A DNA stretch of 40,509 nucleotides, taken from the IMG/VR virus record IMGVR_UViG_3300010271_000004, positions 1-40,509 of that record. One strand, given 5' to 3'. This document shows, in pieces, positions 1 to 40,509 of the stretch; position 1 is the first letter of the stretch; every line of letters begins with the position of its first letter. The position numbers and the translations under genes are program-made. The notes beneath the pieces are model-generated. The model worked only from the letters and a program-made list of their open reading frames with translations. It was not told where the DNA came from and ran no database searches. Origin of the DNA: a virus.

Positions 1-123
1 ACTATGCTTAATATATCTTGCATCCGTTTTATTAAATGTTGTAAAACCTGTAAAAGTTGAAGCACCTTCTATAATAAGCAAAACTAAAAATACACATAAA
101 AATATTACTGGTGTTGTCTTAGG
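1..123. repeat. Terminal direct repeat identical to 40387..40509 (circular-closure overlap)
   Basis: Base-by-base comparison of 1..123 with 40387..40509 shows identity. A minus-strand ORF reads in frame across the junction. Confidence 0.95.
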
Positions 124-198
124 CTTATTTTTAATAATGTTTCTAATTAAAAATATTAAAGAAATTATACCTCCTAAAGAAAACCATATCAAAGACAT
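1..198 (-). CDS. N-terminal 66 codons of the wrap-around membrane-protein gene (full gene is 198..124 joined to 40509..40048, 178 aa)
   Basis: ATG at 198..196 preceded by GGAGGG (211..206). Translation is MSLIWFSLGGIISLIFLIRNIIKNKPKTTPVIFLCVFLVLLIIEGAS..., two hydrophobic helices. It is in frame with ORF 40048..40467 once the 123-nt overlap is removed. Confidence 0.8.
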   Translation of the reverse strand, partial: MSLIWFSLGGIISLIFLIRNIIKNKPKTTPVIFLCVFLVLLIIEGASTFTGFTTFNKTDARYIKHS

Positions 199-229
199 AA
201 AATATCCCTCCAATTATATATTTAGGGAT

Positions 230-238
230 ATTATACCA
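230..238 (-). promoter_or_regulatory. Extended -10 promoter element TGgTATAAT for the membrane-protein moron
   Basis: The minus strand reads gtaTGgTATAATatccc immediately after the stop of the upstream ORF (242..244) and about 30 nt before the ATG at 198. No good -35 element was seen. Confidence 0.55.
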
Positions 239-241
239 TAC

Positions 242-466
242 TTAACCATGTTTTTGTATAAAATCCATTAAATCTTTATTGGATTTCTTTTTGTCATCTT
301 TCCAGCGGATCCTGTTCCAATTTATATGCCCTTTATCATCCGTTGCTTGTACTTCCAAATACAAAGCAACTTCATCAAAGCAATAAGCTAAATAATCATT
401 GTCAATATTCATTATCTCACTCGGCCTTTTGTTGTACCTCTTGGCCATTATTATCACTTGTGCCAT
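242..466 (-). CDS. Tail assembly chaperone, frameshift-extension (gpT-like) part
   Basis: It overlaps the 3' end of ORF 417..857 in the +1 frame. The ATG at 466 abuts GGAG with no spacer, so independent initiation looks poor. Its position between the major tail protein and the tape measure matches the conserved G/GT arrangement. Confidence 0.6.
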   Translation of the reverse strand: MAQVIIMAKRYNKRPSEIMNIDNDYLAYCFDEVALYLEVQATDDKGHINWNRIRWKDDKKKSNKDLMDFIQKHG

Positions 467-857
467 CTCCTTTGTCTGTACGAAAGGAGTCTAACTGCCC
501 TACCATTCCTATTGCCCAATTAAAGACTGCATTCATCTGAGCGTCAGTCATAATATCTTTAAATTCATTATAGGTAGGATTCACCATACATGCCATACAA
601 TATAATTCTATCATTTTGGCTGTCTTAGTTAAAAGTGCTTCTTGGCTTTCTTTATTATTAGAATTTGTTCTTTCCCCCATCACCATGGTACTCGCTATAT
701 TAAGCAAATGATTCGGTATTTTCCCTTGAGCTGCCATAGTTAATAATCTTGGCTTTTGTACTTTAATTTTAATCGTTCCTTTATTATCAAAGTCAGGTAT
801 ATCAATAGTTTTTACTGCCATTTCTCTTAATTGTTCAATATTTAAAATATCGCTCAT
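417..857 (-). CDS. Tail assembly chaperone (gpG / XkdN-like position)
   Basis: 146-aa acidic ORF directly downstream of the major tail protein and upstream of the tape measure. An overlapping out-of-frame ORF lies at its 3' end. Confidence 0.7.
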   Translation of the reverse strand: MSDILNIEQLREMAVKTIDIPDFDNKGTIKIKVQKPRLLTMAAQGKIPNHLLNIASTMVMGERTNSNNKESQEALLTKTAKMIELYCMACMVNPTYNEFKDIMTDAQMNAVFNWAIGMVGQLDSFRTDKGDGTSDNNGQEVQQKAE

Positions 858-896
858 AATCCATACCTCCTATACTAAAAATAAAGCTACCTGCAA

Positions 897-1445
897 TTAA
901 GCAGGCAGCTCATCTAATATTTCAAATTCTACAGGACTTTCACCTTGTTTTGGTCGGCTTTTTGCAGTAAGCTCCGGTGCAAAGAACTGTCCGTTCTGCA
1001 AAGAGTAATTTACCGGAGTACCTTTACAATGCTTATAACTGAATTTAACATAAGACTTAGTTTCACCATCAGCGTCTTTCTCTTCAGTATATATGTGCAT
1101 AGTAAAAGGTGTTCTTTGTACCGGTGAACCTACAACAGGAGCCGAATATTTTTGATTAGCCTCATCCCAAGTACCACCATCAATTAAAGCTAAAACTTCT
1201 GGCACCATTGTAACTGCTACAAGTCTAATATCATAACCTTTTACAATGTCCTCTGTTTTATTTTGAGCTTTTATGGTATTCTTAACCCTTAATTCCTGCT
1301 CTTCTCCTTCAGAAACAAAAGCAGTTACATCTGCTTCGCTTGCTACATCAGTAAGCCTGTACTGCTTTGGGATTTCTTCTTCTGTCTCAATCTCTACCCT
1401 TGCGATATTAGCCAATGGAAATTCCGTTACATTTTCAAATGCCAT
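897..1445 (-). CDS. Major tail (tube) protein
   Basis: 182-aa ORF after the head-tail joining genes and before the chaperone pair. No sheath gene is present, so the tail is siphovirus-type. Confidence 0.75.
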   Translation of the reverse strand: MAFENVTEFPLANIARVEIETEEEIPKQYRLTDVASEADVTAFVSEGEEQELRVKNTIKAQNKTEDIVKGYDIRLVAVTMVPEVLALIDGGTWDEANQKYSAPVVGSPVQRTPFTMHIYTEEKDADGETKSYVKFSYKHCKGTPVNYSLQNGQFFAPELTAKSRPKQGESPVEFEILDELPA

Positions 1446-1447
1446 TA

Positions 1448-1795
1448 TTATCCCTCCAATTTTTTAATAATTTGATACTCTATACTTGTTGTATAGGCTT
1501 TTTTCTCATCATCAGTAATCACAGGTGTTTCATTACCTGTTTTTCTAAGGAACGTGAGCTCCTTCATTGCTGACCGTATTTCTTTCATATAAGGTTCTAC
1601 TGCTACATAACTGTTAATTGGTACAAAGAGAATAATATCTACTAACCTATAACCCACTTTATTGGAATTAAAATACGGTACTTGTGTGTTTTCTTTTACT
1701 ACACAATGCCTTTCATTACATAATCCCTTATGTTGCCCTGGTGCATATGGATTAAGTCCTTTCTCTCTCAATTTATCAAATATTACTTTCCACAT
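1448..1795 (-). CDS. Tail completion / tail terminator-position protein
   Basis: 115-aa ORF tightly packed between the HK97 gp10-like gene and the major tail gene. The call rests on synteny only. Confidence 0.5.
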   Translation of the reverse strand: MWKVIFDKLREKGLNPYAPGQHKGLCNERHCVVKENTQVPYFNSNKVGYRLVDIILFVPINSYVAVEPYMKEIRSAMKELTFLRKTGNETPVITDDEKKAYTTSIEYQIIKKLEG

Positions 1796-2128
1796 TTACT
1801 TCACCAACTTTTGATAGCCTTTAATAATTGAAGGTGCGTTTTTGTCTATCGTAGGTTTTAAAATAGCGTATTTTTTCTCATGAGCCAACTCCAGGTATAC
1901 TGAATAATCCATATTTCCGCTTAGTGTTATTACAGCATTATCCCCTTGCCATCCAAAATCGCCACGAATAGAGTTTCTTGCATTACCTGTTCTATCAGTC
2001 CATGGCGCATCTCTTTTAGCTTCACCTTCCATTTTCTTTGCTGCAGTATCACCATATGCACCTATAGCAGCTCTAACTATTTTTCCTGCCCTCTGTGGAT
2101 TAAAATTATTCTTTATTCTTATACTCAT
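1796..2128 (-). CDS. HK97 gp10-family head-tail joining protein
   Basis: The sequence MSIRIKNNF...AKRDAPWTDRTGNARNSIRG...DYSVYLELAH matches the HK97 gp10 family pattern. The start is refined to ATG 2128, which overlaps the upstream stop (ATGA). The ORF track gives 2158. Confidence 0.75.
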   Translation of the reverse strand: MSIRIKNNFNPQRAGKIVRAAIGAYGDTAAKKMEGEAKRDAPWTDRTGNARNSIRGDFGWQGDNAVITLSGNMDYSVYLELAHEKKYAILKPTIDKNAPSIIKGYQKLVK

Positions 2129-2475
2129 TCTATCACTTCCAATTCTATCTGCTTGCAAATATCCATATATGAATTTATGTGTAGAACCTTATATGTTTTT
2201 CCCCCATGCTTAAATGTATCACCTTCTTGAATATCTGCATCAGCTTTTGCAAGTATCTTTGTAATTTGGACTCCTGTATAGGTAGTTCCATAATCAGTTA
2301 CTACTTCTCTTCGTGCTTTTCTCTCATAGAAAGTTACTACCTCAGTTACATCTATTTCCTCTATAATAGTTCCACCATAACCATCATCAGTTTCTTTTTT
2401 TCTTTTAATCGTTATGTTAGCAGGATTAGAGTTTATAAGCTTTTCAATATATTTTTTATAATATTTAGTATTCAT
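2125..2475 (-). CDS. Head-tail adaptor / head closure protein (SPP1 gp16-like)
   Basis: 116 aa with a C-terminal ...GDTFKHGGKTYKVLHIN pattern typical of phage head-tail adaptors. Synteny agrees. Confidence 0.7.
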   Translation of the reverse strand: MNTKYYKKYIEKLINSNPANITIKRKKETDDGYGGTIIEEIDVTEVVTFYERKARREVVTDYGTTYTGVQITKILAKADADIQEGDTFKHGGKTYKVLHINSYMDICKQIELEVIE

Positions 2476-2749
2476 CTGCTCTCACCGTAACCCCTGTCCT
2501 GTTGGACCTATATTTGCTTGCTAACATTAGAAAATGATTTCTAGGTGAAGGAATGGTTATATCTCCAAGCTTCATTTCTTCTATTCCTGCCTTTATTAAG
2601 CATAAATCTCTAGCAATGCTTTTTAAGGTAATATCTTCTTCTTTGTCTATTTGCTCAATTCTTGCTTGTAAATATTCATCGTCAAAGTATGGATAGTTTT
2701 CTTCATCTATCATTTGTTCCAATTTTTCTAATTTTTCTAAATCAGTCAT
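2465..2749 (-). CDS. Head-tail connector (gp6-like DNA packaging/connector protein)
   Basis: Acidic ~94-aa ORF after the capsid genes. The start is refined to ATG 2749 (RBS AGGTGA), just after the upstream stop at 2751..2753. Confidence 0.6.
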   Translation of the reverse strand: MTDLEKLEKLEQMIDEENYPYFDDEYLQARIEQIDKEEDITLKSIARDLCLIKAGIEEMKLGDITIPSPRNHFLMLASKYRSNRTGVTVRADEY

Positions 2750-2750
2750 A

Positions 2751-2987
2751 TTATTCACCTGCCAATGCAGCAATTAATTCATCCTTTTTCATCTTGTCAT
2801 AACCTTCGATACCCTTTTCTTTTGCTATTTGTCTTAATTCATCTGCTTTTAAACTGTTTAAATCTATATCTGCCTCAACTTCGTTTTCTTCTTTGTATGG
2901 TTTATATCCTAATTGTTTATAAACCACTTTATATGCCTTTTCTGTTGCGCTTATAATATCTCCATCTTTGATAAATTGTTTTAACAT
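2751..2987 (-). CDS. Small head-module protein with a C-terminal Rho-N/HeH (SAP-like) motif
   Basis: The C-terminus LKADELRQIAKEKGIEGYDKMKKDELIAALAGE matches the Rho termination factor N-terminal/HeH helix-extended-helix pattern. The start is refined to ATG 2987 with RBS AAGGAG. Confidence 0.6.
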   Translation of the reverse strand: MLKQFIKDGDIISATEKAYKVVYKQLGYKPYKEENEVEADIDLNSLKADELRQIAKEKGIEGYDKMKKDELIAALAGE

Positions 2988-3028
2988 TTCATCACTCCTT
3001 TCAAAAAACAAAGGATAGGAGATACCCC

Positions 3029-3943
3029 CTATCCTTCAACCTTAGGTACTAATGCAGCAAAGGCATCCTCTTTCAATGTCATAAATGCTATGTGCATGGT
3101 TGCCCTTAATGCAAACATATCTCTTTCAAATAAATTAATTGGATTTCCTTCTTCATCAACTATTGTAGTTAAAGTTGCATCTTCAGAAATAGCATATTCT
3201 ATTCCTTGTAATACTCCGTATCTAGCATAATCCCAATCTCCAGTTAATAGATGTGCTTTATCATAATCCCAGCTCTTGCCATCAGCAAATCCAATAGGTA
3301 AGCCTAAAGCCTGAGCTGTCGCTCCTTGCCTTGCATCATTAAAAATTGGTAGATTATTAGTATCTACTGCTCCTCTTAAATCCTTTCTAAATCTTCTAGT
3401 AGTAGTAAAACCATTTGGATCATTGTCACCATCTTCTACTAATGCTAGTAGATCATTTAAGTCAAGGTATAGATTTTCTCTAGTGCCATACTGTATAGTG
3501 TTTCCACTTGCTGTTATTCTCTCCCATACAGATGTTCCTACAGCGTATGGACTGTCATTCCCAAATAGTGCAGCTTGGTCAAATTTAGTGTAAAAAGCTT
3601 CTGCTATTGCTGATTTCATTTCATTAAAGAAGTTAGTAACTGTATATCTCAAAAATTCTTTAGATACTGGTATGATTACCCCTAGTTTTTTAGCTTCCAT
3701 CTCTGCTTGCAACCACGTAGCTTTACTAGTTTGAATTCTTTCGGTTTCACTTACCCAGTAAGCTCCTGGTCCTTCTGCTAAGTAAGTAAACACTTTCTTT
3801 GGCTTGTTCATTACTTCTGGTTTTGCTAATTGTGCAACAACTGAACCTGTTACAAATTCAGTTAAAATTAATTCTCCCTGTTCTTGCGGAATTTCTCCTG
3901 TTACCGCATCTTGTAACAATACATTATCTGGATCAAAAGCCAT
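3029..3943 (-). CDS. Major capsid protein (HK97 fold class)
   Basis: 304-aa ORF immediately after the scaffold gene. Size, position and composition are typical of a major capsid protein. Confidence 0.8.
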   Translation of the reverse strand: MAFDPDNVLLQDAVTGEIPQEQGELILTEFVTGSVVAQLAKPEVMNKPKKVFTYLAEGPGAYWVSETERIQTSKATWLQAEMEAKKLGVIIPVSKEFLRYTVTNFFNEMKSAIAEAFYTKFDQAALFGNDSPYAVGTSVWERITASGNTIQYGTRENLYLDLNDLLALVEDGDNDPNGFTTTRRFRKDLRGAVDTNNLPIFNDARQGATAQALGLPIGFADGKSWDYDKAHLLTGDWDYARYGVLQGIEYAISEDATLTTIVDEEGNPINLFERDMFALRATMHIAFMTLKEDAFAALVPKVEG

Positions 3944-3955
3944 TTTACATACCTC

Positions 3956-4546
3956 CTATAATTTTCTTATATTTGCTTTTTCTAATATGGATTGGAAGGT
4001 GCTACTGTTCCCTTCCGTACCTTTACCTTCTCTGCCCTTAGACGAGTTTCCTAGGCTTCCACCAGTTCCAGTTGGACCTGACTCACCAAATAGGTACTCG
4101 TCTGATTCTTTAAGTGCATTAATAGCAGTTTCTAAGTCTTTGTCAATATTCTTGCTGGTTTTTAACGCCTCAATATCAAGTAATGCTTTTGCAGCCTTCA
4201 CATTCTTTGCTCCGGCTTTATTAAGTGCATTCTCCAATGAATGTTCAAATTTTAAAGCTTCAATTTCTTCTTTAGCCTTTTTCTGCGCCTGTTCAAACTT
4301 AACTTTATACTCTTCAGCGGCCCTCTTAATTCCTTCAATATCCATAGTTTTATAAGATTCTATTTCTTTGTTGGCCGTCTCCAATTGCCCTTGCAAGGTT
4401 TCAATCTCTTTTTTCTTTGTTTCCAACTCCTTTTCCTTGACATCCAACTCTGTCTTAAATTTTTCAATGTCTTTACCATTCTCAGCCATTATTTTGTCTA
4501 TCTGTTCATCAGTAAGACCTAATTCTTTTAAAAATTCTCTTTTCAT
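3956..4546 (-). CDS. Scaffolding protein (GP20-like)
   Basis: MKREFLKELGLTDEQIDKIMAENGKDIEKFK... followed by a long charged coiled coil. This is a typical Firmicute phage scaffold N-terminus, and the RBS AGGAGG is strong. Confidence 0.8.
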   Translation of the reverse strand: MKREFLKELGLTDEQIDKIMAENGKDIEKFKTELDVKEKELETKKKEIETLQGQLETANKEIESYKTMDIEGIKRAAEEYKVKFEQAQKKAKEEIEALKFEHSLENALNKAGAKNVKAAKALLDIEALKTSKNIDKDLETAINALKESDEYLFGESGPTGTGGSLGNSSKGREGKGTEGNSSTFQSILEKANIRKL

Positions 4547-4559
4547 TCTGAATACCTCC

Positions 4560-4721
4560 TAATAATCTACGCTTTTTACGTGGTTGCTTCACGTGATTTG
4601 CCACTATATCGTCATGGCTTACGAAATTAAGCAGTTTAATGCCTTACTCAGGGCATAAAAATAAGACCTTAACCCTGGTCTTAAGGGAGATACTAGGATC
4701 ACCTCCTAAATTAAGCATAAT
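4560..4721 (-). promoter_or_regulatory. Structured untranslated leader upstream of the scaffold/capsid genes
   Basis: About 160 nt with no ORF. The minus strand shows four hairpins: GGAGGUG/UAUCUCC, AAGACC/GGUCUU, AUGCC/GGCAU and ACGUG/CACGU. It also carries the 12-mer AGGAGGTGATCC (4707..4696) with no start codon after it. Confidence 0.5.
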
Positions 4722-4750
4722 AAAAAGCACCTACTTTTTGTATAGGTGCT
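4722..4750 (-). terminator. Intrinsic terminator after the 62-aa ORF
   Basis: The minus strand reads AGCACCTA-tacaaaaag-TAGGTGCT followed by TTTTATTAT. Confidence 0.7.
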
Positions 4751-4754
4751 TTGA

Positions 4755-4943
4755 CTACTCTTCTTTAATTCCATACTTTTGAAGTATAGCACGTCTTTCT
4801 TCTTCTGTTGTATCAGGTTCACCTATTATATCTGTAACTCTAGCTCTAAATTTATCGTGATCAGACAAGTACTTATAAGCTATACTTCTTTGTTTACTAC
4901 TTAATTTTATAAACTCATCAAAAGGCAACTTCGTATTACTCAT
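4755..4943 (-). CDS. Small helical protein, candidate immunity partner of the MuF toxin-like tail
   Basis: The start is refined to ATG 4943 (MSNTKLPFDEF...), 6 nt after GGAGGA. The ATG overlaps the stop of the ART-like frame (GATGAGTAA). Confidence 0.55.
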   Translation of the reverse strand: MSNTKLPFDEFIKLSSKQRSIAYKYLSDHDKFRARVTDIIGEPDTTEEERRAILQKYGIKEE

Positions 4944-5178
4944 CGTATTCCTCCATAACAATATTGTATTTATCCTCATCTTTTTTAATTTCTAACACCT
5001 TGAATTTAGCACCTCTAGGATACAATACTTCTTGCTCTTCTGAATTATATTTCGAAATATCTTTCCCTTTTTTAGAGTTTATAATAAAAATTTGAACTTG
5101 TCCATAAGGATTATAAGTTTCTCCTTTTGTTGTAGATAGATACTCATTGAATATTATTATAGCTCCAACTTCATATCC
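4936..5178 (-). pseudogene. ADP-ribosyltransferase-like C-terminal domain segment in the -1 frame relative to the MuF gene (no start codon of its own)
   Basis: Conceptual translation is GYEVGAIIIFNEYLSTTKGETYNPYGQVQIFIINSKKGKDISKYNSEEQEVLYPRGAKFKVLEIKKDEDKYNIVMEEYDE. It contains an STS-type motif (LSTT) and an ExE/QxE motif (EEQEVLYPRG), as in R-S-E ADP-ribosyltransferases. The frame opens at 5178, just inside the 3' end of ORF 5157..6137. Confidence 0.6.
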
Positions 5179-6137
5179 TTATTATAACTGTCTCTGACCC
5201 CTTTGAAAGCGAAATATTCTCTGTATTTATCATACCAATCATCTAATGCCGGATTATCTTCACCATCAATCCAATCTCTCAATTCTGCAGCAACTTCATC
5301 CAAAGATTTAGATATATAAGGAACCATCGTACATAATCCATTTGGATGGTCTAACGGAACATCATTAATAGGAAATATTCTACCATCTCTATCCATACAT
5401 ATTTGACACGTCCTGCCGTGTATCATGGCCGACTGCCATTCAATCCCCTCGACAAACGGGTTCAAATTAGCGGATTTAATACTCGCAATTTGGTAAGAAT
5501 GATTTATAGCTGTTCTTGCTAATCTCTGGGCGTTATAATCAATTTTAGTATTCCTCATATTTGGGTAAACTTTACCCCAGCTCCAAGGTCTCCTTGCTGG
5601 ATCTTCAACAAATTTTTCTAAATCTCTAGCCAACTCCAATGCAGATTTCTTTTCCAAGATACCTCTACTGACCACATATTGAATATCACCTTTAAACTTA
5701 TTAGTTGCATCCCATATTCTCCTGCTTAAGGTTTTATTATCATAGTATATGCTACCTGAAATAATATCCTCTATAACACCTTTTTGCACTTGTGAGAACA
5801 TAGTTACAAAATGGTCTCCAGGATCTATTCCTGCAACATCAAATATTTGACTCATGATTAACTGTTCTGCTTCTGTGCCTAATTTAGCAGCTTTATTTAT
5901 AGATACTTTAACACTTGCATTGATTTTTTTGGCTAGTTCATTTTTCGCTTTAGTAAGTTCTTTTTGATAATCTAACACCCATCTTTTTGTAAGACTCTTA
6001 TCTTTTGCACTAGCAGCTTTACTTGCTAAATTACTAATTGCATATTCATAAAGATTTAAAATTTCCTTTTGCTGCTCCAATGTTAGCTTAGACACTTTCT
6101 TCCTAACCGCTAAAGCATATTTTACATATTCACTCAT
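5157..6137 (-). CDS. Head morphogenesis protein, SPP1 gp7 / Mu F family
   Basis: ...AQRLARTAINHSYQ...GRTCQICMDRDGRIF...LDHPNGLCTMVPY is the MuF/gp7 signature. The gene lies directly after the portal gene. Confidence 0.85.
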   Translation of the reverse strand: MSEYVKYALAVRKKVSKLTLEQQKEILNLYEYAISNLASKAASAKDKSLTKRWVLDYQKELTKAKNELAKKINASVKVSINKAAKLGTEAEQLIMSQIFDVAGIDPGDHFVTMFSQVQKGVIEDIISGSIYYDNKTLSRRIWDATNKFKGDIQYVVSRGILEKKSALELARDLEKFVEDPARRPWSWGKVYPNMRNTKIDYNAQRLARTAINHSYQIASIKSANLNPFVEGIEWQSAMIHGRTCQICMDRDGRIFPINDVPLDHPNGLCTMVPYISKSLDEVAAELRDWIDGEDNPALDDWYDKYREYFAFKGVRDSYNKDMKLEL

Positions 6138-6147
6138 AAAATATCAC

Positions 6148-7605
6148 CTACTCTTCAAGATTGTTCATTAAGTCTTGAGTGTAGGTGTCCTGTAATAACG
6201 CTTTTTCCTTCTGTATCTGCTCAAGTTCTGCATCTATATCCTCATATTCGCCCCATTTCCTCATATAAGACTGTCTACTTCTCACTTCTGCAGTAACTTC
6301 ATCCATATCAACACGTTTTTGCTCAAGCTCATCTTCAGGGATTGGATAGTATTTTTCTATGTTAAGAGTAGTCTCATATCTTGCTATCTCTCTTGCTCCG
6401 TACAGATTATATATATCCACCATCTTGAAAATGTAATCAATCATTTGTTCCAATGCAGGACCCCATTCTGCCCAATCCTCATCACATGCAGCCATCAATC
6501 CCCAGTAAAGAGCTTTCATAGATTTCCCTGACTGCATTAATCCTTTTAACTGTTCAAGTGATACGTTAGGCACATCTAGAGTATCATACATATCATTTTT
6601 TATTCTATTTACTGTATCTTCAAATTTATCTTTGTAGCTGAATTTACTTTCTAATCTCTCAACTTTAGCTTGTTTGTTAGCATTAGGATTAGATTGTTCA
6701 GTTTGCAGGTCTATCATTGCCCCTGGAGCAATTTTAATATTTTTAAGTGAATCCTCTGAGGCATCTGTGAATACATCTTGCCCAAACATCTGGAACTTAA
6801 GAGCATCTATATCATCAGAAGTTAATCTATTATAAGCATCTTGATTGGACCATAATCTTTTTACATCACTTATTCCTTCTGTTTCTCCTGTAAGACCACC
6901 ATTCTGTATTATTATGACTGGTATAAAATCTAGTCCTGTGTTATAGTCTTGATATTCTATGCTGACAATATTACCTCTGCCATCATGAGTGGATTCATTT
7001 AAAATACATCTGTCATTGACTAATTCCCATACCTGTTTTTTTATTCTTTGCTTTATCGGATCTTCTGCATTGTTCATGGCATATAAAAAGACCACTTTTT
7101 CAAGTTGGTCTACGTCATCAAGATTAAATTGCGGGAAAAACTCTATTGCAGGACTAAATATTATCCTTAATCCCACATCTTTATGCCCCCATAATTTTAT
7201 AGCAATCTTTCCGCCTATGCTGCAGTCTTTTCGTGCTTTAAGTAATTTGCTATGAAATTTGTTTTCTTTTAGGATTCTATATAATAAATCCTCTTTTGCC
7301 TGTGCTTGGTCTTGATAAGTAGTAGAGCCTTCAGCATCTTTGTTTATAGGCCTTATATCAAAATAAGGTTCTCTTCCAAACATAAAACGTGCACGTGTAT
7401 CAATTAACTTTTTGATTATATTTGTAATTTTCTTAGTAGGTTCATAGTCTAAATCCTTATTCGTTGGCCATTCTTGTTGTCCATCATAAATGGAATAACA
7501 TTTGATAATCTCACTTACCCTTGCTAATTGGTCACCATAGACTCCTTCTAATTCTGATTTCAGTAACTCATTGTAATTAACCAACTTATCTTGCCCCCTT
7601 TCCAC
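6148..7605 (-). CDS. Portal protein (SPP1 gp6-like)
   Basis: 485 aa, between terL and the MuF gene. Size and synteny fit. Confidence 0.85.
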   Translation of the reverse strand: MERGQDKLVNYNELLKSELEGVYGDQLARVSEIIKCYSIYDGQQEWPTNKDLDYEPTKKITNIIKKLIDTRARFMFGREPYFDIRPINKDAEGSTTYQDQAQAKEDLLYRILKENKFHSKLLKARKDCSIGGKIAIKLWGHKDVGLRIIFSPAIEFFPQFNLDDVDQLEKVVFLYAMNNAEDPIKQRIKKQVWELVNDRCILNESTHDGRGNIVSIEYQDYNTGLDFIPVIIIQNGGLTGETEGISDVKRLWSNQDAYNRLTSDDIDALKFQMFGQDVFTDASEDSLKNIKIAPGAMIDLQTEQSNPNANKQAKVERLESKFSYKDKFEDTVNRIKNDMYDTLDVPNVSLEQLKGLMQSGKSMKALYWGLMAACDEDWAEWGPALEQMIDYIFKMVDIYNLYGAREIARYETTLNIEKYYPIPEDELEQKRVDMDEVTAEVRSRQSYMRKWGEYEDIDAELEQIQKEKALLQDTYTQDLMNNLEE

Positions 7606-9016
7606 TGTAGTTTCGTTTCCTAATGCTTATTTTATTATTCATAATCTCCGCCACCCCTGTAGTTGCATCCTGTGCATCATCATGTTTGTTTTTACCTTCT
7701 CTTTGATACGTTGTCATTGATTTATAATATTCTGGCCATCTATCTCGCCAATTTATCGGAAAATAGATATGGTCCATTACCCATGTAGCATTGGATAATA
7801 TTCTAGCTTTTTTATTCTGTGATTGATGGAACCAAATAATTTTAGTCATGTTAATATTAAATTTTTCTTTCAATATCCTCTCTACTTGTCGAGCAAATCC
7901 TCTACCACCATTGTTAGACTCTATATAAGCTAAATTTACATTGTTTTCATATAATCTCTTTGCAGTTTCAGGCTCTGTAATCTCCATAGGCTCTTTTGTG
8001 TAATACACATCCAAGACGTAGGCCTCTTTGTTATAAATTCCAAATATCATACTGCATAAATAATCGTCACCCTCATCTGCAGTATCGGTATATGAATAAA
8101 TACCTTCAAATAACGAATTACCTTCCTCATCTCTTGGAATATCTGCGTATGTTTTAAATGAATTGTACAGCCTTCCTTTTATATCAATTGGCTCTTGTTG
8201 ATAGTTGGCACTTGCTATATCCTCACCCATAGCTCTTACTTTCATTTCGTAACTTTCTTTTGATAAGATTTCGTCACATAGCATAGTCCCATCATCTTGT
8301 AGGGCTTTCATGCATATATGTCTTATTTTCTTTTTCTCTTCTTTGAAATGCTCCAAAGCTCTCCCTGCTAAATCACCAGTTGCCCATCTAGTCATTATTA
8401 TGATGATTTTTCCACCTTCTTCGAGTCTGGATAGCATTGTATTAGTAAACCATTCCCAATGCTTTTCAAGTGTATTTTCATTATAGGCTTCTTCGCTATT
8501 CTTAATTAAGTCATCTATAATCATTAAAGTACATCCAAATCCTGTAGCGGTTCCAGTAGGAGAAGTAGCAAGGTAGTTATTATATCCACCTTCTAAGGAC
8601 CACAAATTCATTGCTGCATCCCCTTGCTTTATACGAACATGAGGGAATATATCTGAATATACTACTTTTTCTTCATCAGCTTTGACTTCCTGGATACCAT
8701 TTCTAACATTCTTTGAGAATACGGTTGATAAAGTTTCATTATACGATCCTGTCATGATCTTTTCTTGCTGGTTCTTTCCTAGCACCCATTGAGCAAATAG
8801 TCCTGCGGTTCTTGATTTACCATGTCTTGGTGGCATATTTATTATCAGTACATCATCATTAGAGAAGTAGAAACCCTGCATTTCATCACATAATGTTTTA
8901 AGAAATTCTCTATCTTCTTTATAAAAATCTGGCGCTAATAAATTGCAAAAATAAAAGAACTCACGTTTTGCAAGTTCTATTTTTGCATACTTCTTAATTA
9001 AGTTTTTATTAATCAT
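7586..9016 (-). CDS. terL: Terminase large subunit
   Basis: 476 aa with a Walker A-like MPPRHGKS, an LMIIDD Walker B-like motif and a C-terminal nuclease-type acidic region. It follows terS. Confidence 0.9.
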   Translation of the reverse strand: MINKNLIKKYAKIELAKREFFYFCNLLAPDFYKEDREFLKTLCDEMQGFYFSNDDVLIINMPPRHGKSRTAGLFAQWVLGKNQQEKIMTGSYNETLSTVFSKNVRNGIQEVKADEEKVVYSDIFPHVRIKQGDAAMNLWSLEGGYNNYLATSPTGTATGFGCTLMIIDDLIKNSEEAYNENTLEKHWEWFTNTMLSRLEEGGKIIIIMTRWATGDLAGRALEHFKEEKKKIRHICMKALQDDGTMLCDEILSKESYEMKVRAMGEDIASANYQQEPIDIKGRLYNSFKTYADIPRDEEGNSLFEGIYSYTDTADEGDDYLCSMIFGIYNKEAYVLDVYYTKEPMEITEPETAKRLYENNVNLAYIESNNGGRGFARQVERILKEKFNINMTKIIWFHQSQNKKARILSNATWVMDHIYFPINWRDRWPEYYKSMTTYQREGKNKHDDAQDATTGVAEIMNNKISIRKRNYSGKGAR

Positions 9017-9485
9017 TGTGTACCAACTTCTTTAGCTCTTCAGTAGTCAGTCCTGCAAAAGGATTGTTTATTTCCATATTACCTTTTATATCTACATCCC
9101 GTTTATCTCTCCACTCATTAGGTTTACGGTTCTTTAGCCAAAATATCTGTGCTGTTGTATCTCCTGGAACATGTTTTGTAGTTTGAATTATCTTACGTCC
9201 ATCATCACTAATTTCGATTTTTTCTTCTGTATACTCATATCCTAAAGCCCTTTTTAGTAGTGCATTCTCAACTTCTCTATCAACAACTTCTTTTCCCTTT
9301 TTTAGGGTAGCCATTAAGTCCGGATATTTCTTTTTGTACTCCTTAAAAGTTGAATATGCTACCCCTAAATTATAAGCAATTTGTTCATCTGTTAGACCAT
9401 CTCTTGCCCAACCTTCTATTTCAATCAGCCTTGGTTCTACATGCGTATGATATTTACTCGGTCTTCCACCTTTATTCTTATTCAC
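9009..9485 (-). CDS. terS: Terminase small subunit
   Basis: 158 aa with an N-terminal HTH (GGRPSKY...GLTDEQIAYNLGVAYSTFKEYKKK). It overlaps the terL start. Confidence 0.8.
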   Translation of the reverse strand: MNKNKGGRPSKYHTHVEPRLIEIEGWARDGLTDEQIAYNLGVAYSTFKEYKKKYPDLMATLKKGKEVVDREVENALLKRALGYEYTEEKIEISDDGRKIIQTTKHVPGDTTAQIFWLKNRKPNEWRDKRDVDIKGNMEINNPFAGLTTEELKKLVHND

Positions 9486-9511
9486 ATCACCTCACCTGCC
9501 TTTGTTACATT

Positions 9512-9532
9512 AAAAAAAGAGCCTGTTGGCTC
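9512..9532 (-). terminator. Intrinsic terminator just upstream of terS
   Basis: The minus strand reads GAGCC-aaca-GGCTC followed by TTTTTTT. Confidence 0.6.
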
Positions 9533-9556
9533 CGTAGGCTAATATTCACTTAATTT

Positions 9557-9745
9557 TTAAGGCCTTGTGCTCTCAATAAATTTAGGATCATCTGCCCATT
9601 CTTCAATATATCCACATTCTTTACACATATACTTAGTAGTTTCTGTTCCATCGTATACACCATCATTTCTTATGCCAGAAAAATTTCCTCTTGCGGTACC
9701 TTCCATCATTTCATTATCGCATTTCGGGCATTGCTTTTTATCCAT
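9557..9745 (-). CDS. Small zinc-ribbon protein
   Basis: The start is refined to ATG 9745 (MDKKQCPKCDNEMMEG...CKECGYIEEW), 8 nt after AAAGGGGGG. Two CxxC pairs are present. Confidence 0.6.
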   Translation of the reverse strand: MDKKQCPKCDNEMMEGTARGNFSGIRNDGVYDGTETTKYMCKECGYIEEWADDPKFIESTRP

Positions 9746-9890
9746 AACATCATCCCCCCTTTTCACTACTATAATTCGCCATAAAAAAGGAAAAATCCTT
9801 CTTTCATTCCCATTTTTTTGTAAAATTTTTCCCAAAATAAAGGAAAACCTTCTCTAAATGTCGAATGTTAAAAAGGGAGGAGGTGAAATT

Positions 9891-10055
9891 ATGGCTAGTC
9901 AATATCGCAAACGTAAAGGTAGTGATACTTGGCATTTTTGTAGTAACTGTTCCAACTGGCCAACTAGTAACTATGAAATTTCTTATACTAAACCTACTAG
10001 TGGAGAATTCTGTAATGAATGTCAGGCCAAGAAAAAAGCTGGGAACTGTAGTTAA
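9891..10055 (+). CDS. Reverse-oriented small Cys-rich (zinc-ribbon) protein, 54 aa
   Basis: ATG 9891 follows AGGGAGGAGGTG. The product is MASQYRKRKGSDTWHFCSNCSNWPTSNY...FCNECQAKKK, with CxxC...CxxC. It has its own downstream plus-strand terminator. Confidence 0.65.
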   Translation: MASQYRKRKGSDTWHFCSNCSNWPTSNYEISYTKPTSGEFCNECQAKKKAGNCS

Positions 10056-10366
10056 GGTATTGCTTTAAAAGATAATGATATTATGTTCCCAGCGAAATAC
10101 AATTTTTTTATGGAGGCGGTACAATCTACCTCCTTTTTTTTAGCAAAATCATCAAAACATGCTAGGCAGACTACTCGATCTTGATATTTTGACGGTACTA
10201 CAATCTTCCATATTTCATCAGGAACATAAAAATCAAATTTATCTCTATACCCACAAACTTTGCACCTTTGTTGCTGCTTGCACCAAACTTGACAATGTAT
10301 TTTAAACCATCTTATTGGCAATATAAAAAAATGTTCAAACCATTTAAAAATATACTCGATTGTCAT
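10052..10366 (-). CDS. Hypothetical Cys-rich protein
   Basis: 104-aa ORF (CKVCGYRD...CLACFDD). Its 3' end overlaps the plus-strand gene by 4 nt and contains that gene's terminator hairpin, so the exact C-terminus is uncertain. Confidence 0.5.
   Translation of the reverse strand: MTIEYIFKWFEHFFILPIRWFKIHCQVWCKQQQRCKVCGYRDKFDFYVPDEIWKIVVPSKYQDRVVCLACFDDFAKKKEVDCTASIKKLYFAGNIISLSFKAIP
10112..10141 (+). terminator. Intrinsic terminator for the plus-strand small gene
   Basis: GGAGG (10112..10116) - 12-nt loop - CCTCC (10129..10133), followed by TTTTTTTTT. Confidence 0.65.
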
Positions 10367-10489
10367 TGTTCCACCTCATTATATTTTATAATTATATGGT
10401 TGTTAATATTAGAATTTCCAAAACTAAAGAAAAAATTAAAAACCGCACAGGTTTTCAGTACGGTTAATACATGTTAATATTTTAAATCT

Positions 10490-10523
10490 AATAAAATTTA
10501 AAAGGACCCACCAAAGCGGGTCC
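10490..10523 (-). terminator. Intrinsic terminator ending the early/middle operon
   Basis: The minus strand reads GGACCC-gctttggt-GGGTCC followed by TTTTAAATTTTAT. Confidence 0.65.
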
Positions 10524-10578
10524 TACGAAAGGGGGTTACGGTATAAAAATCCTATTGTAAATATTATAACATACCTAA

Positions 10579-10618
10579 ACTGACACGTCACTGACAAAAA
10601 ACTGACAAGAAACTGACA
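10579..10618. repeat. Four direct ACTGACA repeats at exact 11-bp spacing
   Basis: Copies lie at 10579, 10590, 10601 and 10612. The region is non-coding, between the stop of ORF 10653..11000 and the terminator at 10523. Confidence 0.9.
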
Positions 10619-10652
10619 GATAGTTCGCATAATCCTTATTATGTGCAATATT

Positions 10653-11000
10653 TTATTTCAACTTCTGACTACAATACCTACAATACATATCATTTTTAGC
10701 TATTTTCTCTTGGCATCTAGGACAAAAATAAAACTTCCTTCCATCATATTCTTTGCACCAAACTTCTTTTACGTCTGTCAAATTGTTACCTTTTGCAACT
10801 AATTTCTTTATTGGTTCAAGTCTAAATTGATTATGTTCCCAATCAAAACCTAATCCTGCAAATTTAACACCGCTTGCTGCCCTTGCGCCTATTGAACTTT
10901 CTGAAAGTGTTATTAAAACTTGTATTTCTTCTGGATTTTGATGGGATTGTAAATGTTCAATTGTAAAATCTACTATTGCTTTTAACTCTTTTAAATTCAC
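10653..11000 (-). CDS. Hypothetical protein with a C-terminal zinc ribbon
   Basis: 115-aa ORF ending in FCPRCQEKIAKNDMYCRYCSQKLK. Confidence 0.6.
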   Translation of the reverse strand: MNLKELKAIVDFTIEHLQSHQNPEEIQVLITLSESSIGARAASGVKFAGLGFDWEHNQFRLEPIKKLVAKGNNLTDVKEVWCKEYDGRKFYFCPRCQEKIAKNDMYCRYCSQKLK

Positions 11001-11004
11001 GGTC

Positions 11005-11262
11005 TCACTCCTTCCCTAATTTTTCTATTAATTTTGGTAACCCTTTTCTCACAATCTCAGCCGATGCTCTTTCAATAACTCTCTCAATGACTTCATCTTT
11101 CTTTGAATAGATGTATTGCTTGATTGCCTTGTCTACACCTTCCCTTATTCCAAACTTTGCTTCTCTGTTCTCGTAATATCCGTTTGCTACAATACGCTTT
11201 GCAATTTCCTGTGATACCAATTCAGCAATATAACTTTCATCAATTTCAATTTCTAACTTCAT
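11005..11262 (-). CDS. Hypothetical protein
   Basis: 85-aa ORF, tightly packed, with an RBS present. Confidence 0.5.
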   Translation of the reverse strand: MKLEIEIDESYIAELVSQEIAKRIVANGYYENREAKFGIREGVDKAIKQYIYSKKDEVIERVIERASAEIVRKGLPKLIEKLGKE

Positions 11263-11284
11263 TTTTCACCTCTCCTTTTCAATT

Positions 11285-11821
11285 TTACAACGCATCCGCC
11301 CCAAAAAGCACAACCTTGAGTTTATTCACCAACCTGTTTTTATGCCGATAAAACGTCCGTTCATCGCAATGTAACCTCTCCGCAATCTCCGCCGGCGATA
11401 ATCCATCCCAATACTTCAGCGGTATTATATCGTAATATTCATCATCCTTTATAGTCTCCAACGCCCGTTCAATCCGTTGTATTTCTCTTTTGGTCCTCAT
11501 CATACTTAATTTTCGTCTTTCAATATATTCATCTTCATCCTGTCCGCCTGCTCCACTTCTGGACATTACTACAATATCAGACGACCTACGCTTTAATACC
11601 ATTTGTCCACTCTTTATATCCTCTTCATCTTGAGCCACTTTTAATTTCAGCGCTGGCAGCGAATATAATAACCTCTCTGTTTCCTTAAAATAATTCCGCT
11701 GCCCTGCCTCAACTTCTGCATTAGCTTTAATAATAGCCTCTGTAGCCTTTTTTGTTGCTTCATCAACAGTCTTTTTGATTATTTTTATAACTTCAGGTGA
11801 TATATCGGTTTTTGTTGACAT
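11285..11821 (-). CDS. Late-gene transcriptional regulator, sigma-70 region-4-like HTH (ArpU/RinA-type)
   Basis: The C-terminus YWDGLSPAEIAERLHCDERTFYRHKNRLVNKLKVVL is a region-4-type HTH. The gene lies between the replication and packaging modules, as phage late activators do. Confidence 0.65.
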   Translation of the reverse strand: MSTKTDISPEVIKIIKKTVDEATKKATEAIIKANAEVEAGQRNYFKETERLLYSLPALKLKVAQDEEDIKSGQMVLKRRSSDIVVMSRSGAGGQDEDEYIERRKLSMMRTKREIQRIERALETIKDDEYYDIIPLKYWDGLSPAEIAERLHCDERTFYRHKNRLVNKLKVVLFGADAL

Positions 11822-11855
11822 TTTAACCCCTCACTTTCTTCGCTACTTTATTAAA

Positions 11856-12011
11856 CTAATACTCTTCTGGCTCTTTACCTAACTGATAATATTCTTTATA
11901 ATCTCTCCAATTATCCAAATCCAAACCTTTACTTTTTGCATCCTCATAATCTTCTTGACTGTATGGCGGTTCATTGCCATTGTTATAAAAATTTCCAAAT
12001 TTAGAATCCAT
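11856..12011 (-). CDS. Small acidic protein (51 aa), absent from the ORF track
   Basis: ATG 12011 is preceded by GAAGGAGG at a 7-8 nt spacing. The product is MDSKFGNFYNNGNEPPYSQEDYEDAKSKGLDLDNWRDYKEYYQLGKEPEEY. Confidence 0.5.
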   Translation of the reverse strand: MDSKFGNFYNNGNEPPYSQEDYEDAKSKGLDLDNWRDYKEYYQLGKEPEEY

Positions 12012-12153
12012 ACAAAAACCTCCTTCACTAAACTACCACTAAAAGAACAGACTACCGAAGGAGGATTAATACATAATATGGTAATGGGGATTTCCCTCCT
12101 TTTCTTAATTTTTTATTTTTGTTCGGTAGCCTGTTTATCTGCTTTGCTAAAAA

Positions 12154-13509
12154 CTAACAATACTTCATACTCCTAATCCGTGCTTTTAAAGCTTCCAACA
12201 GTGCTTCTTGCCTCTGTTCTTTACCGTTTAATACTTTCAAAACCTCTTCATCTACGGTATTTTCTGTGATGATGTGATATATCCTTACCGTTTCCGTTTG
12301 TCCTTGCCGGTTTAATCTTGCATTGGCCTGCTGATATAACTCTAAACTCCAATTCAATCCAAACCAAATAACGATATGGCCGCCGGCTTGAAGATTTAAT
12401 CCGTGTCCTGCTGACGCTGGATGCGCCAATAGTATTTTAATCTTTCCCACATTCCAATCCTTAACGTCCCGGTTCGTATCTAATATTCTTGCCTCCTTAA
12501 ATTTTTTAAGGATCCTGTCTTTATCATGTTGGAAGTTATAAAACACCAATACCGGTTCTCCGTTTGCTTCGTCTATTAGTTCCTCTAATACTTCAAGCTT
12601 TTTATTATGTATCTCAATCACTTCTTTGTTTTCCGTGTATACTGCACCATTTGCAAGCTGAAGTAATTTATTTGTAACTGCTGCTGCATTAAGTGCTGTT
12701 ATATCTTTCCCATCAATCTCAAGCACCGCCTCTCTCTCCAACTGTTTATATAAATTAAACTCTTTTTTATCAAGCTTAACCCTGCGATTTATAAACAACG
12801 GCTCTTTCAATTTCAAATAATCTTTTGCTTTCATACTGATACAAATATCCTTAATTGCATTGTCTATTTCATCCTTGGCTCCTGCTTTTAACTTATATTC
12901 GTTGTAACCGGGACGGTAAAGCGTATCAAAATAACGTCTTCGGAATTCTGTCAATGTTTTTCCCAACCGTTCTCCCCGGTCCAAGAGATAAATTTGCGGC
13001 CATAAATCCTCATAGCCATTTGGTGTAGGTGTTCCGGTAAGCCCTATGATTCGTTTAATTCTCGGTCGTACTTTTCTTAGCTTTTTGAATCTCAAACTTT
13101 TATTGGACTTAAAACTTGATAATTCATCCACAATTACCGTATTAAAATCCCATTTTATCCCCAGTAAATCAACAAGCCATGCAATGTTATCTCTAGATAT
13201 AATATAAACATCTGCCTCTTGTTTTAATGCGGCTTCTCTCTGCTTGGCCGTACCCATTATTTTCACTATCTTTAAATTTTTAAGATGGTCCCATTTTAAA
13301 TGTTCCGTAGGCCAGGTATCCTCTGCTACACGCTTTGGCGCTATCACTAAAGCTTTCACATCTTCAAGGTAATTATTTTTTAACTCTTCAATAAAAGTTA
13401 ATGCTATTACTGTCTTGCCAAGTCCCATATCTAAAAAGAGTCCTGCTGCTGGACGTTCTAAAGCAAACTGTAAAGCTGTTTTTTGATAATCATGTGGAAT
13501 GAACTTCAT
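12154..13509 (-). CDS. SNF2-family (DEAD/H-like) helicase
   Basis: Motifs GLGKT, DELS, LTGTP and C-terminal QQANARLNRQGQ are SNF2/RAD54-type helicase motifs. Confidence 0.85.
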   Translation of the reverse strand: MKFIPHDYQKTALQFALERPAAGLFLDMGLGKTVIALTFIEELKNNYLEDVKALVIAPKRVAEDTWPTEHLKWDHLKNLKIVKIMGTAKQREAALKQEADVYIISRDNIAWLVDLLGIKWDFNTVIVDELSSFKSNKSLRFKKLRKVRPRIKRIIGLTGTPTPNGYEDLWPQIYLLDRGERLGKTLTEFRRRYFDTLYRPGYNEYKLKAGAKDEIDNAIKDICISMKAKDYLKLKEPLFINRRVKLDKKEFNLYKQLEREAVLEIDGKDITALNAAAVTNKLLQLANGAVYTENKEVIEIHNKKLEVLEELIDEANGEPVLVFYNFQHDKDRILKKFKEARILDTNRDVKDWNVGKIKILLAHPASAGHGLNLQAGGHIVIWFGLNWSLELYQQANARLNRQGQTETVRIYHIITENTVDEEVLKVLNGKEQRQEALLEALKARIRSMKYC

Positions 13510-13792
13510 GCAGCAACACCTTCTTTATAAATTCATCAATCTGTTCCAAGCAGTCGATTTTATAGACATCAAATCCTAATCTTTTGAACTGCTTACGTAC
13601 AACCTTTTGTAAACATGTTAAATCTTCTCCTGTTTTTTTCAGTTCTACAAAATAGCATCGTCCTCTATAAAGTACAATTCTGTCCGGCACACCATTGTTA
13701 CCAGGTGAGGAAAACTTATAGGCCTTACCGCCAATTGCTTGGATCTGTTTTCTGAATTCTCTTTCAATTTTGCTTTCCAACATTTCTGTCAC
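13490..13792 (-). CDS. VRR-NUC domain nuclease
   Basis: 100 aa with ...GVPDRIVLYRGRCYFVELKK..., a PD-(D/E)xK pattern typical of VRR-NUC. It is paired with SNF2 as in many phages. Confidence 0.75.
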   Translation of the reverse strand: MTEMLESKIEREFRKQIQAIGGKAYKFSSPGNNGVPDRIVLYRGRCYFVELKKTGEDLTCLQKVVRKQFKRLGFDVYKIDCLEQIDEFIKKVLLHEVHST

Positions 13793-13953
13793 CTTTGTTT
13801 GTTCCGTTCTTTCCGTTGACCTAATATTTCTTCATAAAGGCATTTATTACAGAGAAAGAAATCTGATTTTTTATCGTAAAACACACCTTTATCAGTTTTA
13901 CATATAAAACATCTTTTGCCTTTTGCGTATTCTCCGTCTTTATAGATTTTCAT
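13789..13953 (-). CDS. Small zinc-ribbon protein (54 aa)
   Basis: The start is refined to ATG 13953 (MKIYKDGEY...CFICK...CNKC) with RBS AGAGGTG. The longer track ORF begins inside the iteron repeats. Confidence 0.55.
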   Translation of the reverse strand: MKIYKDGEYAKGKRCFICKTDKGVFYDKKSDFFLCNKCLYEEILGQRKERNKQR

Positions 13954-13971
13954 ATTTTCACCTCTTGTTCT

Positions 13972-14268
13972 TTGTCCCATAGTTTGTCCCATAGTTTGTC
14001 CCATAGTTTGTCCCGCCCTTAAATCTAATCATGTCAAGGGTTCGCTATCCTTTCAGGACAAACGGGACAATAAAATTCTGTATATTTATAAAAATTCATA
14101 TTAGGCGCGCGTGTATGGCATACAGGTATATATACATAATTCCTAATTTATAAAAATTATTAAATTATAAAAAGTTTGTCCCGTTTGTCCCGTATACCTA
14201 TCAACTTCTTGATATAACTGATTTTAAGTATGGGACAAACTCTCAAAATAGATTGTCCCGTTTGTCCC
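13972..14268. repeat. Putative origin of replication: TTGTCCC iterons flanking an AT-rich core
   Basis: Direct copies lie at 13972, 13984, 13996 and 14008 (12-bp period), at 14176/14185 and at 14253/14262 (9-bp doublets). Inverted copies (GGGACAA) lie at 14064 and 14232, plus a degenerate one at 14055. The AT-rich stretch 14071..14175 contains a GGCGCGCG island at 14104..14111. Confidence 0.7.
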
Positions 14269-14270
14269 TT

Positions 14271-16724
14271 TCATTTTTTTCTGATATATGCTCTTTGCCT
14301 ACCGTAAATCGAAAAATAATGCCTGGTTTTATCTTCATTACTCCAGCCTTCTAATCTGCTAAGTATCCCATTAATTTCCAATGATTCTGCTTTTTTCAAA
14401 TCTGCTTTATTTTTTTCAAAACATTCACACCAAATTTCTAACACACAAACTTTATCTCTTTGAATAGTTCCTTCAACGTCATCCGCTCCTTGAAGAAAAG
14501 CTCTTCTTTCATATATGTCTCTATGTTCCCAATCTTCCGGTAACAACGTATCTAAATACTTTATTATCATGCCTTCTTTTTCATTAATTTCCCTATGAGC
14601 TTCTTGTTCAACCTGGGCCAACTTCTCTTCTTCTTCTGTTAGATACAATGATTCTTTTTTATCTCTCCACAATACAACAGCTTCAGCCCATATTTGATCA
14701 AGCTCTCTCGGTAAATCCTCAAATACGTTTTTTGCCCTACCTTCTTTTTTTACTTCTACCGGCCAAAATCTCCGATTACCGGTTTCATCTTTTAAAAATT
14801 CACTCTTATTAGTAGTTCCTGCAAATACACATTGTCGTTTTAAATATGAAGTTCTACGATCATATGCAAGTCGTGTTCTGTCTTCTTGTGATGTGATAAA
14901 TCTTTTTATTGCATTGGATTCAGATCTACTAAAGGCTTGTAGCTCCCCAAATTCAATAATCCATGAGCCCATTAATTTTTCTATAGCTTGATTACCTTCT
15001 ACATCTTGGAGAGAATCAGTAAACCAGTCTTTGGCCAATATTCGAAAGAAAGTGCTCTTTTGAATACCTTGCTCACCTGTCAGAACAAGCATATAATCAA
15101 ATTTAATTCCGGGCTCAAAAATTCTTGCTACTGCCCCGCACATCCATTTCCTTGTCACCATCCTTACATATTCCGTATCTTTAGCTCCTAGATAATCAAT
15201 CAGTAAAGTTTCAATTCTTTCTTGACCGTCCCATTCCAAACTATTTAGATATTCTCTAACTGGATGGAATTTGTTTTTTTCAAAAGTAAGTTTTAAAGCG
15301 TCATCTATTTTTTTAGCGTGAGTAATTCCATATACACTTTCCATATAGTTTCGAAGTCCTGCATCATCAGCATCTGTCCAATCATCACCTACTTTACAAG
15401 GCCATGGCAATTTACCTGTTATTACCGCTCGATTAGCAAATTCATTGTAAGCAATTTTACCTTTAAGAACCGGATCATTATTTAATATGGTAAATGCATT
15501 TTCTATAGAGCTTATTACCCTGCCCTTATTGTCTAACTTCAACTTGGATACCCATTCAGTATTTATCTCCATAGATTCACTTAATTCAAAATCTTCTATG
15601 GCCTCATTAAGTCTTTCAGTACCAAGGGTAAGCTTAACAGCCTCATCATTACTGGCAAATTCACTCATGGCTATAAAGCTTGGAAGTCTGTTTGTAGGTG
15701 TATCCGGCTTTGCATCCTCATCCATAGCACCGAATTTATGAATCCGGACAAGGTCAAAAGCGTTACAAAGCATTCCCGAAACAGGATCCGTTGCATGATG
15801 TGAGTATGCAAACTTATCTTCATACGTAACCAATCCGCCTACAGTGGACCCTTCTGCATAAGTGTACCGGCCTTGTATACGAGTAGGGATATAAATATCA
15901 CTTAAGAATTTTTCAATTGCCTCCGTTATGCTGTAGGTCCTGCAGAACGCACCTATAATCCCCTTCTTTACAAGCGGGTCTTCCTGCTTTTTGATTTGTG
16001 TATTAATCTTGACTGCATGTCTTGAACTGGTCGGCCAAAAGGAAACGTCTTTCCAGTCAAGATATTTGTTGAGCACTTCATCCGGATCCAGCCAAGGCCC
16101 CTCTTGTCTCTTAAATACAAACTCGCCATCGGCTGAAGTACTGGGCCAATACATTAACCGGCTTGGTTCATAGGTGGTATCGTCAAACATATCAATGCCG
16201 ATTTCTTCAGCAATTTTGCGTCCTATGGCCTGATATTCGTCTGGAAATACCGGCCGATCCAAAGGTATGATAAGCCTAAGCCTTGGATTCTTTGGTTCAT
16301 GAGAATGGGTTGAATACATAACGATTTCAAAGTCATTCAACATGGTGATGCTATCCCATAAGTCACTTACGGACATATCTACATTATCCATGTCTAAGGT
16401 AAGAAGGGTCCTGTTTGCTATATTTTCAGCTTTTCTTCTGCCGTCTTTTAAGGTTCCGCCCACAAAACCGCCTACATCTTTTATGGCATCTCTCTGTGAC
16501 TTGGGCATATTTTTGTATTCCGCAAAGGTTTCACGGGTTCTGGTAGTAGTTTGTAGTTTTTCAAGCAATGATGCATAGGTAATCTCAACATTTTTCCAAT
16601 TTTTTTCGGTTCTGCTTCTGCCAATGGCAATACATATTTTTCGGTTTGGTTCTGTTTTTGCTTTTATCGCTTTTTCCGGTTTCAAAGCCAAATCACCACC
16701 TAATCTTTTCGATAATAACGGCAT
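14271..16724 (-). CDS. Primase/helicase, VirE (virulence-associated protein E) P-loop family with an N-terminal primase-polymerase-like region
   Basis: 817 aa with ...VLTGEQGIQKSTFFRIL... (P-loop) in a VirE-like context. The N-terminal LTLDMDNVD...STHSH region resembles AEP prim-pol motifs. Confidence 0.8.
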   Translation of the reverse strand: MPLLSKRLGGDLALKPEKAIKAKTEPNRKICIAIGRSRTEKNWKNVEITYASLLEKLQTTTRTRETFAEYKNMPKSQRDAIKDVGGFVGGTLKDGRRKAENIANRTLLTLDMDNVDMSVSDLWDSITMLNDFEIVMYSTHSHEPKNPRLRLIIPLDRPVFPDEYQAIGRKIAEEIGIDMFDDTTYEPSRLMYWPSTSADGEFVFKRQEGPWLDPDEVLNKYLDWKDVSFWPTSSRHAVKINTQIKKQEDPLVKKGIIGAFCRTYSITEAIEKFLSDIYIPTRIQGRYTYAEGSTVGGLVTYEDKFAYSHHATDPVSGMLCNAFDLVRIHKFGAMDEDAKPDTPTNRLPSFIAMSEFASNDEAVKLTLGTERLNEAIEDFELSESMEINTEWVSKLKLDNKGRVISSIENAFTILNNDPVLKGKIAYNEFANRAVITGKLPWPCKVGDDWTDADDAGLRNYMESVYGITHAKKIDDALKLTFEKNKFHPVREYLNSLEWDGQERIETLLIDYLGAKDTEYVRMVTRKWMCGAVARIFEPGIKFDYMLVLTGEQGIQKSTFFRILAKDWFTDSLQDVEGNQAIEKLMGSWIIEFGELQAFSRSESNAIKRFITSQEDRTRLAYDRRTSYLKRQCVFAGTTNKSEFLKDETGNRRFWPVEVKKEGRAKNVFEDLPRELDQIWAEAVVLWRDKKESLYLTEEEEKLAQVEQEAHREINEKEGMIIKYLDTLLPEDWEHRDIYERRAFLQGADDVEGTIQRDKVCVLEIWCECFEKNKADLKKAESLEINGILSRLEGWSNEDKTRHYFSIYGRQRAYIRKK

Positions 16725-18670
16725 TCGTAACCATCAGCCCTTAACGGCAACCCCTTTGCCCACGGAATTTCCTGTCCCATAATGCCGGTTATTATCTCAA
16801 GTTCATTCCTATCTTCTTCAATTTCAACGATAACTTCATCGTGTACATGCATGACAATTTTATATCCTGCCTTGTCAAGTTGAAGCATACTATAGGCCAA
16901 GCAATCTCTTGCCGTAGCCTGGACAATGTTCTCCACTAACTTTCCTCCGTAGGTGTCAACTTCTTCCCATTGATAAGTATTTTCATTCATCTCCTGATAC
17001 ACGATCTTTTGTTTTCCAGGAAACTTATCATGGTCCACCACCTTGGGTTTCACATAAGCCAACCTTCTACCACTTGGAAGCTCTATGAATAAAAATCCAC
17101 TTTGGTATATTGCCTTTAAATACTTGCCTATCCTTACAGTAGATTTATTTGTTATGGCTTCCATAACTGCAGCTTCGGTGTCATACCAAAACTTTACGAT
17201 TTTAGGATTTGATTTTCTCCACTGATTAACTAAATCCGGAAGTTCATCTTCGGTCAAACCCATTTTAAGAGCTCCCATTTGTATAAGAGCACCTACACTT
17301 CCCTGATAACCCAGTGCCAATTCTGCTATTTTGCCTTTTTGCCTTAGCGGATCACCTTTATGTATTGACTCAACCGGAACTTTAAACATCTGTGCAGCTG
17401 AAGCTTCGTATATTTTTCCGTGAGAATTGAATACATCCAGTCTCCATTGTTCCCCCGCAAACCAAGCTATTACACGTGCTTCTATCGCTGAAAAGTCTGC
17501 TACCACAAACTTGTATCCAGGACTGGGAATAATGGCAGGCCGTATGCATTGACTAAGTACATCAGAAGGGTTATCATACATCATTTCTAATGTTTCAAGG
17601 TCATAGTTCTTAACAATATTTCTTGCAGTATCTAAGTCCGTAATATGATTTTGCGGTAAGTTTTGAACTTGAATTAATCTTCCGGCCCATCTGCCGGTAC
17701 CGGCACCATAAAACTGTAACAAACCTCTGGCTCTTCCATCGCTGCAAGCAACATCAATCATCTTTTTATATTTAGCAATGGAAGATTTAGAAAGCCTCTC
17801 TCTTATTTCCAAAGCAGCAACTACATCCTCATATTCTTTTAATTTTTCTTTTAAATCTTTTAAATTGTGCTTCGTAATACTTTTAACTACTTTACCGGTT
17901 TTGTTTTTAATAAACTTCTTTAAATCCGTAAGGCTATTAGGATTTTCTAAGCCGGTAATTTCTTGATACTTTTTAGTAAGCCTTTCGGTTTGTTCCGTAT
18001 CAATAGCAATGGCATTCTTGGCCATGTCTAAATCAATTAAAACGCCTCTGTCGTTAATCTTTTGGTCCAATTGATACAACAATTTTTCTTCCGGAATAGT
18101 TTTAAATCGGCTTAACTTATTCCTAATTGCCCTTTCCGTTTCAACGTCTCTCATGCAGTATTCTTTAAATAATCGCCATTCTTCCGGCCGATCTTCCGGC
18201 AATATTCTTATTTTATCCTCTAACAAGCTTATTTGATTATCCTTTTTAACTTTTCTGGGAATAGAAAATATCCTGATAAGGTTCTTTCCGGTCATAAGTT
18301 TTTGTTTGTCCGGTTCAATTCCTATTGCCTTGCCTACGCTATCCAAACTTCCCGGCAATCCTAAAGACAAAGTCTTAACCATTGTGCATTCCCAATTTTC
18401 CGTTTGAATGTTAAAATATTTATTGATACAAACTCTTTCAAATTGGGCATTGAATGCGGTCTTGACTACATCTTTGTTCAGTAAAGCATTCATTACTCTG
18501 TTAGGCAATGTTTCGCCACACGCCAGGTCAACGATGTCTACATCCTCATCATCAAAAGCGTAGGCAAATAATAGGATTCTGAAATTTTCGGAGTCTACGT
18601 ATTTGTAGACTCCGCATTCAGTTAACGATACATCACTATAGGTTTCAATATCAATTGCCAAGGTAGTCAA
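16700..18670 (-). CDS. Family A DNA polymerase with an N-terminal 3'-5' exonuclease
   Basis: IDIETYS (Exo I), ...RQKGKIAELALGYQG... (motif B-like) and VMHVHDEVIVE (motif C) are PolA-type motifs. Confidence 0.85.
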   Translation of the reverse strand: MTTLAIDIETYSDVSLTECGVYKYVDSENFRILLFAYAFDDEDVDIVDLACGETLPNRVMNALLNKDVVKTAFNAQFERVCINKYFNIQTENWECTMVKTLSLGLPGSLDSVGKAIGIEPDKQKLMTGKNLIRIFSIPRKVKKDNQISLLEDKIRILPEDRPEEWRLFKEYCMRDVETERAIRNKLSRFKTIPEEKLLYQLDQKINDRGVLIDLDMAKNAIAIDTEQTERLTKKYQEITGLENPNSLTDLKKFIKNKTGKVVKSITKHNLKDLKEKLKEYEDVVAALEIRERLSKSSIAKYKKMIDVACSDGRARGLLQFYGAGTGRWAGRLIQVQNLPQNHITDLDTARNIVKNYDLETLEMMYDNPSDVLSQCIRPAIIPSPGYKFVVADFSAIEARVIAWFAGEQWRLDVFNSHGKIYEASAAQMFKVPVESIHKGDPLRQKGKIAELALGYQGSVGALIQMGALKMGLTEDELPDLVNQWRKSNPKIVKFWYDTEAAVMEAITNKSTVRIGKYLKAIYQSGFLFIELPSGRRLAYVKPKVVDHDKFPGKQKIVYQEMNENTYQWEEVDTYGGKLVENIVQATARDCLAYSMLQLDKAGYKIVMHVHDEVIVEIEEDRNELEIITGIMGQEIPWAKGLPLRADGYECRYYRKD

Positions 18671-18685
18671 TATAATCAGCTCCTA

Positions 18686-19261
18686 TTAGCTTAAAAAATC
18701 ATCATCAACGTCAACTTCTTCAAACTCAAAATCTTCCTCTGCACTGGATCCGCCGCCAAGTCGTTCTCCGTCCTCTATCTTTTGAACATTACCAAGGCCA
18801 CACGCTATTCCTTTATTGCCTGCTGCATTAAAACCGTAAAAGTTAATGCTTACTCTTGCATAACATCCGGAATAAACTTCATCTTCACCTAATCGAATGG
18901 CCTTACCGGTTGCTTTATCGATTTCAGTGCCTACTACGGCAGGTGGTCTAAAAGAATTAGCATTGATAAAATAACTATTCGCATAAGCTTCATCTTCGGG
19001 CCTCTCTTCGTCTCCGTCTCTTAACGGAAGTTTAAGATTAGCCGGTATCTTGCCGCCCCATTTTCCTTTATCTCTTTCCTTAGCATTTTCAATCGCCTGT
19101 TTAATCACTTCTATTTGTTGTTTATCCGATTTGGGAATAATAATGGATACGGAATATTTTGGCTCACTACCATTGATTGACTTGGGTTCAAATAAATTCG
19201 CATAACTTAATCTCACCTTACCGGTTATCACTTTGGTATCATTCTTTAAGATAGCTTTCAT
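18686..19261 (-). CDS. DUF2815-family protein (phage ssDNA-binding-like)
   Basis: VITGKVRLSYANLFEPKS... with an acidic C-terminal tail (EEDFEFEEVDVDDDF). It is syntenic with DUF2800 and PolA. Confidence 0.7.
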   Translation of the reverse strand: MKAILKNDTKVITGKVRLSYANLFEPKSINGSEPKYSVSIIIPKSDKQQIEVIKQAIENAKERDKGKWGGKIPANLKLPLRDGDEERPEDEAYANSYFINANSFRPPAVVGTEIDKATGKAIRLGEDEVYSGCYARVSINFYGFNAAGNKGIACGLGNVQKIEDGERLGGGSSAEEDFEFEEVDVDDDFLS

Positions 19262-19286
19262 TATTCAACACTCTCCTTCTCTTTTA

Positions 19287-20441
19287 TTATTTAAAATCAA
19301 ATTCACTTTCTGCAGAATCAAGTTCAGGTCTTTTATCATCCTCTGTAACTAAAGTCGGTTTCCCTGGTGGTTTCTCTATCAAGTTACCTGCAAGTTCTGC
19401 AAATTTTTTCTTACCTACGAGCTTTTCAAGAGTCGTTATATTTTCAAGCATTTTCGGTTTATATATCTGCTCTTCCTGATATCCTTCTTTTATCAGGATG
19501 GCTGCAAGAGCTGCTTCATCCGTAATCTTTCTATTACTTCTGCCTTCTACAAGTTTCCATCCCGGGAACTTAACCCCTTTAAGAGCTTCTTCTAATGCGT
19601 ATTCTTTTATGTCATTGGCCCATTTTATGACATCATCAACTTGGCCCAAAATTCCAGCAATCTCTTCTATGCTTAAAAGATTTGGATCTTGGTTGTAAGA
19701 CTGATATAAGCCAAGGTTCATATCCGCTCTTGCTTTACAGGTAGTTTTCGCTTTACAGAAACCACACCAGGGACCGGGTACAAATTCTCCTTTCCCTTCA
19801 AAAGCTAATTTCGCTTTTGGCTTTAACTCATTTTCCGCCCATTCTTCCAGCATCTTCACATTGATATCCCATGAAGATATGTTATTAAGCCTTACTTGGG
19901 CGATTGTCATTTTAATTTTATCAATGCCATAAATAAATCCATACTTCTCATAAGCGCCTAATGCATAAAGCTTAAGCTGTGGATTATCTATAGGACTTAC
20001 TTCAACCCCTTTGCCAAACTTTAGGTCTATAATCTCCATTTCACTATCTGCAATGATTATGCAGTCACCGGTACCAAATCCGTCAGGAACATAACTGCTA
20101 TAATCCAATTGTTCTTCCAAAAATATTAAGGCGTCCTTTGTCTTAGCAAGTGCGGCATTATATGCTTCCATCACATAATTCGCATACTCTTCAACTTCCT
20201 CTTCCATATCAGGGAAAAACATAGGATTTTCTCTGATAGCTTTAAGTTCCTGATTAAATTGTTTAGGTTTGATAAGCTTTAATTCTTTTTTGAGTAGCAG
20301 CTCGCCTAAAGCATGTGCCAATGTACCTTCTTCTGCATAAGGACTTTTAGTATCTTCCATCTTTTCTGTAAGCCTTGCACTAGGTGTACAGTTAAGCCAT
20401 CGATAAGCACCGGAGGCGCTTAACAGCGCGTGAGCTGCCAT
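19287..20441 (-). CDS. DUF2800-family PD-(D/E)xK (Cas4-like) nuclease
   Basis: The N-terminus is HALLSASGAYRWLNCTPS. It also has GDCIIIAD...IDLKFGKG and a CGFCKAKTTC cysteine cluster. Confidence 0.7.
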   Translation of the reverse strand: MAAHALLSASGAYRWLNCTPSARLTEKMEDTKSPYAEEGTLAHALGELLLKKELKLIKPKQFNQELKAIRENPMFFPDMEEEVEEYANYVMEAYNAALAKTKDALIFLEEQLDYSSYVPDGFGTGDCIIIADSEMEIIDLKFGKGVEVSPIDNPQLKLYALGAYEKYGFIYGIDKIKMTIAQVRLNNISSWDINVKMLEEWAENELKPKAKLAFEGKGEFVPGPWCGFCKAKTTCKARADMNLGLYQSYNQDPNLLSIEEIAGILGQVDDVIKWANDIKEYALEEALKGVKFPGWKLVEGRSNRKITDEAALAAILIKEGYQEEQIYKPKMLENITTLEKLVGKKKFAELAGNLIEKPPGKPTLVTEDDKRPELDSAESEFDFK

Positions 20442-20860
20442 TATTCAATCGCCTCCAATTCTTTAAGAACATCAGCAAAACTTTCTTTTGGTAAATCTGT
20501 CACTTTAGCAACGTTATATTTCTTTAATATAGCTTTTAACTTGGCCGTATTTCCTTTTGAATTTTTACTCATAAAAGCTGCCCTTACCTGTTCAATGGTT
20601 ATCGGTTCCTCTTTCTCTTCTGTTTCCTCGTTTGGTTCTGGCTCCATAGGCTGCTGTGCGGTTTCTTTTGTCTCAACCTCTTTATCCACTGCCTCTTTAT
20701 CCTCTGCCTGTTCTGCTGCTTTCTTCTTTGAGGCCATATCGATAACAATTTTGTCCGTTGATATAATATTCCTATCGGTAAAAGCTGCAGCAAGTTGTGA
20801 AATTGCATTTGCAAGCTCTACAGCCTTTATCTCAATCGTGATATTAAGCCCGTTATTCAT
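20441..20860 (-). CDS. Hypothetical acidic protein (first gene of the replication module)
   Basis: 139-aa ORF with RBS AGGAGG. It has a central E/K-rich linker. Confidence 0.55.
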   Translation of the reverse strand: MNNGLNITIEIKAVELANAISQLAAAFTDRNIISTDKIVIDMASKKKAAEQAEDKEAVDKEVETKETAQQPMEPEPNEETEEKEEPITIEQVRAAFMSKNSKGNTAKLKAILKKYNVAKVTDLPKESFADVLKELEAIE

Positions 20861-20960
20861 GTTACACTAACCTCCTAATTTTGAATTGATTTTACTTATC
20901 TTTCATGATAAAATTAATAATGAAGTGATTTTTATTTTTGCGCTTTTGTAAGCGCTTTTT

Positions 20961-21104
20961 TTATGTCCTAAAATCAATATGTTCCGGTTTTTTCTTTTTG
21001 AAGAGTCTGTACTCTGTAATTTCTGCTCCCCACATCCATCCGGCAGCGAAACATACTCCGCATAATCCAAGAAGCAGTAACAAAATTTGTGTATTACTTG
21101 GCAT
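20961..21104 (-). CDS. Small single-pass membrane protein (47 aa)
   Basis: The start is refined to ATG 21104 after AGAGGTGAG. The product begins MPSNTQILLLLLGLCGVCFAAGWMWG... Confidence 0.5.
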   Translation of the reverse strand: MPSNTQILLLLLGLCGVCFAAGWMWGAEITEYRLFKKKKPEHIDFRT

Positions 21105-21108
21105 GTTC

Positions 21109-21255
21109 TCACCTCTTTTCTTTTTCAAATTGAATATACTTTCCATCTGTAACTACAATCCCCATCCCGTATTTTTCGTAATATTCTATAGCATCTTCTA
21201 CTGTGGTATTTTCAAGTGTTTGGTCTCCAATTATCAAAATTTTTTCAGTCAGCAT
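21109..21255 (-). CDS. Small hypothetical protein (48 aa), absent from the ORF track
   Basis: ATG 21255. The product is MLTEKILIIGDQTLENTTVEDAIEYYEKYGMGIVVTDGKYIQFEKEKR. It fills the gap between neighbouring ORFs, but the RBS is weak. Confidence 0.4.
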   Translation of the reverse strand: MLTEKILIIGDQTLENTTVEDAIEYYEKYGMGIVVTDGKYIQFEKEKR

Positions 21256-21260
21256 TTTTC

Positions 21261-21422
21261 TCACTCTTCAGCAATGTAAGTAAACAAAGCCTTAATCGTA
21301 CTAATTAGCGTCGCTAATTTCGGTTTCTCTTTTTTAAACCTGTCTTCCAGTGCATCCAAATCACCTAATATTCGGAATAATCGTTCGTTTCGCTCTTCCA
21401 ATTCCTTTAATCTGTCATTCAA
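21261..21422 (-). CDS. Small coiled-coil protein (53 aa, TTG start), absent from the ORF track
   Basis: TTG 21422 lies 6 nt after AAAGGGGGTGA. The product is (M)NDRLKELEERNERLFRILGDLDALEDRF... Its start overlaps the stop of the upstream small ORF. Confidence 0.45.
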   Translation of the reverse strand: MNDRLKELEERNERLFRILGDLDALEDRFKKEKPKLATLISTIKALFTYIAEE

Positions 21423-21573
21423 TTTTGTTCACCCCCTTTAACTTAGGACATAATCCTAATGCTCCCGGTACTGTTGTTGGGTGTCTTTGATACTTGTCTT
21501 TGTACGGGCAGGTAGTTTGTTTTTCACATTTCCAGCATTCACATTTCCCGTCTTCATTTTTGTAAATCTCCAT
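21415..21573 (-). CDS. Small Cys-rich protein (52 aa), absent from the ORF track
   Basis: ATG 21573 follows GAGGTGAG. The product is MEIYKNEDGKCECWKCEKQTTCPYKDKYQRHP...LCPK. Confidence 0.5.
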   Translation of the reverse strand: MEIYKNEDGKCECWKCEKQTTCPYKDKYQRHPTTVPGALGLCPKLKGVNKIE

Positions 21574-21593
21574 ATTTGTTGCTCACCTCTTCC

Positions 21594-21875
21594 TTATACA
21601 ATTTTTCTATGTTTGCCCTTTGGCAACTGCACCTGCACTATATCTTCAGGTTCGTTTACATTGTCAAGATAATCTGCAATAGCTTTTGTGGTTAGCACCC
21701 ATTTACGACCAGCCTTGGGTGCTTTAATTTCTCCGCGTAAACACATTTCACGCACAGTTTGCCAGTGTAATCTTAATATTTCCGCTGCCTGTTGAAATGT
21801 CAGCGTTGGGCCGTATTTGTTTAATAAATATTCATGCGTTGTCACCGGAACATCCCTCCTTTTAACTTTTTTCAA
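21594..21875 (-). CDS. Excisionase/MerR-type helix-turn-helix DNA-binding protein
   Basis: ...LTFQQAAEILRLHWQTVREMCLRGEIKAPKAGRKWVL... fits the HTH_17/excisionase pattern. An alternative GTG start at 21845 lies 8 nt after AGGAGGG and is more likely. Confidence 0.6.
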   Translation of the reverse strand: MKKVKRRDVPVTTHEYLLNKYGPTLTFQQAAEILRLHWQTVREMCLRGEIKAPKAGRKWVLTTKAIADYLDNVNEPEDIVQVQLPKGKHRKIV

Positions 21876-22053
21876 CTATTTCAATTCGTTCTAAAGCAAA
21901 ATCTAATACCATAGAAATTATCTTGTGTGGAGGTAAACCCGTCTGCTCTTTTAAGTCCATTATTTTTTCATAACTTTCGATAGAAATCGTTATAGGTTTC
22001 CACCCTCTCGGTTTATCCTCTTTCTGTACATGAATGACTAATTTATCTTGCAT
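21862..22053 (-). CDS. Hypothetical small protein (possible ribbon-helix-helix)
   Basis: 63-aa ORF in the early operon. The RHH assignment is only an impression from the segment PITISIESYEKIMDLKEQTG. Confidence 0.4.
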   Translation of the reverse strand: MQDKLVIHVQKEDKPRGWKPITISIESYEKIMDLKEQTGLPPHKIISMVLDFALERIEIVEKS

Positions 22054-22132
22054 TATTAAATCCCCCTTATTCTTTATTAATTAAATCTCTCCCTCAGTGC
22101 TGGTTTTGTCTAACCCATCCTATCACACCTCC

Positions 22133-22375
22133 TTATGCTGTTTCCTTATTATCCATATCATTACATGACATTTTGTCGGGTGCATAATCAAAAAAAATTT
22201 CATCAACTGTAGTACCATACATATCCGCAATTTTTTTTGCTAAATTAAAACCAGGTGTTCTTACTCCTCTCTCAAGCATAGATAGATAATCAACTGAAAT
22301 ATCTAAAATATCTGCTACTTCTTTTTGAGTTAACCCCTCTTTTTTTCTAAATGCTTTCAGGTTATTTTTCTTCAT
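22133..22375 (-). CDS. cro: Cro-like XRE-family HTH regulator
   Basis: LTQKEVADILDISVDYLSMLERGVRTP is an XRE HTH. The gene is divergent from the CI-like gene, with RBS GGAGGTG. Confidence 0.8.
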   Translation of the reverse strand: MKKNNLKAFRKKEGLTQKEVADILDISVDYLSMLERGVRTPGFNLAKKIADMYGTTVDEIFFDYAPDKMSCNDMDNKETA

Positions 22376-22392
22376 TAGATCACCTCCAAGCA

Positions 22393-22506
22393 GTACAATT
22401 TGTCATGTCACATTTTTATATTATCGTACATTTTGTCGTTTGTCAATATATTTTTTAAATTTTTATGACGTTTTGTACGATATATTTATTATACGTACAA
22501 ATTGTT
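22393..22506. promoter_or_regulatory. Genetic switch: four 12-bp operator-like sites and divergent promoters
   Basis: The sites are GTACAATTTGTC (22393), GTACATTTTGTC (22426), GACGTTTTGTAC (22467, inverted) and GTACAAATTGTT (22495). The minus-strand promoter has TTGACA (22446..22441), a 17-nt spacer and TAATAT (22423..22418). A plus-strand TATAAT lies at 22508..22513. Confidence 0.7.
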
Positions 22507-22532
22507 ATATAATTAGAAAGGAGGGAAACAAA

Positions 22533-22901
22533 ATGTCATATTCTATTGGAAAACGTTTAAAACAATTAAGAGAAGAATCTGGATTGCAACAAAAAGATAT
22601 TGCAAAAGTGTTAGGGGTTACTGAAAGTGCCATTGGACATTATGAACGTGGGGCTAGAAATTTAGACCCTGAATCGATTAAAAAACTTGCCGATTTCTTT
22701 GGGGTATCAAGTGATTATTTGCTTGGCCGTACAAACATACGAGAACCCATAACTCCTACATCAGATGATGAAGTAAATGAAATATTGGAAAGTTTACACA
22801 AACGGCCTGAAATGAAAGTGTTATTCAGTATATCTAAAAAGGCTTCCAAAGAAGATATTGAAATAGCCGTTAAAATTATTGAGGCGCTTAAGGGGGATTA
22901 A
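22533..22901 (+). CDS. CI-like XRE-family repressor
   Basis: The start is refined to ATG 22533 after AAAGGAGGG. LQQKDIAKVLGVTESAIGHYERGARNL is an XRE HTH, and a C-terminal domain is present. Confidence 0.8.
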   Translation: MSYSIGKRLKQLREESGLQQKDIAKVLGVTESAIGHYERGARNLDPESIKKLADFFGVSSDYLLGRTNIREPITPTSDDEVNEILESLHKRPEMKVLFSISKKASKEDIEIAVKIIEALKGD

Positions 22902-22907
22902 GACACC

Positions 22908-23141
22908 ATGGATAAGATTGTAAGACTCATTAAACTACCATCAACAGTCAGAGGCATGACTGTTATGGATAGTGATGGGAATTACAATATTTACATCAAT
23001 AAAAACTTAAGTTATGAAATGCAAAGAGAAGCGTATCAACACGAAATGGCTCATATTGAAGAAGACGACTTTAGCAGTAATTCGTCTGTTGCAGTATTAG
23101 AAAACAGAATAAAATATAAAATAAAACGAAAGGATGATTGA
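22908..23141 (+). CDS. ImmA/IrrE-like zinc metallopeptidase (short form)
   Basis: It has an HEMAH (HExxH) motif and lies immediately downstream of the XRE repressor, as in ImmR/ImmA pairs. Confidence 0.65.
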   Translation: MDKIVRLIKLPSTVRGMTVMDSDGNYNIYINKNLSYEMQREAYQHEMAHIEEDDFSSNSSVAVLENRIKYKIKRKDD

Positions 23142-23427
23142 AATGGAAAACATTTTAAAGGAAATTTTAACCGAAGTTAAAGGAATCAAAAGTGAATTGA
23201 AAGAGGTTAAAGAAAAAGTTACAAATTTAGAAAAAGGACAAAATGAATTAAAAGTTGCTATAAACAACATTAATGACCGTCTTGATGATATGGACGGAAG
23301 AAATGCTAATAATCATCTTGAAATTAGAACAAAACTTGAAGAAATGAGCAACATAAACAACTCTTTAGCTGAGATGTATGGACAACATGAAGTAGAGATT
23401 CGTTCATTAAAACGCAGACCGGTATAA
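23134..23427 (+). CDS. Hypothetical coiled-coil protein
   Basis: 97-aa heptad-rich ORF. An alternative ATG lies at 23143. Confidence 0.5.
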   Translation: MIEMENILKEILTEVKGIKSELKEVKEKVTNLEKGQNELKVAINNINDRLDDMDGRNANNHLEIRTKLEEMSNINNSLAEMYGQHEVEIRSLKRRPV

Positions 23428-23439
23428 TAATATATCCTT

Positions 23440-23461
23440 TATATCATTTAAACATGATATA
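23440..23461. promoter_or_regulatory. Perfect palindrome TATATCAT-N6-ATGATATA upstream of the accessory operon
   Basis: Seen directly in the sequence, 24 nt upstream of ATG 23485. Confidence 0.5.
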
Positions 23462-23484
23462 CAAGTTGCAAGGAGAGTGTATAA

Positions 23485-24012
23485 ATGACAACTTATGAGA
23501 ACATCAATGATCAAGAGCTTAAAATAGCAAAAATATTGATTCAAATATTAAATACTTCCGAAAGGGATACATCTAAAATATCATATAATCAAACAAAAAC
23601 ATATTTAAGTGTATTATTTTATAATATTCCATGTATGAGAATTAAAAATGGGAAAAAAACAAAATTTATATCAATAAAAAATTACTTAAATTACACTCTT
23701 AAACTATGTAATAATATCAATTTTGTAGTCGGTAAGGATGGTTGGAGTAGGATTGATTTAGAAAATGAAATGGATGTATTGCAATTATCCCAACCTATTT
23801 TAGAGATATATGACTATTGTTATGCAAAATCATCTGGAGAATTATTCGGATGTTGTCATCGATATGTTGAATGTTCAGATAAAAGAAAATGTATAATAGA
23901 AGACAACCCATTATCAAAAGGTTGCATTTACAGACAAAATCTTATTAATGGAAAAATCTTTTATGGGAAAAATGCGAACCACGAAAAGGTGGTATCAAAT
24001 AATGTTGTTTGA
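23485..24012 (+). CDS. Orphan Cys-rich protein (175 aa)
   Basis: RBS AAGGAGAG. I recognise no family. The C-terminal cluster is FGCCHRYVECSDKRKC...GC. The stop overlaps the start of the next gene. Confidence 0.6.
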   Translation: MTTYENINDQELKIAKILIQILNTSERDTSKISYNQTKTYLSVLFYNIPCMRIKNGKKTKFISIKNYLNYTLKLCNNINFVVGKDGWSRIDLENEMDVLQLSQPILEIYDYCYAKSSGELFGCCHRYVECSDKRKCIIEDNPLSKGCIYRQNLINGKIFYGKNANHEKVVSNNVV

Positions 24013-24937
24013 TTTCGTTGCTATAGATTTTGAAACAGCTAATTCAAATTTTAACAGTGCATGTTCTATCGGCATTGCAGCAGTATCAAATGGCAAAATT
24101 GAAAAGACGGAATACTTTTTAATTCGTCCACCATCATTACAATTTAATAATAAAAATATTGAAATTAATGGTATAACTCCTGAAGATGTTAAGGACGCAC
24201 CATTTTTTTATGAAGTTTGGGGAAAAATCAAACATTATTTTTATAATAATATAATTGTCGCACATAATGCAATATTTGATATGACAATATTAAAAACTTG
24301 TTTATTAGAATATGAAATCGATATGCCAAATTTTACTTATCTATGTAGTATGCAATTATGCAACGCTATACATTTTGACAATTGTGTTGGAAACTCATTA
24401 AAAGATAAAGCTGAGTATTTTAATATCGAACTACCAAATCATCATAATGCTTTATGTGATGCAATAACATGTGCAAAATTAGTTATAGCTCTTCTTGATG
24501 AAATAAAAAAAGGAAACTTAAAACAAACAGATTTTAATAATTATATTACGCTATATTCCTTCTCTAATGTAAAACCTCAAAAATCTTTCCAAAAAAGTCG
24601 AAGAAAAGATTTTAAAAAAGTACTCATCTCAGAAATTAGACCCTCAAGCAACAATTTTGATAGATCTAACTTCTTCTATAATAAAAATGTTGTTTTTACC
24701 GGTGAACTTAAAACGTTAGACCGTAGAGAAGCTATGCAAAAAGTTGTAGACCGTGGTGGCATAATAAAAAGCTCTGTTTCTTCTAAGACAGATTGCCTTA
24801 TAGTTGGTATACAGGATAAATCTATTGTTGGTGAAGAAGGAATGAGTACAAAACAGAAAAAAGCATATGAGTTAAAAGCAAAAGGATATAACATAAAAAT
24901 TATTTTTGAAGATGAGTTCATTGACTTATTAGGATAA
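24002..24937 (+). CDS. DnaQ-like DEDDh 3'-5' exonuclease fused to a C-terminal BRCT domain
   Basis: Exo I is AIDFET, Exo II is VAHNAIFD and Exo III is HHNALCDA. The BRCT-like part is NVVFTGELKTLDRREAMQKVVDRGGIIKSSVSSKTDCLIVG. The start is refined to ATG 24002 after AAAGGTGG. Confidence 0.75.
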   Translation: MLFDFVAIDFETANSNFNSACSIGIAAVSNGKIEKTEYFLIRPPSLQFNNKNIEINGITPEDVKDAPFFYEVWGKIKHYFYNNIIVAHNAIFDMTILKTCLLEYEIDMPNFTYLCSMQLCNAIHFDNCVGNSLKDKAEYFNIELPNHHNALCDAITCAKLVIALLDEIKKGNLKQTDFNNYITLYSFSNVKPQKSFQKSRRKDFKKVLISEIRPSSNNFDRSNFFYNKNVVFTGELKTLDRREAMQKVVDRGGIIKSSVSSKTDCLIVGIQDKSIVGEEGMSTKQKKAYELKAKGYNIKIIFEDEFIDLLG

Positions 24938-25027
24938 GATGCCATCCTGTATAATCAAAATTAAAAACAAAAACTTTAAACTACGGAATGGTTATTGATA
25001 TTTATTATTAGAAAGGAGTGATTACAA

Positions 25028-26125
25028 ATGAAAATCAGCAAACATGCCAGGGGGAATTACTACACCACATTCAAGGGAAAGTTCATCTACGGATCAACCC
25101 CTGAGGAAGTGAAGGAAAAATACGACGAGCTGAAATACCAATATCGGCAAGGGTACAACGTCGACAAGAACCCCACACTGGAAGACTATATGATTCTGTG
25201 GTATAACACTCATAAAAAGGGCCAGGGCGCACTGAAAACCCAGGAGATGTACCGGAACTGTATAAACAACCACATCAACCCGGCCTTAGGTCACAAACGG
25301 TTGAAGGAAATAACCGCTACCCAGGTTCAGGCGTTGCTGAACAGTATAACGAGTTCTAAAAGCCTTGCCCATAAGGTGCGGATCACCCTGAACCAAATAT
25401 TTAAGCAGGCCATGGCTGACAGGCTGGTTAATTTCAACCCGGTGCAGGCCTGCAAGGTGATAGCGCCGGACAAGCCTAAGCGCGAATTCCTTTCTGGCGC
25501 ACAAAGAGAGAAACTGCTTGAAATTCTGAAAGACAATAGGCTATATCCACTCATATACACCATGCTTTATACCGGTATGCGTCAGGGTGAAGCTCTGGCG
25601 CTCACCTGGTCTGACATTGATTTTGAAAACAAACGTATAATTGTTTCAAAAGCCATTGAATACGAAAAATCAAAGTCAAGAACCAAAGATCCAAAGACAG
25701 AAAGAGGTTTCCGGCAAATACCTATACCGGAAGAACTTGCGGAATATCTCCAGGAGTACAAAAAGAAAACCAAAAGCATATATGTATTTCCCGGCCATGC
25801 CGGAGGCTTGATGGGGCTAACGGAACTAAATAACCATTGGCGGAAGGCGCAAAAGAAAATTAAAAAATGGTTTGAAAACAACCCAGATGCCGGCATCGAA
25901 CCTTTCAATCTTACCTGCAGGTTACTACGTCACACATATTGCACCGGTCTGTTTGATGCAGAGATAGACGAAGTTTCCGCAGCCGAAATAATGGGGCACG
26001 ATGTTAGTATCATGCGGGAGGTTTATACTCACATTTCAGATGAAAGAAAAAAGGCAACTGTTGAAAAAATTGAAGCGTTGTATAAGACAAAAAAGCAATC
26101 AAAAAAAGAGGCAGCGTCAAAATAA
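25028..26125 (+). CDS. int: Tyrosine integrase
   Basis: ...TGMRQGEALALTWSDID..., ...LLRHTYCTGL... and ...GHDVSIMREVYTH match the R...HxxR...Y catalytic pattern of phage integrases. Confidence 0.9.
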   Translation: MKISKHARGNYYTTFKGKFIYGSTPEEVKEKYDELKYQYRQGYNVDKNPTLEDYMILWYNTHKKGQGALKTQEMYRNCINNHINPALGHKRLKEITATQVQALLNSITSSKSLAHKVRITLNQIFKQAMADRLVNFNPVQACKVIAPDKPKREFLSGAQREKLLEILKDNRLYPLIYTMLYTGMRQGEALALTWSDIDFENKRIIVSKAIEYEKSKSRTKDPKTERGFRQIPIPEELAEYLQEYKKKTKSIYVFPGHAGGLMGLTELNNHWRKAQKKIKKWFENNPDAGIEPFNLTCRLLRHTYCTGLFDAEIDEVSAAEIMGHDVSIMREVYTHISDERKKATVEKIEALYKTKKQSKKEAASK

Positions 26126-26175
26126 TTTCACAATATTTTTCACAACATTTCACAAGATTTTTAAGAATTTCACAA
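26126..26175 (+). repeat. Arm-type repeats TTTCACAA x4 (P arm)
   Basis: Copies lie at 26126, 26138, 26148 and 26168, all in the same orientation. Confidence 0.7.
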
Positions 26176-26225
26176 CACGTTTTAATGTTTTTAAACACTT
26201 CAATTTGTTTTTTTTTCTAAAGAAC

Positions 26226-26250
26226 AAAACCGCCCAATTAAGGCGGTTTT
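26226..26250 (+). terminator. Intrinsic terminator after int
   Basis: AAAACCGCC-caattaa-GGCGGTTTT. Confidence 0.65.
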
Positions 26251-26264
26251 CTAAGATTTCTATC

Positions 26265-26311
26265 TGGTACACCATCAGGGACTCGAACCCTGGACACCCT
26301 GATTAAGAGTC
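26265..26311 (-). other. attP core: 3' portion (anticodon loop to CCA) of a tRNA-Lys(CUU)
   Basis: The minus strand reads GACTCTTAATCAGGGTGTCCAGGGTTCGAGTCCCTGATGGTGTACCA. That gives anticodon loop CTCTTAA, T-arm CAGGG-TTCGAGT-CCCTG, a 3' acceptor strand and CCA. There is no D-arm or 5' acceptor strand upstream. Confidence 0.8.
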
Positions 26312-26374
26312 AAAAAAGTTAAAAATCCTTGTAAGTATTGATACTACTGGTATTAACGCTATTTTTAATAAATG

Positions 26375-26394
26375 TTTCACAACCTTTTTCACAA
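26375..26394 (+). repeat. Arm-type repeats TTTCACAA x2 (P' arm)
   Basis: Copies lie at 26375 and 26387, in the same orientation as the four copies left of the core. Confidence 0.65.
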
Positions 26395-26480
26395 CTTTTT
26401 TAAATTTTAAATGATATTTGATAGCTTGTTATAACATCCTAAAAAATAAACCCGAACCTTCCGGGGAATTTTTACATCAG

Positions 26481-26510
26481 AAAAAATAAAGGGCAGCCGA
26501 AGCCGCCCTT
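26481..26510 (-). terminator. Intrinsic terminator after the endolysin gene
   Basis: The minus strand reads AAGGGCGGC-UUCG-GCUGCCCUU followed by UAUUUUUU. Confidence 0.75.
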
Positions 26511-27225
26511 AATCTTTATATCCTAACACTCTTGCAAGCAACGCAAATAATTCCCCTCTTGTCACCGGATCATCGAATCTTGTCTCCGAGATGGTAATTC
26601 CTTTACTCTTAAGATAATCATAATACTTTTGTGCCCAATGTTCCACTTTTGCAACCTCCTTCTTTTCCACTATGCCTAAATGGTCTTTTATACCTTCTAC
26701 AATAGCAGTAGCCATTATCTCCTGCCATCTTGCACTTGCAAGGATTTGTTCTTCAGTAGGATTGCTTATAAAAGCTAATTCTACAAGTACAGCAGGCATT
26801 GAGGTATCTCTTATTACTGCAAAGTTACCTTCCTTTACTCCTCTGTTTGTTAATCCTACTGCATGTATTAGCCTATCTTGTATACATCTTGCCAATTTCT
26901 CTCCATTGCCGCCAAATTTGTAGCAGAATGTTTCTGTGCCACGTGCGGTAGAGCTTGCGCTATTGCAATGTATACTTATGAAATAATTTGCACCCCAGTT
27001 ATTAGCAACATTACATCTTTGTTTTAAGTCTGAACTGCTGTTGCCGCCATAGTAAGGTATATCACCATTACGATACATTTTTGTTTCAATGCCTATTGCT
27101 TGCAATTTAGCATTTACTAACTTAGCAACCGCAAGAGTAACATCAGCCTCTAATAATCCACTTGGGCCTACTGCCCCCGGATCTATTCCACGGCCATTAT
27201 GTCCGGGATCTATAAATATCTTCAT
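26509..27225 (-). CDS. Endolysin: N-acetylmuramoyl-L-alanine amidase (Amidase_3) with a C-terminal SLH-like domain
   Basis: MKIFIDPGHNG...SIHCNS...ELAFISN is the amidase_3 pattern. The C-terminus EHWAQKYYDYLKSKGITISETRFDDPVTRGELFALLARVLG resembles an S-layer homology motif. Confidence 0.85.
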   Translation of the reverse strand: MKIFIDPGHNGRGIDPGAVGPSGLLEADVTLAVAKLVNAKLQAIGIETKMYRNGDIPYYGGNSSSDLKQRCNVANNWGANYFISIHCNSASSTARGTETFCYKFGGNGEKLARCIQDRLIHAVGLTNRGVKEGNFAVIRDTSMPAVLVELAFISNPTEEQILASARWQEIMATAIVEGIKDHLGIVEKKEVAKVEHWAQKYYDYLKSKGITISETRFDDPVTRGELFALLARVLGYKD

Positions 27226-27695
27226 TTCTGTACACCTTCTTTCGTTTCCCCTTGCTGCTCAACCATTTTACCGATAACGGCTAAAGCAGAGAGTAAAAAT
27301 TTAGGAAGTGGAACGCCTATTTTTGCTAAGTTTTCAAGTATAGATACCCATTCGTTAATTATTAGCCATACCGTAACCAACACACCAAAAAAAGCCGGTA
27401 TATTAACCCGTAATTCTATGCTATTGGCTAAATATTGTATTATATAATCTAGTCCAAAACCTACAGCAACAGCTATTCCGTAACACAGCTTTTTTATTAT
27501 CCCATGCCACCCTTTTCTGGATGATAACTCTCCATTAATTCCTGCAGCAATCATTCCAGTTGTATAGTCTCCTATAAGACTTAGAAACAAAATTACAAAT
27601 ATAGGTATGTAAGCATTTATTGATGCTAATATAGTAGCAGTTAAGAACGAAATAATTGCTTTTGATGATGTATACGTATTATCCGTCATTAACAT
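27222..27695 (-). CDS. Holin (phage_holin_4 / TcdE-like class)
   Basis: 157 aa with three or more hydrophobic segments. It lies immediately upstream of the amidase and overlaps it. Confidence 0.75.
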   Translation of the reverse strand: MLMTDNTYTSSKAIISFLTATILASINAYIPIFVILFLSLIGDYTTGMIAAGINGELSSRKGWHGIIKKLCYGIAVAVGFGLDYIIQYLANSIELRVNIPAFFGVLVTVWLIINEWVSILENLAKIGVPLPKFLLSALAVIGKMVEQQGETKEGVQK

Positions 27696-27801
27696 TCATC
27701 CTTTCGTATAAAAATTAAACAGGAGCGAAATAAATCACTCCTGCAATGTTTAACTATTTAACTACACTTTATTATTGTCGGACTATAATCCTATTATGAA
27801 T

Positions 27802-27826
27802 TAAAAAAGAGAGGTTTATCCTCTCT
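27802..27826 (-). terminator. Intrinsic terminator retained behind the acetyltransferase remnant
   Basis: The minus strand reads AGAGAGG-ataaa-CCTCTCT followed by TTTTTT. The stem overlaps the TAG stop codon. Confidence 0.7.
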
Positions 27827-27903
27827 ATAAAGACCATTCAATATTTTCTTTAATTATCTTAGCAGGATTTCCTGCTACCACACTATTTGGCGGAACATCC
27901 TTT
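27825..27903 (-). pseudogene. Hexapeptide-repeat O-acetyltransferase, C-terminal remnant
   Basis: It translates to KDVPPNSVVAGNPAKIIKENIEWSL*, the characteristic C-terminus of Maa/LacA-type acetyltransferases. Confidence 0.7.
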
Positions 27904-28111
27904 CTGAAACTCTGCGTGGCTAAAGCCAGCAGGTTCTAACGTACTTTCCAACTTCTGCACTAACCCGAAAGTATAGTGCCACTAATTGGTTTCCGTTAGA
28001 CTTTTACTACCAATTGTTCCTACGAACAAATTAACGGTAGTTTAGGCTCGTTTCAAAACCTGTCTTCATCCCAACGACTAAAGTCGTAGGCTTTCGGCTA
28101 AGTTTTTTGTA
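27904..28111 (-). other. 208-nt non-coding, highly structured insert separating the two acetyltransferase fragments
   Basis: There is no ORF. Local hairpins are 28087-83/28078-74, 28029-24/28019-14, 27979-74/27962-57 and 27932-25/27920-12. Long-range complements are CAGGUU 28062-57 with AACCUG 27935-30, and CCGUUA 28037-32 with UAACGG 27998-93. Confidence 0.5.
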
Positions 28112-28197
28112 ACGCCTTTCAGTATTGTTACTCTACTTCCAATCCAAACCTTATTTCCTATTTTGATTGGTCTTGTAGAATTTTTAATATTTAGCAA
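28112..28197 (-). pseudogene. Hexapeptide-repeat O-acetyltransferase, internal remnant
   Basis: It translates to ...NSTRPIKIGNKVWIGSRVTILKGV, a left-handed beta-helix hexapeptide pattern. No N-terminal two-thirds of the gene and no credible start are present. Confidence 0.65.
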
Positions 28198-29002
28198 TCA
28201 ACAAGATTGTAAAATGTGTTTCATTTGGTAACGTATTTAGTTGTGCTGGTGTTGTAAGGTTATCTGTTGGATAAAATGAGATTCTTGCTTTATTATTAAA
28301 CGAATATGAACACCTTGCAATATAATTATTGCTGATTGCATAGTATTCTTGCGATACAATTGCCCCAGCTCTTAAAGATGGATGAAGTGGTGATGTAAAT
28401 GTAACTTCCAATTCTGTTGAAGAATATTGGGAAATAGTACAATTATCATAGTAAAAATCTGTTCTCACTTCCCAGTTTCCCGCATTTTTTCTTATCGTTG
28501 CTGTTCTTATATCTGTTGATTTTTGTTGTTCTTGTGATAAAACTTCGATTCTTATATTACGAATCTTAAATTCACCAACGTCTGATGTCCATATCCCCGC
28601 AGTAACTCTATGATATTTATTTTCCCTTACAACAAATTTCATAGTTACTTTTTCCCATTCATTAGTCTTTTGTGATGATACATGTCCTGCATTTGTATAT
28701 TCATTTAAATTATTTGTTGAAGAATTATCTACAGCAATTTTTGCCATAGTTCCACTTATGTTATATACTTCCATTGATACATTAATAATATCTCCAACTC
28801 TTAAAAATCCTAAATTTTCTAATACATATCCCTGCATAGTATTATCAACATTTATTTGTGCTGACATTGTTGTATCATCATAAGTCCATTGATTTACAGC
28901 GAGTGGTAAAGACGAAACATAATAAGGTTTTAAGGTAGGAAAAATATTTGCGTTAAAATCATCTTTGGTTAATACAGCATAATATTTTCTATCATAAAGC
29001 AT
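28184..29002 (-). CDS. Tail fibre-associated / receptor-binding accessory protein (hypothetical)
   Basis: 272-aa beta-rich ORF following the large fibre gene. The call rests on synteny only. Confidence 0.5.
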   Translation of the reverse strand: MLYDRKYYAVLTKDDFNANIFPTLKPYYVSSLPLAVNQWTYDDTTMSAQINVDNTMQGYVLENLGFLRVGDIINVSMEVYNISGTMAKIAVDNSSTNNLNEYTNAGHVSSQKTNEWEKVTMKFVVRENKYHRVTAGIWTSDVGEFKIRNIRIEVLSQEQQKSTDIRTATIRKNAGNWEVRTDFYYDNCTISQYSSTELEVTFTSPLHPSLRAGAIVSQEYYAISNNYIARCSYSFNNKARISFYPTDNLTTPAQLNTLPNETHFTILLIAKY

Positions 29003-29016
29003 ATAAAATCACCTCC

Positions 29017-32000
29017 TTAACCACACAATATATTACTCGTTATAAAGTCTATTCCGTTTGTTTCTAATGTTTTTGCTGTATTAAAATTATCAACTGTCCA
29101 TGTGTTAATTAAAATACCATTACTATGGCATAACTCTATATTTTCTTTTGTTGCTGATGTGTAATAAGTATCCATCATTGCATTACCAAGCGATTTTACA
29201 AAATTTAAATCATCTATTGTCATAGAAGATGTTACAAGCTGTAATACTATTTTTTTACTTCTATTTCTAACCTCTGTTAATGCTGTTCTGTTAAAAGAAA
29301 TAATAATAGCCTTAGTTTCAAAGTCTAACTTTTTCAAAAGATTTATTAGCGAATCATAGTCTGATGTGTTATTTGCTGCTTTAATTCCTATGACAGGAAC
29401 CATACCCCATTTTTTACATACATATAAATATTCTTCCAAAGTCGGTATTTTCAGATTTGGATAAAGTGAAATATTGTTACCCGCATCTATTGTTAAACTT
29501 TTTAATTCTGCAAGTGTTTTATCTGATACTTTACCAGTTCCATTTGTCATTCTATCTACTGTGTCATCATGGTGTAATACCCAAACTCCATCTTTTGAAG
29601 TATAAATATCACATTCGACCCCCCAAAATCCTAATTCTCCAGCTAATTCATATGAAGGTAAAGTATTTTCTGGTGCTATTAAACTTGCACCCCTATGACC
29701 TATATATTTAACTTTACCTATTGGATTTTGGCTTTGAACATAATTCACACTATCTGCCAAGTCCGCAGTAACATTATCAATTCTATTACTATTACTCTGA
29801 ACTCTCAAATCTACATTATCAACCTTATTCTGTATTTCACTCTTAGCCTTGACTAAATCTTCTAATGTTGTACGACTGTTTAAAGGTGCCTTAATACTAA
29901 CCGTGGGCTGTGTACTATCTTTAGTTGTTTTGTATGCGTACCAAATCAAGTCTCCCTCAACTGCATATGTACTGGTAAAACCAAGTCCATCTGCTGCAAC
30001 TGTACACGTATCAGTTATATCAATTTCATAACCTGTTTCTTTATCAGTCCATATGACTGTTTCTAGTTTCTGTATCGGATTGTTTATATCAGCTATTTGT
30101 ATGCCGTTTACCTCGTCATAGAAATCAAAGTCATGTACGATACCTGTTTCAACGATTATTGTACCATTTGGATAGCTGTCAAGGTGTCCGACAACAGTTG
30201 CAGGCCGCACAACGGGATTCAATAATTGATAATTTAACGAAGTTGTACCAAGCCCTGTCCTTGCTGCTGATATATCAGCATAAGTACCTTTATCAACAAT
30301 AATCCATAGAGTTTTATCTGTATGCCAATAATACTTACCTACGCTTGTTTCAAGGTCAATATCAGCCTGTGCTACTTCTATAAGCTCTATACCGTTTTTA
30401 TCATAGTATCTTGTCATGCCATCTGCGGCTGTTGTCCCTGCTTTCGCATCTGAAAATGCTGTAGTTTTAATAACATCTACATTAGTATAAGTTGTAGTAT
30501 CAATACTGTCATAAACAGTATCGCTTATTGCAGTATCATCACTAACATTTTGCTTATGGCAATACTTGCCATTAGCATCTGCGTATAATTCATCTTTAGT
30601 GCCGTTTGGCAATGAACGCATTGGCAGGATGTTTCCGTTTTCGTCTGTGGCTTTGGTGTACATGCTACCGCCAACACCGTATTCGGAATATTCTACATCT
30701 TGATTACCTTCTGTAATCATAAGTGTATCAAGTTGTATACGAACACGATAAGGTGCACTTCCATATGACAAAAAGATGTAATCTATTGATTTTCCTGCCG
30801 TACTATTAGATTTATTTGTTTGATAAGTTGTGCTATTTACTCTACCTAAAATAGAAATGCTTCCGTCCGTGTATTTAACAACAAAATGCGCAGTACTTCC
30901 AGTCACTCTCCATGTAATGTTGAATCTGTACTGTGTATTAGGCTTGAACATTCCTTTCATAAAAGGTTTATCATGTAATCTGTGGATTGTATATTCTATC
31001 ACTTCATGTCCGTTTTCTGTTGTAACATAAGCAGTATTATCATACGTTTTAACATAAGTAATAAAATCTTTTTTGTTAAATAAATTAACCGTACTTGTCA
31101 ACCTTAATGCGCCAAGTGTAGATTTAGTGCCGTCAAAATAATAAGGAAACATTTTAATCAATTCATCATCTGTTTTATTTTCAAGACTGTTTTCTGTGAT
31201 ATCTATAAGAAAAATATTATCAAAGTAATATTTTACACCAGTACCCGTATAAGAACCTACTTTACCGTAAAGTCTAATAAGCATAGCAGGTTCAGAATAT
31301 ACAGTTGATATTGTACATTTAACACATGACAAACCTGCTCCAGTAACATAATTCCCATGTTGAGCATAATAATCTCCATTAGCCTCTTTATTGAAAATTG
31401 ATATTCTGCCACCATTTTTTACAGATGTGATTGCAAAATATGTATGACCTACAATTGGTTTAAAATATGTTTGTTGTACATAATGCTCTGACGTAACTGT
31501 GTTTTCCGTAAATTCTAATTGTCCATTAATAACTGCAATACTACCTTGTGAGGCTAACCAACCTGTAGAATCATTTTCAAAACTGCCATTTTGTATTAAA
31601 TTAGTTATTGTATTCCCTTTAATACTTTCTACGCTAATTTGTCCTTTCTCAACGGTAGAAGGGAAACTGTGGATTGACGATGTGAATTCTTCTGTGAGGT
31701 ATGCATGATTGAATACTTCTTCTTCTATTTCTTCAAGCCTGTCTGTAGCTTGTGGGAATGACTTACCTCTTGCTATAGATGTTCTCATATTTATTACTTC
31801 TGCTTCTTCCTGTTGTGCTGTGGAAAGATTATCCCACATTGTTTGTATGTTTTCTCTTGCATTATTAGCATTATCTGCTGCTGTCTGTGCTTCTGTTGCT
31901 TTTTCTTCTGCCAATTGTGCTTTTTGATTGGCATTACTTGCAGCTTGGTTAGTGTCACTTATTGCTGTTGCTGTTTTTTGTATTAAGTCTGTTAGGATGG

Positions 32001-32400
32001 GATAATTAGTATCTGATACTACACCATCTCCACTGTCAAGTGCATCTCTAACTTTAAATGTAAAGTTTACACTTGTTAACCTCTCACCATCAGAGCCATA
32101 AAATTGTAATTCTGCTACAACAGTGCCAGGTACGGATATTTCGGTTGTTTTAACAAGATATGATACTTTACCGTTTGCTGCATCATCAATTGTGCATTCA
32201 GAATAAACAGGTTGCCCATCTTTTCTCTTAAATACAATAGATATTAAGCTGATATCAGATAAATCGTAAGGCTTTCTTTTTTCAACAATAGAAAAATCAA
32301 ATAGATATGCTTTAGTATCGTTGCTGACTAATACATAATCCTTGTGTTCTGTAGTATGGTCATACAAATCTATAGTAATCGGTAGTATTTTAGGTTGCAT
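29017..32400 (-). CDS. Large tail fibre/baseplate protein: BppU-like N-terminus, coiled coil, CBM-like region and C-terminal glycerophosphodiester phosphodiesterase (GDPD)
   Basis: The N-terminus MQPKILPITIDLYD...GTVVAELQFY fits BppU_N. The C-terminus YIGHRGASLIAPENTLPSYELA...WGVECDIYTSKDGVWVLHHDDTVDR carries the GDPD signature (HRG...EN...E.D...H.D). Confidence 0.8.
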   Translation of the reverse strand: MQPKILPITIDLYDHTTEHKDYVLVSNDTKAYLFDFSIVEKRKPYDLSDISLISIVFKRKDGQPVYSECTIDDAANGKVSYLVKTTEISVPGTVVAELQFYGSDGERLTSVNFTFKVRDALDSGDGVVSDTNYPILTDLIQKTATAISDTNQAASNANQKAQLAEEKATEAQTAADNANNARENIQTMWDNLSTAQQEEAEVINMRTSIARGKSFPQATDRLEEIEEEVFNHAYLTEEFTSSIHSFPSTVEKGQISVESIKGNTITNLIQNGSFENDSTGWLASQGSIAVINGQLEFTENTVTSEHYVQQTYFKPIVGHTYFAITSVKNGGRISIFNKEANGDYYAQHGNYVTGAGLSCVKCTISTVYSEPAMLIRLYGKVGSYTGTGVKYYFDNIFLIDITENSLENKTDDELIKMFPYYFDGTKSTLGALRLTSTVNLFNKKDFITYVKTYDNTAYVTTENGHEVIEYTIHRLHDKPFMKGMFKPNTQYRFNITWRVTGSTAHFVVKYTDGSISILGRVNSTTYQTNKSNSTAGKSIDYIFLSYGSAPYRVRIQLDTLMITEGNQDVEYSEYGVGGSMYTKATDENGNILPMRSLPNGTKDELYADANGKYCHKQNVSDDTAISDTVYDSIDTTTYTNVDVIKTTAFSDAKAGTTAADGMTRYYDKNGIELIEVAQADIDLETSVGKYYWHTDKTLWIIVDKGTYADISAARTGLGTTSLNYQLLNPVVRPATVVGHLDSYPNGTIIVETGIVHDFDFYDEVNGIQIADINNPIQKLETVIWTDKETGYEIDITDTCTVAADGLGFTSTYAVEGDLIWYAYKTTKDSTQPTVSIKAPLNSRTTLEDLVKAKSEIQNKVDNVDLRVQSNSNRIDNVTADLADSVNYVQSQNPIGKVKYIGHRGASLIAPENTLPSYELAGELGFWGVECDIYTSKDGVWVLHHDDTVDRMTNGTGKVSDKTLAELKSLTIDAGNNISLYPNLKIPTLEEYLYVCKKWGMVPVIGIKAANNTSDYDSLINLLKKLDFETKAIIISFNRTALTEVRNRSKKIVLQLVTSSMTIDDLNFVKSLGNAMMDTYYTSATKENIELCHSNGILINTWTVDNFNTAKTLETNGIDFITSNILCG

Positions 32401-32435
32401 TAAATCACCTCCACAAAATATAAAAAAGAGATAGA

Positions 32436-33137
32436 TTATTCTTCTATCCCTAATTCAAGTTTTTTCTTTTCATTGTTTCCCCAATCAATACACTGCTGGA
32501 CATAGTTGAGATATTTCAAATATTCAATATTTTTTTGGTCTTGTAAGCCTAACCGATGCATTTTAAACTCATCATCAACGCTGTATCGTTCTCGGATTTT
32601 TGCAACAACTTTTACATTTATTTTTTCACGCTCGGTTAGTTCAGGTTCTTTTGTCATTTCTGATATTACATTTTCAATTTTTTCTAATCTGCTCTTATTC
32701 TCTTCTGATTCTGATTTTGCATTATTTTGATATTCTTTTATTACATTAACCTCATTGGTTAACTTATTAACAATTTCATTAATTTCTTTTTTGTCAACTA
32801 GTGAATCCATTAATTTTAACCGTTGCTCAATATTTATAATGCTTTCGTTAATGCATTTCTTATGTTGTGCATTCTCTTCCAATTTCTTAGTTATTCCATT
32901 TATGCTATTTCTTATTTGCTGAATCTCATTATTAAATTCTGTTCTTATATCTTCTAAATTCATTTTTTCTTCGACCTGTTCAAGTTCTTCTACTTGTACT
33001 GCAACCGATTCAAATTTTATATCGTTATATTCTTCCTCTGTTACTTCAATTTGGTTTTCTGCAAGTGGCACATCTTCACTTATATATCCTTTCCCTACAA
33101 TCTTATTCTTCCTATTCTTCTCAATGTAATACTTCAT
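32436..33137 (-). CDS. Hypothetical coiled-coil protein of the fibre module
   Basis: The start is refined to ATG 33137 (MKYYIEKNRK), overlapping the upstream stop (TGATG), with RBS GGAGG. Confidence 0.5.
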   Translation of the reverse strand: MKYYIEKNRKNKIVGKGYISEDVPLAENQIEVTEEEYNDIKFESVAVQVEELEQVEEKMNLEDIRTEFNNEIQQIRNSINGITKKLEENAQHKKCINESIINIEQRLKLMDSLVDKKEINEIVNKLTNEVNVIKEYQNNAKSESEENKSRLEKIENVISEMTKEPELTEREKINVKVVAKIRERYSVDDEFKMHRLGLQDQKNIEYLKYLNYVQQCIDWGNNEKKKLELGIEE

Positions 33138-34282
33138 CACCACACCTCCCAATTAATCGTTAGAGATTCGGTATGTGATTCATCATCACTATTTTTTAGT
33201 ACGACCTTTATTTTGTCCCCTTCAATAACGAATTGCTCTATCCCTATCCAGTTTCTAGAGCCGTATGCACCTGTATCGTCATATCGACGTGATACAAATC
33301 CATTCCACGCACTAGGAAAAGTACCATTCCATCCATAATACGCCCCAACACATTTTGTTTTTGTGTAATCTGTGCCAAAAAAAGCTATCATACTTGCATA
33401 TGTAAGCATTCCATTCTTATACTTATTATTCGGTAGATTAATATATTTTGTCTTAGTTTCATAAGCATTGAATGGTTCATTATAAGTCACGCTACCGTAT
33501 ATCTTTTGAGCATGGGCGTACATTCCCTCCATATCTGATAATGTTTTACCTCCCACACTTTGTGCATCTCCGGTGATGCTTGCCGGCAGTTTGCTTTGTG
33601 CATTTAATTTTAATAACTTATTTGCTGCCGCTGTAGTAGACACATCAGTTGTATTTACCTTTGTATTAAGCCCATCGTCTACATATTTTTTATTTGCAGC
33701 ATCATTGTTTCCAGTTGGTGAAGCAACATTTACAATCTTCTTATTATTAACATTCAAATCTTTAATGCATTCTTGTCCTACATAATATGACAATGCCTGC
33801 CCGCATACATTTGTATTTTCTCTTTCATCAAAGATTAATGCCTGACTTATACTTGTTATACCAGCATTTACATATATCTGCGCCAAACTTATTTCATATG
33901 TTTGTGCTGTTCTTGTTAAAGCAGGTGGAGACGGATTACTTGCGGTTGTTCCTTGTTTTACCATTGCACTTATTGTTCTACTGTTTACTGCGTCCAACCT
34001 TAATACAACTCTATCTATTCTATTTAATACGCTGTCCGCAGCATTTATAGTTAATACTTTATTTGAATCATTCCTATACCAATACCCTTCGATCCATGCT
34101 TCTCCGGTTGTGACTAATACAGACATAGTTGCCGGATCATTTGCTGTTACAACCAAATTGTTACCTACGCCCGGGAAATATCCATTTCGAAATATTCTTT
34201 TAAACACTTCTGCAAACTCTATTTGATTATATTGTCTTGTATCACCCGCTGTACTGCCAAAAAACCTATATTGTTCTGCCAT
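33137..34282 (-). CDS. Tail fibre / receptor-binding structural protein
   Basis: It has the conserved N-terminus MAEQYRFFGS...GEAWIEGYWY...NRIDRVVLRLD seen in Firmicute phage fibre proteins. It also has the fibre motif NNKKIVNVASPTGNNDAANKKYVD. Confidence 0.65.
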   Translation of the reverse strand: MAEQYRFFGSTAGDTRQYNQIEFAEVFKRIFRNGYFPGVGNNLVVTANDPATMSVLVTTGEAWIEGYWYRNDSNKVLTINAADSVLNRIDRVVLRLDAVNSRTISAMVKQGTTASNPSPPALTRTAQTYEISLAQIYVNAGITSISQALIFDERENTNVCGQALSYYVGQECIKDLNVNNKKIVNVASPTGNNDAANKKYVDDGLNTKVNTTDVSTTAAANKLLKLNAQSKLPASITGDAQSVGGKTLSDMEGMYAHAQKIYGSVTYNEPFNAYETKTKYINLPNNKYKNGMLTYASMIAFFGTDYTKTKCVGAYYGWNGTFPSAWNGFVSRRYDDTGAYGSRNWIGIEQFVIEGDKIKVVLKNSDDESHTESLTINWEVW

Positions 34283-35394
34283 TATCTATACACCTCCGTT
34301 AGAGTGTTTTTTCTATCTCTTTTTAAAAGACTAATTAAATCAGGATATTCTTTACCAACAACCAATCTATAATTTTCTCCTGTTGTTGTAACTTCTTCGT
34401 TTACCTCAATTATTCTGCTATCCATTGTTGCAACACCGGGATAGGCAATTGTTACAATATCGCCTATATCATAATCCTGCAAATATCTAAAAGTTGAATA
34501 CGGCAATGTTTCAAATTCTAACACTGTAGTTTCTTTTAATTCTTCAAGTCTTTCATTTCCTCTCTGTTTCAATGCTTCTGCTTCTTCCAAATCTCTTGCA
34601 TCAATAAACAATTCTCTCCGATTTATTCCGCTTCCTGAACCTACTATTTCTATCATTCTTTCCTCAGCTTCACCCTGACCGGCTACTATTGCCACGTTCT
34701 TTGTATCAAGCTGCGATTCTCTATAGCCTAAAACTCTTATATTGTCAAATTCAGGAGAGAAGATTACAGGAGAATTGATACTTTGACCTGCAGTAAGGTC
34801 CTTTCCTTCTAACACATCAAAGATAAATATTTTATTGTCTAGGTCAATATTCACTTCATACCCCAAACCACTTACCAAAGATAATTCTTCTAATACTTGT
34901 GCAATAGCTTGAAATCTTGCACTATACTTAACTATATTACCTCTTATTTTATTCGTTGCTATAACCAAATTTGGTATATTTCTATCAGGATTTACTGCAT
35001 TTACACAGTTTATATTCACATAGTGCTTCATAACAGTTTCAGCCACATCATTTTGCACATCATATCCGCTACCAGTACTAACATTATGCAGTGCTATTCT
35101 ATCTTCAAATACTCTGTCTAAACAGTTTCCTACTATGACCCAAGTTTCTGAAATCTTACCGTTCTCATCTAAACCAAGTTCCCGATGCTGAATTATTCCA
35201 CCACGAAATTTTCCGTCTCTTTCATAAGCTATAATATTTCCTACTATGAGGTGTTCAGTATGATTTTTATGACGATTAATATGCAGTGTAAAACTGTCAT
35301 ACTTTCGATACCTTCGTGTCCAAGAGAAATACTCATAATCATCAATTTCTGCAAGAAATTTAAAATCACTATCAAAAATTTTAAGAGGCCTCAT
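34282..35394 (-). CDS. Siphovirus Gp37-like tail protein (Tal position)
   Basis: The N-terminus is MRPLKIFDSDFKFLAEIDDYEYFSWTRRYRKYDSFTLHI. The gene lies after Dit. Confidence 0.65.
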   Translation of the reverse strand: MRPLKIFDSDFKFLAEIDDYEYFSWTRRYRKYDSFTLHINRHKNHTEHLIVGNIIAYERDGKFRGGIIQHRELGLDENGKISETWVIVGNCLDRVFEDRIALHNVSTGSGYDVQNDVAETVMKHYVNINCVNAVNPDRNIPNLVIATNKIRGNIVKYSARFQAIAQVLEELSLVSGLGYEVNIDLDNKIFIFDVLEGKDLTAGQSINSPVIFSPEFDNIRVLGYRESQLDTKNVAIVAGQGEAEERMIEIVGSGSGINRRELFIDARDLEEAEALKQRGNERLEELKETTVLEFETLPYSTFRYLQDYDIGDIVTIAYPGVATMDSRIIEVNEEVTTTGENYRLVVGKEYPDLISLLKRDRKNTLTEVYR

Positions 35395-35396
35395 AC

Positions 35397-36260
35397 TTAC
35401 ACCCCCAAATATCTATTACGGAAACGTACAACAGCATTACTTTCTGCGGTTGTACCTGTTGCGGTATAAGATAGCACGTTATCACCTGGAATTAAGTTGA
35501 AAAATTTTGAGGTTGCAGAAACATAATGAAAAGCATTTGTTCTTGCACCGTTTGCATCTACTTTTACAACTGATTTTTGTCCAAATGCTGTATTGATTTC
35601 AAGTTTCTCATTTTCAAGTAGCTCTTGCGTAACAGTTAAACTTTCTCCAGTTGTTTCATTGTTTAAGATTGGGTTGACCATTGGACCGAATAATTCAAAA
35701 AATATAGGTGTTTTAACATCACCTTCGTTTTTTATAGTTAACTTTGTACCTACTGTGCCAAAAGACACAGAAAAAGAAAAAGGGAATTCAAAGCCACCTT
35801 CAAATGACTTCAATCCCCATATTTCTTCGTCTAATTCATACCAATACGGATCAGGACAATATAACTGTATTAAACTTGGTTGCATAGTGTCTTTAAAATC
35901 CCCTGCATGAGGGAATGTAGGAGGAAATTCAGCTATAGCTTTTATTCTTCTGGTAACATTGCCAAATTGATATTTTAGTTCTCCAAGTCCAAGTTTAGGA
36001 TTAAATGCTTGTAGCAATCTATGCCTATATTCCACCATTTCATTTTCATTTTCTGCTAATATCCGCAGTTCAATAGATATCGTTCTTGGCTCTAGTGTAT
36101 TATCTATGTATGTTGTTCCATCTTGGAATGGGGATTTTTGCGTTTGAACATATACATCCGTTGCTCCGGTACCTTCTATTTTAATCAAAACAAACGGAGC
36201 ATCTTCACCTAAGTAGACTGACTCTCCTAAACTATTTATGAAAGTAACTGATTCCATCAA
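35397..36260 (-). CDS. Distal tail protein (Dit, Sipho_tail family)
   Basis: 287 aa, directly downstream of the tape measure gene and overlapping it. Confidence 0.7.
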   Translation of the reverse strand: MMESVTFINSLGESVYLGEDAPFVLIKIEGTGATDVYVQTQKSPFQDGTTYIDNTLEPRTISIELRILAENENEMVEYRHRLLQAFNPKLGLGELKYQFGNVTRRIKAIAEFPPTFPHAGDFKDTMQPSLIQLYCPDPYWYELDEEIWGLKSFEGGFEFPFSFSVSFGTVGTKLTIKNEGDVKTPIFFELFGPMVNPILNNETTGESLTVTQELLENEKLEINTAFGQKSVVKVDANGARTNAFHYVSATSKFFNLIPGDNVLSYTATGTTAESNAVVRFRNRYLGV

Positions 36261-39200
36261 CTAAACCCCCATTCCATTGCTAACTGCCTACTTATTTGCA
36301 GGTATTTTCTTCTTTCTTCTGCCGGCGAATGCGGAATCGGACTATTTATAGTGATATTTTGAGTAATGCTATTACCTTGCTTAGATAAAATATCTTTAGT
36401 TTCCTGAGCAGTATATACTCTTGAGCCTCGAGGTAGATCAATCAACTCAGGACCTTCTTCACCGACTAGAGCCCAACCTTTTTCTGAGAACATAGTGCCT
36501 TTTGCATAAGCATTAAAACCATAATTTTTCTTCTGATTTTTAATCCAATCATCAACTACATCATCACTATAACCAAAATCTCTTAGTATATCAGCACCTT
36601 CATAAATCTCCTTTAATACAGCTGCCCTTTGTGGTGCAGTTCCACCTGCACGAGGATCTCGCCCTTGTCTCAAAACTCCTTTTTCATCCATATAATACAT
36701 AGATTGCTCTTGTAGCGCTTTAGTAGTTTCTTTAACCTTTTGTCCCAATTGTTCTTGCTGTAATTGCAATTCCAAAAGTGCATCTTTATATTTCAATGCT
36801 TCTTCACTTGCTGCGCCGTATACTATTACCGCTTCCTCGTATAATGCCTTAGCATTCTCAATAACAGGATTTAAGCTCTCCTGCTGTTCTTTTAGCAACC
36901 TTATTTTTTCTGTAAGTCCTTCTGTACTATCTTCAAGAGTATTGGTTGACAATAACCACAACTGATATTCTTTTTGTGCAATAGAAGTAGTAACACTTAA
37001 ATGTTCTTGAGCTTTTTTGAAACCTTCTAATAAGTTATTAAAATTTACTGTTGCAATGGCTTCTTTAGTGTCATTTATTCTATTTGTCAGTTCTTGCTGT
37101 TCTATTTGAAGTGATATTAAATTATTTTGATATTTTAAAGCCTCAGGAGAATTAGCACCATACTCATAGGTAATATCATTTAAAGCCTGCTGTGTTACTG
37201 CTATTTGGTTAGATAACTCTGCAAATTCTGCTTGTTGAGCTGATAATTGTTTGTTTAGATATTCCGCAGAACCTGCCAATTCTTCATTTTGAGATGCCCA
37301 TAATTTAAAATCATTCTTGATTTTTTCAACTGCATTAATTGAAAAATCCATAGCCTTGCTTAATGCATTTCCGATTATTTGAGCCATATCAATCATAGCG
37401 TTCTTAGGATCATCTGCATGTTTTCTAATACCTTCAGCAAGACCTTCATCAATATATCTTCCGTATTCCATCATGACTCTTGAAGGAGAATGCATATCAA
37501 ATTGGACTCCAAAACGTTCCTGCATGTCCTTTGCCAATTGTTCCATAGTTTTTTCTGCTTCTCTTTGTCTTTGCTTTATTCCTTCTTCAACACCTTCTAC
37601 TATACTTCTACCAGCAGGTGTATACTGGGAGCCTGAAAAATTAAGGTTAAAGCCTTTTTTAAACCATTCCCATAATACTTGCCATTTCTTTTTTACTTCT
37701 CCTGTCATCCAATCTACCCAGTAAACATATTCACCGGCTTGGGCTTTAGCTTCTTGGACAATATCAAAATGTATATCTTCCGCATACTTTACTGTTTCAT
37801 CACGCTGTCTCTCTGCTGCAGCTTTCACTTCATCCGCCATTCTTTCAGCTTCTTCTCCTCCTGCTGCTCTTAACTGAGCAGCCCATTTGAGACGTTTATT
37901 ATATTCTTCTTCAGCCTCTGCGATAGTTTTATTTTTTTGTTCTATGCTCGCTTTAACAATATCTGCTGCTTGCTGAGCAGCTAATTTACCACTACCTGAT
38001 TTAAGCCTTTCCATAATAGCTAATTGTTCAGATTCTGACTCTGATAATGTTCTAATAGCTGTCTCACGCATATTCTCTTGTATAGTGGTTATTTCCTGTA
38101 GCTCTTCTTGTTTTAATTCTCTATTCTCTTTACTTGCATTTTGCAATATTTCTAATATTCTTTTAGTACCTTCATCAGTTTTCTTAATCTGGTCATCATA
38201 AGATTTTACAGTCATTTCTACTAATTTTTGTTTCTGCTCAGCTGTCATAGTAAGAGAATTTGAAAATAGATCACCTAATTCTTTTAAAGCTTCTTCTTTT
38301 TGTGTGTTTAATTCACTAACAATTTGTGATCTCATTTGATTAAAATTACCGCCAATTTGTTGAACCATATCGGATGTAACAGTTTGGCCACCCCAATGCA
38401 ATTGTTTTAAGGAAGACATTGCTTCGTCTTCTAATTCTAAGAATGCACTGACAGCTTGTTTAGTTGATTTTGAAACTTCATCGCCAAACAATTGTACTTG
38501 AGGTATAGCGTCTTGAGATAAATGATAACCTAATGCAACTGCTCCTGCTGTAGCTGCAGTTATGCCAAGTGCCCATGGATTTAATAAAGTTGCACCCAAT
38601 TTAGCAGCAGCACCTGCAGTTCCTATACCACTAGCCATAGTTCCTGTAGCAGCTGCCGCTACTGTAGAAGCTGATGATAAATTACCAAGTAGTCCAACTA
38701 TCCCACTTATGCCTTGCGTTAGCTTACTTGCTACTTTTATAGTAGGTCCAGCCGCTGCAGCTAATGCTGCCATTTTTACTATAGTCTCTTGAGTTGAAGG
38801 ATTCAGATTACTAAACCATTCAGCTGCATTCTTGACCATCTCTGCGAGTTTAACAAGATGAGGTACTACAAGGTCACCAATAACAATTCCCGCCTCTGTT
38901 AAATAGTTTTTAGCTATTTGAATTTGACTTGCAGTAGTCTTATATCGTTGTTCCGCTTCTTTGGTAAGTGCTGTATTTTCTTCCCAGGCTCTAGTGCCAA
39001 TTTCTAGAGATTCGGAAAATACATTACTTGCACCTGCTGCTCTTAGTAATGCGTCTCTAAGCCGTACTTCCTTTATTTCCATATCGTCAAGGATTTTAAT
39101 TGATGACAACCCTCGTTTCTCGGCGTCTCCCAACCCCTTGATAAAAGCAATAATAGCACTCGCAGCATCTTCTTTGAATGCCTTTGCAAAATCCTTAGAG

Positions 39201-39976
39201 CTCATTCCTGCAACTTTGGCAAATTCTCTAAGCCTTCCACTGTTTGTTTCAACAGCCAGCTGCATATCTATCATAACTTTTGAAAATGCAGAACCACCCG
39301 CTTCCGCTTCAATACCAACAGAGCTTAGAGCACCGGCAAATGATAAAATCTGTGCTTCTGTAAGGCCTATTTGGCTACCCGCTCCAGCAAGTCTTAATCC
39401 CATGGCTACGATTTCAGCCTCTGTAGTAGCAAGGTTATTCCCCAAATCAACAATAGTAGAACCCAATCTATCAAAATCTTGTTGCGACATTTGAGTTATA
39501 TTTGCAAATCTTGCTAATGCAGTAGCCGCTTCATCAGCTGATAAATTTGTGGCTTCTCCTAAATCAATCATTACCCTAGTAAAATCTAATATATTTTCTG
39601 TTTCTATTCCTAATTGCCCTGCTGCTTCCGCTACCTCTGCAATAGCTGTCGCACTTGCGGGAATTTCTTTAGACATATCCATTATGCCTTTTTCAAGTCT
39701 TGCAAAATCTTTTTCACTTGCGTCTACTGTTTTTCGCACACCTGCAAAAGCACTTTCGAAATCTATTGCCGCCTTAACCGACAAACCCCCCATAGCAGTT
39801 ACCGGGACAGTAACATATTTGGTTAACTTTTCTCCTGCTTTTTCTACATTTTTACCTGCCTTGCTTAGGTTCTCGGTAAAAGTTTTCATTTGCCTTTCTG
39901 CTTCTTTTAAGCCCTGTTCATACTTCCCAGTATCCAGTATTAATTGACTATATACACTACCTGCATCTATTGCCAA
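36257..39976 (-). CDS. Tail tape measure protein
   Basis: 1239 aa with Ala/Gly-rich hydrophobic stretches and long coiled coils. It uses a TTG start at 39976 after AGGTAGGTGAT. Confidence 0.9.
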   Translation of the reverse strand: MAIDAGSVYSQLILDTGKYEQGLKEAERQMKTFTENLSKAGKNVEKAGEKLTKYVTVPVTAMGGLSVKAAIDFESAFAGVRKTVDASEKDFARLEKGIMDMSKEIPASATAIAEVAEAAGQLGIETENILDFTRVMIDLGEATNLSADEAATALARFANITQMSQQDFDRLGSTIVDLGNNLATTEAEIVAMGLRLAGAGSQIGLTEAQILSFAGALSSVGIEAEAGGSAFSKVMIDMQLAVETNSGRLREFAKVAGMSSKDFAKAFKEDAASAIIAFIKGLGDAEKRGLSSIKILDDMEIKEVRLRDALLRAAGASNVFSESLEIGTRAWEENTALTKEAEQRYKTTASQIQIAKNYLTEAGIVIGDLVVPHLVKLAEMVKNAAEWFSNLNPSTQETIVKMAALAAAAGPTIKVASKLTQGISGIVGLLGNLSSASTVAAAATGTMASGIGTAGAAAKLGATLLNPWALGITAATAGAVALGYHLSQDAIPQVQLFGDEVSKSTKQAVSAFLELEDEAMSSLKQLHWGGQTVTSDMVQQIGGNFNQMRSQIVSELNTQKEEALKELGDLFSNSLTMTAEQKQKLVEMTVKSYDDQIKKTDEGTKRILEILQNASKENRELKQEELQEITTIQENMRETAIRTLSESESEQLAIMERLKSGSGKLAAQQAADIVKASIEQKNKTIAEAEEEYNKRLKWAAQLRAAGGEEAERMADEVKAAAERQRDETVKYAEDIHFDIVQEAKAQAGEYVYWVDWMTGEVKKKWQVLWEWFKKGFNLNFSGSQYTPAGRSIVEGVEEGIKQRQREAEKTMEQLAKDMQERFGVQFDMHSPSRVMMEYGRYIDEGLAEGIRKHADDPKNAMIDMAQIIGNALSKAMDFSINAVEKIKNDFKLWASQNEELAGSAEYLNKQLSAQQAEFAELSNQIAVTQQALNDITYEYGANSPEALKYQNNLISLQIEQQELTNRINDTKEAIATVNFNNLLEGFKKAQEHLSVTTSIAQKEYQLWLLSTNTLEDSTEGLTEKIRLLKEQQESLNPVIENAKALYEEAVIVYGAASEEALKYKDALLELQLQQEQLGQKVKETTKALQEQSMYYMDEKGVLRQGRDPRAGGTAPQRAAVLKEIYEGADILRDFGYSDDVVDDWIKNQKKNYGFNAYAKGTMFSEKGWALVGEEGPELIDLPRGSRVYTAQETKDILSKQGNSITQNITINSPIPHSPAEERRKYLQISRQLAMEWGFS

Positions 39977-40004
39977 TCTATATCACCTACCTTTTTAAGG
40001 TATT

Positions 40005-40029
40005 AAAAAAGACACCCTTTTGGATGTCT
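40005..40029 (-). terminator. Intrinsic terminator of the membrane-protein moron
   Basis: The minus strand reads AGACAUCC-aaaa-GGGUGUCU followed by UUUUU, 19 nt after the stop at 40048..40050. Confidence 0.75.
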
Positions 40030-40047
40030 TAATACATTTCCAGTTTG

Positions 40048-40509
40048 TTATTTCTGTTTTATAAACTCTTGTATAAGTACGTCATTCTTTAACTCTTCAG
40101 AAGGCTCACTCATTTGCTCTATAAATTTTGGCTTTATTCTAACTGCCTTCACATCAAAAAATACAGGTTCTTTAGATACTGCTGATACTTCACCATAAAC
40201 TGTCAGGTATTCACCATTGTAAGGTTTGTAATTTACTGTATTTTGCACCATGTTTATAGAATATTCTCCATCCACTACATTTAAAATTCTAATGTCATCG
40301 CCATCTTTATACTTATCAGTAAGCCAAACTATGCCTTCAATTCTTACAAATTCACCATTGTAGATATCAAAATTATTTACAATTTCACTATGCTTAATAT
40401 ATCTTGCATCCGTTTTATTAAATGTTGTAAAACCTGTAAAAGTTGAAGCACCTTCTATAATAAGCAAAACTAAAAATACACATAAAAATATTACTGGTGT
40501 TGTCTTAGG
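40048..40509 (-). CDS. Membrane-anchored OB-fold (YgiW/BOF-like) protein, C-terminal 153 codons (gene continues at 198..124)
   Basis: ...GEFVRIEGIVWLTDKYKDGDDIRILNVVDGEYSINM...GEYLTVYGEVSAVSKEPVFFDVKAVRIKP resembles the bacterial OB-fold (BOF) pattern. Two TM helices lie upstream across the circular junction. Confidence 0.7.
   Translation of the reverse strand, partial: PKTTPVIFLCVFLVLLIIEGASTFTGFTTFNKTDARYIKHSEIVNNFDIYNGEFVRIEGIVWLTDKYKDGDDIRILNVVDGEYSINMVQNTVNYKPYNGEYLTVYGEVSAVSKEPVFFDVKAVRIKPKFIEQMSEPSEELKNDVLIQEFIKQK
40387..40509. repeat. Terminal direct repeat identical to 1..123
   Basis: See the feature at 1..123. Confidence 0.95.

Follow-up and report, generated by a model that had tools for sequence, protein, structure and literature searches.

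Polymorphic toxins borne by the MuF head proteins of temperate phages are an established class, which includes an ADP-ribosyltransferase (ART) subclass with EFV from E. faecalis V583 as an example (Jamet et al. 2017, PMC5576092). Within it, the toxins are restricted to temperate phages, and the small open reading frame (ORF) that comes after the MuF toxin is the expected immunity gene (PMC5576092). In the case of Bxa (a MuF-ART of a Bacteroides stercoris prophage), the small adjacent gene encodes Bsi, a binding-type immunity protein that blocks toxicity, and additional immunity genes that lack a toxin have been proposed to occur in loci of the Bxa type (PMC11699363). Here we analysed a stretch of viral DNA of 40,509 nucleotides (IMG/VR record IMGVR_UViG_3300010271_000004, positions 1 to 40,509; hereafter the window), and we consider it very probable that it carries a decayed (pseudogenised) MuF-ART polymorphic toxin module of a temperate siphophage, in which the putative immunity gene has been kept. 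Such decay would be an ordinary loss in an already known toxin class, of which the window holds a decayed member.

The window is that of a temperate siphophage, with a gene row composed of terminase, portal, MuF, scaffold and capsid, together with genes for replication (PolA, VapE, SNF2), an amidase lysin and an integrase, the last in keeping with the report that MuF toxins are confined to temperate phages (PMC5576092). The integrase and the elements of the module are located as follows:

25028..26125: tyrosine integrase (PF00589, 1.5e-21)
6137..5157, minus strand: gene for a MuF/SPP1-gp7-like minor head protein of 326 aa (phrog_1657, Pfam Phage_Mu_F, TIGR01641)
5178..5181, minus strand: junction of a 266-bp deletion, where GTTATAATAA meets GGATATGAAG (BLAST and manual alignment against contig L003, which holds the intact copy)
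5178..4936, minus strand: 80 codons and TAA from the C-terminal half of a toxin domain of R-S-E ADP-ribosyltransferase type (PF03496, phrog_25063)
4943..4755, minus strand: 62-aa ORF for a putative non-enzymatic immunity (antitoxin) protein (position, linkage to ARTs)
4714..4752, minus strand: intrinsic terminator, end of the portal-MuF-(ART)-immunity transcription unit (11-bp stem and T-run)

The MuF gene, which is flanked by an SPP1-type portal gene upstream (6148..7605) and a scaffold gene downstream (3956..4546), was assigned to the head morphogenesis family phrog_1657 (1.1e-80) and matched TIGR01641 (6.9e-7), Pfam Phage_Mu_F (PF04233; E 6.7e-6, 27.3 bits, under the gathering cut-off of 29.6) and the MuF part (positions 34-334) of phrog_595, a family of MuF-ART fusions. 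The encoded protein ends in ...FAFKGVRDSYNKDMKLEL, with the stop at 5157; residues 1-319 are native and comprise the MuF core and 9 linker residues (...FAFKGVRDSYN), and the last 7 residues (KDMKLEL) are ART codons past the deletion junction that are read out of frame. A homologue search with this protein retrieved the exact 326-aa form (P0002), and revealed that most of its relatives are toxin-less proteins of 314 aa (C-terminus ...YFAFKKI) and that a minority of 491-493 aa carries PF03496. The in-frame MuF-ART fusion, absent in the window, is present in the relatives P0028, P0007, P0008 and P0015. The truncated 326-aa protein is presumably a functional head protein without a toxin, like the 314-aa majority of its relatives, and we infer that it retains full function in head assembly.

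The remainder of the toxin domain is found in the -1 frame, which stays open between GGA at 5178 and TAA at 4938..4936 and translates as GYEVGAIIIFNEYLSTTKGETYNPYGQVQIFIINSKKGKDISKYNSEEQEVLYPRGAKFKVLEIKKDEDKYNIVMEEYDE (with the pieces GYEVGAIIIFNEYLSTTKG...SEEQEVLYPRGAKFKV...MEEYDE). A search of the 80 codons for ATG, GTG or TTG yielded none, and the frame has no ribosome-binding site of its own; the description given in the earlier note (a MuF/gp7 ORF with an ART tail displaced into the -1 frame and devoid of a start) was thus confirmed in all its features. The openness of this frame is beyond what is expected by chance, since only 3 of 20,000 shuffles of the segment remained open, and none of the 1,312 off-frame stretches taken from 11 long genes (in a window of 35% GC) reached 80 codons, the longest having 61. 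The 80-aa translation exceeded the cut-off of Pfam ADPrib_exo_Tox (PF03496; E 9.9e-6, 25.5 bits, cut-off 23.4), with the match limited to profile positions 110-191 of 196, and was further assigned to phrog_25063 (a 79-aa family; 1.7e-26) and to the extreme C-terminus of phrog_595 (positions 435-512 of 513), which leaves about 100 residues of the latter family unaccounted for between the MuF match and the remnant match. The profile search that had been suggested as a check of this segment therefore returned an ART match (in both Pfam and PHROGs) that is partial. In line with the hallmark motifs proposed beforehand and with the C-terminal half of the profile, the S-T-S motif is present as YLSTTKG (aligned to the STT of the family and the MSTS of Tre1), and the (Q/E)-x-E motif as SEEQEVLYPRG (EQE; aligned to the E-A-E-VLYP of Tre1), with both Glu invariant across the ART family.

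The window therefore offers half a domain that lacks a start, and not a complete ART domain as one translatable unit; the remnant is untranslated, and would lack catalytic activity even if translated. It shares 97.5% identity with the C-terminal half of P0028 (2 amino-acid differences), and this similarity, together with its freedom from stop codons, fits a recent event and equally fits selection for retention. Two possible routes to its translation were considered and rejected: initiation at a rare ATA/ATT after the GGAG at 5165..5162, and reinitiation after the MuF stop. A canonical start is lacking, the sole downstream ATG near enough (5146) belongs to the MuF frame and begins an ORF of about 22 codons, and either route would yield half a domain.

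The displacement of the frame was caused by a 266-bp deletion, and not by recoding or by an assembly error. BLAST and manual alignment placed window 5816..5179 on L003 142..779 and window 5187..4716 on L003 1037..1507, so that the window is missing L003 bases 780-1045 (266 bp; 266 mod 3 = 2), and a 2-nt AA microhomology at 5180..5179 leaves the exact breakpoint ambiguous (the sequence spanning the junction is GTTATAATAAGGATATGAAG). The identity of the window to L003 and L004 is 95.8% to the left of the gap and 98.3% to its right, and the protein encoded by these two contigs (P0028, 98% identical) has its ART domain in frame. The left flank leads into the linker that the intact copy also has (GVRDSYN), the -1 frame opens with the base immediately past the junction, and the TAA that closes this frame upstream originates from the left flank. 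The 88 missing codons encode NVNITNMFFGEKAKNSTINAQDVGYINKYISSESYIINEGLRNKTGLSKEHMDIVNGLDIALSKISNYEGNLSRSLYFYSEEDIDKFLK; with them the deletion takes the end of the linker, the N-terminal helices and the strand with the catalytic Arg, and a search for the deleted N-terminal ART half elsewhere in the window did not find it. Out of the causes listed in the earlier note (a recent inactivating indel, an assembly or sequencing error, or an unconventional recoding event), the inactivating indel stands, as an internal deletion with respect to L003 that exceeds the size of a small indel and was located by the alignment with related MuF genes that the note had recommended, and the other two fall.

By sequence alignment, L003 shows what the uninterrupted sequence is, and the more distant full-length phage genes of P0007, P0008 and P0015 agree with it. 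Neither L003 nor L004 is the parental phage, as what they carry is a MuF-ART-immunity module truncated at its 5' end and set between unrelated flanks on a 1.6-kb contig: the homology of L003 to the window begins at about MuF residue 110 and ends just past the module terminator (4716), and upstream of it L003 has stops in all frames, the end of an unrelated gene and a terminator. Since the two contigs carry a truncated module in another context, the direct ancestor of the window was not observed.

Could the real phage possess an intact MuF-ART, with the 266-bp gap or the frame shift introduced erroneously during sequencing or assembly? Several contigs with the deleted allele (L007-L010) break soon after the junction, and the intact-type contigs are all of about 1.6 kb, both of which hint at graph branching. 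We nevertheless regard such an artefact as highly improbable, given that the exact 326-aa allele (P0002) was found on 11 contigs that derive from several runs and assemblers (sources include SRR6179423, SRR6179404, ERZ795097, ERZ27245373, ERZ27245383 and JGI 3300010265) and from different pipelines (Logan, MGnify/MEGAHIT, metaSPAdes-style NODE and JGI). All six contigs that were fetched with this allele are 100% identical to the window in the overlap, and two long ones (L005 and L006, of 20 and 24.6 kb) go straight through the junction, the longest contig recorded for P0002 being of 47 kb. Moreover, a clean loss of 266 bp is atypical of errors, and the intact copy, because its flanks differ, represents another locus rather than a correct assembly of this one.

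A programmed -1 (or +2) ribosomal frameshift within 5178..5160, which would fuse MuF to the ART in some translation events, is less credible still and can be considered effectively refuted. It is suggested by the geometry alone (a frame overlap of 7 codons followed by a frame that lacks a start), and is contradicted by the exact coincidence of the frame boundary with the deletion junction and by an overlap that contains neither an X_XXY_YYZ heptamer nor a homopolymer; as the earlier note had remarked for the overlap, no such heptamer exists in 5200..5150, the nearest ones being at 5565 and 6060. Furthermore, the fusion product would possess neither the N-terminal half of the fold nor the invariant catalytic Arg, and every relative examined has its main ART in frame. 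None of these (about 32 loci) shows a two-frame arrangement of MuF and ART: the N- and C-halves of the main ART share one frame in L011, in L012 and in the 30 IMG/VR loci (retrieved by a scan that used aligned ART C-terminal halves), and they also share it with MuF wherever MuF was detectable.

The family picture was obtained from tblastn against phages and from the alignment-driven scan of IMG/VR, as the word-indexed homologue searches returned 1 match for the 80-aa remnant and 3 for the 62-aa ORF. A megablast of the region against GenBank phages gave no near-identical match, the genome contig collection yielded nothing in a scan with the MuF protein and in an exact 32-mer scan, and the junction 30-mer had no match in IMG/VR; in the JGI metagenomes, a 32-mer common to both alleles recovered no contig other than L004.

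In the ART family, the Pfam profile is covered from about position 13 to 191 in the MuF-ART proteins of P0028, P0015 and phiCD24-1, as compared to 110-191 in the window. An alignment of 19 family sequences revealed an invariant R in GxLxRSL (Y-E-G-x-L-x-R-S-L), as well as invariant Y, N, L and R in an N-terminal helix (SYxINExLR). The PDB profile search placed the family closest to the antibacterial type VI secretion system (T6SS) ART Tre1 (6DRH/6DRE; E 1e-14 over the whole domain), with SpvB, Vis and ExoT scoring below it, and in a pairwise alignment the NLSRS of the family stands opposite the ETYRG Arg motif of Tre1. Because the AlphaFold2 prediction of P0028 (from a 5-sequence alignment) was unusable (mean pLDDT 38, pTM 0.27), the lost elements were mapped by sequence alignment to Tre1. 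The Arg motif of P0028 (GNLSRSLYF) lies inside the deleted 266 bp, and the window has no copy of this motif (beta-1, NAD binding) in the remnant or elsewhere. The stretch FAFKGVRDS, put forward in the earlier note as the only candidate for the Arg motif, turned out to be the MuF C-terminus and linker, and is not the motif since the true one belongs to the deleted 88 residues. In the same way, the idea that the fusion could be repaired conceptually by correcting the frame does not hold: with the Arg motif and the N-terminal helices removed by the deletion, frame correction cannot restore the ART, and the resulting fusion, short of 88 residues that include the Arg, would still be catalytically dead. 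This calls for caution in annotation, as frame repair would give a false 'ART-fused MuF' without a catalytic Arg.

What follows the remnant appears to have been spared. The ATG of the 62-aa ORF (4943..4941, within GATGAGTAA) overlaps the stop of the ART frame and is preceded, at a distance of 6 nt, by the ribosome-binding site GGAGGA (4954..4949), and the strong terminator beyond the ORF, at 4752..4724, is made of an 11-bp stem (AAAGCACCTA...TAGGTGCTTT) and then a T-run. As both its own ribosome-binding site and the terminator were kept, the putative immunity gene is probably still expressed. In L003 (98% identical), L012 (64 aa, 66%), L011 (74 aa), L015 (89 aa) and phiCD24-1 (71 aa, in an orphan module), a homologue of the 62-aa ORF comes directly after an ART or overlaps the ART stop, and a related form of 56-58 aa sits after other members of the ART family; a C-terminal acidic segment that contains TEEER is common to all forms of the small ORF. 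Of the 30 IMG/VR loci taken together with L011 and L012, most have such a homologue directly after the ART, and downstream of the toxin-less 314-aa MuF of L013 there is an unrelated gene and no homologue of the 62-aa ORF. Searches of Pfam, NCBIfam and PHROG assigned the 62-aa protein to no family. Since its homologues directly follow ARTs of the same family, an immunity role is plausible for the 62-aa ORF, and the toxin-immunity layout anticipated in the earlier note is found here both in the overlapping ATG and in the homologues that follow ARTs. The trend of decay in the window is the same in L014 (toxin broken, immunity gene kept), where a 5'-truncated MuF-ART with two in-frame stops is accompanied by an immunity gene identical to that of the intact L036. 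The putative immunity protein may protect lysogens or infected cells from the ARTs of related phages, or may simply not have decayed yet.

A different significance for the remnant is raised by C. difficile phages and prophages (phiCD24-1, phiCDKH01, and the prophages L017-L023, L025 and L028), in which a full MuF-ART with its immunity gene is followed by an orphan module. The order of the array is a 472-aa MuF-ART, a 58-aa immunity gene, a 79-aa ART C-terminal half, a 71-aa immunity gene and a 58-aa paralogue; the 79-aa start-poor half corresponds to phrog_25063, and the extra block is partly or wholly missing in some related prophages. On the assumption that an ART C-terminal half and its immunity gene are selected as a silent start-less module, recombination into a co-infecting MuF-ART would switch the C-terminal half of the toxin together with the immunity specificity, in the manner of orphan CdiA-CT/CdiI or Rhs-CT. 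We judge this explanation unlikely for the window, and similarly doubtful is the more general notion that the ART C-terminal half (from STS to ExE, with the target- and immunity-contacting loop) and the immunity gene form a swappable sub-domain cassette that is kept silent. In their favour are the C. difficile loci that have, besides the full pair, a start-poor ART half with its own immunity gene, the variable presence of this block between related prophages, the 5' limit of the C. difficile orphan (within about 5 codons of the window junction) and the lack of stop codons in the window remnant. The window shares with such cassettes a start-less toxin fragment that is followed by an intact, putatively cognate immunity gene; however, it has no intact main ART with which to recombine, and the position downstream of a full-length toxin-immunity pair, seen in phages of the phiCD24-1 type, does not occur in it. 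Moreover, its junction is an out-of-frame illegitimate deletion inside a contiguous gene, with a left flank that leads into the linker (GVRDSYN) of the intact copy, two similar boundaries within about 150 codons would arise by chance at roughly p = 0.07, and the low divergence from P0028 is accounted for by recency. For the window itself, the out-of-frame junction and the missing intact ART argue for plain decay. Were the cassette notion true, MuF-ART phages would exchange toxin and immunity specificity by recombining close to the conserved GYEVG boundary, and the window remnant would be a maintained reservoir and not junk.

Under the preferred reading of plain decay, the ancestor would have encoded a protein of about 490 aa, in which a linker joined an N-terminal MuF/gp7 domain, for incorporation into the head, to a Tre1-like R-S-E ART at the C-terminus; the toxin stop would have been overlapped by the start of a small immunity gene downstream. 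A 266-bp deletion (with about 2 nt of microhomology) would then have removed 88 codons and shifted the frame, such that MuF now ends 7 codons past the junction, the 80-codon ART half is stranded in the -1 frame, and the immunity gene is left with its own ribosome-binding site and terminator. So understood, the locus provides a nucleotide-resolved example of the loss of a phage head-borne (MuF) toxin with retention of the antidote gene, and it fits the proposal that MuF loci gather immunity genes without a cognate toxin. Furthermore, the small proteins of about 56-89 aa that follow Tre1-like phage ARTs constitute an uncharacterised family, absent from Pfam and NCBIfam, in which a new binding-type ART inhibitor may reasonably be sought.

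Compared with Tre1-Tri1 of Serratia proteamaculans (6DRE/6DRH), the ART family represented in the window aligns in the R, S-T-S and E-x-E motifs, and what the window itself keeps of the domain is the STS-to-ExE part alone. Tre1 is delivered by a T6SS PAAR protein, whereas here the vehicle is the phage head, and the immunity protein Tri1 is a large, occluding hydrolase of the DraG-like type, whereas the small ORF described here has about 60 aa. With Bxa-Bsi-BAH the locus has in common a MuF protein with a C-terminal ART (antibacterial in Bxa) and a small adjacent gene (whose immunity function in the window is inferred); the MuF and ART lineages differ (the match to phrog_16625 is weak), the window is without an ADP-ribosylhydrolase immunity gene, and for the 62-aa protein no resemblance to any described immunity family was detected. 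The orphan CT-immunity modules of CDI and Rhs systems are resembled in the succession of a start-less toxin fragment and an intact immunity gene, and an arrangement of exactly this kind comes after a full toxin-immunity pair in the C. difficile phage relatives; in the window, by contrast, the fragment stems from an internal deletion of the main gene, and no full-length toxin lies upstream. The closest agreement is with the MuF-ART toxins of temperate phages (PMC5576092), with which the window, itself of a temperate phage, shares a MuF/gp7 domain right after the portal gene, a toxin domain of the ART class and a small ORF downstream; it departs from them in that the toxin domain is no longer fused in frame, its N-terminal half being deleted and the rest out of frame. 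Because the deletion both unfused and halved the toxin domain, we regard the window as a pseudogenised member of this class.

The module in which the ADP-ribosyltransferase (ART) domain is in frame with MuF and is followed by the immunity gene (locus L003, from ENA ERZ27245379, and as L004 from JGI 3300010276) shares 96-98% identity with the window. The L003 module is truncated at its 5' end, at MuF residue ~110, and is bordered on both sides (1-141 and 1508-1643) by unrelated sequences, the left flank carrying a terminator and the end of a different gene, and the right one consisting of DNA rich in hairpins. Every assembly of this type of module is a contig of ~1.6 kb.

A further case of a decayed toxin with a retained immunity gene is provided by L014 (MT837966, an UNVERIFIED human gut phage scaffold; 151-1029), in which a 5'-truncated MuF-ART gene, adjoined by a tyrosine recombinase gene, bears two in-frame stop codons in the N-terminal half of the ART, and is followed by a 56-aa ORF identical to that of its intact relative L036. 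Together with L036 and L038-L040, L014 forms a sub-clade of the window's ART family in which the S-T-S/STT motif is replaced by AAT(C) (NEYIAATCG), and the Arg and EQE motifs are retained. The same family also occurs devoid of MuF: in L015 (ENA ERZ17292903, 439-1199), a stand-alone ART of 163 aa precedes a homologue of the immunity ORF (89 aa), and the pair is neighboured by chromosomal-type genes (esterase, CMD, flavodoxin-like).

Elsewhere in the window, two further genes were annotated:

29017-32400, minus strand: tail protein of 1,127 aa with an N-terminal BppU baseplate domain and a C-terminal glycerophosphodiester phosphodiesterase (GDPD) domain
23948-24937, plus strand: DnaQ-like 3'-5' exonuclease fused to a BRCT domain, adjoining the integrase

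The combination of BppU and GDPD domains suggests that the former is a putative receptor-binding protein that degrades teichoic acid; the DnaQ-BRCT gene lies on the strand opposite to the structural genes.

An extra ART/immunity block was observed in phiCD24-1 (L001, LN681534; 3790-4659). In C. difficile phages and prophages, the full MuF-ART gene and the immunity gene after it (58 aa) are succeeded by the C-terminal half of an ART, an orphan of 79 aa (phrog_25063), then by an immunity gene of 71 aa and by a third immunity paralogue (58 aa). The term 'orphan' is absent from the text of PMC5576092, the paper on MuF toxins. These phages and prophages are L001, L002, L017-L025 and L028, among which L024 lacks the entire extra block, and L025 and L028 the third immunity gene. 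Similar terminator-like sequences are found on both sides of the C. difficile block.

Follow-up and report, generated by a model that had tools for sequence, protein, structure and literature searches.

The best explanation for two neighbouring genes in the lysogeny region of a clostridial phage, here called ORF175 and Exo-BRCT, is tentatively that they encode a lysogen-expressed, two-subunit 3'-5' DNA exonuclease which would exclude incoming DNA. The observations on which this reading is built are that the two genes are paired and naturally fused, that the active site is conserved, that both genes lie in the lysogeny operon, and that the cassette is mobile and does not depend on the replication module.

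Organisation and composition of the cassette

The window, i.e. the whole stretch of DNA that was analysed, comprises 40,509 nucleotides (positions 1 to 40,509 of the IMG/VR record IMGVR_UViG_3300010271_000004). The phage is temperate and of gut-type Clostridia, and no near-identical phage was found in INPHARED. A first-pass annotation, made from the sequence without database searches, had described three ORFs co-oriented with a CI-like repressor and an integrase gene, and a PolA encoded elsewhere in the phage. All three ORFs were present as described (Table 1), the genes of the CI-to-Int block all lie on the plus strand, and a replication module with PolA was confirmed in the window. Plus-strand terminator-like sites were looked for in the CI-Int block and none was found, and a promoter scan of the same block gave no strong internal match. 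The mini-ImmA matched Peptidase_M78 below the cut-off (0.007) and phrog_20936 at 2e-13.

Table 1. Position of the cassette and of its neighbours in the window.
Feature	Coordinates	Strand	Description
Cro-like HTH gene	22133-22375	minus	divergent from the CI-like gene
Promoter-like sites	22400-22427 and 22465-22492		sequence scan near the CI-like gene
CI-like HTH_3 repressor	22530..22901	+	HTH_3 9.5e-19; first gene of the lysogeny operon
Mini-ImmA (77 aa)	22908..23141	+	fragment-sized, HExxH, M78/IrrE type
ORF97 (97 aa)	23134..23427	+	lineage-specific coiled-coil protein, same operon as the pair
Palindrome 8-6-8	23440..23461	.	between ORF97 and ORF175
ORF175 (175 aa)	23485..24012	+	putative partner subunit of the exonuclease
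ORF175/Exo overlap (11 nt)	24002..24012	+	Exo start over ORF175 stop, read from the sequence
Exo-BRCT (311 aa from ATG 24002)	24002..24937	+	DEDDh (DnaQ-like) exonuclease + LigA-type BRCT
Tyrosine integrase	25028..26125	+	Phage_integrase 1.5e-21 + SAM-like N-terminal domains; closes the lysogeny block

Longer in-frame starts of Exo are also present at 23948 and 23963. The start at 24002 was preferred because it is preceded by AAAGGTGG, the RBS of Exo (23985-23992, inside ORF175), and because the alignment to PRK06195 (NCBIfam) starts at residue 4. Both the overlap of Exo, read from this ATG, with the stop codon of ORF175 (TGA, 24010-24012) and the location of the RBS agree with the first-pass description, and the overlap together with the internal RBS suggests translational coupling of Exo to ORF175. 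Adjacent or overlapping arrangements of the two genes are repeated in homologous loci. ORF175 and Exo are compositionally distinct, with a GC content of 26.1% (z -3.6) and 28.1% (z -2.9), respectively, relative to the 22 other large ORFs (35.9 +/- 2.7%), and the integrase gene is compositionally foreign (43.9%, z +3.0).

The initial proposal of a module of up to three genes was not upheld for ORF97. Profile searches with this protein returned generic coiled-coil matches only, its homologues were, apart from one distant coiled-coil protein, confined to phage contigs that are nearly identical, and it was missing from all other examined loci harbouring the ORF175-Exo pair. ORF97 was rejected as a third component on the grounds that it is lineage-specific and matches generic coiled coils only; the conserved unit is of two genes. 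The perfect palindrome reported upstream of ORF175 does exist (TATATCAT-N6-ATGATATA); it is unique in the window, ends 23 nt before the ORF175 ATG and is not terminator-like. It was not found upstream of the nearest non-identical ORF175 homologues (L126 and L059, 51% identical), and this lack of conservation lends no support to a function. No related site was detected in the CI/Cro intergenic region either, and a conserved operator was rejected for these two reasons.

The exonuclease

In Exo, a linker that is not conserved joins the DEDDh domain (residues ~4-170) to a BRCT domain (~222-309). The three DnaQ motifs pointed out at first pass (AIDFET, VAHNAIFD and HHNALCDA, i.e. Exo I D-x-E, Exo II D and Exo III H-x4-D) were all present, and the match to Pfam RNase_T PF00929 was above the cut-off (7.5e-20, 72.6 bits, cut-off 24). 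The BRCT-like module recognised at the same time was likewise assigned above the cut-off, to BRCT PF00533 (6.2e-9, 36.4 bits, cut-off 21.3, residues 222-309), and the LigA-type core GK..TG...R..GG...V..T..L was seen in an alignment of 43 sequences. The DEDDh residues were conserved in 62-64 of 64 partner enzymes and, judged by these near-invariant residues, Exo is predicted to be an active nuclease. The solved sequences nearest to Exo are those of DNA 3'-5' exonucleases (PolC-exo, DinG-exo, ExoX and epsilon), and its substrate is probably DNA.

Two further resemblances were set aside. The similarity to GapS2 (0.0018) was confined to the BRCT region of L062 and was dismissed as noise; the GAPS2 paper reported no recognisable domain. 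The diDNase, which is NrnC-like and belongs to a different DEDD subfamily (PMC11706625), is an ecological parallel only.

ORF175 and its Cys module

ORF175 had been considered an orphan. A profile search instead placed it in a large family of at least 1,328 clusters, so far without annotation or name; ORF175 matched no Pfam or PADLOC family. Residues 11-113 gave a match (9e-7) to the C-terminal portion of PRK06807, an exonuclease of NCBIfam, and phrog_14632 was matched at 3e-5; from these profile matches, the N-terminal domain of ORF175 has homologues in phrog_14632 and in the C-terminal domain of a second exonuclease family, PRK06807. The ORF175 (A1) profile did not match any PDB sequence, even at E = 10. 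The AF2 model of ORF175 has a pLDDT of 84.7; residues ~9-116 form an alpha/beta domain and residues 121-163 a 43-aa Cys module (FGCCHRYVECSDKRKCIIEDNPLSKGCIYRQNLINGKIFYGKN). The best Foldseek matches of residues ~9-116 were MotA-CTD/YjbR 'double-wing' folds, with a probability of 0.9-1.0, weak E-values (0.0045-0.1; best 0.029 in the PDB and 0.0045 in BFVD) and TM of 0.3-0.5, and the modelled domain may show a weak resemblance to these folds.

The Cys cluster previously noted at the end of ORF175 is present, although its spacing is CCH-x4-C-x5-C-x10-C, with x5 and then x10 and not the x6 that had been read. In the homologue alignments, 5 Cys residues were invariant or near-invariant and the CC pair was followed by His or Ser, which makes the module a candidate for an Fe-S or zinc cluster, for which four or more invariant metal ligands would be expected. 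The hosts are all strict anaerobes. The Cys module was also found on restriction endonucleases of the Sau3AI family, as fusions encoded within R-M operons, and on its own, as a bare protein, in the early lytic region of locus L039. A search with a profile of the Cys module only (A3) returned just proteins of 47-79 aa and was therefore uninformative on fusion architectures.

Pairing and fusion of the two genes

Exo(-BRCT) was adjacent or fused, in either order, in 52 of the 54 full-length ORF175 homologues. The co-occurrence of the 175-aa family with exonuclease-BRCT genes, which the first-pass annotation had proposed to survey, was thus strongly borne out, and the fusions are extra evidence. 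With ORF175 denoted X, the order was Exo-X in 28 cases and X-Exo in 20 with both genes on one strand; in 1 further case Exo lay on the opposite strand, and 18 were fused. Fusions occurred in both orders and accounted for 18 of 82 locus clusters, or 20 of 161 representatives. All ten long representatives of the ORF175 family that were tested contained RNase_T and nine also contained BRCT; the ORF175 domain could be N-terminal or C-terminal. From this conservation, ORF175 and Exo-BRCT are considered to be a genuine functional pair, and natural fusions in both orders argue that they would be subunits of one enzyme. Type II toxin-antitoxin systems consist of two separable antagonistic proteins, and a fusion of the toxin with its inhibitor is not the norm. 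As fusions were found, a toxin-antitoxin pair was rejected.

Genomic position and mobility

Of 52 clostridial loci, 33 have a CI-like gene in the same orientation on one side of the pair and a recombinase (Tyr or Ser) on the other, which supports the placement in a lysogeny operon that had been deduced from the window. In 17 of the 52, no CI-like gene or recombinase was nearby and the pair was surrounded by unrelated housekeeping or defence genes. A mini-ImmA between CI and the pair was also present in six other loci (L029, L058, L075, L078, L104 and L121). The Exo-BRCT gene follows cI in all seven annotated phages inspected, which represent three genera and two phyla, and the gap between cI and Exo is 15 nt in the S. 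aureus phages. In Phi13, the cI transcript runs on into the downstream lysogeny gene (PMC9694928). From the operon structure, we infer that the pair is transcribed with CI and hence expressed in the lysogen.

The interval between CI and Int had been suggested as a position for cargo, and its content does vary between relatives. The integrase of L128 is 87% identical, yet the slot content is different; L017 carries an identical ORF175 with an integrase that is just 71% identical. In L211, the same slot is occupied by a HIRAN protein, HIRAN being a domain predicted to bind DNA and to act in the DNA damage response. The pair was missing altogether from close relatives whose integrase or CI is similar. 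By these comparisons, the interval is best described as a variable cargo slot. The low GC, the slot swaps and the non-prophage copies mark the cassette as accessory, mobile cargo. It is also independent of the replication module: in L011, which has the identical cassette, RecT/YqaJ replaces PolA.

Possible function of the pair

If the two proteins are subunits of one enzyme, as the single polypeptide in many relatives suggests, the catalytic subunit would be the DnaQ-type 3'-5' DNA exonuclease, and the BRCT, the ORF175 alpha/beta domain and the Cys module would contribute substrate recognition or regulation. With the pair on the CI repressor transcript, as predicted, the enzyme would be present in the lysogen. 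Its likeliest target would be DNA that superinfecting phages or other mobile elements bring into the lysogen, for example its free or cohesive 3' ends or ssDNA, and the outcome would be exclusion or defence for prophage and host, like rexAB on the lambda cI transcript.

We infer the exclusion role from context, namely Ltp, the defence-gene neighbours, the occurrence of the Cys module on restriction enzymes, PDC-S48 and the TONDO precedent. The gene for Ltp, a superinfection-exclusion lipoprotein, adjoins the pair in L001 and in two further loci. Raw neighbour matches of the non-prophage copies included Cas I-C, Mokosh, MADS, Hhe, AbiD, SoFic and PD-T4-6, although the profiles of the MkoA helicase, the PD-T4-6 kinase and SoFic also match generic domains. 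Defence against phage has been described for TONDOs, which are DEDDh exonucleases accompanied by an auxiliary domain or by a neighbouring ORF (PMC13344964). A functional experiment or publication on the ORF175/Exo-BRCT family was not found in the literature, and neither was a paper mentioning PDC-S48. Several points count against exclusion. PDC-S48 is a candidate and a partial match only. TONDOs, the precedent, are RNA exonucleases of the ISG20-like type, and the nearest solved relatives of Exo are instead DnaQ, PolC and DinG. A constitutive processive exonuclease in the lysogen needs a rule for self and non-self, and none is evident. Lastly, Exo is placed right after cI almost universally, even in Campylobacter, and cargo that can be interchanged is not usually linked so tightly.

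Such tight linkage to cI across phyla could equally allow a role in the lysogeny switch, which we regard as unlikely overall. The BRCT-guided Exo would act as a sensor or amplifier of DNA damage, widening nicks or processing damaged 3' ends to ssDNA and so raising the signal, of the RecA/ImmA type, by which the neighbouring repressor is inactivated, or it would tune the establishment of lysogeny or excision. The LigA type of the BRCT is consistent with this, as are the position directly after cI in the seven annotated phages and after a CI-like gene in the 33 clostridial loci, the mini-ImmA or ImmA-like genes often found between CI and the pair, and the HIRAN protein that fills the same slot in L211. 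Many of the CI repressors linked to the pair are short, consist of the HTH only and would have to be inactivated by an external route; the S. aureus carrier phages, however, have a self-cleaving S24-type CI and would not need a helper. The 17 pairs lacking a nearby CI-like gene or recombinase argue against the switch, as does the Cys module on restriction enzymes, and the close relatives that lack the pair despite a similar integrase or CI indicate that it is dispensable for the switch.

A joint reading, speculative and less likely again, would regard the Cys module as a new metal-binding, possibly oxygen- or redox-sensitive Fe-S, module for licensing or targeting on unrelated nucleases of anaerobic Firmicutes, and the pan-bacterial 'cI-exonuclease' operon as an unrecognised functional class of prophage genes, in which an exonuclease coupled to the repressor would police incoming DNA ends or link the sensing of ends or damage to the lysis-lysogeny switch. 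The nucleases named in this licensing reading are the DEDDh-BRCT exonucleases, the Sau3AI restriction enzymes and several unknown effectors.

Slightly more doubtful still is an accessory role in DNA repair or proofreading that benefits the host, in which a DnaQ-like editing exonuclease would work with host polymerases or ligase in the lysogen, as lysogenic conversion and not as defence. Exo is homologous in sequence to the epsilon and PolC proofreading domains, and its Exo+BRCT architecture is that of mycobacterial DnaQ, an alternative proofreader that raises the fidelity of replication (10.1101/2023.10.24.563508). PRK06195 ('DNA polymerase III subunit epsilon') matches Exo over its full length (positions 2-305 of 309), but the score of 273 bits is under the equivalog cut-off of 373, and Exo is classed from this match as a relative and not an equivalog. 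No conserved motif, and none that was clamp-binding-like, was found in the linker (~170-225) of 43 homologues. A replicative proofreading subunit (epsilon/DnaQ) would have a motif for binding the clamp or polymerase after the exonuclease domain and a place in the core genome; with its motif-free linker, the variable prophage slot and the foreign GC, Exo does not fit this description. The patchy, mobile distribution also speaks against repair, as does the lack of association of the pair's neighbours with replication or repair operons, and a repair role would not explain why Exo has a partner of its own whose Cys module recurs on restriction enzymes.

The least supported of the first-pass options, and a very improbable one, is an anti-defence or counter-defence nuclease protecting the phage, whose targets during infection or induction could be, for example, immune signals of the host (DNA or oligonucleotides) or the DNA of a competitor. 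The destruction of immune signalling molecules by nucleases of phages is an established phenomenon, and the bare Cys-module protein of L039 is in an early lytic region, but the pair is on the repressor strand outside the early lytic operon, also occurs in chromosomes outside prophages, and has DNA proofreading-type exonucleases, not oligonucleotide phosphodiesterases, as nearest relatives.

Significance and comparison with known systems

The post-repressor Exo gene of S. aureus, pneumococcus, gut Clostridia and Campylobacter prophages has been variously labelled 'DNA ligase', 'helicase', 'Pol III epsilon' and 'exonuclease'. The obligate clostridial partner, the conserved active site and the Cys module common to restriction enzymes turn this vague annotation into a testable system. 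Because homologues are present in phiNM3 and phi12 (S. aureus Newman and 8325), the question of exclusion, induction control or repair could be answered quickly with existing genetics. If the defence role is true, the defence catalogue would gain a two-component DNA-exonuclease system and a new family of accessory domains with at least 1,300 clusters, and misleading annotations would be corrected in many phage genomes.

The closest known genes are those of phrog_192, the lysogeny-module 'DNA polymerase exonuclease subunit' of temperate phages of Firmicutes, which are full-length DEDDh + BRCT proteins with 30-38% identity to Exo (1.6e-42, residues 4-310 to profile positions 107-364 of 397, covering both domains). 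Examples of this type are S. aureus phiNM3 gp05, the phi12 'Pol III-like helicase', phage 47 ORF013, the pneumococcal IPP 'exonuclease' and Campylobacter CJIE4-2 dnaQ. They occupy the same position as Exo, in the orientation of the CI repressor gene, shortly after it and before int, and have no assigned function and inconsistent annotation. Unlike in the present cassette, the exonuclease is alone in these phages: no ORF175-type partner was found by tblastn of 50,697 phage records, and hhalign showed no relationship to ORF175 for the small neighbours of the exonuclease gene in phiNM3 and CJIE4, which had been considered as cryptic relatives.

PDC-S48, a PADLOC phage-defence candidate, has a DEDDh region (6-173) and a BRCT region (~334-377) as in Exo, and was matched at 6.6e-29 in two stretches, with only these two parts of the profile aligned. 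The profile has 411 positions compared with the 311 aa of Exo, leaving ~100 unmatched, and PDC-S48 is a single gene with no partner and a prediction only. TONDOs also combine a DEDDh exonuclease with a variable auxiliary domain on prophages and other mobile elements, and in VPhiTon an adjacent small ORF is required along with the exonuclease (PMC13344964). They were found via ISG20 and act on RNA-phage 3' ends, and BRCT is not mentioned in the paper (PMC13344964).

The two-domain architecture of Exo is shared with mycobacterial DnaQ and with NCBIfam PRK06195 and PRK06063; Exo differs in being below the curated cut-off, in being mobile prophage cargo and not part of a core genome, and in having a Cys-module partner of its own. 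The T4 MotA C-terminal domain, YjbR, DUF1801 and DUF5655 were the best Foldseek matches to ORF175 residues ~9-116 (TM up to 0.5, target-normalised) and, unlike ORF175, lack the Cys module and have no sequence similarity to it. Lambda cI-rexA-rexB and Ltp of TP-J34, to which the likeness is positional only, with no sequence or mechanistic relationship, are, as here, cases of accessory genes carried on the repressor transcript in the lysogeny module.

Gene content and sequence features

The three plus-strand ORFs described by the first-pass annotation were found where it had placed them: a 97-aa coiled-coil ORF (ORF97), a 175-aa ORF (ORF175) and a DEDDh exonuclease-BRCT gene (Exo). All three DnaQ motifs were present in Exo, with RNase_T (7.5e-20) and BRCT (6.2e-9) above the Pfam thresholds. 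Its ATG at 24002 lies inside ORF175, as had been read, with an 11-nt overlap with the ORF175 stop and a Shine-Dalgarno sequence (AAAGGTGG) just 5'. This is likely to be the start of Exo, because the alignment to PRK06195 (NCBIfam) begins at residue 4 of that version. The Cys cluster of ORF175 is CCH-x4-C-x5-C-x10-C; the CCH-x4-C part of the earlier reading stood, and its x6 spacing is x5 in the sequence.

The GC contents of ORF175 (26.1%) and Exo (28.1%) compare with 35.9 +/- 2.7% for 22 other large ORFs of the window, and this two-gene cassette is compositionally foreign. The integrase (Int) deviates in the opposite sense (z +3.0) in a phage of 35% GC. A scan of the window detected no terminator-like site and no strong internal promoter on the plus strand from the repressor gene (CI) to Int. 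The leaders 5' of CI and Int share 79% identity over 28 nt (TATAATTAGAAAGGAGG...ATG and TATTATTAGAAAGGAGT...ATG), which may reflect a common promoter or RBS context, giving Int its own expression signal. A mini-ImmA of similar size recurs between CI and the ORF175-Exo pair in L029, L058, L075, L078, L104 and L121, loci from other genomes.

Coordinates of features in the window and in comparison loci (L-numbers)
Feature	Location	Strand	Remarks
CI leader	22508-22535
mini-ImmA	22908-23141		77 aa; HExxH region only of M78/IrrE protease
ORF97	23134-23427	+	ORF in window sequence
Palindrome	23440-23461		perfect, unique within window
ORF175	23485-24012	+	ORF in window sequence
Exo-BRCT	24002-24937	+	3 DnaQ motifs, RNase_T, BRCT
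Int leader	25003-25030
Integrase	25028-26125		43.9% GC
Alternative CI-Int cargo	L128:2822-3364		DUF4352 lipoprotein
Alternative CI-Int cargo	L207:5338-6117		DUF3800
Alternative CI-Int cargo	L208:6159-6707		SWIM
Alternative CI-Int cargo	L211:6327-7046		HIRAN
Sau3AI-family type II enzyme fusion	L083:4531-6144		Cys module C-terminal; operon with C5 cytosine methylase and Vsr
Sau3AI-family type II fusion	L118:5971-7731		Cys module N-terminal; operon with C5 cytosine methylase and Vsr
Cys-module protein	L039:5998-7041
Cys-module protein	L105:5998-7080
Cys-module protein	L036:5621-6352
Cys-module protein	L038:5914-6660
Cys-module protein	L046:1941-3359
BRCT-ORF175 domain fusion	L062:5095-6486		Butyricicoccus porcorum, 463 aa
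Campylobacter phage CJIE4-2	L223, record 8587-12683		CI repressor, hypothetical, dnaQ-like Exo-BRCT, hypothetical, KAP-family P-loop NTPase

Association of ORF175 with the exonuclease

ORF175 was recognised by neither Pfam nor PADLOC profiles. Its description as an orphan did not survive an exhaustive profile search, which returned 1,328 cluster representatives at 50% identity (1,103 at E <= 1e-10); a word-indexed search gave 17 stand-alone homologues, which share an invariant motif at the C-terminus. Residues 11-113 resemble the C-terminal part of NCBIfam PRK06807, a different exonuclease family (9e-7), and also match phrog_14632. Among 161 family proteins analysed, 137 stood alone and 20 were fused to an exonuclease, with the ORF175 domain at either the C- or the N-terminus. 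All ten long representatives tested carried an RNase_T fusion, nine with BRCT too.

The 125 loci collected were scored with purpose-built HMMs and formed 82 clusters at 80% identity. An Exo(-BRCT) partner was present in 67 clusters: adjacent in the order Exo-ORF175 in 28, in the order ORF175-Exo on the same strand in 20, fused in 18, and adjacent on the opposite strand in one. The co-occurrence proposed as a check was observed for 52 of the 54 full-length homologues, adjacent or fused; the remaining two are accounted for by a contig end and a probable frameshift. The DEDDh residues were kept in 62-64 of 64 partner enzymes. Since gene order is swapped, fusions occur both ways and the active site is intact, these sequences indicate that ORF175 and Exo are two subunits of one active enzyme. 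The same three features argue against a toxin-antitoxin pair.

In the Butyricicoccus porcorum fusion the BRCT and ORF175 domains are retained, but RNase_T is no longer recognised in the first ~200 residues, where the exonuclease domain may have degenerated or been replaced.

In the AlphaFold2 model of ORF175 (mean pLDDT 84.7, pTM 0.80), residues ~9-116 fold into an alpha/beta domain, and a small helical, Cys-rich region comes after it; ten-residue block means are 85-96 at residues 11-120 and 72-85 at 121-160. Foldseek hits for the N-terminal domain were the C-terminal DNA-binding domain of T4 MotA, YjbR, DUF1801, DUF5655 and Alc, at probabilities of 0.9-1.0 and E-values of only 0.0045-0.1; together they give a coherent, though tentative, lead towards a nucleic-acid-binding 'double-wing' fold.

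ORF97 gave profile matches of coiled-coil type only, and its homologues were confined to near-identical phage contigs and one remote coiled-coil protein; it was found in no other locus with the pair. The palindrome, confirmed in the window, was absent 5' of the 51%-identical ORF175 homologues L126 and L059. Neither is a member of the conserved module, and of the proposed "two- or three-gene" module only the two-gene version holds. Overall, the earlier observations stand and their interpretation is supported in part.

The Cys module in other proteins

The Cys module is a discrete 43-aa unit, FGCC[HS]RY..CSD...C(x10-15)C.YR.NL..G[KR]IFYGKN, and plausibly a metal site (Fe-S or Zn); all hosts are strictly anaerobic Clostridia. 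It was also fused to restriction endonucleases that exceed the NCBIfam cut-off for the Sau3AI family (528 and 513 bits against 300), and the L118 restriction operon adjoins an AspBHI-like type IV enzyme and an SNF2/PLD protein. In L036, L038, L039, L046 and L105 it was joined to regions of 170-300 aa without Pfam, NCBIfam or PADLOC matches. Free-standing small ORFs (47-79 aa) were also found. The L039 gene lies on the Cro (lytic) side, 3' of a GIY-YIG-like ORF.

Genomic setting

Both flanks were available for 52 clostridial pairs; 33 of these had a CI-like HTH gene in the same orientation within 2 kb upstream and a Tyr or Ser recombinase within 4 kb downstream, in agreement with the lysogeny-block assignment. 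Replication modules on these backbones differed (PolA/VapE, RecT/YqaJ, REP_ORF2-G2P). An identical cassette occurred in a RecT/YqaJ phage (L011); the exonuclease is therefore not part of the replication module, and its suggested independence of PolA was borne out. Together with the integrase GC and an identical ORF175 beside an integrase only 71% identical (L017), this backbone marks the block as strongly mosaic. What occupies the CI-Int interval varies between related phages. One whose integrase is 87% identical has just a DUF4352 lipoprotein in this slot, and phages with a related CI have DUF3800, SWIM zinc-finger or HIRAN-domain proteins there.

Seventeen pairs had neither CI nor recombinase nearby. 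Their neighbours were mostly unrelated housekeeping genes, with integrases, a transposase and Ltp (twice); raw profile matches, some of them to generic domains, included Cas I-C, Mokosh, MADS, Hhe, AbiD, SoFic and PD-T4-6. Loci L007 and L010 are one contig (ENA ERZ773287 NODE_548, 47,355 bp) with the cassette at both ends, so the assembly wraps round a circular or terminally redundant genome, estimated at about 41 kb.

The exonuclease in other phages

Exo matched phrog_192 (1.6e-42) and PADLOC candidate PDC-S48; its match to PRK06195 spans the full length and scores under the cut-off. By tblastn, full-length homologues (30-38% identity) were found in 64 deposited phages, including S. aureus phiNM3, phi12, 47, phi2958PVL and N315, pneumococcal IPP phages, Javan prophages and satellites, and Campylobacter CJIE4-2. 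Seven annotated regions were inspected; in each, the gene was co-oriented with a CI-type repressor and lay either directly 3' of it (15 nt away in the S. aureus phages) or one to three genes further along. In six it lay upstream of an integrase; the CJIE4-2 stretch examined has no annotated integrase. Product names were 'DNA ligase', 'Pol III-like ATP dependent helicase', 'DinG family helicase' and 'exonuclease'. Exo alone is thus a widespread lysogeny gene, already annotated but unexplained. No ORF175 homologue was found in these phages by tblastn or by hhalign of flanking genes; the partner is accordingly an elaboration of the clostridial version. The operon order in CJIE4-2 extends the cI-exonuclease linkage beyond Firmicutes, possibly with a different partner.

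Proposed function and known relatives

The nearest solved sequences were PolC-exo, DinG-exo, ExoX and epsilon, and we infer that Exo is a 3'-5' DNA exonuclease. The sequences show a two-subunit or fused enzyme with its DEDDh site intact; the cassette encoding it sits in the repressor operon and behaves as a mobile accessory. Judged from this context, the pair would be expressed in the lysogen and would exclude incoming DNA; such an exclusion or defence role is the preferred reading, put forward tentatively. In S. aureus Phi13, a transcript begun at cI runs into the downstream lysogeny gene (PMC9694928). A role in DNA damage or induction, tied to the repressor, appears rather unlikely; what speaks for it is the close linkage of the gene to cI in different phyla. 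A repair or proofreading fitness factor is a still weaker prospect; mycobacterial DnaQ (Exo+BRCT) is an alternative proofreader (10.1101/2023.10.24.563508). Anti-defence is highly improbable.

No functional study of this exonuclease/partner family was found in the full-text literature. The enzyme is a candidate prophage nuclease with PDC-S48 and phrog_192 as relatives; it comes with an obligate partner family that had not been annotated before and with a mobile Cys module that is also present on restriction enzymes. Among known systems, TONDOs are prophage-resident bacterial DEDDh exonucleases with auxiliary domains that defend against RNA phages, one of which requires an adjacent small ORF (PMC13344964). 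The diDNases of clostridial and actinomycete islands, which lie beside an HTH gene in the vicinity of defence systems, belong to a different DEDD subfamily (PMC11706625).

Follow-up and report, generated by a model that had tools for sequence, protein, structure and literature searches.

The segment that separates two pieces of an acetyltransferase gene in this temperate phage genome is almost certainly a 205-nt non-autonomous element of the IS200/IS605 family (a PATE or MITE), lying on the minus strand of the window, i.e. the whole 40,509-nucleotide stretch of viral DNA that was analysed. It is highly probable that this MITE was derived from an IS200/IS605 parent and landed in a phage acetyltransferase gene, and this is the best explanation of the locus as a whole. 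The structured 3' part of the element is predicted, with good confidence, to be the scaffold of a TnpB omega-RNA (reRNA). This kind of element has already been described and the finding is an ordinary one, with nothing here new in kind. The features of the locus are collected in Table 1.

Table 1. Coordinates of the element, its predicted RNA and the surrounding gene remnant. LE = left end; RE = right end; IS = insertion sequence; S1 to S5 = scaffold helices.
Feature	Position in window	Strand	Basis or remark
Whole element	27904..28108	-	Positions ~1-47 + 2000-2156 of the 2156-bp parent IS
Target tetranucleotide TTAC	28109..28112	-	Abuts the left end of the element; 36/40 independent left flanks
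LE	28062..28108	-	Identity to LE of full-length IS
LE bulged hairpin CCTACGAC-TTTA-GTCG(T)TGGG	28090..28070	-	Putative TnpA binding site
AAAG	28094..28091	-	Directly 5' of the LE bulged hairpin
RE, 158 nt	27904..28061	-	blastn to parent IS; 157 nt aligned to IS 2000-2156
RE bulged hairpin CTGCTGGC-TTTA-GCCA(C)GCAG	27912..27932	-	Putative TnpA binding site; also last omega-RNA stem (UUUA loop)
Element terminus AGTTTCAG	ends at 27904	-	Right boundary
S1	28060..28045	-	Scaffold helix
S2/S2b	28040..28007	-	Scaffold helices
S3	28000..27994 paired with 27941..27935	-	Scaffold helix
S4/S4b	27989..27948	-	Scaffold helices
S5	27932..27912	-	Scaffold helix
Pseudoknot	28055..28050 (UGAAAC) paired with 27910..27905 (GUUUCA)	-	S1 loop with -7..-2
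Predicted omega-RNA guide segment AAAGGAUGUUCCGCCAAAUA	27884..27903	-	Known TnpB mechanism (PMC10055086, PMC10097598)
Acetyltransferase remnant, upstream piece PIKIGNKVWIGSRVTILKGV	28111..28170	-	Translation, Pfam Hexapep, PDB matches, relatives P0001-P0024
Acetyltransferase remnant, downstream piece KDVPPNSVVAGNPAKIIKENIEWSL and stop	27825..27902	-	Translation, PDB matches, relatives
Terminator-like hairpin AGAGAGGATAAACCTCTCT then TTTTTT	27808..27826	-	Just past the remnant stop codon

Both ends of the insert match a full-length IS of 2156 bp located at 832-2987 of locus L006. Using blastn, positions 28106-28064 of the window showed 97.7% identity to positions 3-45 of this IS and positions 28060-27904 showed 99.4% identity to its positions 2000-2156. 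The element has stops in all six frames and hence no coding capacity, its termini are not inverted repeats and a target-site duplication is absent. Neither tnpA nor tnpB was found in the window. An earlier note on this DNA had described a densely structured insert with no ORF between the acetyltransferase pieces. Both observations were borne out, no ORF being present in any frame and the insert being far more stable than shuffled sequences when folded as either strand (z of -3.7 and -3.5). The structure comprises two TnpA-type bulged hairpins and the predicted omega-RNA scaffold. A MITE-like mobile element was one of the options listed in the note and is the correct one, as the ends match a full IS and the same unit recurs in unrelated flanks. 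The size given for the insert, 208 nt (28111..27904), requires adjustment to a 205-nt inserted unit (28108..27904) starting after TTAC. Among INPHARED phages there was no match to the region (blastn) or to 24.5 kb of the window (megablast).

The tetranucleotide TTAC terminates 36 of the 40 independent left flanks of the IS family and the sequence farther upstream is unrelated. All copies have a right end reading ...GAGTTTCAG followed by unrelated sequence; insertion specificity is confined to the left side. TTAC is also the predicted TAM of the TnpB/omega-RNA complex. The hairpins of LE and RE are built alike, each with two stems of 4 bp, a loop of TTTA and one bulged pyrimidine. Covariation is seen in the RE hairpin, with compensatory variants in L013 (CTGCCGAC-TTTA-GTCG(T)GCAG) and L016. 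In the window copy, the LE hairpin contains a G.T pair as a result of a C>T change, and the LE/RE junction has A where other copies carry G (GAAGGCAGG). It is because of this difference that the window-specific junction, GATGAAGACAGGTTTTGAAACG, gave no exact matches in IMG/VR.

This organisation is familiar from IS608 of Helicobacter pylori, the element associated with Barabas, Ton-Hoang and Chandler. IS608 reportedly inserts 3' of TTAC, with AAAG just 5' of the LE hairpin. Near each end it carries an imperfect hairpin that has a bulged base; it is not known to have inverted terminal repeats or a target duplication, and tnpA (Y1) is followed by tnpB. The family of the window element has in common with it the TTAC target, AAAG, the bulged hairpins, the lack of terminal inverted repeats and duplication, and the order tnpA then tnpB. 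By analogy with IS608, AAAG is the putative DNA guide for TTAC. The two differ in that there is no sequence similarity, that the right end is TTTCAG here and TCAA in IS608, that the TnpB here has 485 aa and no zinc finger, and that the window copy is non-autonomous.

The parent IS encodes a Y1 TnpA transposase (PF01797, E 2.8e-42; NF033573, E 2e-44) and a divergent TnpB. Five full-length copies at 99% were found in one Clostridia MAG, one copy in a Tissierellaceae MAG and more in metagenomes, and the family lives in anaerobic-digester Clostridia/Tissierellaceae. The TnpB-family protein, encoded at 1361-2818 of L006, matched NF040570 over its full length (E 1.3e-22), its 80.6 bits lying below the curated NCBIfam cut-off of 100, and showed only weak matches in Pfam (HTH_OrfB_IS605 and OrfB_IS605). 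As regards a possible RuvC activity, residues D230, E337 and D432 are invariant and are found in the motifs GLDIGT, VExMN and QRDxYSA. A CxxC...CxxC zinc finger is absent, and searches of the solved structures in the PDB with the sequence and with a 4-sequence profile gave no meaningful match. Given this divergence, the score below cut-off and the absence of both a zinc finger and a PDB match, nuclease activity of this TnpB is only putative.

Further copies, which the earlier note had proposed to look for, show the 205-nt architecture in at least 10 other, unrelated flanks (L022, L057, L071, L072, L074, L082, L093, L096 and L103, plus the diverged L027, L034 (202 nt)). Other independent deletion derivatives, of 211/212, 235, 241, 278 and 323 nt, also contain the whole scaffold, and several of the independent derivatives keep it complete from S1 onward. 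Derivatives of 49-157 nt without the scaffold occur as well, indicating that the scaffold is not required for mobility. Some deletion types fuse the tnpA promoter straight to the omega-RNA, and the 205-nt type lacks its own promoter. Judging from the dozens of different flanks, the IS family is clearly active.

The earlier note had favoured a different interpretation, that of a group I intron, small and self-splicing, trapped in the remnant; a miniature IStron at this site is a related reading. Either would be spliced at U/...G/, reuniting the exons. The reading frame is indeed kept when the insert is removed, the RNA is highly structured, and IS200/IS605-based IStrons exist in Clostridia with ORF-less variants known (PMC4227781). 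However, neither Intron_gpI, RF00028 or its subgroup models, nor any other ribozyme family was matched at the gathering threshold in the window or the six parent loci, or at E<=10 in 27600..28400. In this region the Rfam scans, run at the gathering threshold on the window as a whole and at E<=10 on 27600..28400, gave only noise from Plastid-clpP and mir-9412 with E>5, and the scan of the six parent IS loci gave nothing. The fold that is supported by covariation has no P3/P7 arrangement. A hand-drawn group-I-like fold, with S3 as P7 and GGUUU/AAACC as P3, was ruled out by covariation counts. This candidate P3 shows 0 compensatory changes and breaks if one side varies. Similarly, the long-range helices CAGGUU/AACCUG and CCGUUA/UAACGG described in the note are present in the window copy, but not a single compensatory change was seen in them and their pairing is lost whenever either side varies. 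The bases involved, in the candidate P3 and in these helices, belong to S1, which covaries. In the parent IS, the left end and tnpA are only 113 nt apart, too little to accommodate an intron; it is in this interval, at the 5' end of the IS, that group A IStrons hold theirs (PMC4227781). Furthermore, the element is found identical in unrelated flanks with its ends set by TTAC and not by exon context, the supposed U and G intron boundaries being the transposon ends TTAC/ and ...TTTCAG/ that recur in dozens of unrelated flanks. The note had remarked that there was no convincing P1 or internal guide, and again no P1 was found. Even a spliced product would lack 14 residues as well as the N-terminal two-thirds of the enzyme. 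As neither the MITE nor its parent contains a group I core, splicing is not expected. The group I intron reading is thus refuted at the level of the sequence and we regard the chance of an intron or IStron here as negligible.

IStrons (CdISt1 and relatives; PMC4227781; Zedaveinyte et al., bioRxiv 10.1101/2023.11.20.567912) have several features in common with the element. In both cases a clostridial IS200/IS605-type element lies in the sense strand of a gene with the frame kept on removal, and a structured RNA gives the right end dual DNA and RNA roles. The difference lies in the MITE and its parent having no group I core, Rfam match or supported P1-P9 fold.

It is also very unlikely that the region between the fragments is a small or regulatory RNA gene belonging to the phage, or diverged coding sequence. 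Such an RNA gene would fit the strong structure predicted on both strands and a site flanked by the fibre and lysis modules, a setting in which morons and regulators are met with. Against this, the segment shows 99% identity to one end of a bacterial IS and recurs in many unrelated flanks. The proposal in the note that a phage sRNA gene had recombined into the remnant is likewise rejected. No Rfam family was matched, and promoter-like sites are no more frequent in the region than in shuffled sequences. Merely diverged acetyltransferase sequence, which the note had considered, fails on the stops in every frame and on the homology being to an IS.

The assignment of the 3' part of the element as an omega-RNA scaffold is based on its position in the parent IS and on covariation. 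In L006 the tnpB stop is at 2818 and the conserved scaffold runs from ~2831, 13 nt after the stop, to the RE boundary at 2987. The scaffold consists of 8 helices with 49 pairs, compensatory changes being seen in 18/49 and 97.9% of cells being paired. This level of covariation was reached by 0/500 shuffles, and slid controls were 27-40% paired. RNAalifold independently recovered the same nested helices. The pseudoknot UGAAAC/GUUUCA can pair in 25/25 sequences, with a single compensatory change (UGAAU/AUUCA in L016) and one G.U change (L013). Relative to the guide, the pseudoknot is at -7..-2 and the UUUA loop of the last stem is at -21..-18. By analogy with known systems, the guide is predicted to match the element-free allele TTAC/AAAGGATG....

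The gene that received the element was examined next to its relatives. As the earlier note had claimed, two pieces of acetyltransferase sequence lie on the minus strand; its coordinates for the downstream piece (27902..27825) were exact and those for the upstream piece (28176..28112, here 28170..28111) were a few bases off. The open frame of the upstream piece reaches back to 28194/28197. Joined, the 50-54 aa match Pfam Hexapep (E 2.7e-4) and, among solved structures, the C-terminal ends of O-acetyltransferases for polysialic acid, maltose and galactosides (2wlc, E 1.7e-11; 6ag8, E 4e-9). The remnant retains hexapeptide repeats and the C-terminal motif ...VVTKD[VI]PP..V.GNPAK.I, and has only ~50 residues compared with ~180-215 aa at full length. 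The closest database relative, P0001, reads ...ILKGVNIGDGSIIAANSVVTKDVPPN..., showing that 14 residues (42 nt) are missing between the pieces, in agreement with the ~14 residues of the note. The loss of the N-terminal two-thirds was also confirmed, the upstream 272-aa ORF having no Pfam family. The acetyltransferase is a pseudogene fragment and not a functional member of the hexapeptide-repeat (LbH) O-acetyltransferases. In comparison with the phage-borne polysialic-acid/O-antigen enzymes of the NeuO/OatWY type (PDB 2wlc, 3jqy) and the maltose and galactoside enzymes, its two pieces correspond to the final coils of the left-handed beta-helix plus the C-terminal tail, and it lies next to tail-fibre genes, as is typical of a phage 'moron'. 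Unlike them, it has only the ~50 C-terminal residues, without the 14 internal residues and the N-terminal two-thirds.

Removal of the 205-nt unit gives ...ILKGVTKDVPP... in frame, and the in-frame joining that the note had obtained by removing 208 nt holds equally. A retained terminator, also noted previously, corresponds to the terminator-like hairpin and T-run at 27826..27808 (minus strand); 4 terminator-like sites were found compared with 0.4 expected in shuffles. Neither an empty site nor an intact acetyltransferase allele was encountered, the right-flank 29-mer having 0 matches in IMG/VR, and there were no relatives of the neighbouring 272-aa protein in IMG/VR. Exact-protein look-ups with the 272-aa protein and the holin identified 12 related contigs from many samples, with an identical filled site in 12/12. 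With every one of these contigs filled and no element-free allele found, the insertion event itself is something that we infer. A simple insertion does not account for the 42 missing nucleotides and a separate deletion has to be assumed, possibly, as a conjecture, between the copy of GTTAC at the GVT codons and a second one at the VVT codons.

The following origin is proposed. The element would have arisen by internal deletion from the 2156-bp parent with tnpA and tnpB, retaining a left end of ~47 nt with its TnpA hairpin and the last ~157 nt, in which the right end with its TnpA hairpin would also be the complete omega-RNA scaffold. As comparison with the other copies indicates, it then inserted 3' of TTAC, without target duplication, into the coding strand of a phage acetyltransferase gene that was already dispensable, probably at the conserved VVT/KD codons (GTT AC/A AAG GAT). 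From what is known of the family, movement would be as single-stranded DNA by 'peel-and-paste', with Y1 TnpA supplied in trans from full-length copies in the host. Precise excision would leave the joint GGCGTTAC/AAAGGATG, 205 bp shorter.

The element is in the sense orientation relative to the phage late operon and upstream of the terminator, an arrangement that may produce read-through transcripts. Such transcripts would carry scaffold and flank as an omega-RNA whose guide would be the adjacent acetyltransferase sequence, with a predicted TTAC-adjoining target of TTAC-AAAGGATGTTCCGCCAAATA. Host TnpB acting in trans with this RNA would cut element-free alleles (TTAC + guide), favouring retention or copying of the element. 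This copy may currently be used in trans, though we lean slightly against it. The fuller proposal, that the mini-element is a working protein-less guide-RNA gene, expressed by late-operon read-through, loaded into host TnpB and aimed at TTAC+AAAGGATGTTCCGCC..., is improbable. If true, its targets would be alleles of this locus that lack the element, in relatives that co-infect or are resident, and could include intact acetyltransferase genes with conserved VVT/KDVPP codons. In mixed infections the element and linked phage DNA would then have an advantage of a gene-drive-like or exclusion kind.

Alternatively, the element may have the same origin and be an inert fossil, a dead passenger fixed in the phage lineage that neither moves nor gives rise to a working guide RNA and whose structure is inherited from a recent parent. 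This is a real possibility, albeit one that we somewhat doubt. The 100% identity of the filled site in all related contigs from many samples, the absence of tnpA and tnpB from the window, the loss in the 205-nt type of the tnpA promoter that some other derivatives keep, and the two changes in this copy (at the LE hairpin and the LE/RE junction) would all be consistent with it. In addition, the copies are 95-99% similar and conservation may merely reflect youth. On the other hand, everything required in cis is intact, from TTAC and AAAG through the two hairpins and the whole scaffold to the precise right end. The family is clearly active, given its dozens of different flanks, several deletion derivatives that arose independently have all kept the full scaffold from S1 on, and the orientation permits late-operon read-through.

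The tempting reading of a tiny phage intron is thereby removed and replaced by that of an IS200/IS605 mini-element with an intact predicted TnpB guide-RNA scaffold. In Firmicutes of anaerobic digesters, the analysis further reveals an IS family that had not been annotated before, together with its MITEs. The family is characterised by TTAC as target, a divergent TnpB that lacks a zinc finger, a predicted omega-RNA of 157 nt with covariation support and a putative guide-pseudoknot-stem core, and several independent deletion derivatives that keep the scaffold whole. Known PATEs often encode omega-RNAs for use in trans by the TnpB of another element (PMC10055086; Geobacillus stearothermophilus, Meers et al. 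2023), and haloarchaeal PATEs or IS200/IS605 MITEs have also been described (PMC3119063). The window element resembles them as a gene-less, multi-copy mini-element of LE + RE, often omega-RNA-encoding, with presumed mobilisation by TnpA in trans. It differs in belonging to a new sequence family from anaerobic-digester Clostridia/Tissierellaceae with several independent deletion types, some having the tnpA promoter joined to the omega-RNA, and in the location of this copy in a temperate phage genome, inside a pseudogene. The case shows that mini-transposons bearing such a predicted guide RNA ride in temperate phage genomes, which gives them one route between hosts and makes them a possible source of trans-acting guides.

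In the omega-RNA of ISDra2, for which the structure has been solved, the bases immediately preceding the guide form a pseudoknot with the 5' part of the scaffold, and at about -20..-17 there is a stem with a UUUA loop (Nakagawa et al. 2023, PMC10097598). The predicted RNA shares with it the location of the scaffold at the transposon right end downstream of tnpB, a guide formed by flanking DNA, a putative guide-pseudoknot-stem layout, a last stem with a UUUA loop ~20 nt from the guide, and a predicted TAM that is the target site. The putative scaffold is longer here (157 nt versus 116), does not overlap the tnpB ORF and shows no sequence similarity to that of ISDra2, and the predicted TAM is TTAC in place of TTGAT. 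A guide-pseudoknot-stem core is what TnpB omega-RNAs share with Cas12 guide RNAs.

Translation of the minus strand bore out the two acetyltransferase fragments around a structured insert that the earlier note had described, although the first piece is now taken from 28170 and the inserted unit is 205 nt rather than 208 nt. The joined peptide matches Pfam Hexapep and, in the PDB, the C-terminal coils of polysialic-acid, maltose and galactoside O-acetyltransferases (2wlc, E 1.7e-11; 6ag8, E 4e-9). P0001, the nearest relative in the database, reads ...ILKGVNIGDGSIIAANSVVTKDVPPN... across the same stretch and its alignment indicates that 14 residues are absent between the pieces. As the 272-aa ORF upstream belongs to no Pfam family, the N-terminal two-thirds of the enzyme are absent as well, and both losses are as had been proposed. 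This ORF lies between the fibre gene and the remnant and overlaps the beginning of the remnant's open frame. The 1127-aa fibre protein has BppU_N and a C-terminal glycerophosphodiester phosphodiesterase (GDPD) domain in the precomputed Pfam annotation.

Features of the element and of the window
Feature	Position	Strand	Sequence or detail
Fibre gene	29017..32400	-	
272-aa ORF	28184..29002	-	
Upstream remnant piece	28170..28111	-	PIKIGNKVWIGSRVTILKGV
Inserted element	28108..27904	-	205 nt
Left-end hairpin			CCTACGAC-TTTA-GTCG(T)TGGG
Pseudoknot, loop of first hairpin	28055..28050	-	UGAAAC
Right-end hairpin			CTGCTGGC-TTTA-GCCA(C)GCAG
Pseudoknot, last bases of element	27910..27905	-	GUUUCA
Candidate guide (flank)	27903..~27884	-	AAAGGAUGUUCCGCCAAAUA
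Downstream remnant piece	27902..27825	-	KDVPPNSVVAGNPAKIIKENIEWSL*, stop at end
Terminator-like hairpin, 3' of remnant stop	27826..27808	-	
Lysogeny block	22000..26500	+	GC 0.28 at 23-25 kb
Integrase gene	25028..26125	+	GC 0.45
GP20-b RNA motif	4568..4626	-	36.4 bits, E 1.8e-4

The insert contains no ORF, as had been noted, with stops in all six frames, and on each strand its fold is much more stable than those of shuffled controls (z -3.7 and -3.5). It had no match among known phages. An exact 20-mer of the insert found six IMG/VR contigs, in which its 3' 110-160 nt recurs at ~98% identity amid unrelated flanks and always ends ...GAGTTTCAG. Contig L006 holds a 2156-bp element (832-2987) sharing the insert's left-end sequence and encoding a 132-aa Y1 transposase (PF01797, E 2.8e-42; NF033573, E 2e-44) and a 485-aa TnpB-family ORF (NF040570, E 1.3e-22, a full-length match that scores below the curated threshold); the conserved 3' block begins 13 nt past the tnpB stop. 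Window 28106-28064 corresponds to IS 3-45 (97.7% identity) and 28060-27904 to IS 2000-2156 (99.4%). Since both parts align to the ends of the IS, the insert is the IS minus tnpA and tnpB, and arose by internal deletion. It is thus an IS200/IS605 PATE/MITE, a gene-less derivative of a kind already known, which has kept a predicted omega-RNA and is carried by a temperate phage. The suggestion of a MITE-like mobile element is borne out by these ends and by the recurrence of the 205-nt form at many sites.

The full IS is present in five copies of 99% identity in one Clostridia MAG and also in a Tissierellaceae MAG, with relatives of 65-72% TnpB identity elsewhere. A metagenome scan with the right-end 20-mer gave 94 loci, which were classified. 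These include full-length IS copies and at least 10 further copies of the window-type 205-nt architecture (IS 1-47 + 2000-2156) with differing flanks (205 nt in L022, L057, L071, L072, L074, L082, L093, L096 and L103; a diverged 202 nt in L027 and L034). The 205-nt form has spread to many sites as part of a transposing family. Independent deletion derivatives of 211/212, 235, 241, 278 and 323 nt all keep the whole 3' block, some joining the tnpA promoter straight onto it. In L083 (241 nt), L045/L102 (235 nt) and L081 (323 nt) this promoter, TTGACA-N17-TATATT/TATAAT, sits a few bases 5' of the first omega-RNA hairpin, a layout resembling a compact promoter and guide-RNA unit without a protein gene. 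The 3' block is partly or wholly lost from derivatives of 283, 157, 108 and 49 nt. L066 (157 nt), L111 (108 nt) and L073/L026 (49 nt) keep only the left-end leader and right-end hairpin, so minimal derivatives can persist without a scaffold; the 49-nt form is a single chimeric hairpin between TTAC and a terminal ...TTTCAG.

Other arrangements were also seen. The IS in L006 is itself inserted at TTAC among the opening codons of a second TnpB-type element (L006 700..831). This second element carries the hairpin CTCCCACCTCTTTAGGTGGGAG and a TTGACA/TATAAT promoter, and its start reads VKLSFKFKPKLT up to the junction. A chimeric mini-element in L001/L003/L051 combines that other element's hairpin with the last 114 nt of the IS, and 5' of it lie ~200 nt of GC-rich, seemingly structured sequence that matches nothing in Rfam.

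Of 40 independent left flanks, 36 have TTAC directly at the junction with the element, and the sequence farther upstream is unrelated; right flanks are unrelated among copies and there is no target duplication. The family is thus specific for TTAC. Its ends do not form inverted repeats; both carry a hairpin of one common design, the left one directly preceded by AAAG and the right one showing compensatory variants in L013 and L016. The TTAC site, AAAG and non-inverted ends with like hairpins are hallmarks of IS608-type IS200/IS605 elements.

The right-end RNA fold is conserved and covarying. In an alignment of 25 non-identical right ends, a model of seven nested helices and one pseudoknot was paired in 97.9% of cells, with compensatory changes at 18 of 49 pairs; none of 500 shuffles did as well, slid-partner controls were 27-40% paired, and RNAalifold independently gave the same nested helices. 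The candidate pseudoknot, between the first-hairpin loop and the element's last bases, is paired in 25/25 sequences with one compensatory change (L016, UGAAU/AUUCA) and one G.U change (L013). The solved ISDra2 TnpB omega-RNA has nucleotides -5..-3, beside the guide, base-paired to the 5' portion of its scaffold, and its last stem is closed by a UUUA tetraloop at -20..-17 (PMC10097598). The layout predicted for the window element matches this, with its UUUA loop at -21..-18. From the covarying fold and this match, the 3' 157 nt are therefore read as a predicted TnpB omega-RNA scaffold which also serves as the transposon right end. The local hairpins of the earlier note are real, being two TnpA hairpins and the omega-RNA stems, but its two long-range complementarities show zero compensatory changes and are broken when one side varies. 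In the 211/212-nt MITEs L029 and L070 the scaffold is mosaic: the 5' half (helices S1, S2 and S2b) is L013-like with fully compensated stems and the 3' half does not differ from the window type, which suggests that omega-RNA variants, or their parent ISs, have recombined.

A group I intron had been one of the options proposed. Rfam gave no match at the insert, where Intron_gpI was absent even at E<=10, nor in the parent IS loci, and the supported fold has no P3/P7 core; a hand-tried group-I-like P3 had no compensatory change and breaks when one side varies. The element's ends are fixed, by TTAC on the left and ...CAG on the right, among unrelated flanks, and removal still leaves the acetyltransferase incomplete. 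That removal joins the pieces in frame is coincidental, resulting from 205 being 3n+1 combined with a separate 42-nt loss. Group A IStrons hold an IA2 intron between the left end and tnpA (PMC4227781), where the parent IS has only 113 nt. Both an intron and an IStron were rejected.

The partner protein (L006 1361..2818; relatives in L013, L016 and L017) is a putative TnpB nuclease. D230/E337/D432 are invariant and lie in GLDIGT, VExMN and QRDxYSA. The CxxC...CxxC zinc finger is absent from this lineage and no sequence match to solved TnpB or Cas12 structures was obtained. The lineage is unusually long (485 aa), falls under the NCBIfam TnpB cut-off and weakly matches type V C2c8 (E 6.6e-10). 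By analogy with the family (PMC10055086), the element would have moved as single-stranded DNA with TnpA given in trans, and its omega-RNA may be used in trans by the TnpB of a full-length copy. The adjoining flank would be the guide and TTAC the TAM, so that the element-free allele would be the target. The 205-nt type carries no promoter itself; read-through transcription is plausible because the late operon (fibre, 272-aa gene, remnant) runs in the same direction as the element, which lies upstream of the terminator.

Twelve contigs of this phage, drawn from several samples, gave no empty site: every one has the identical filled site, and several of them end inside the MITE. Independent metagenome assemblies of this phage (L114, L118, L119, L122 and L123) break within the element, as expected of a repeat with many copies in the same community. 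The 42 missing nt of the acetyltransferase are not accounted for by transposition. The missing segment is bounded in relatives by GV(T/N) and VVT; conjecturally, both bounds were GTTAC in the ancestor, and a short-repeat deletion, or ambiguity over the TTAC used, could then explain the gap.

Gene order suggests that the window (40.5 kb) represents the whole genome of a temperate phage in circularly permuted form, and L113 (40515 bp) matches it. The lysogeny block is of odd composition, the rest of the genome being ~0.35 GC. At gathering threshold Rfam gives a single match in the window, the GP20-b motif (gathering score 36.2), just 5' of ORF 4546..3956 in the head-morphogenesis block.
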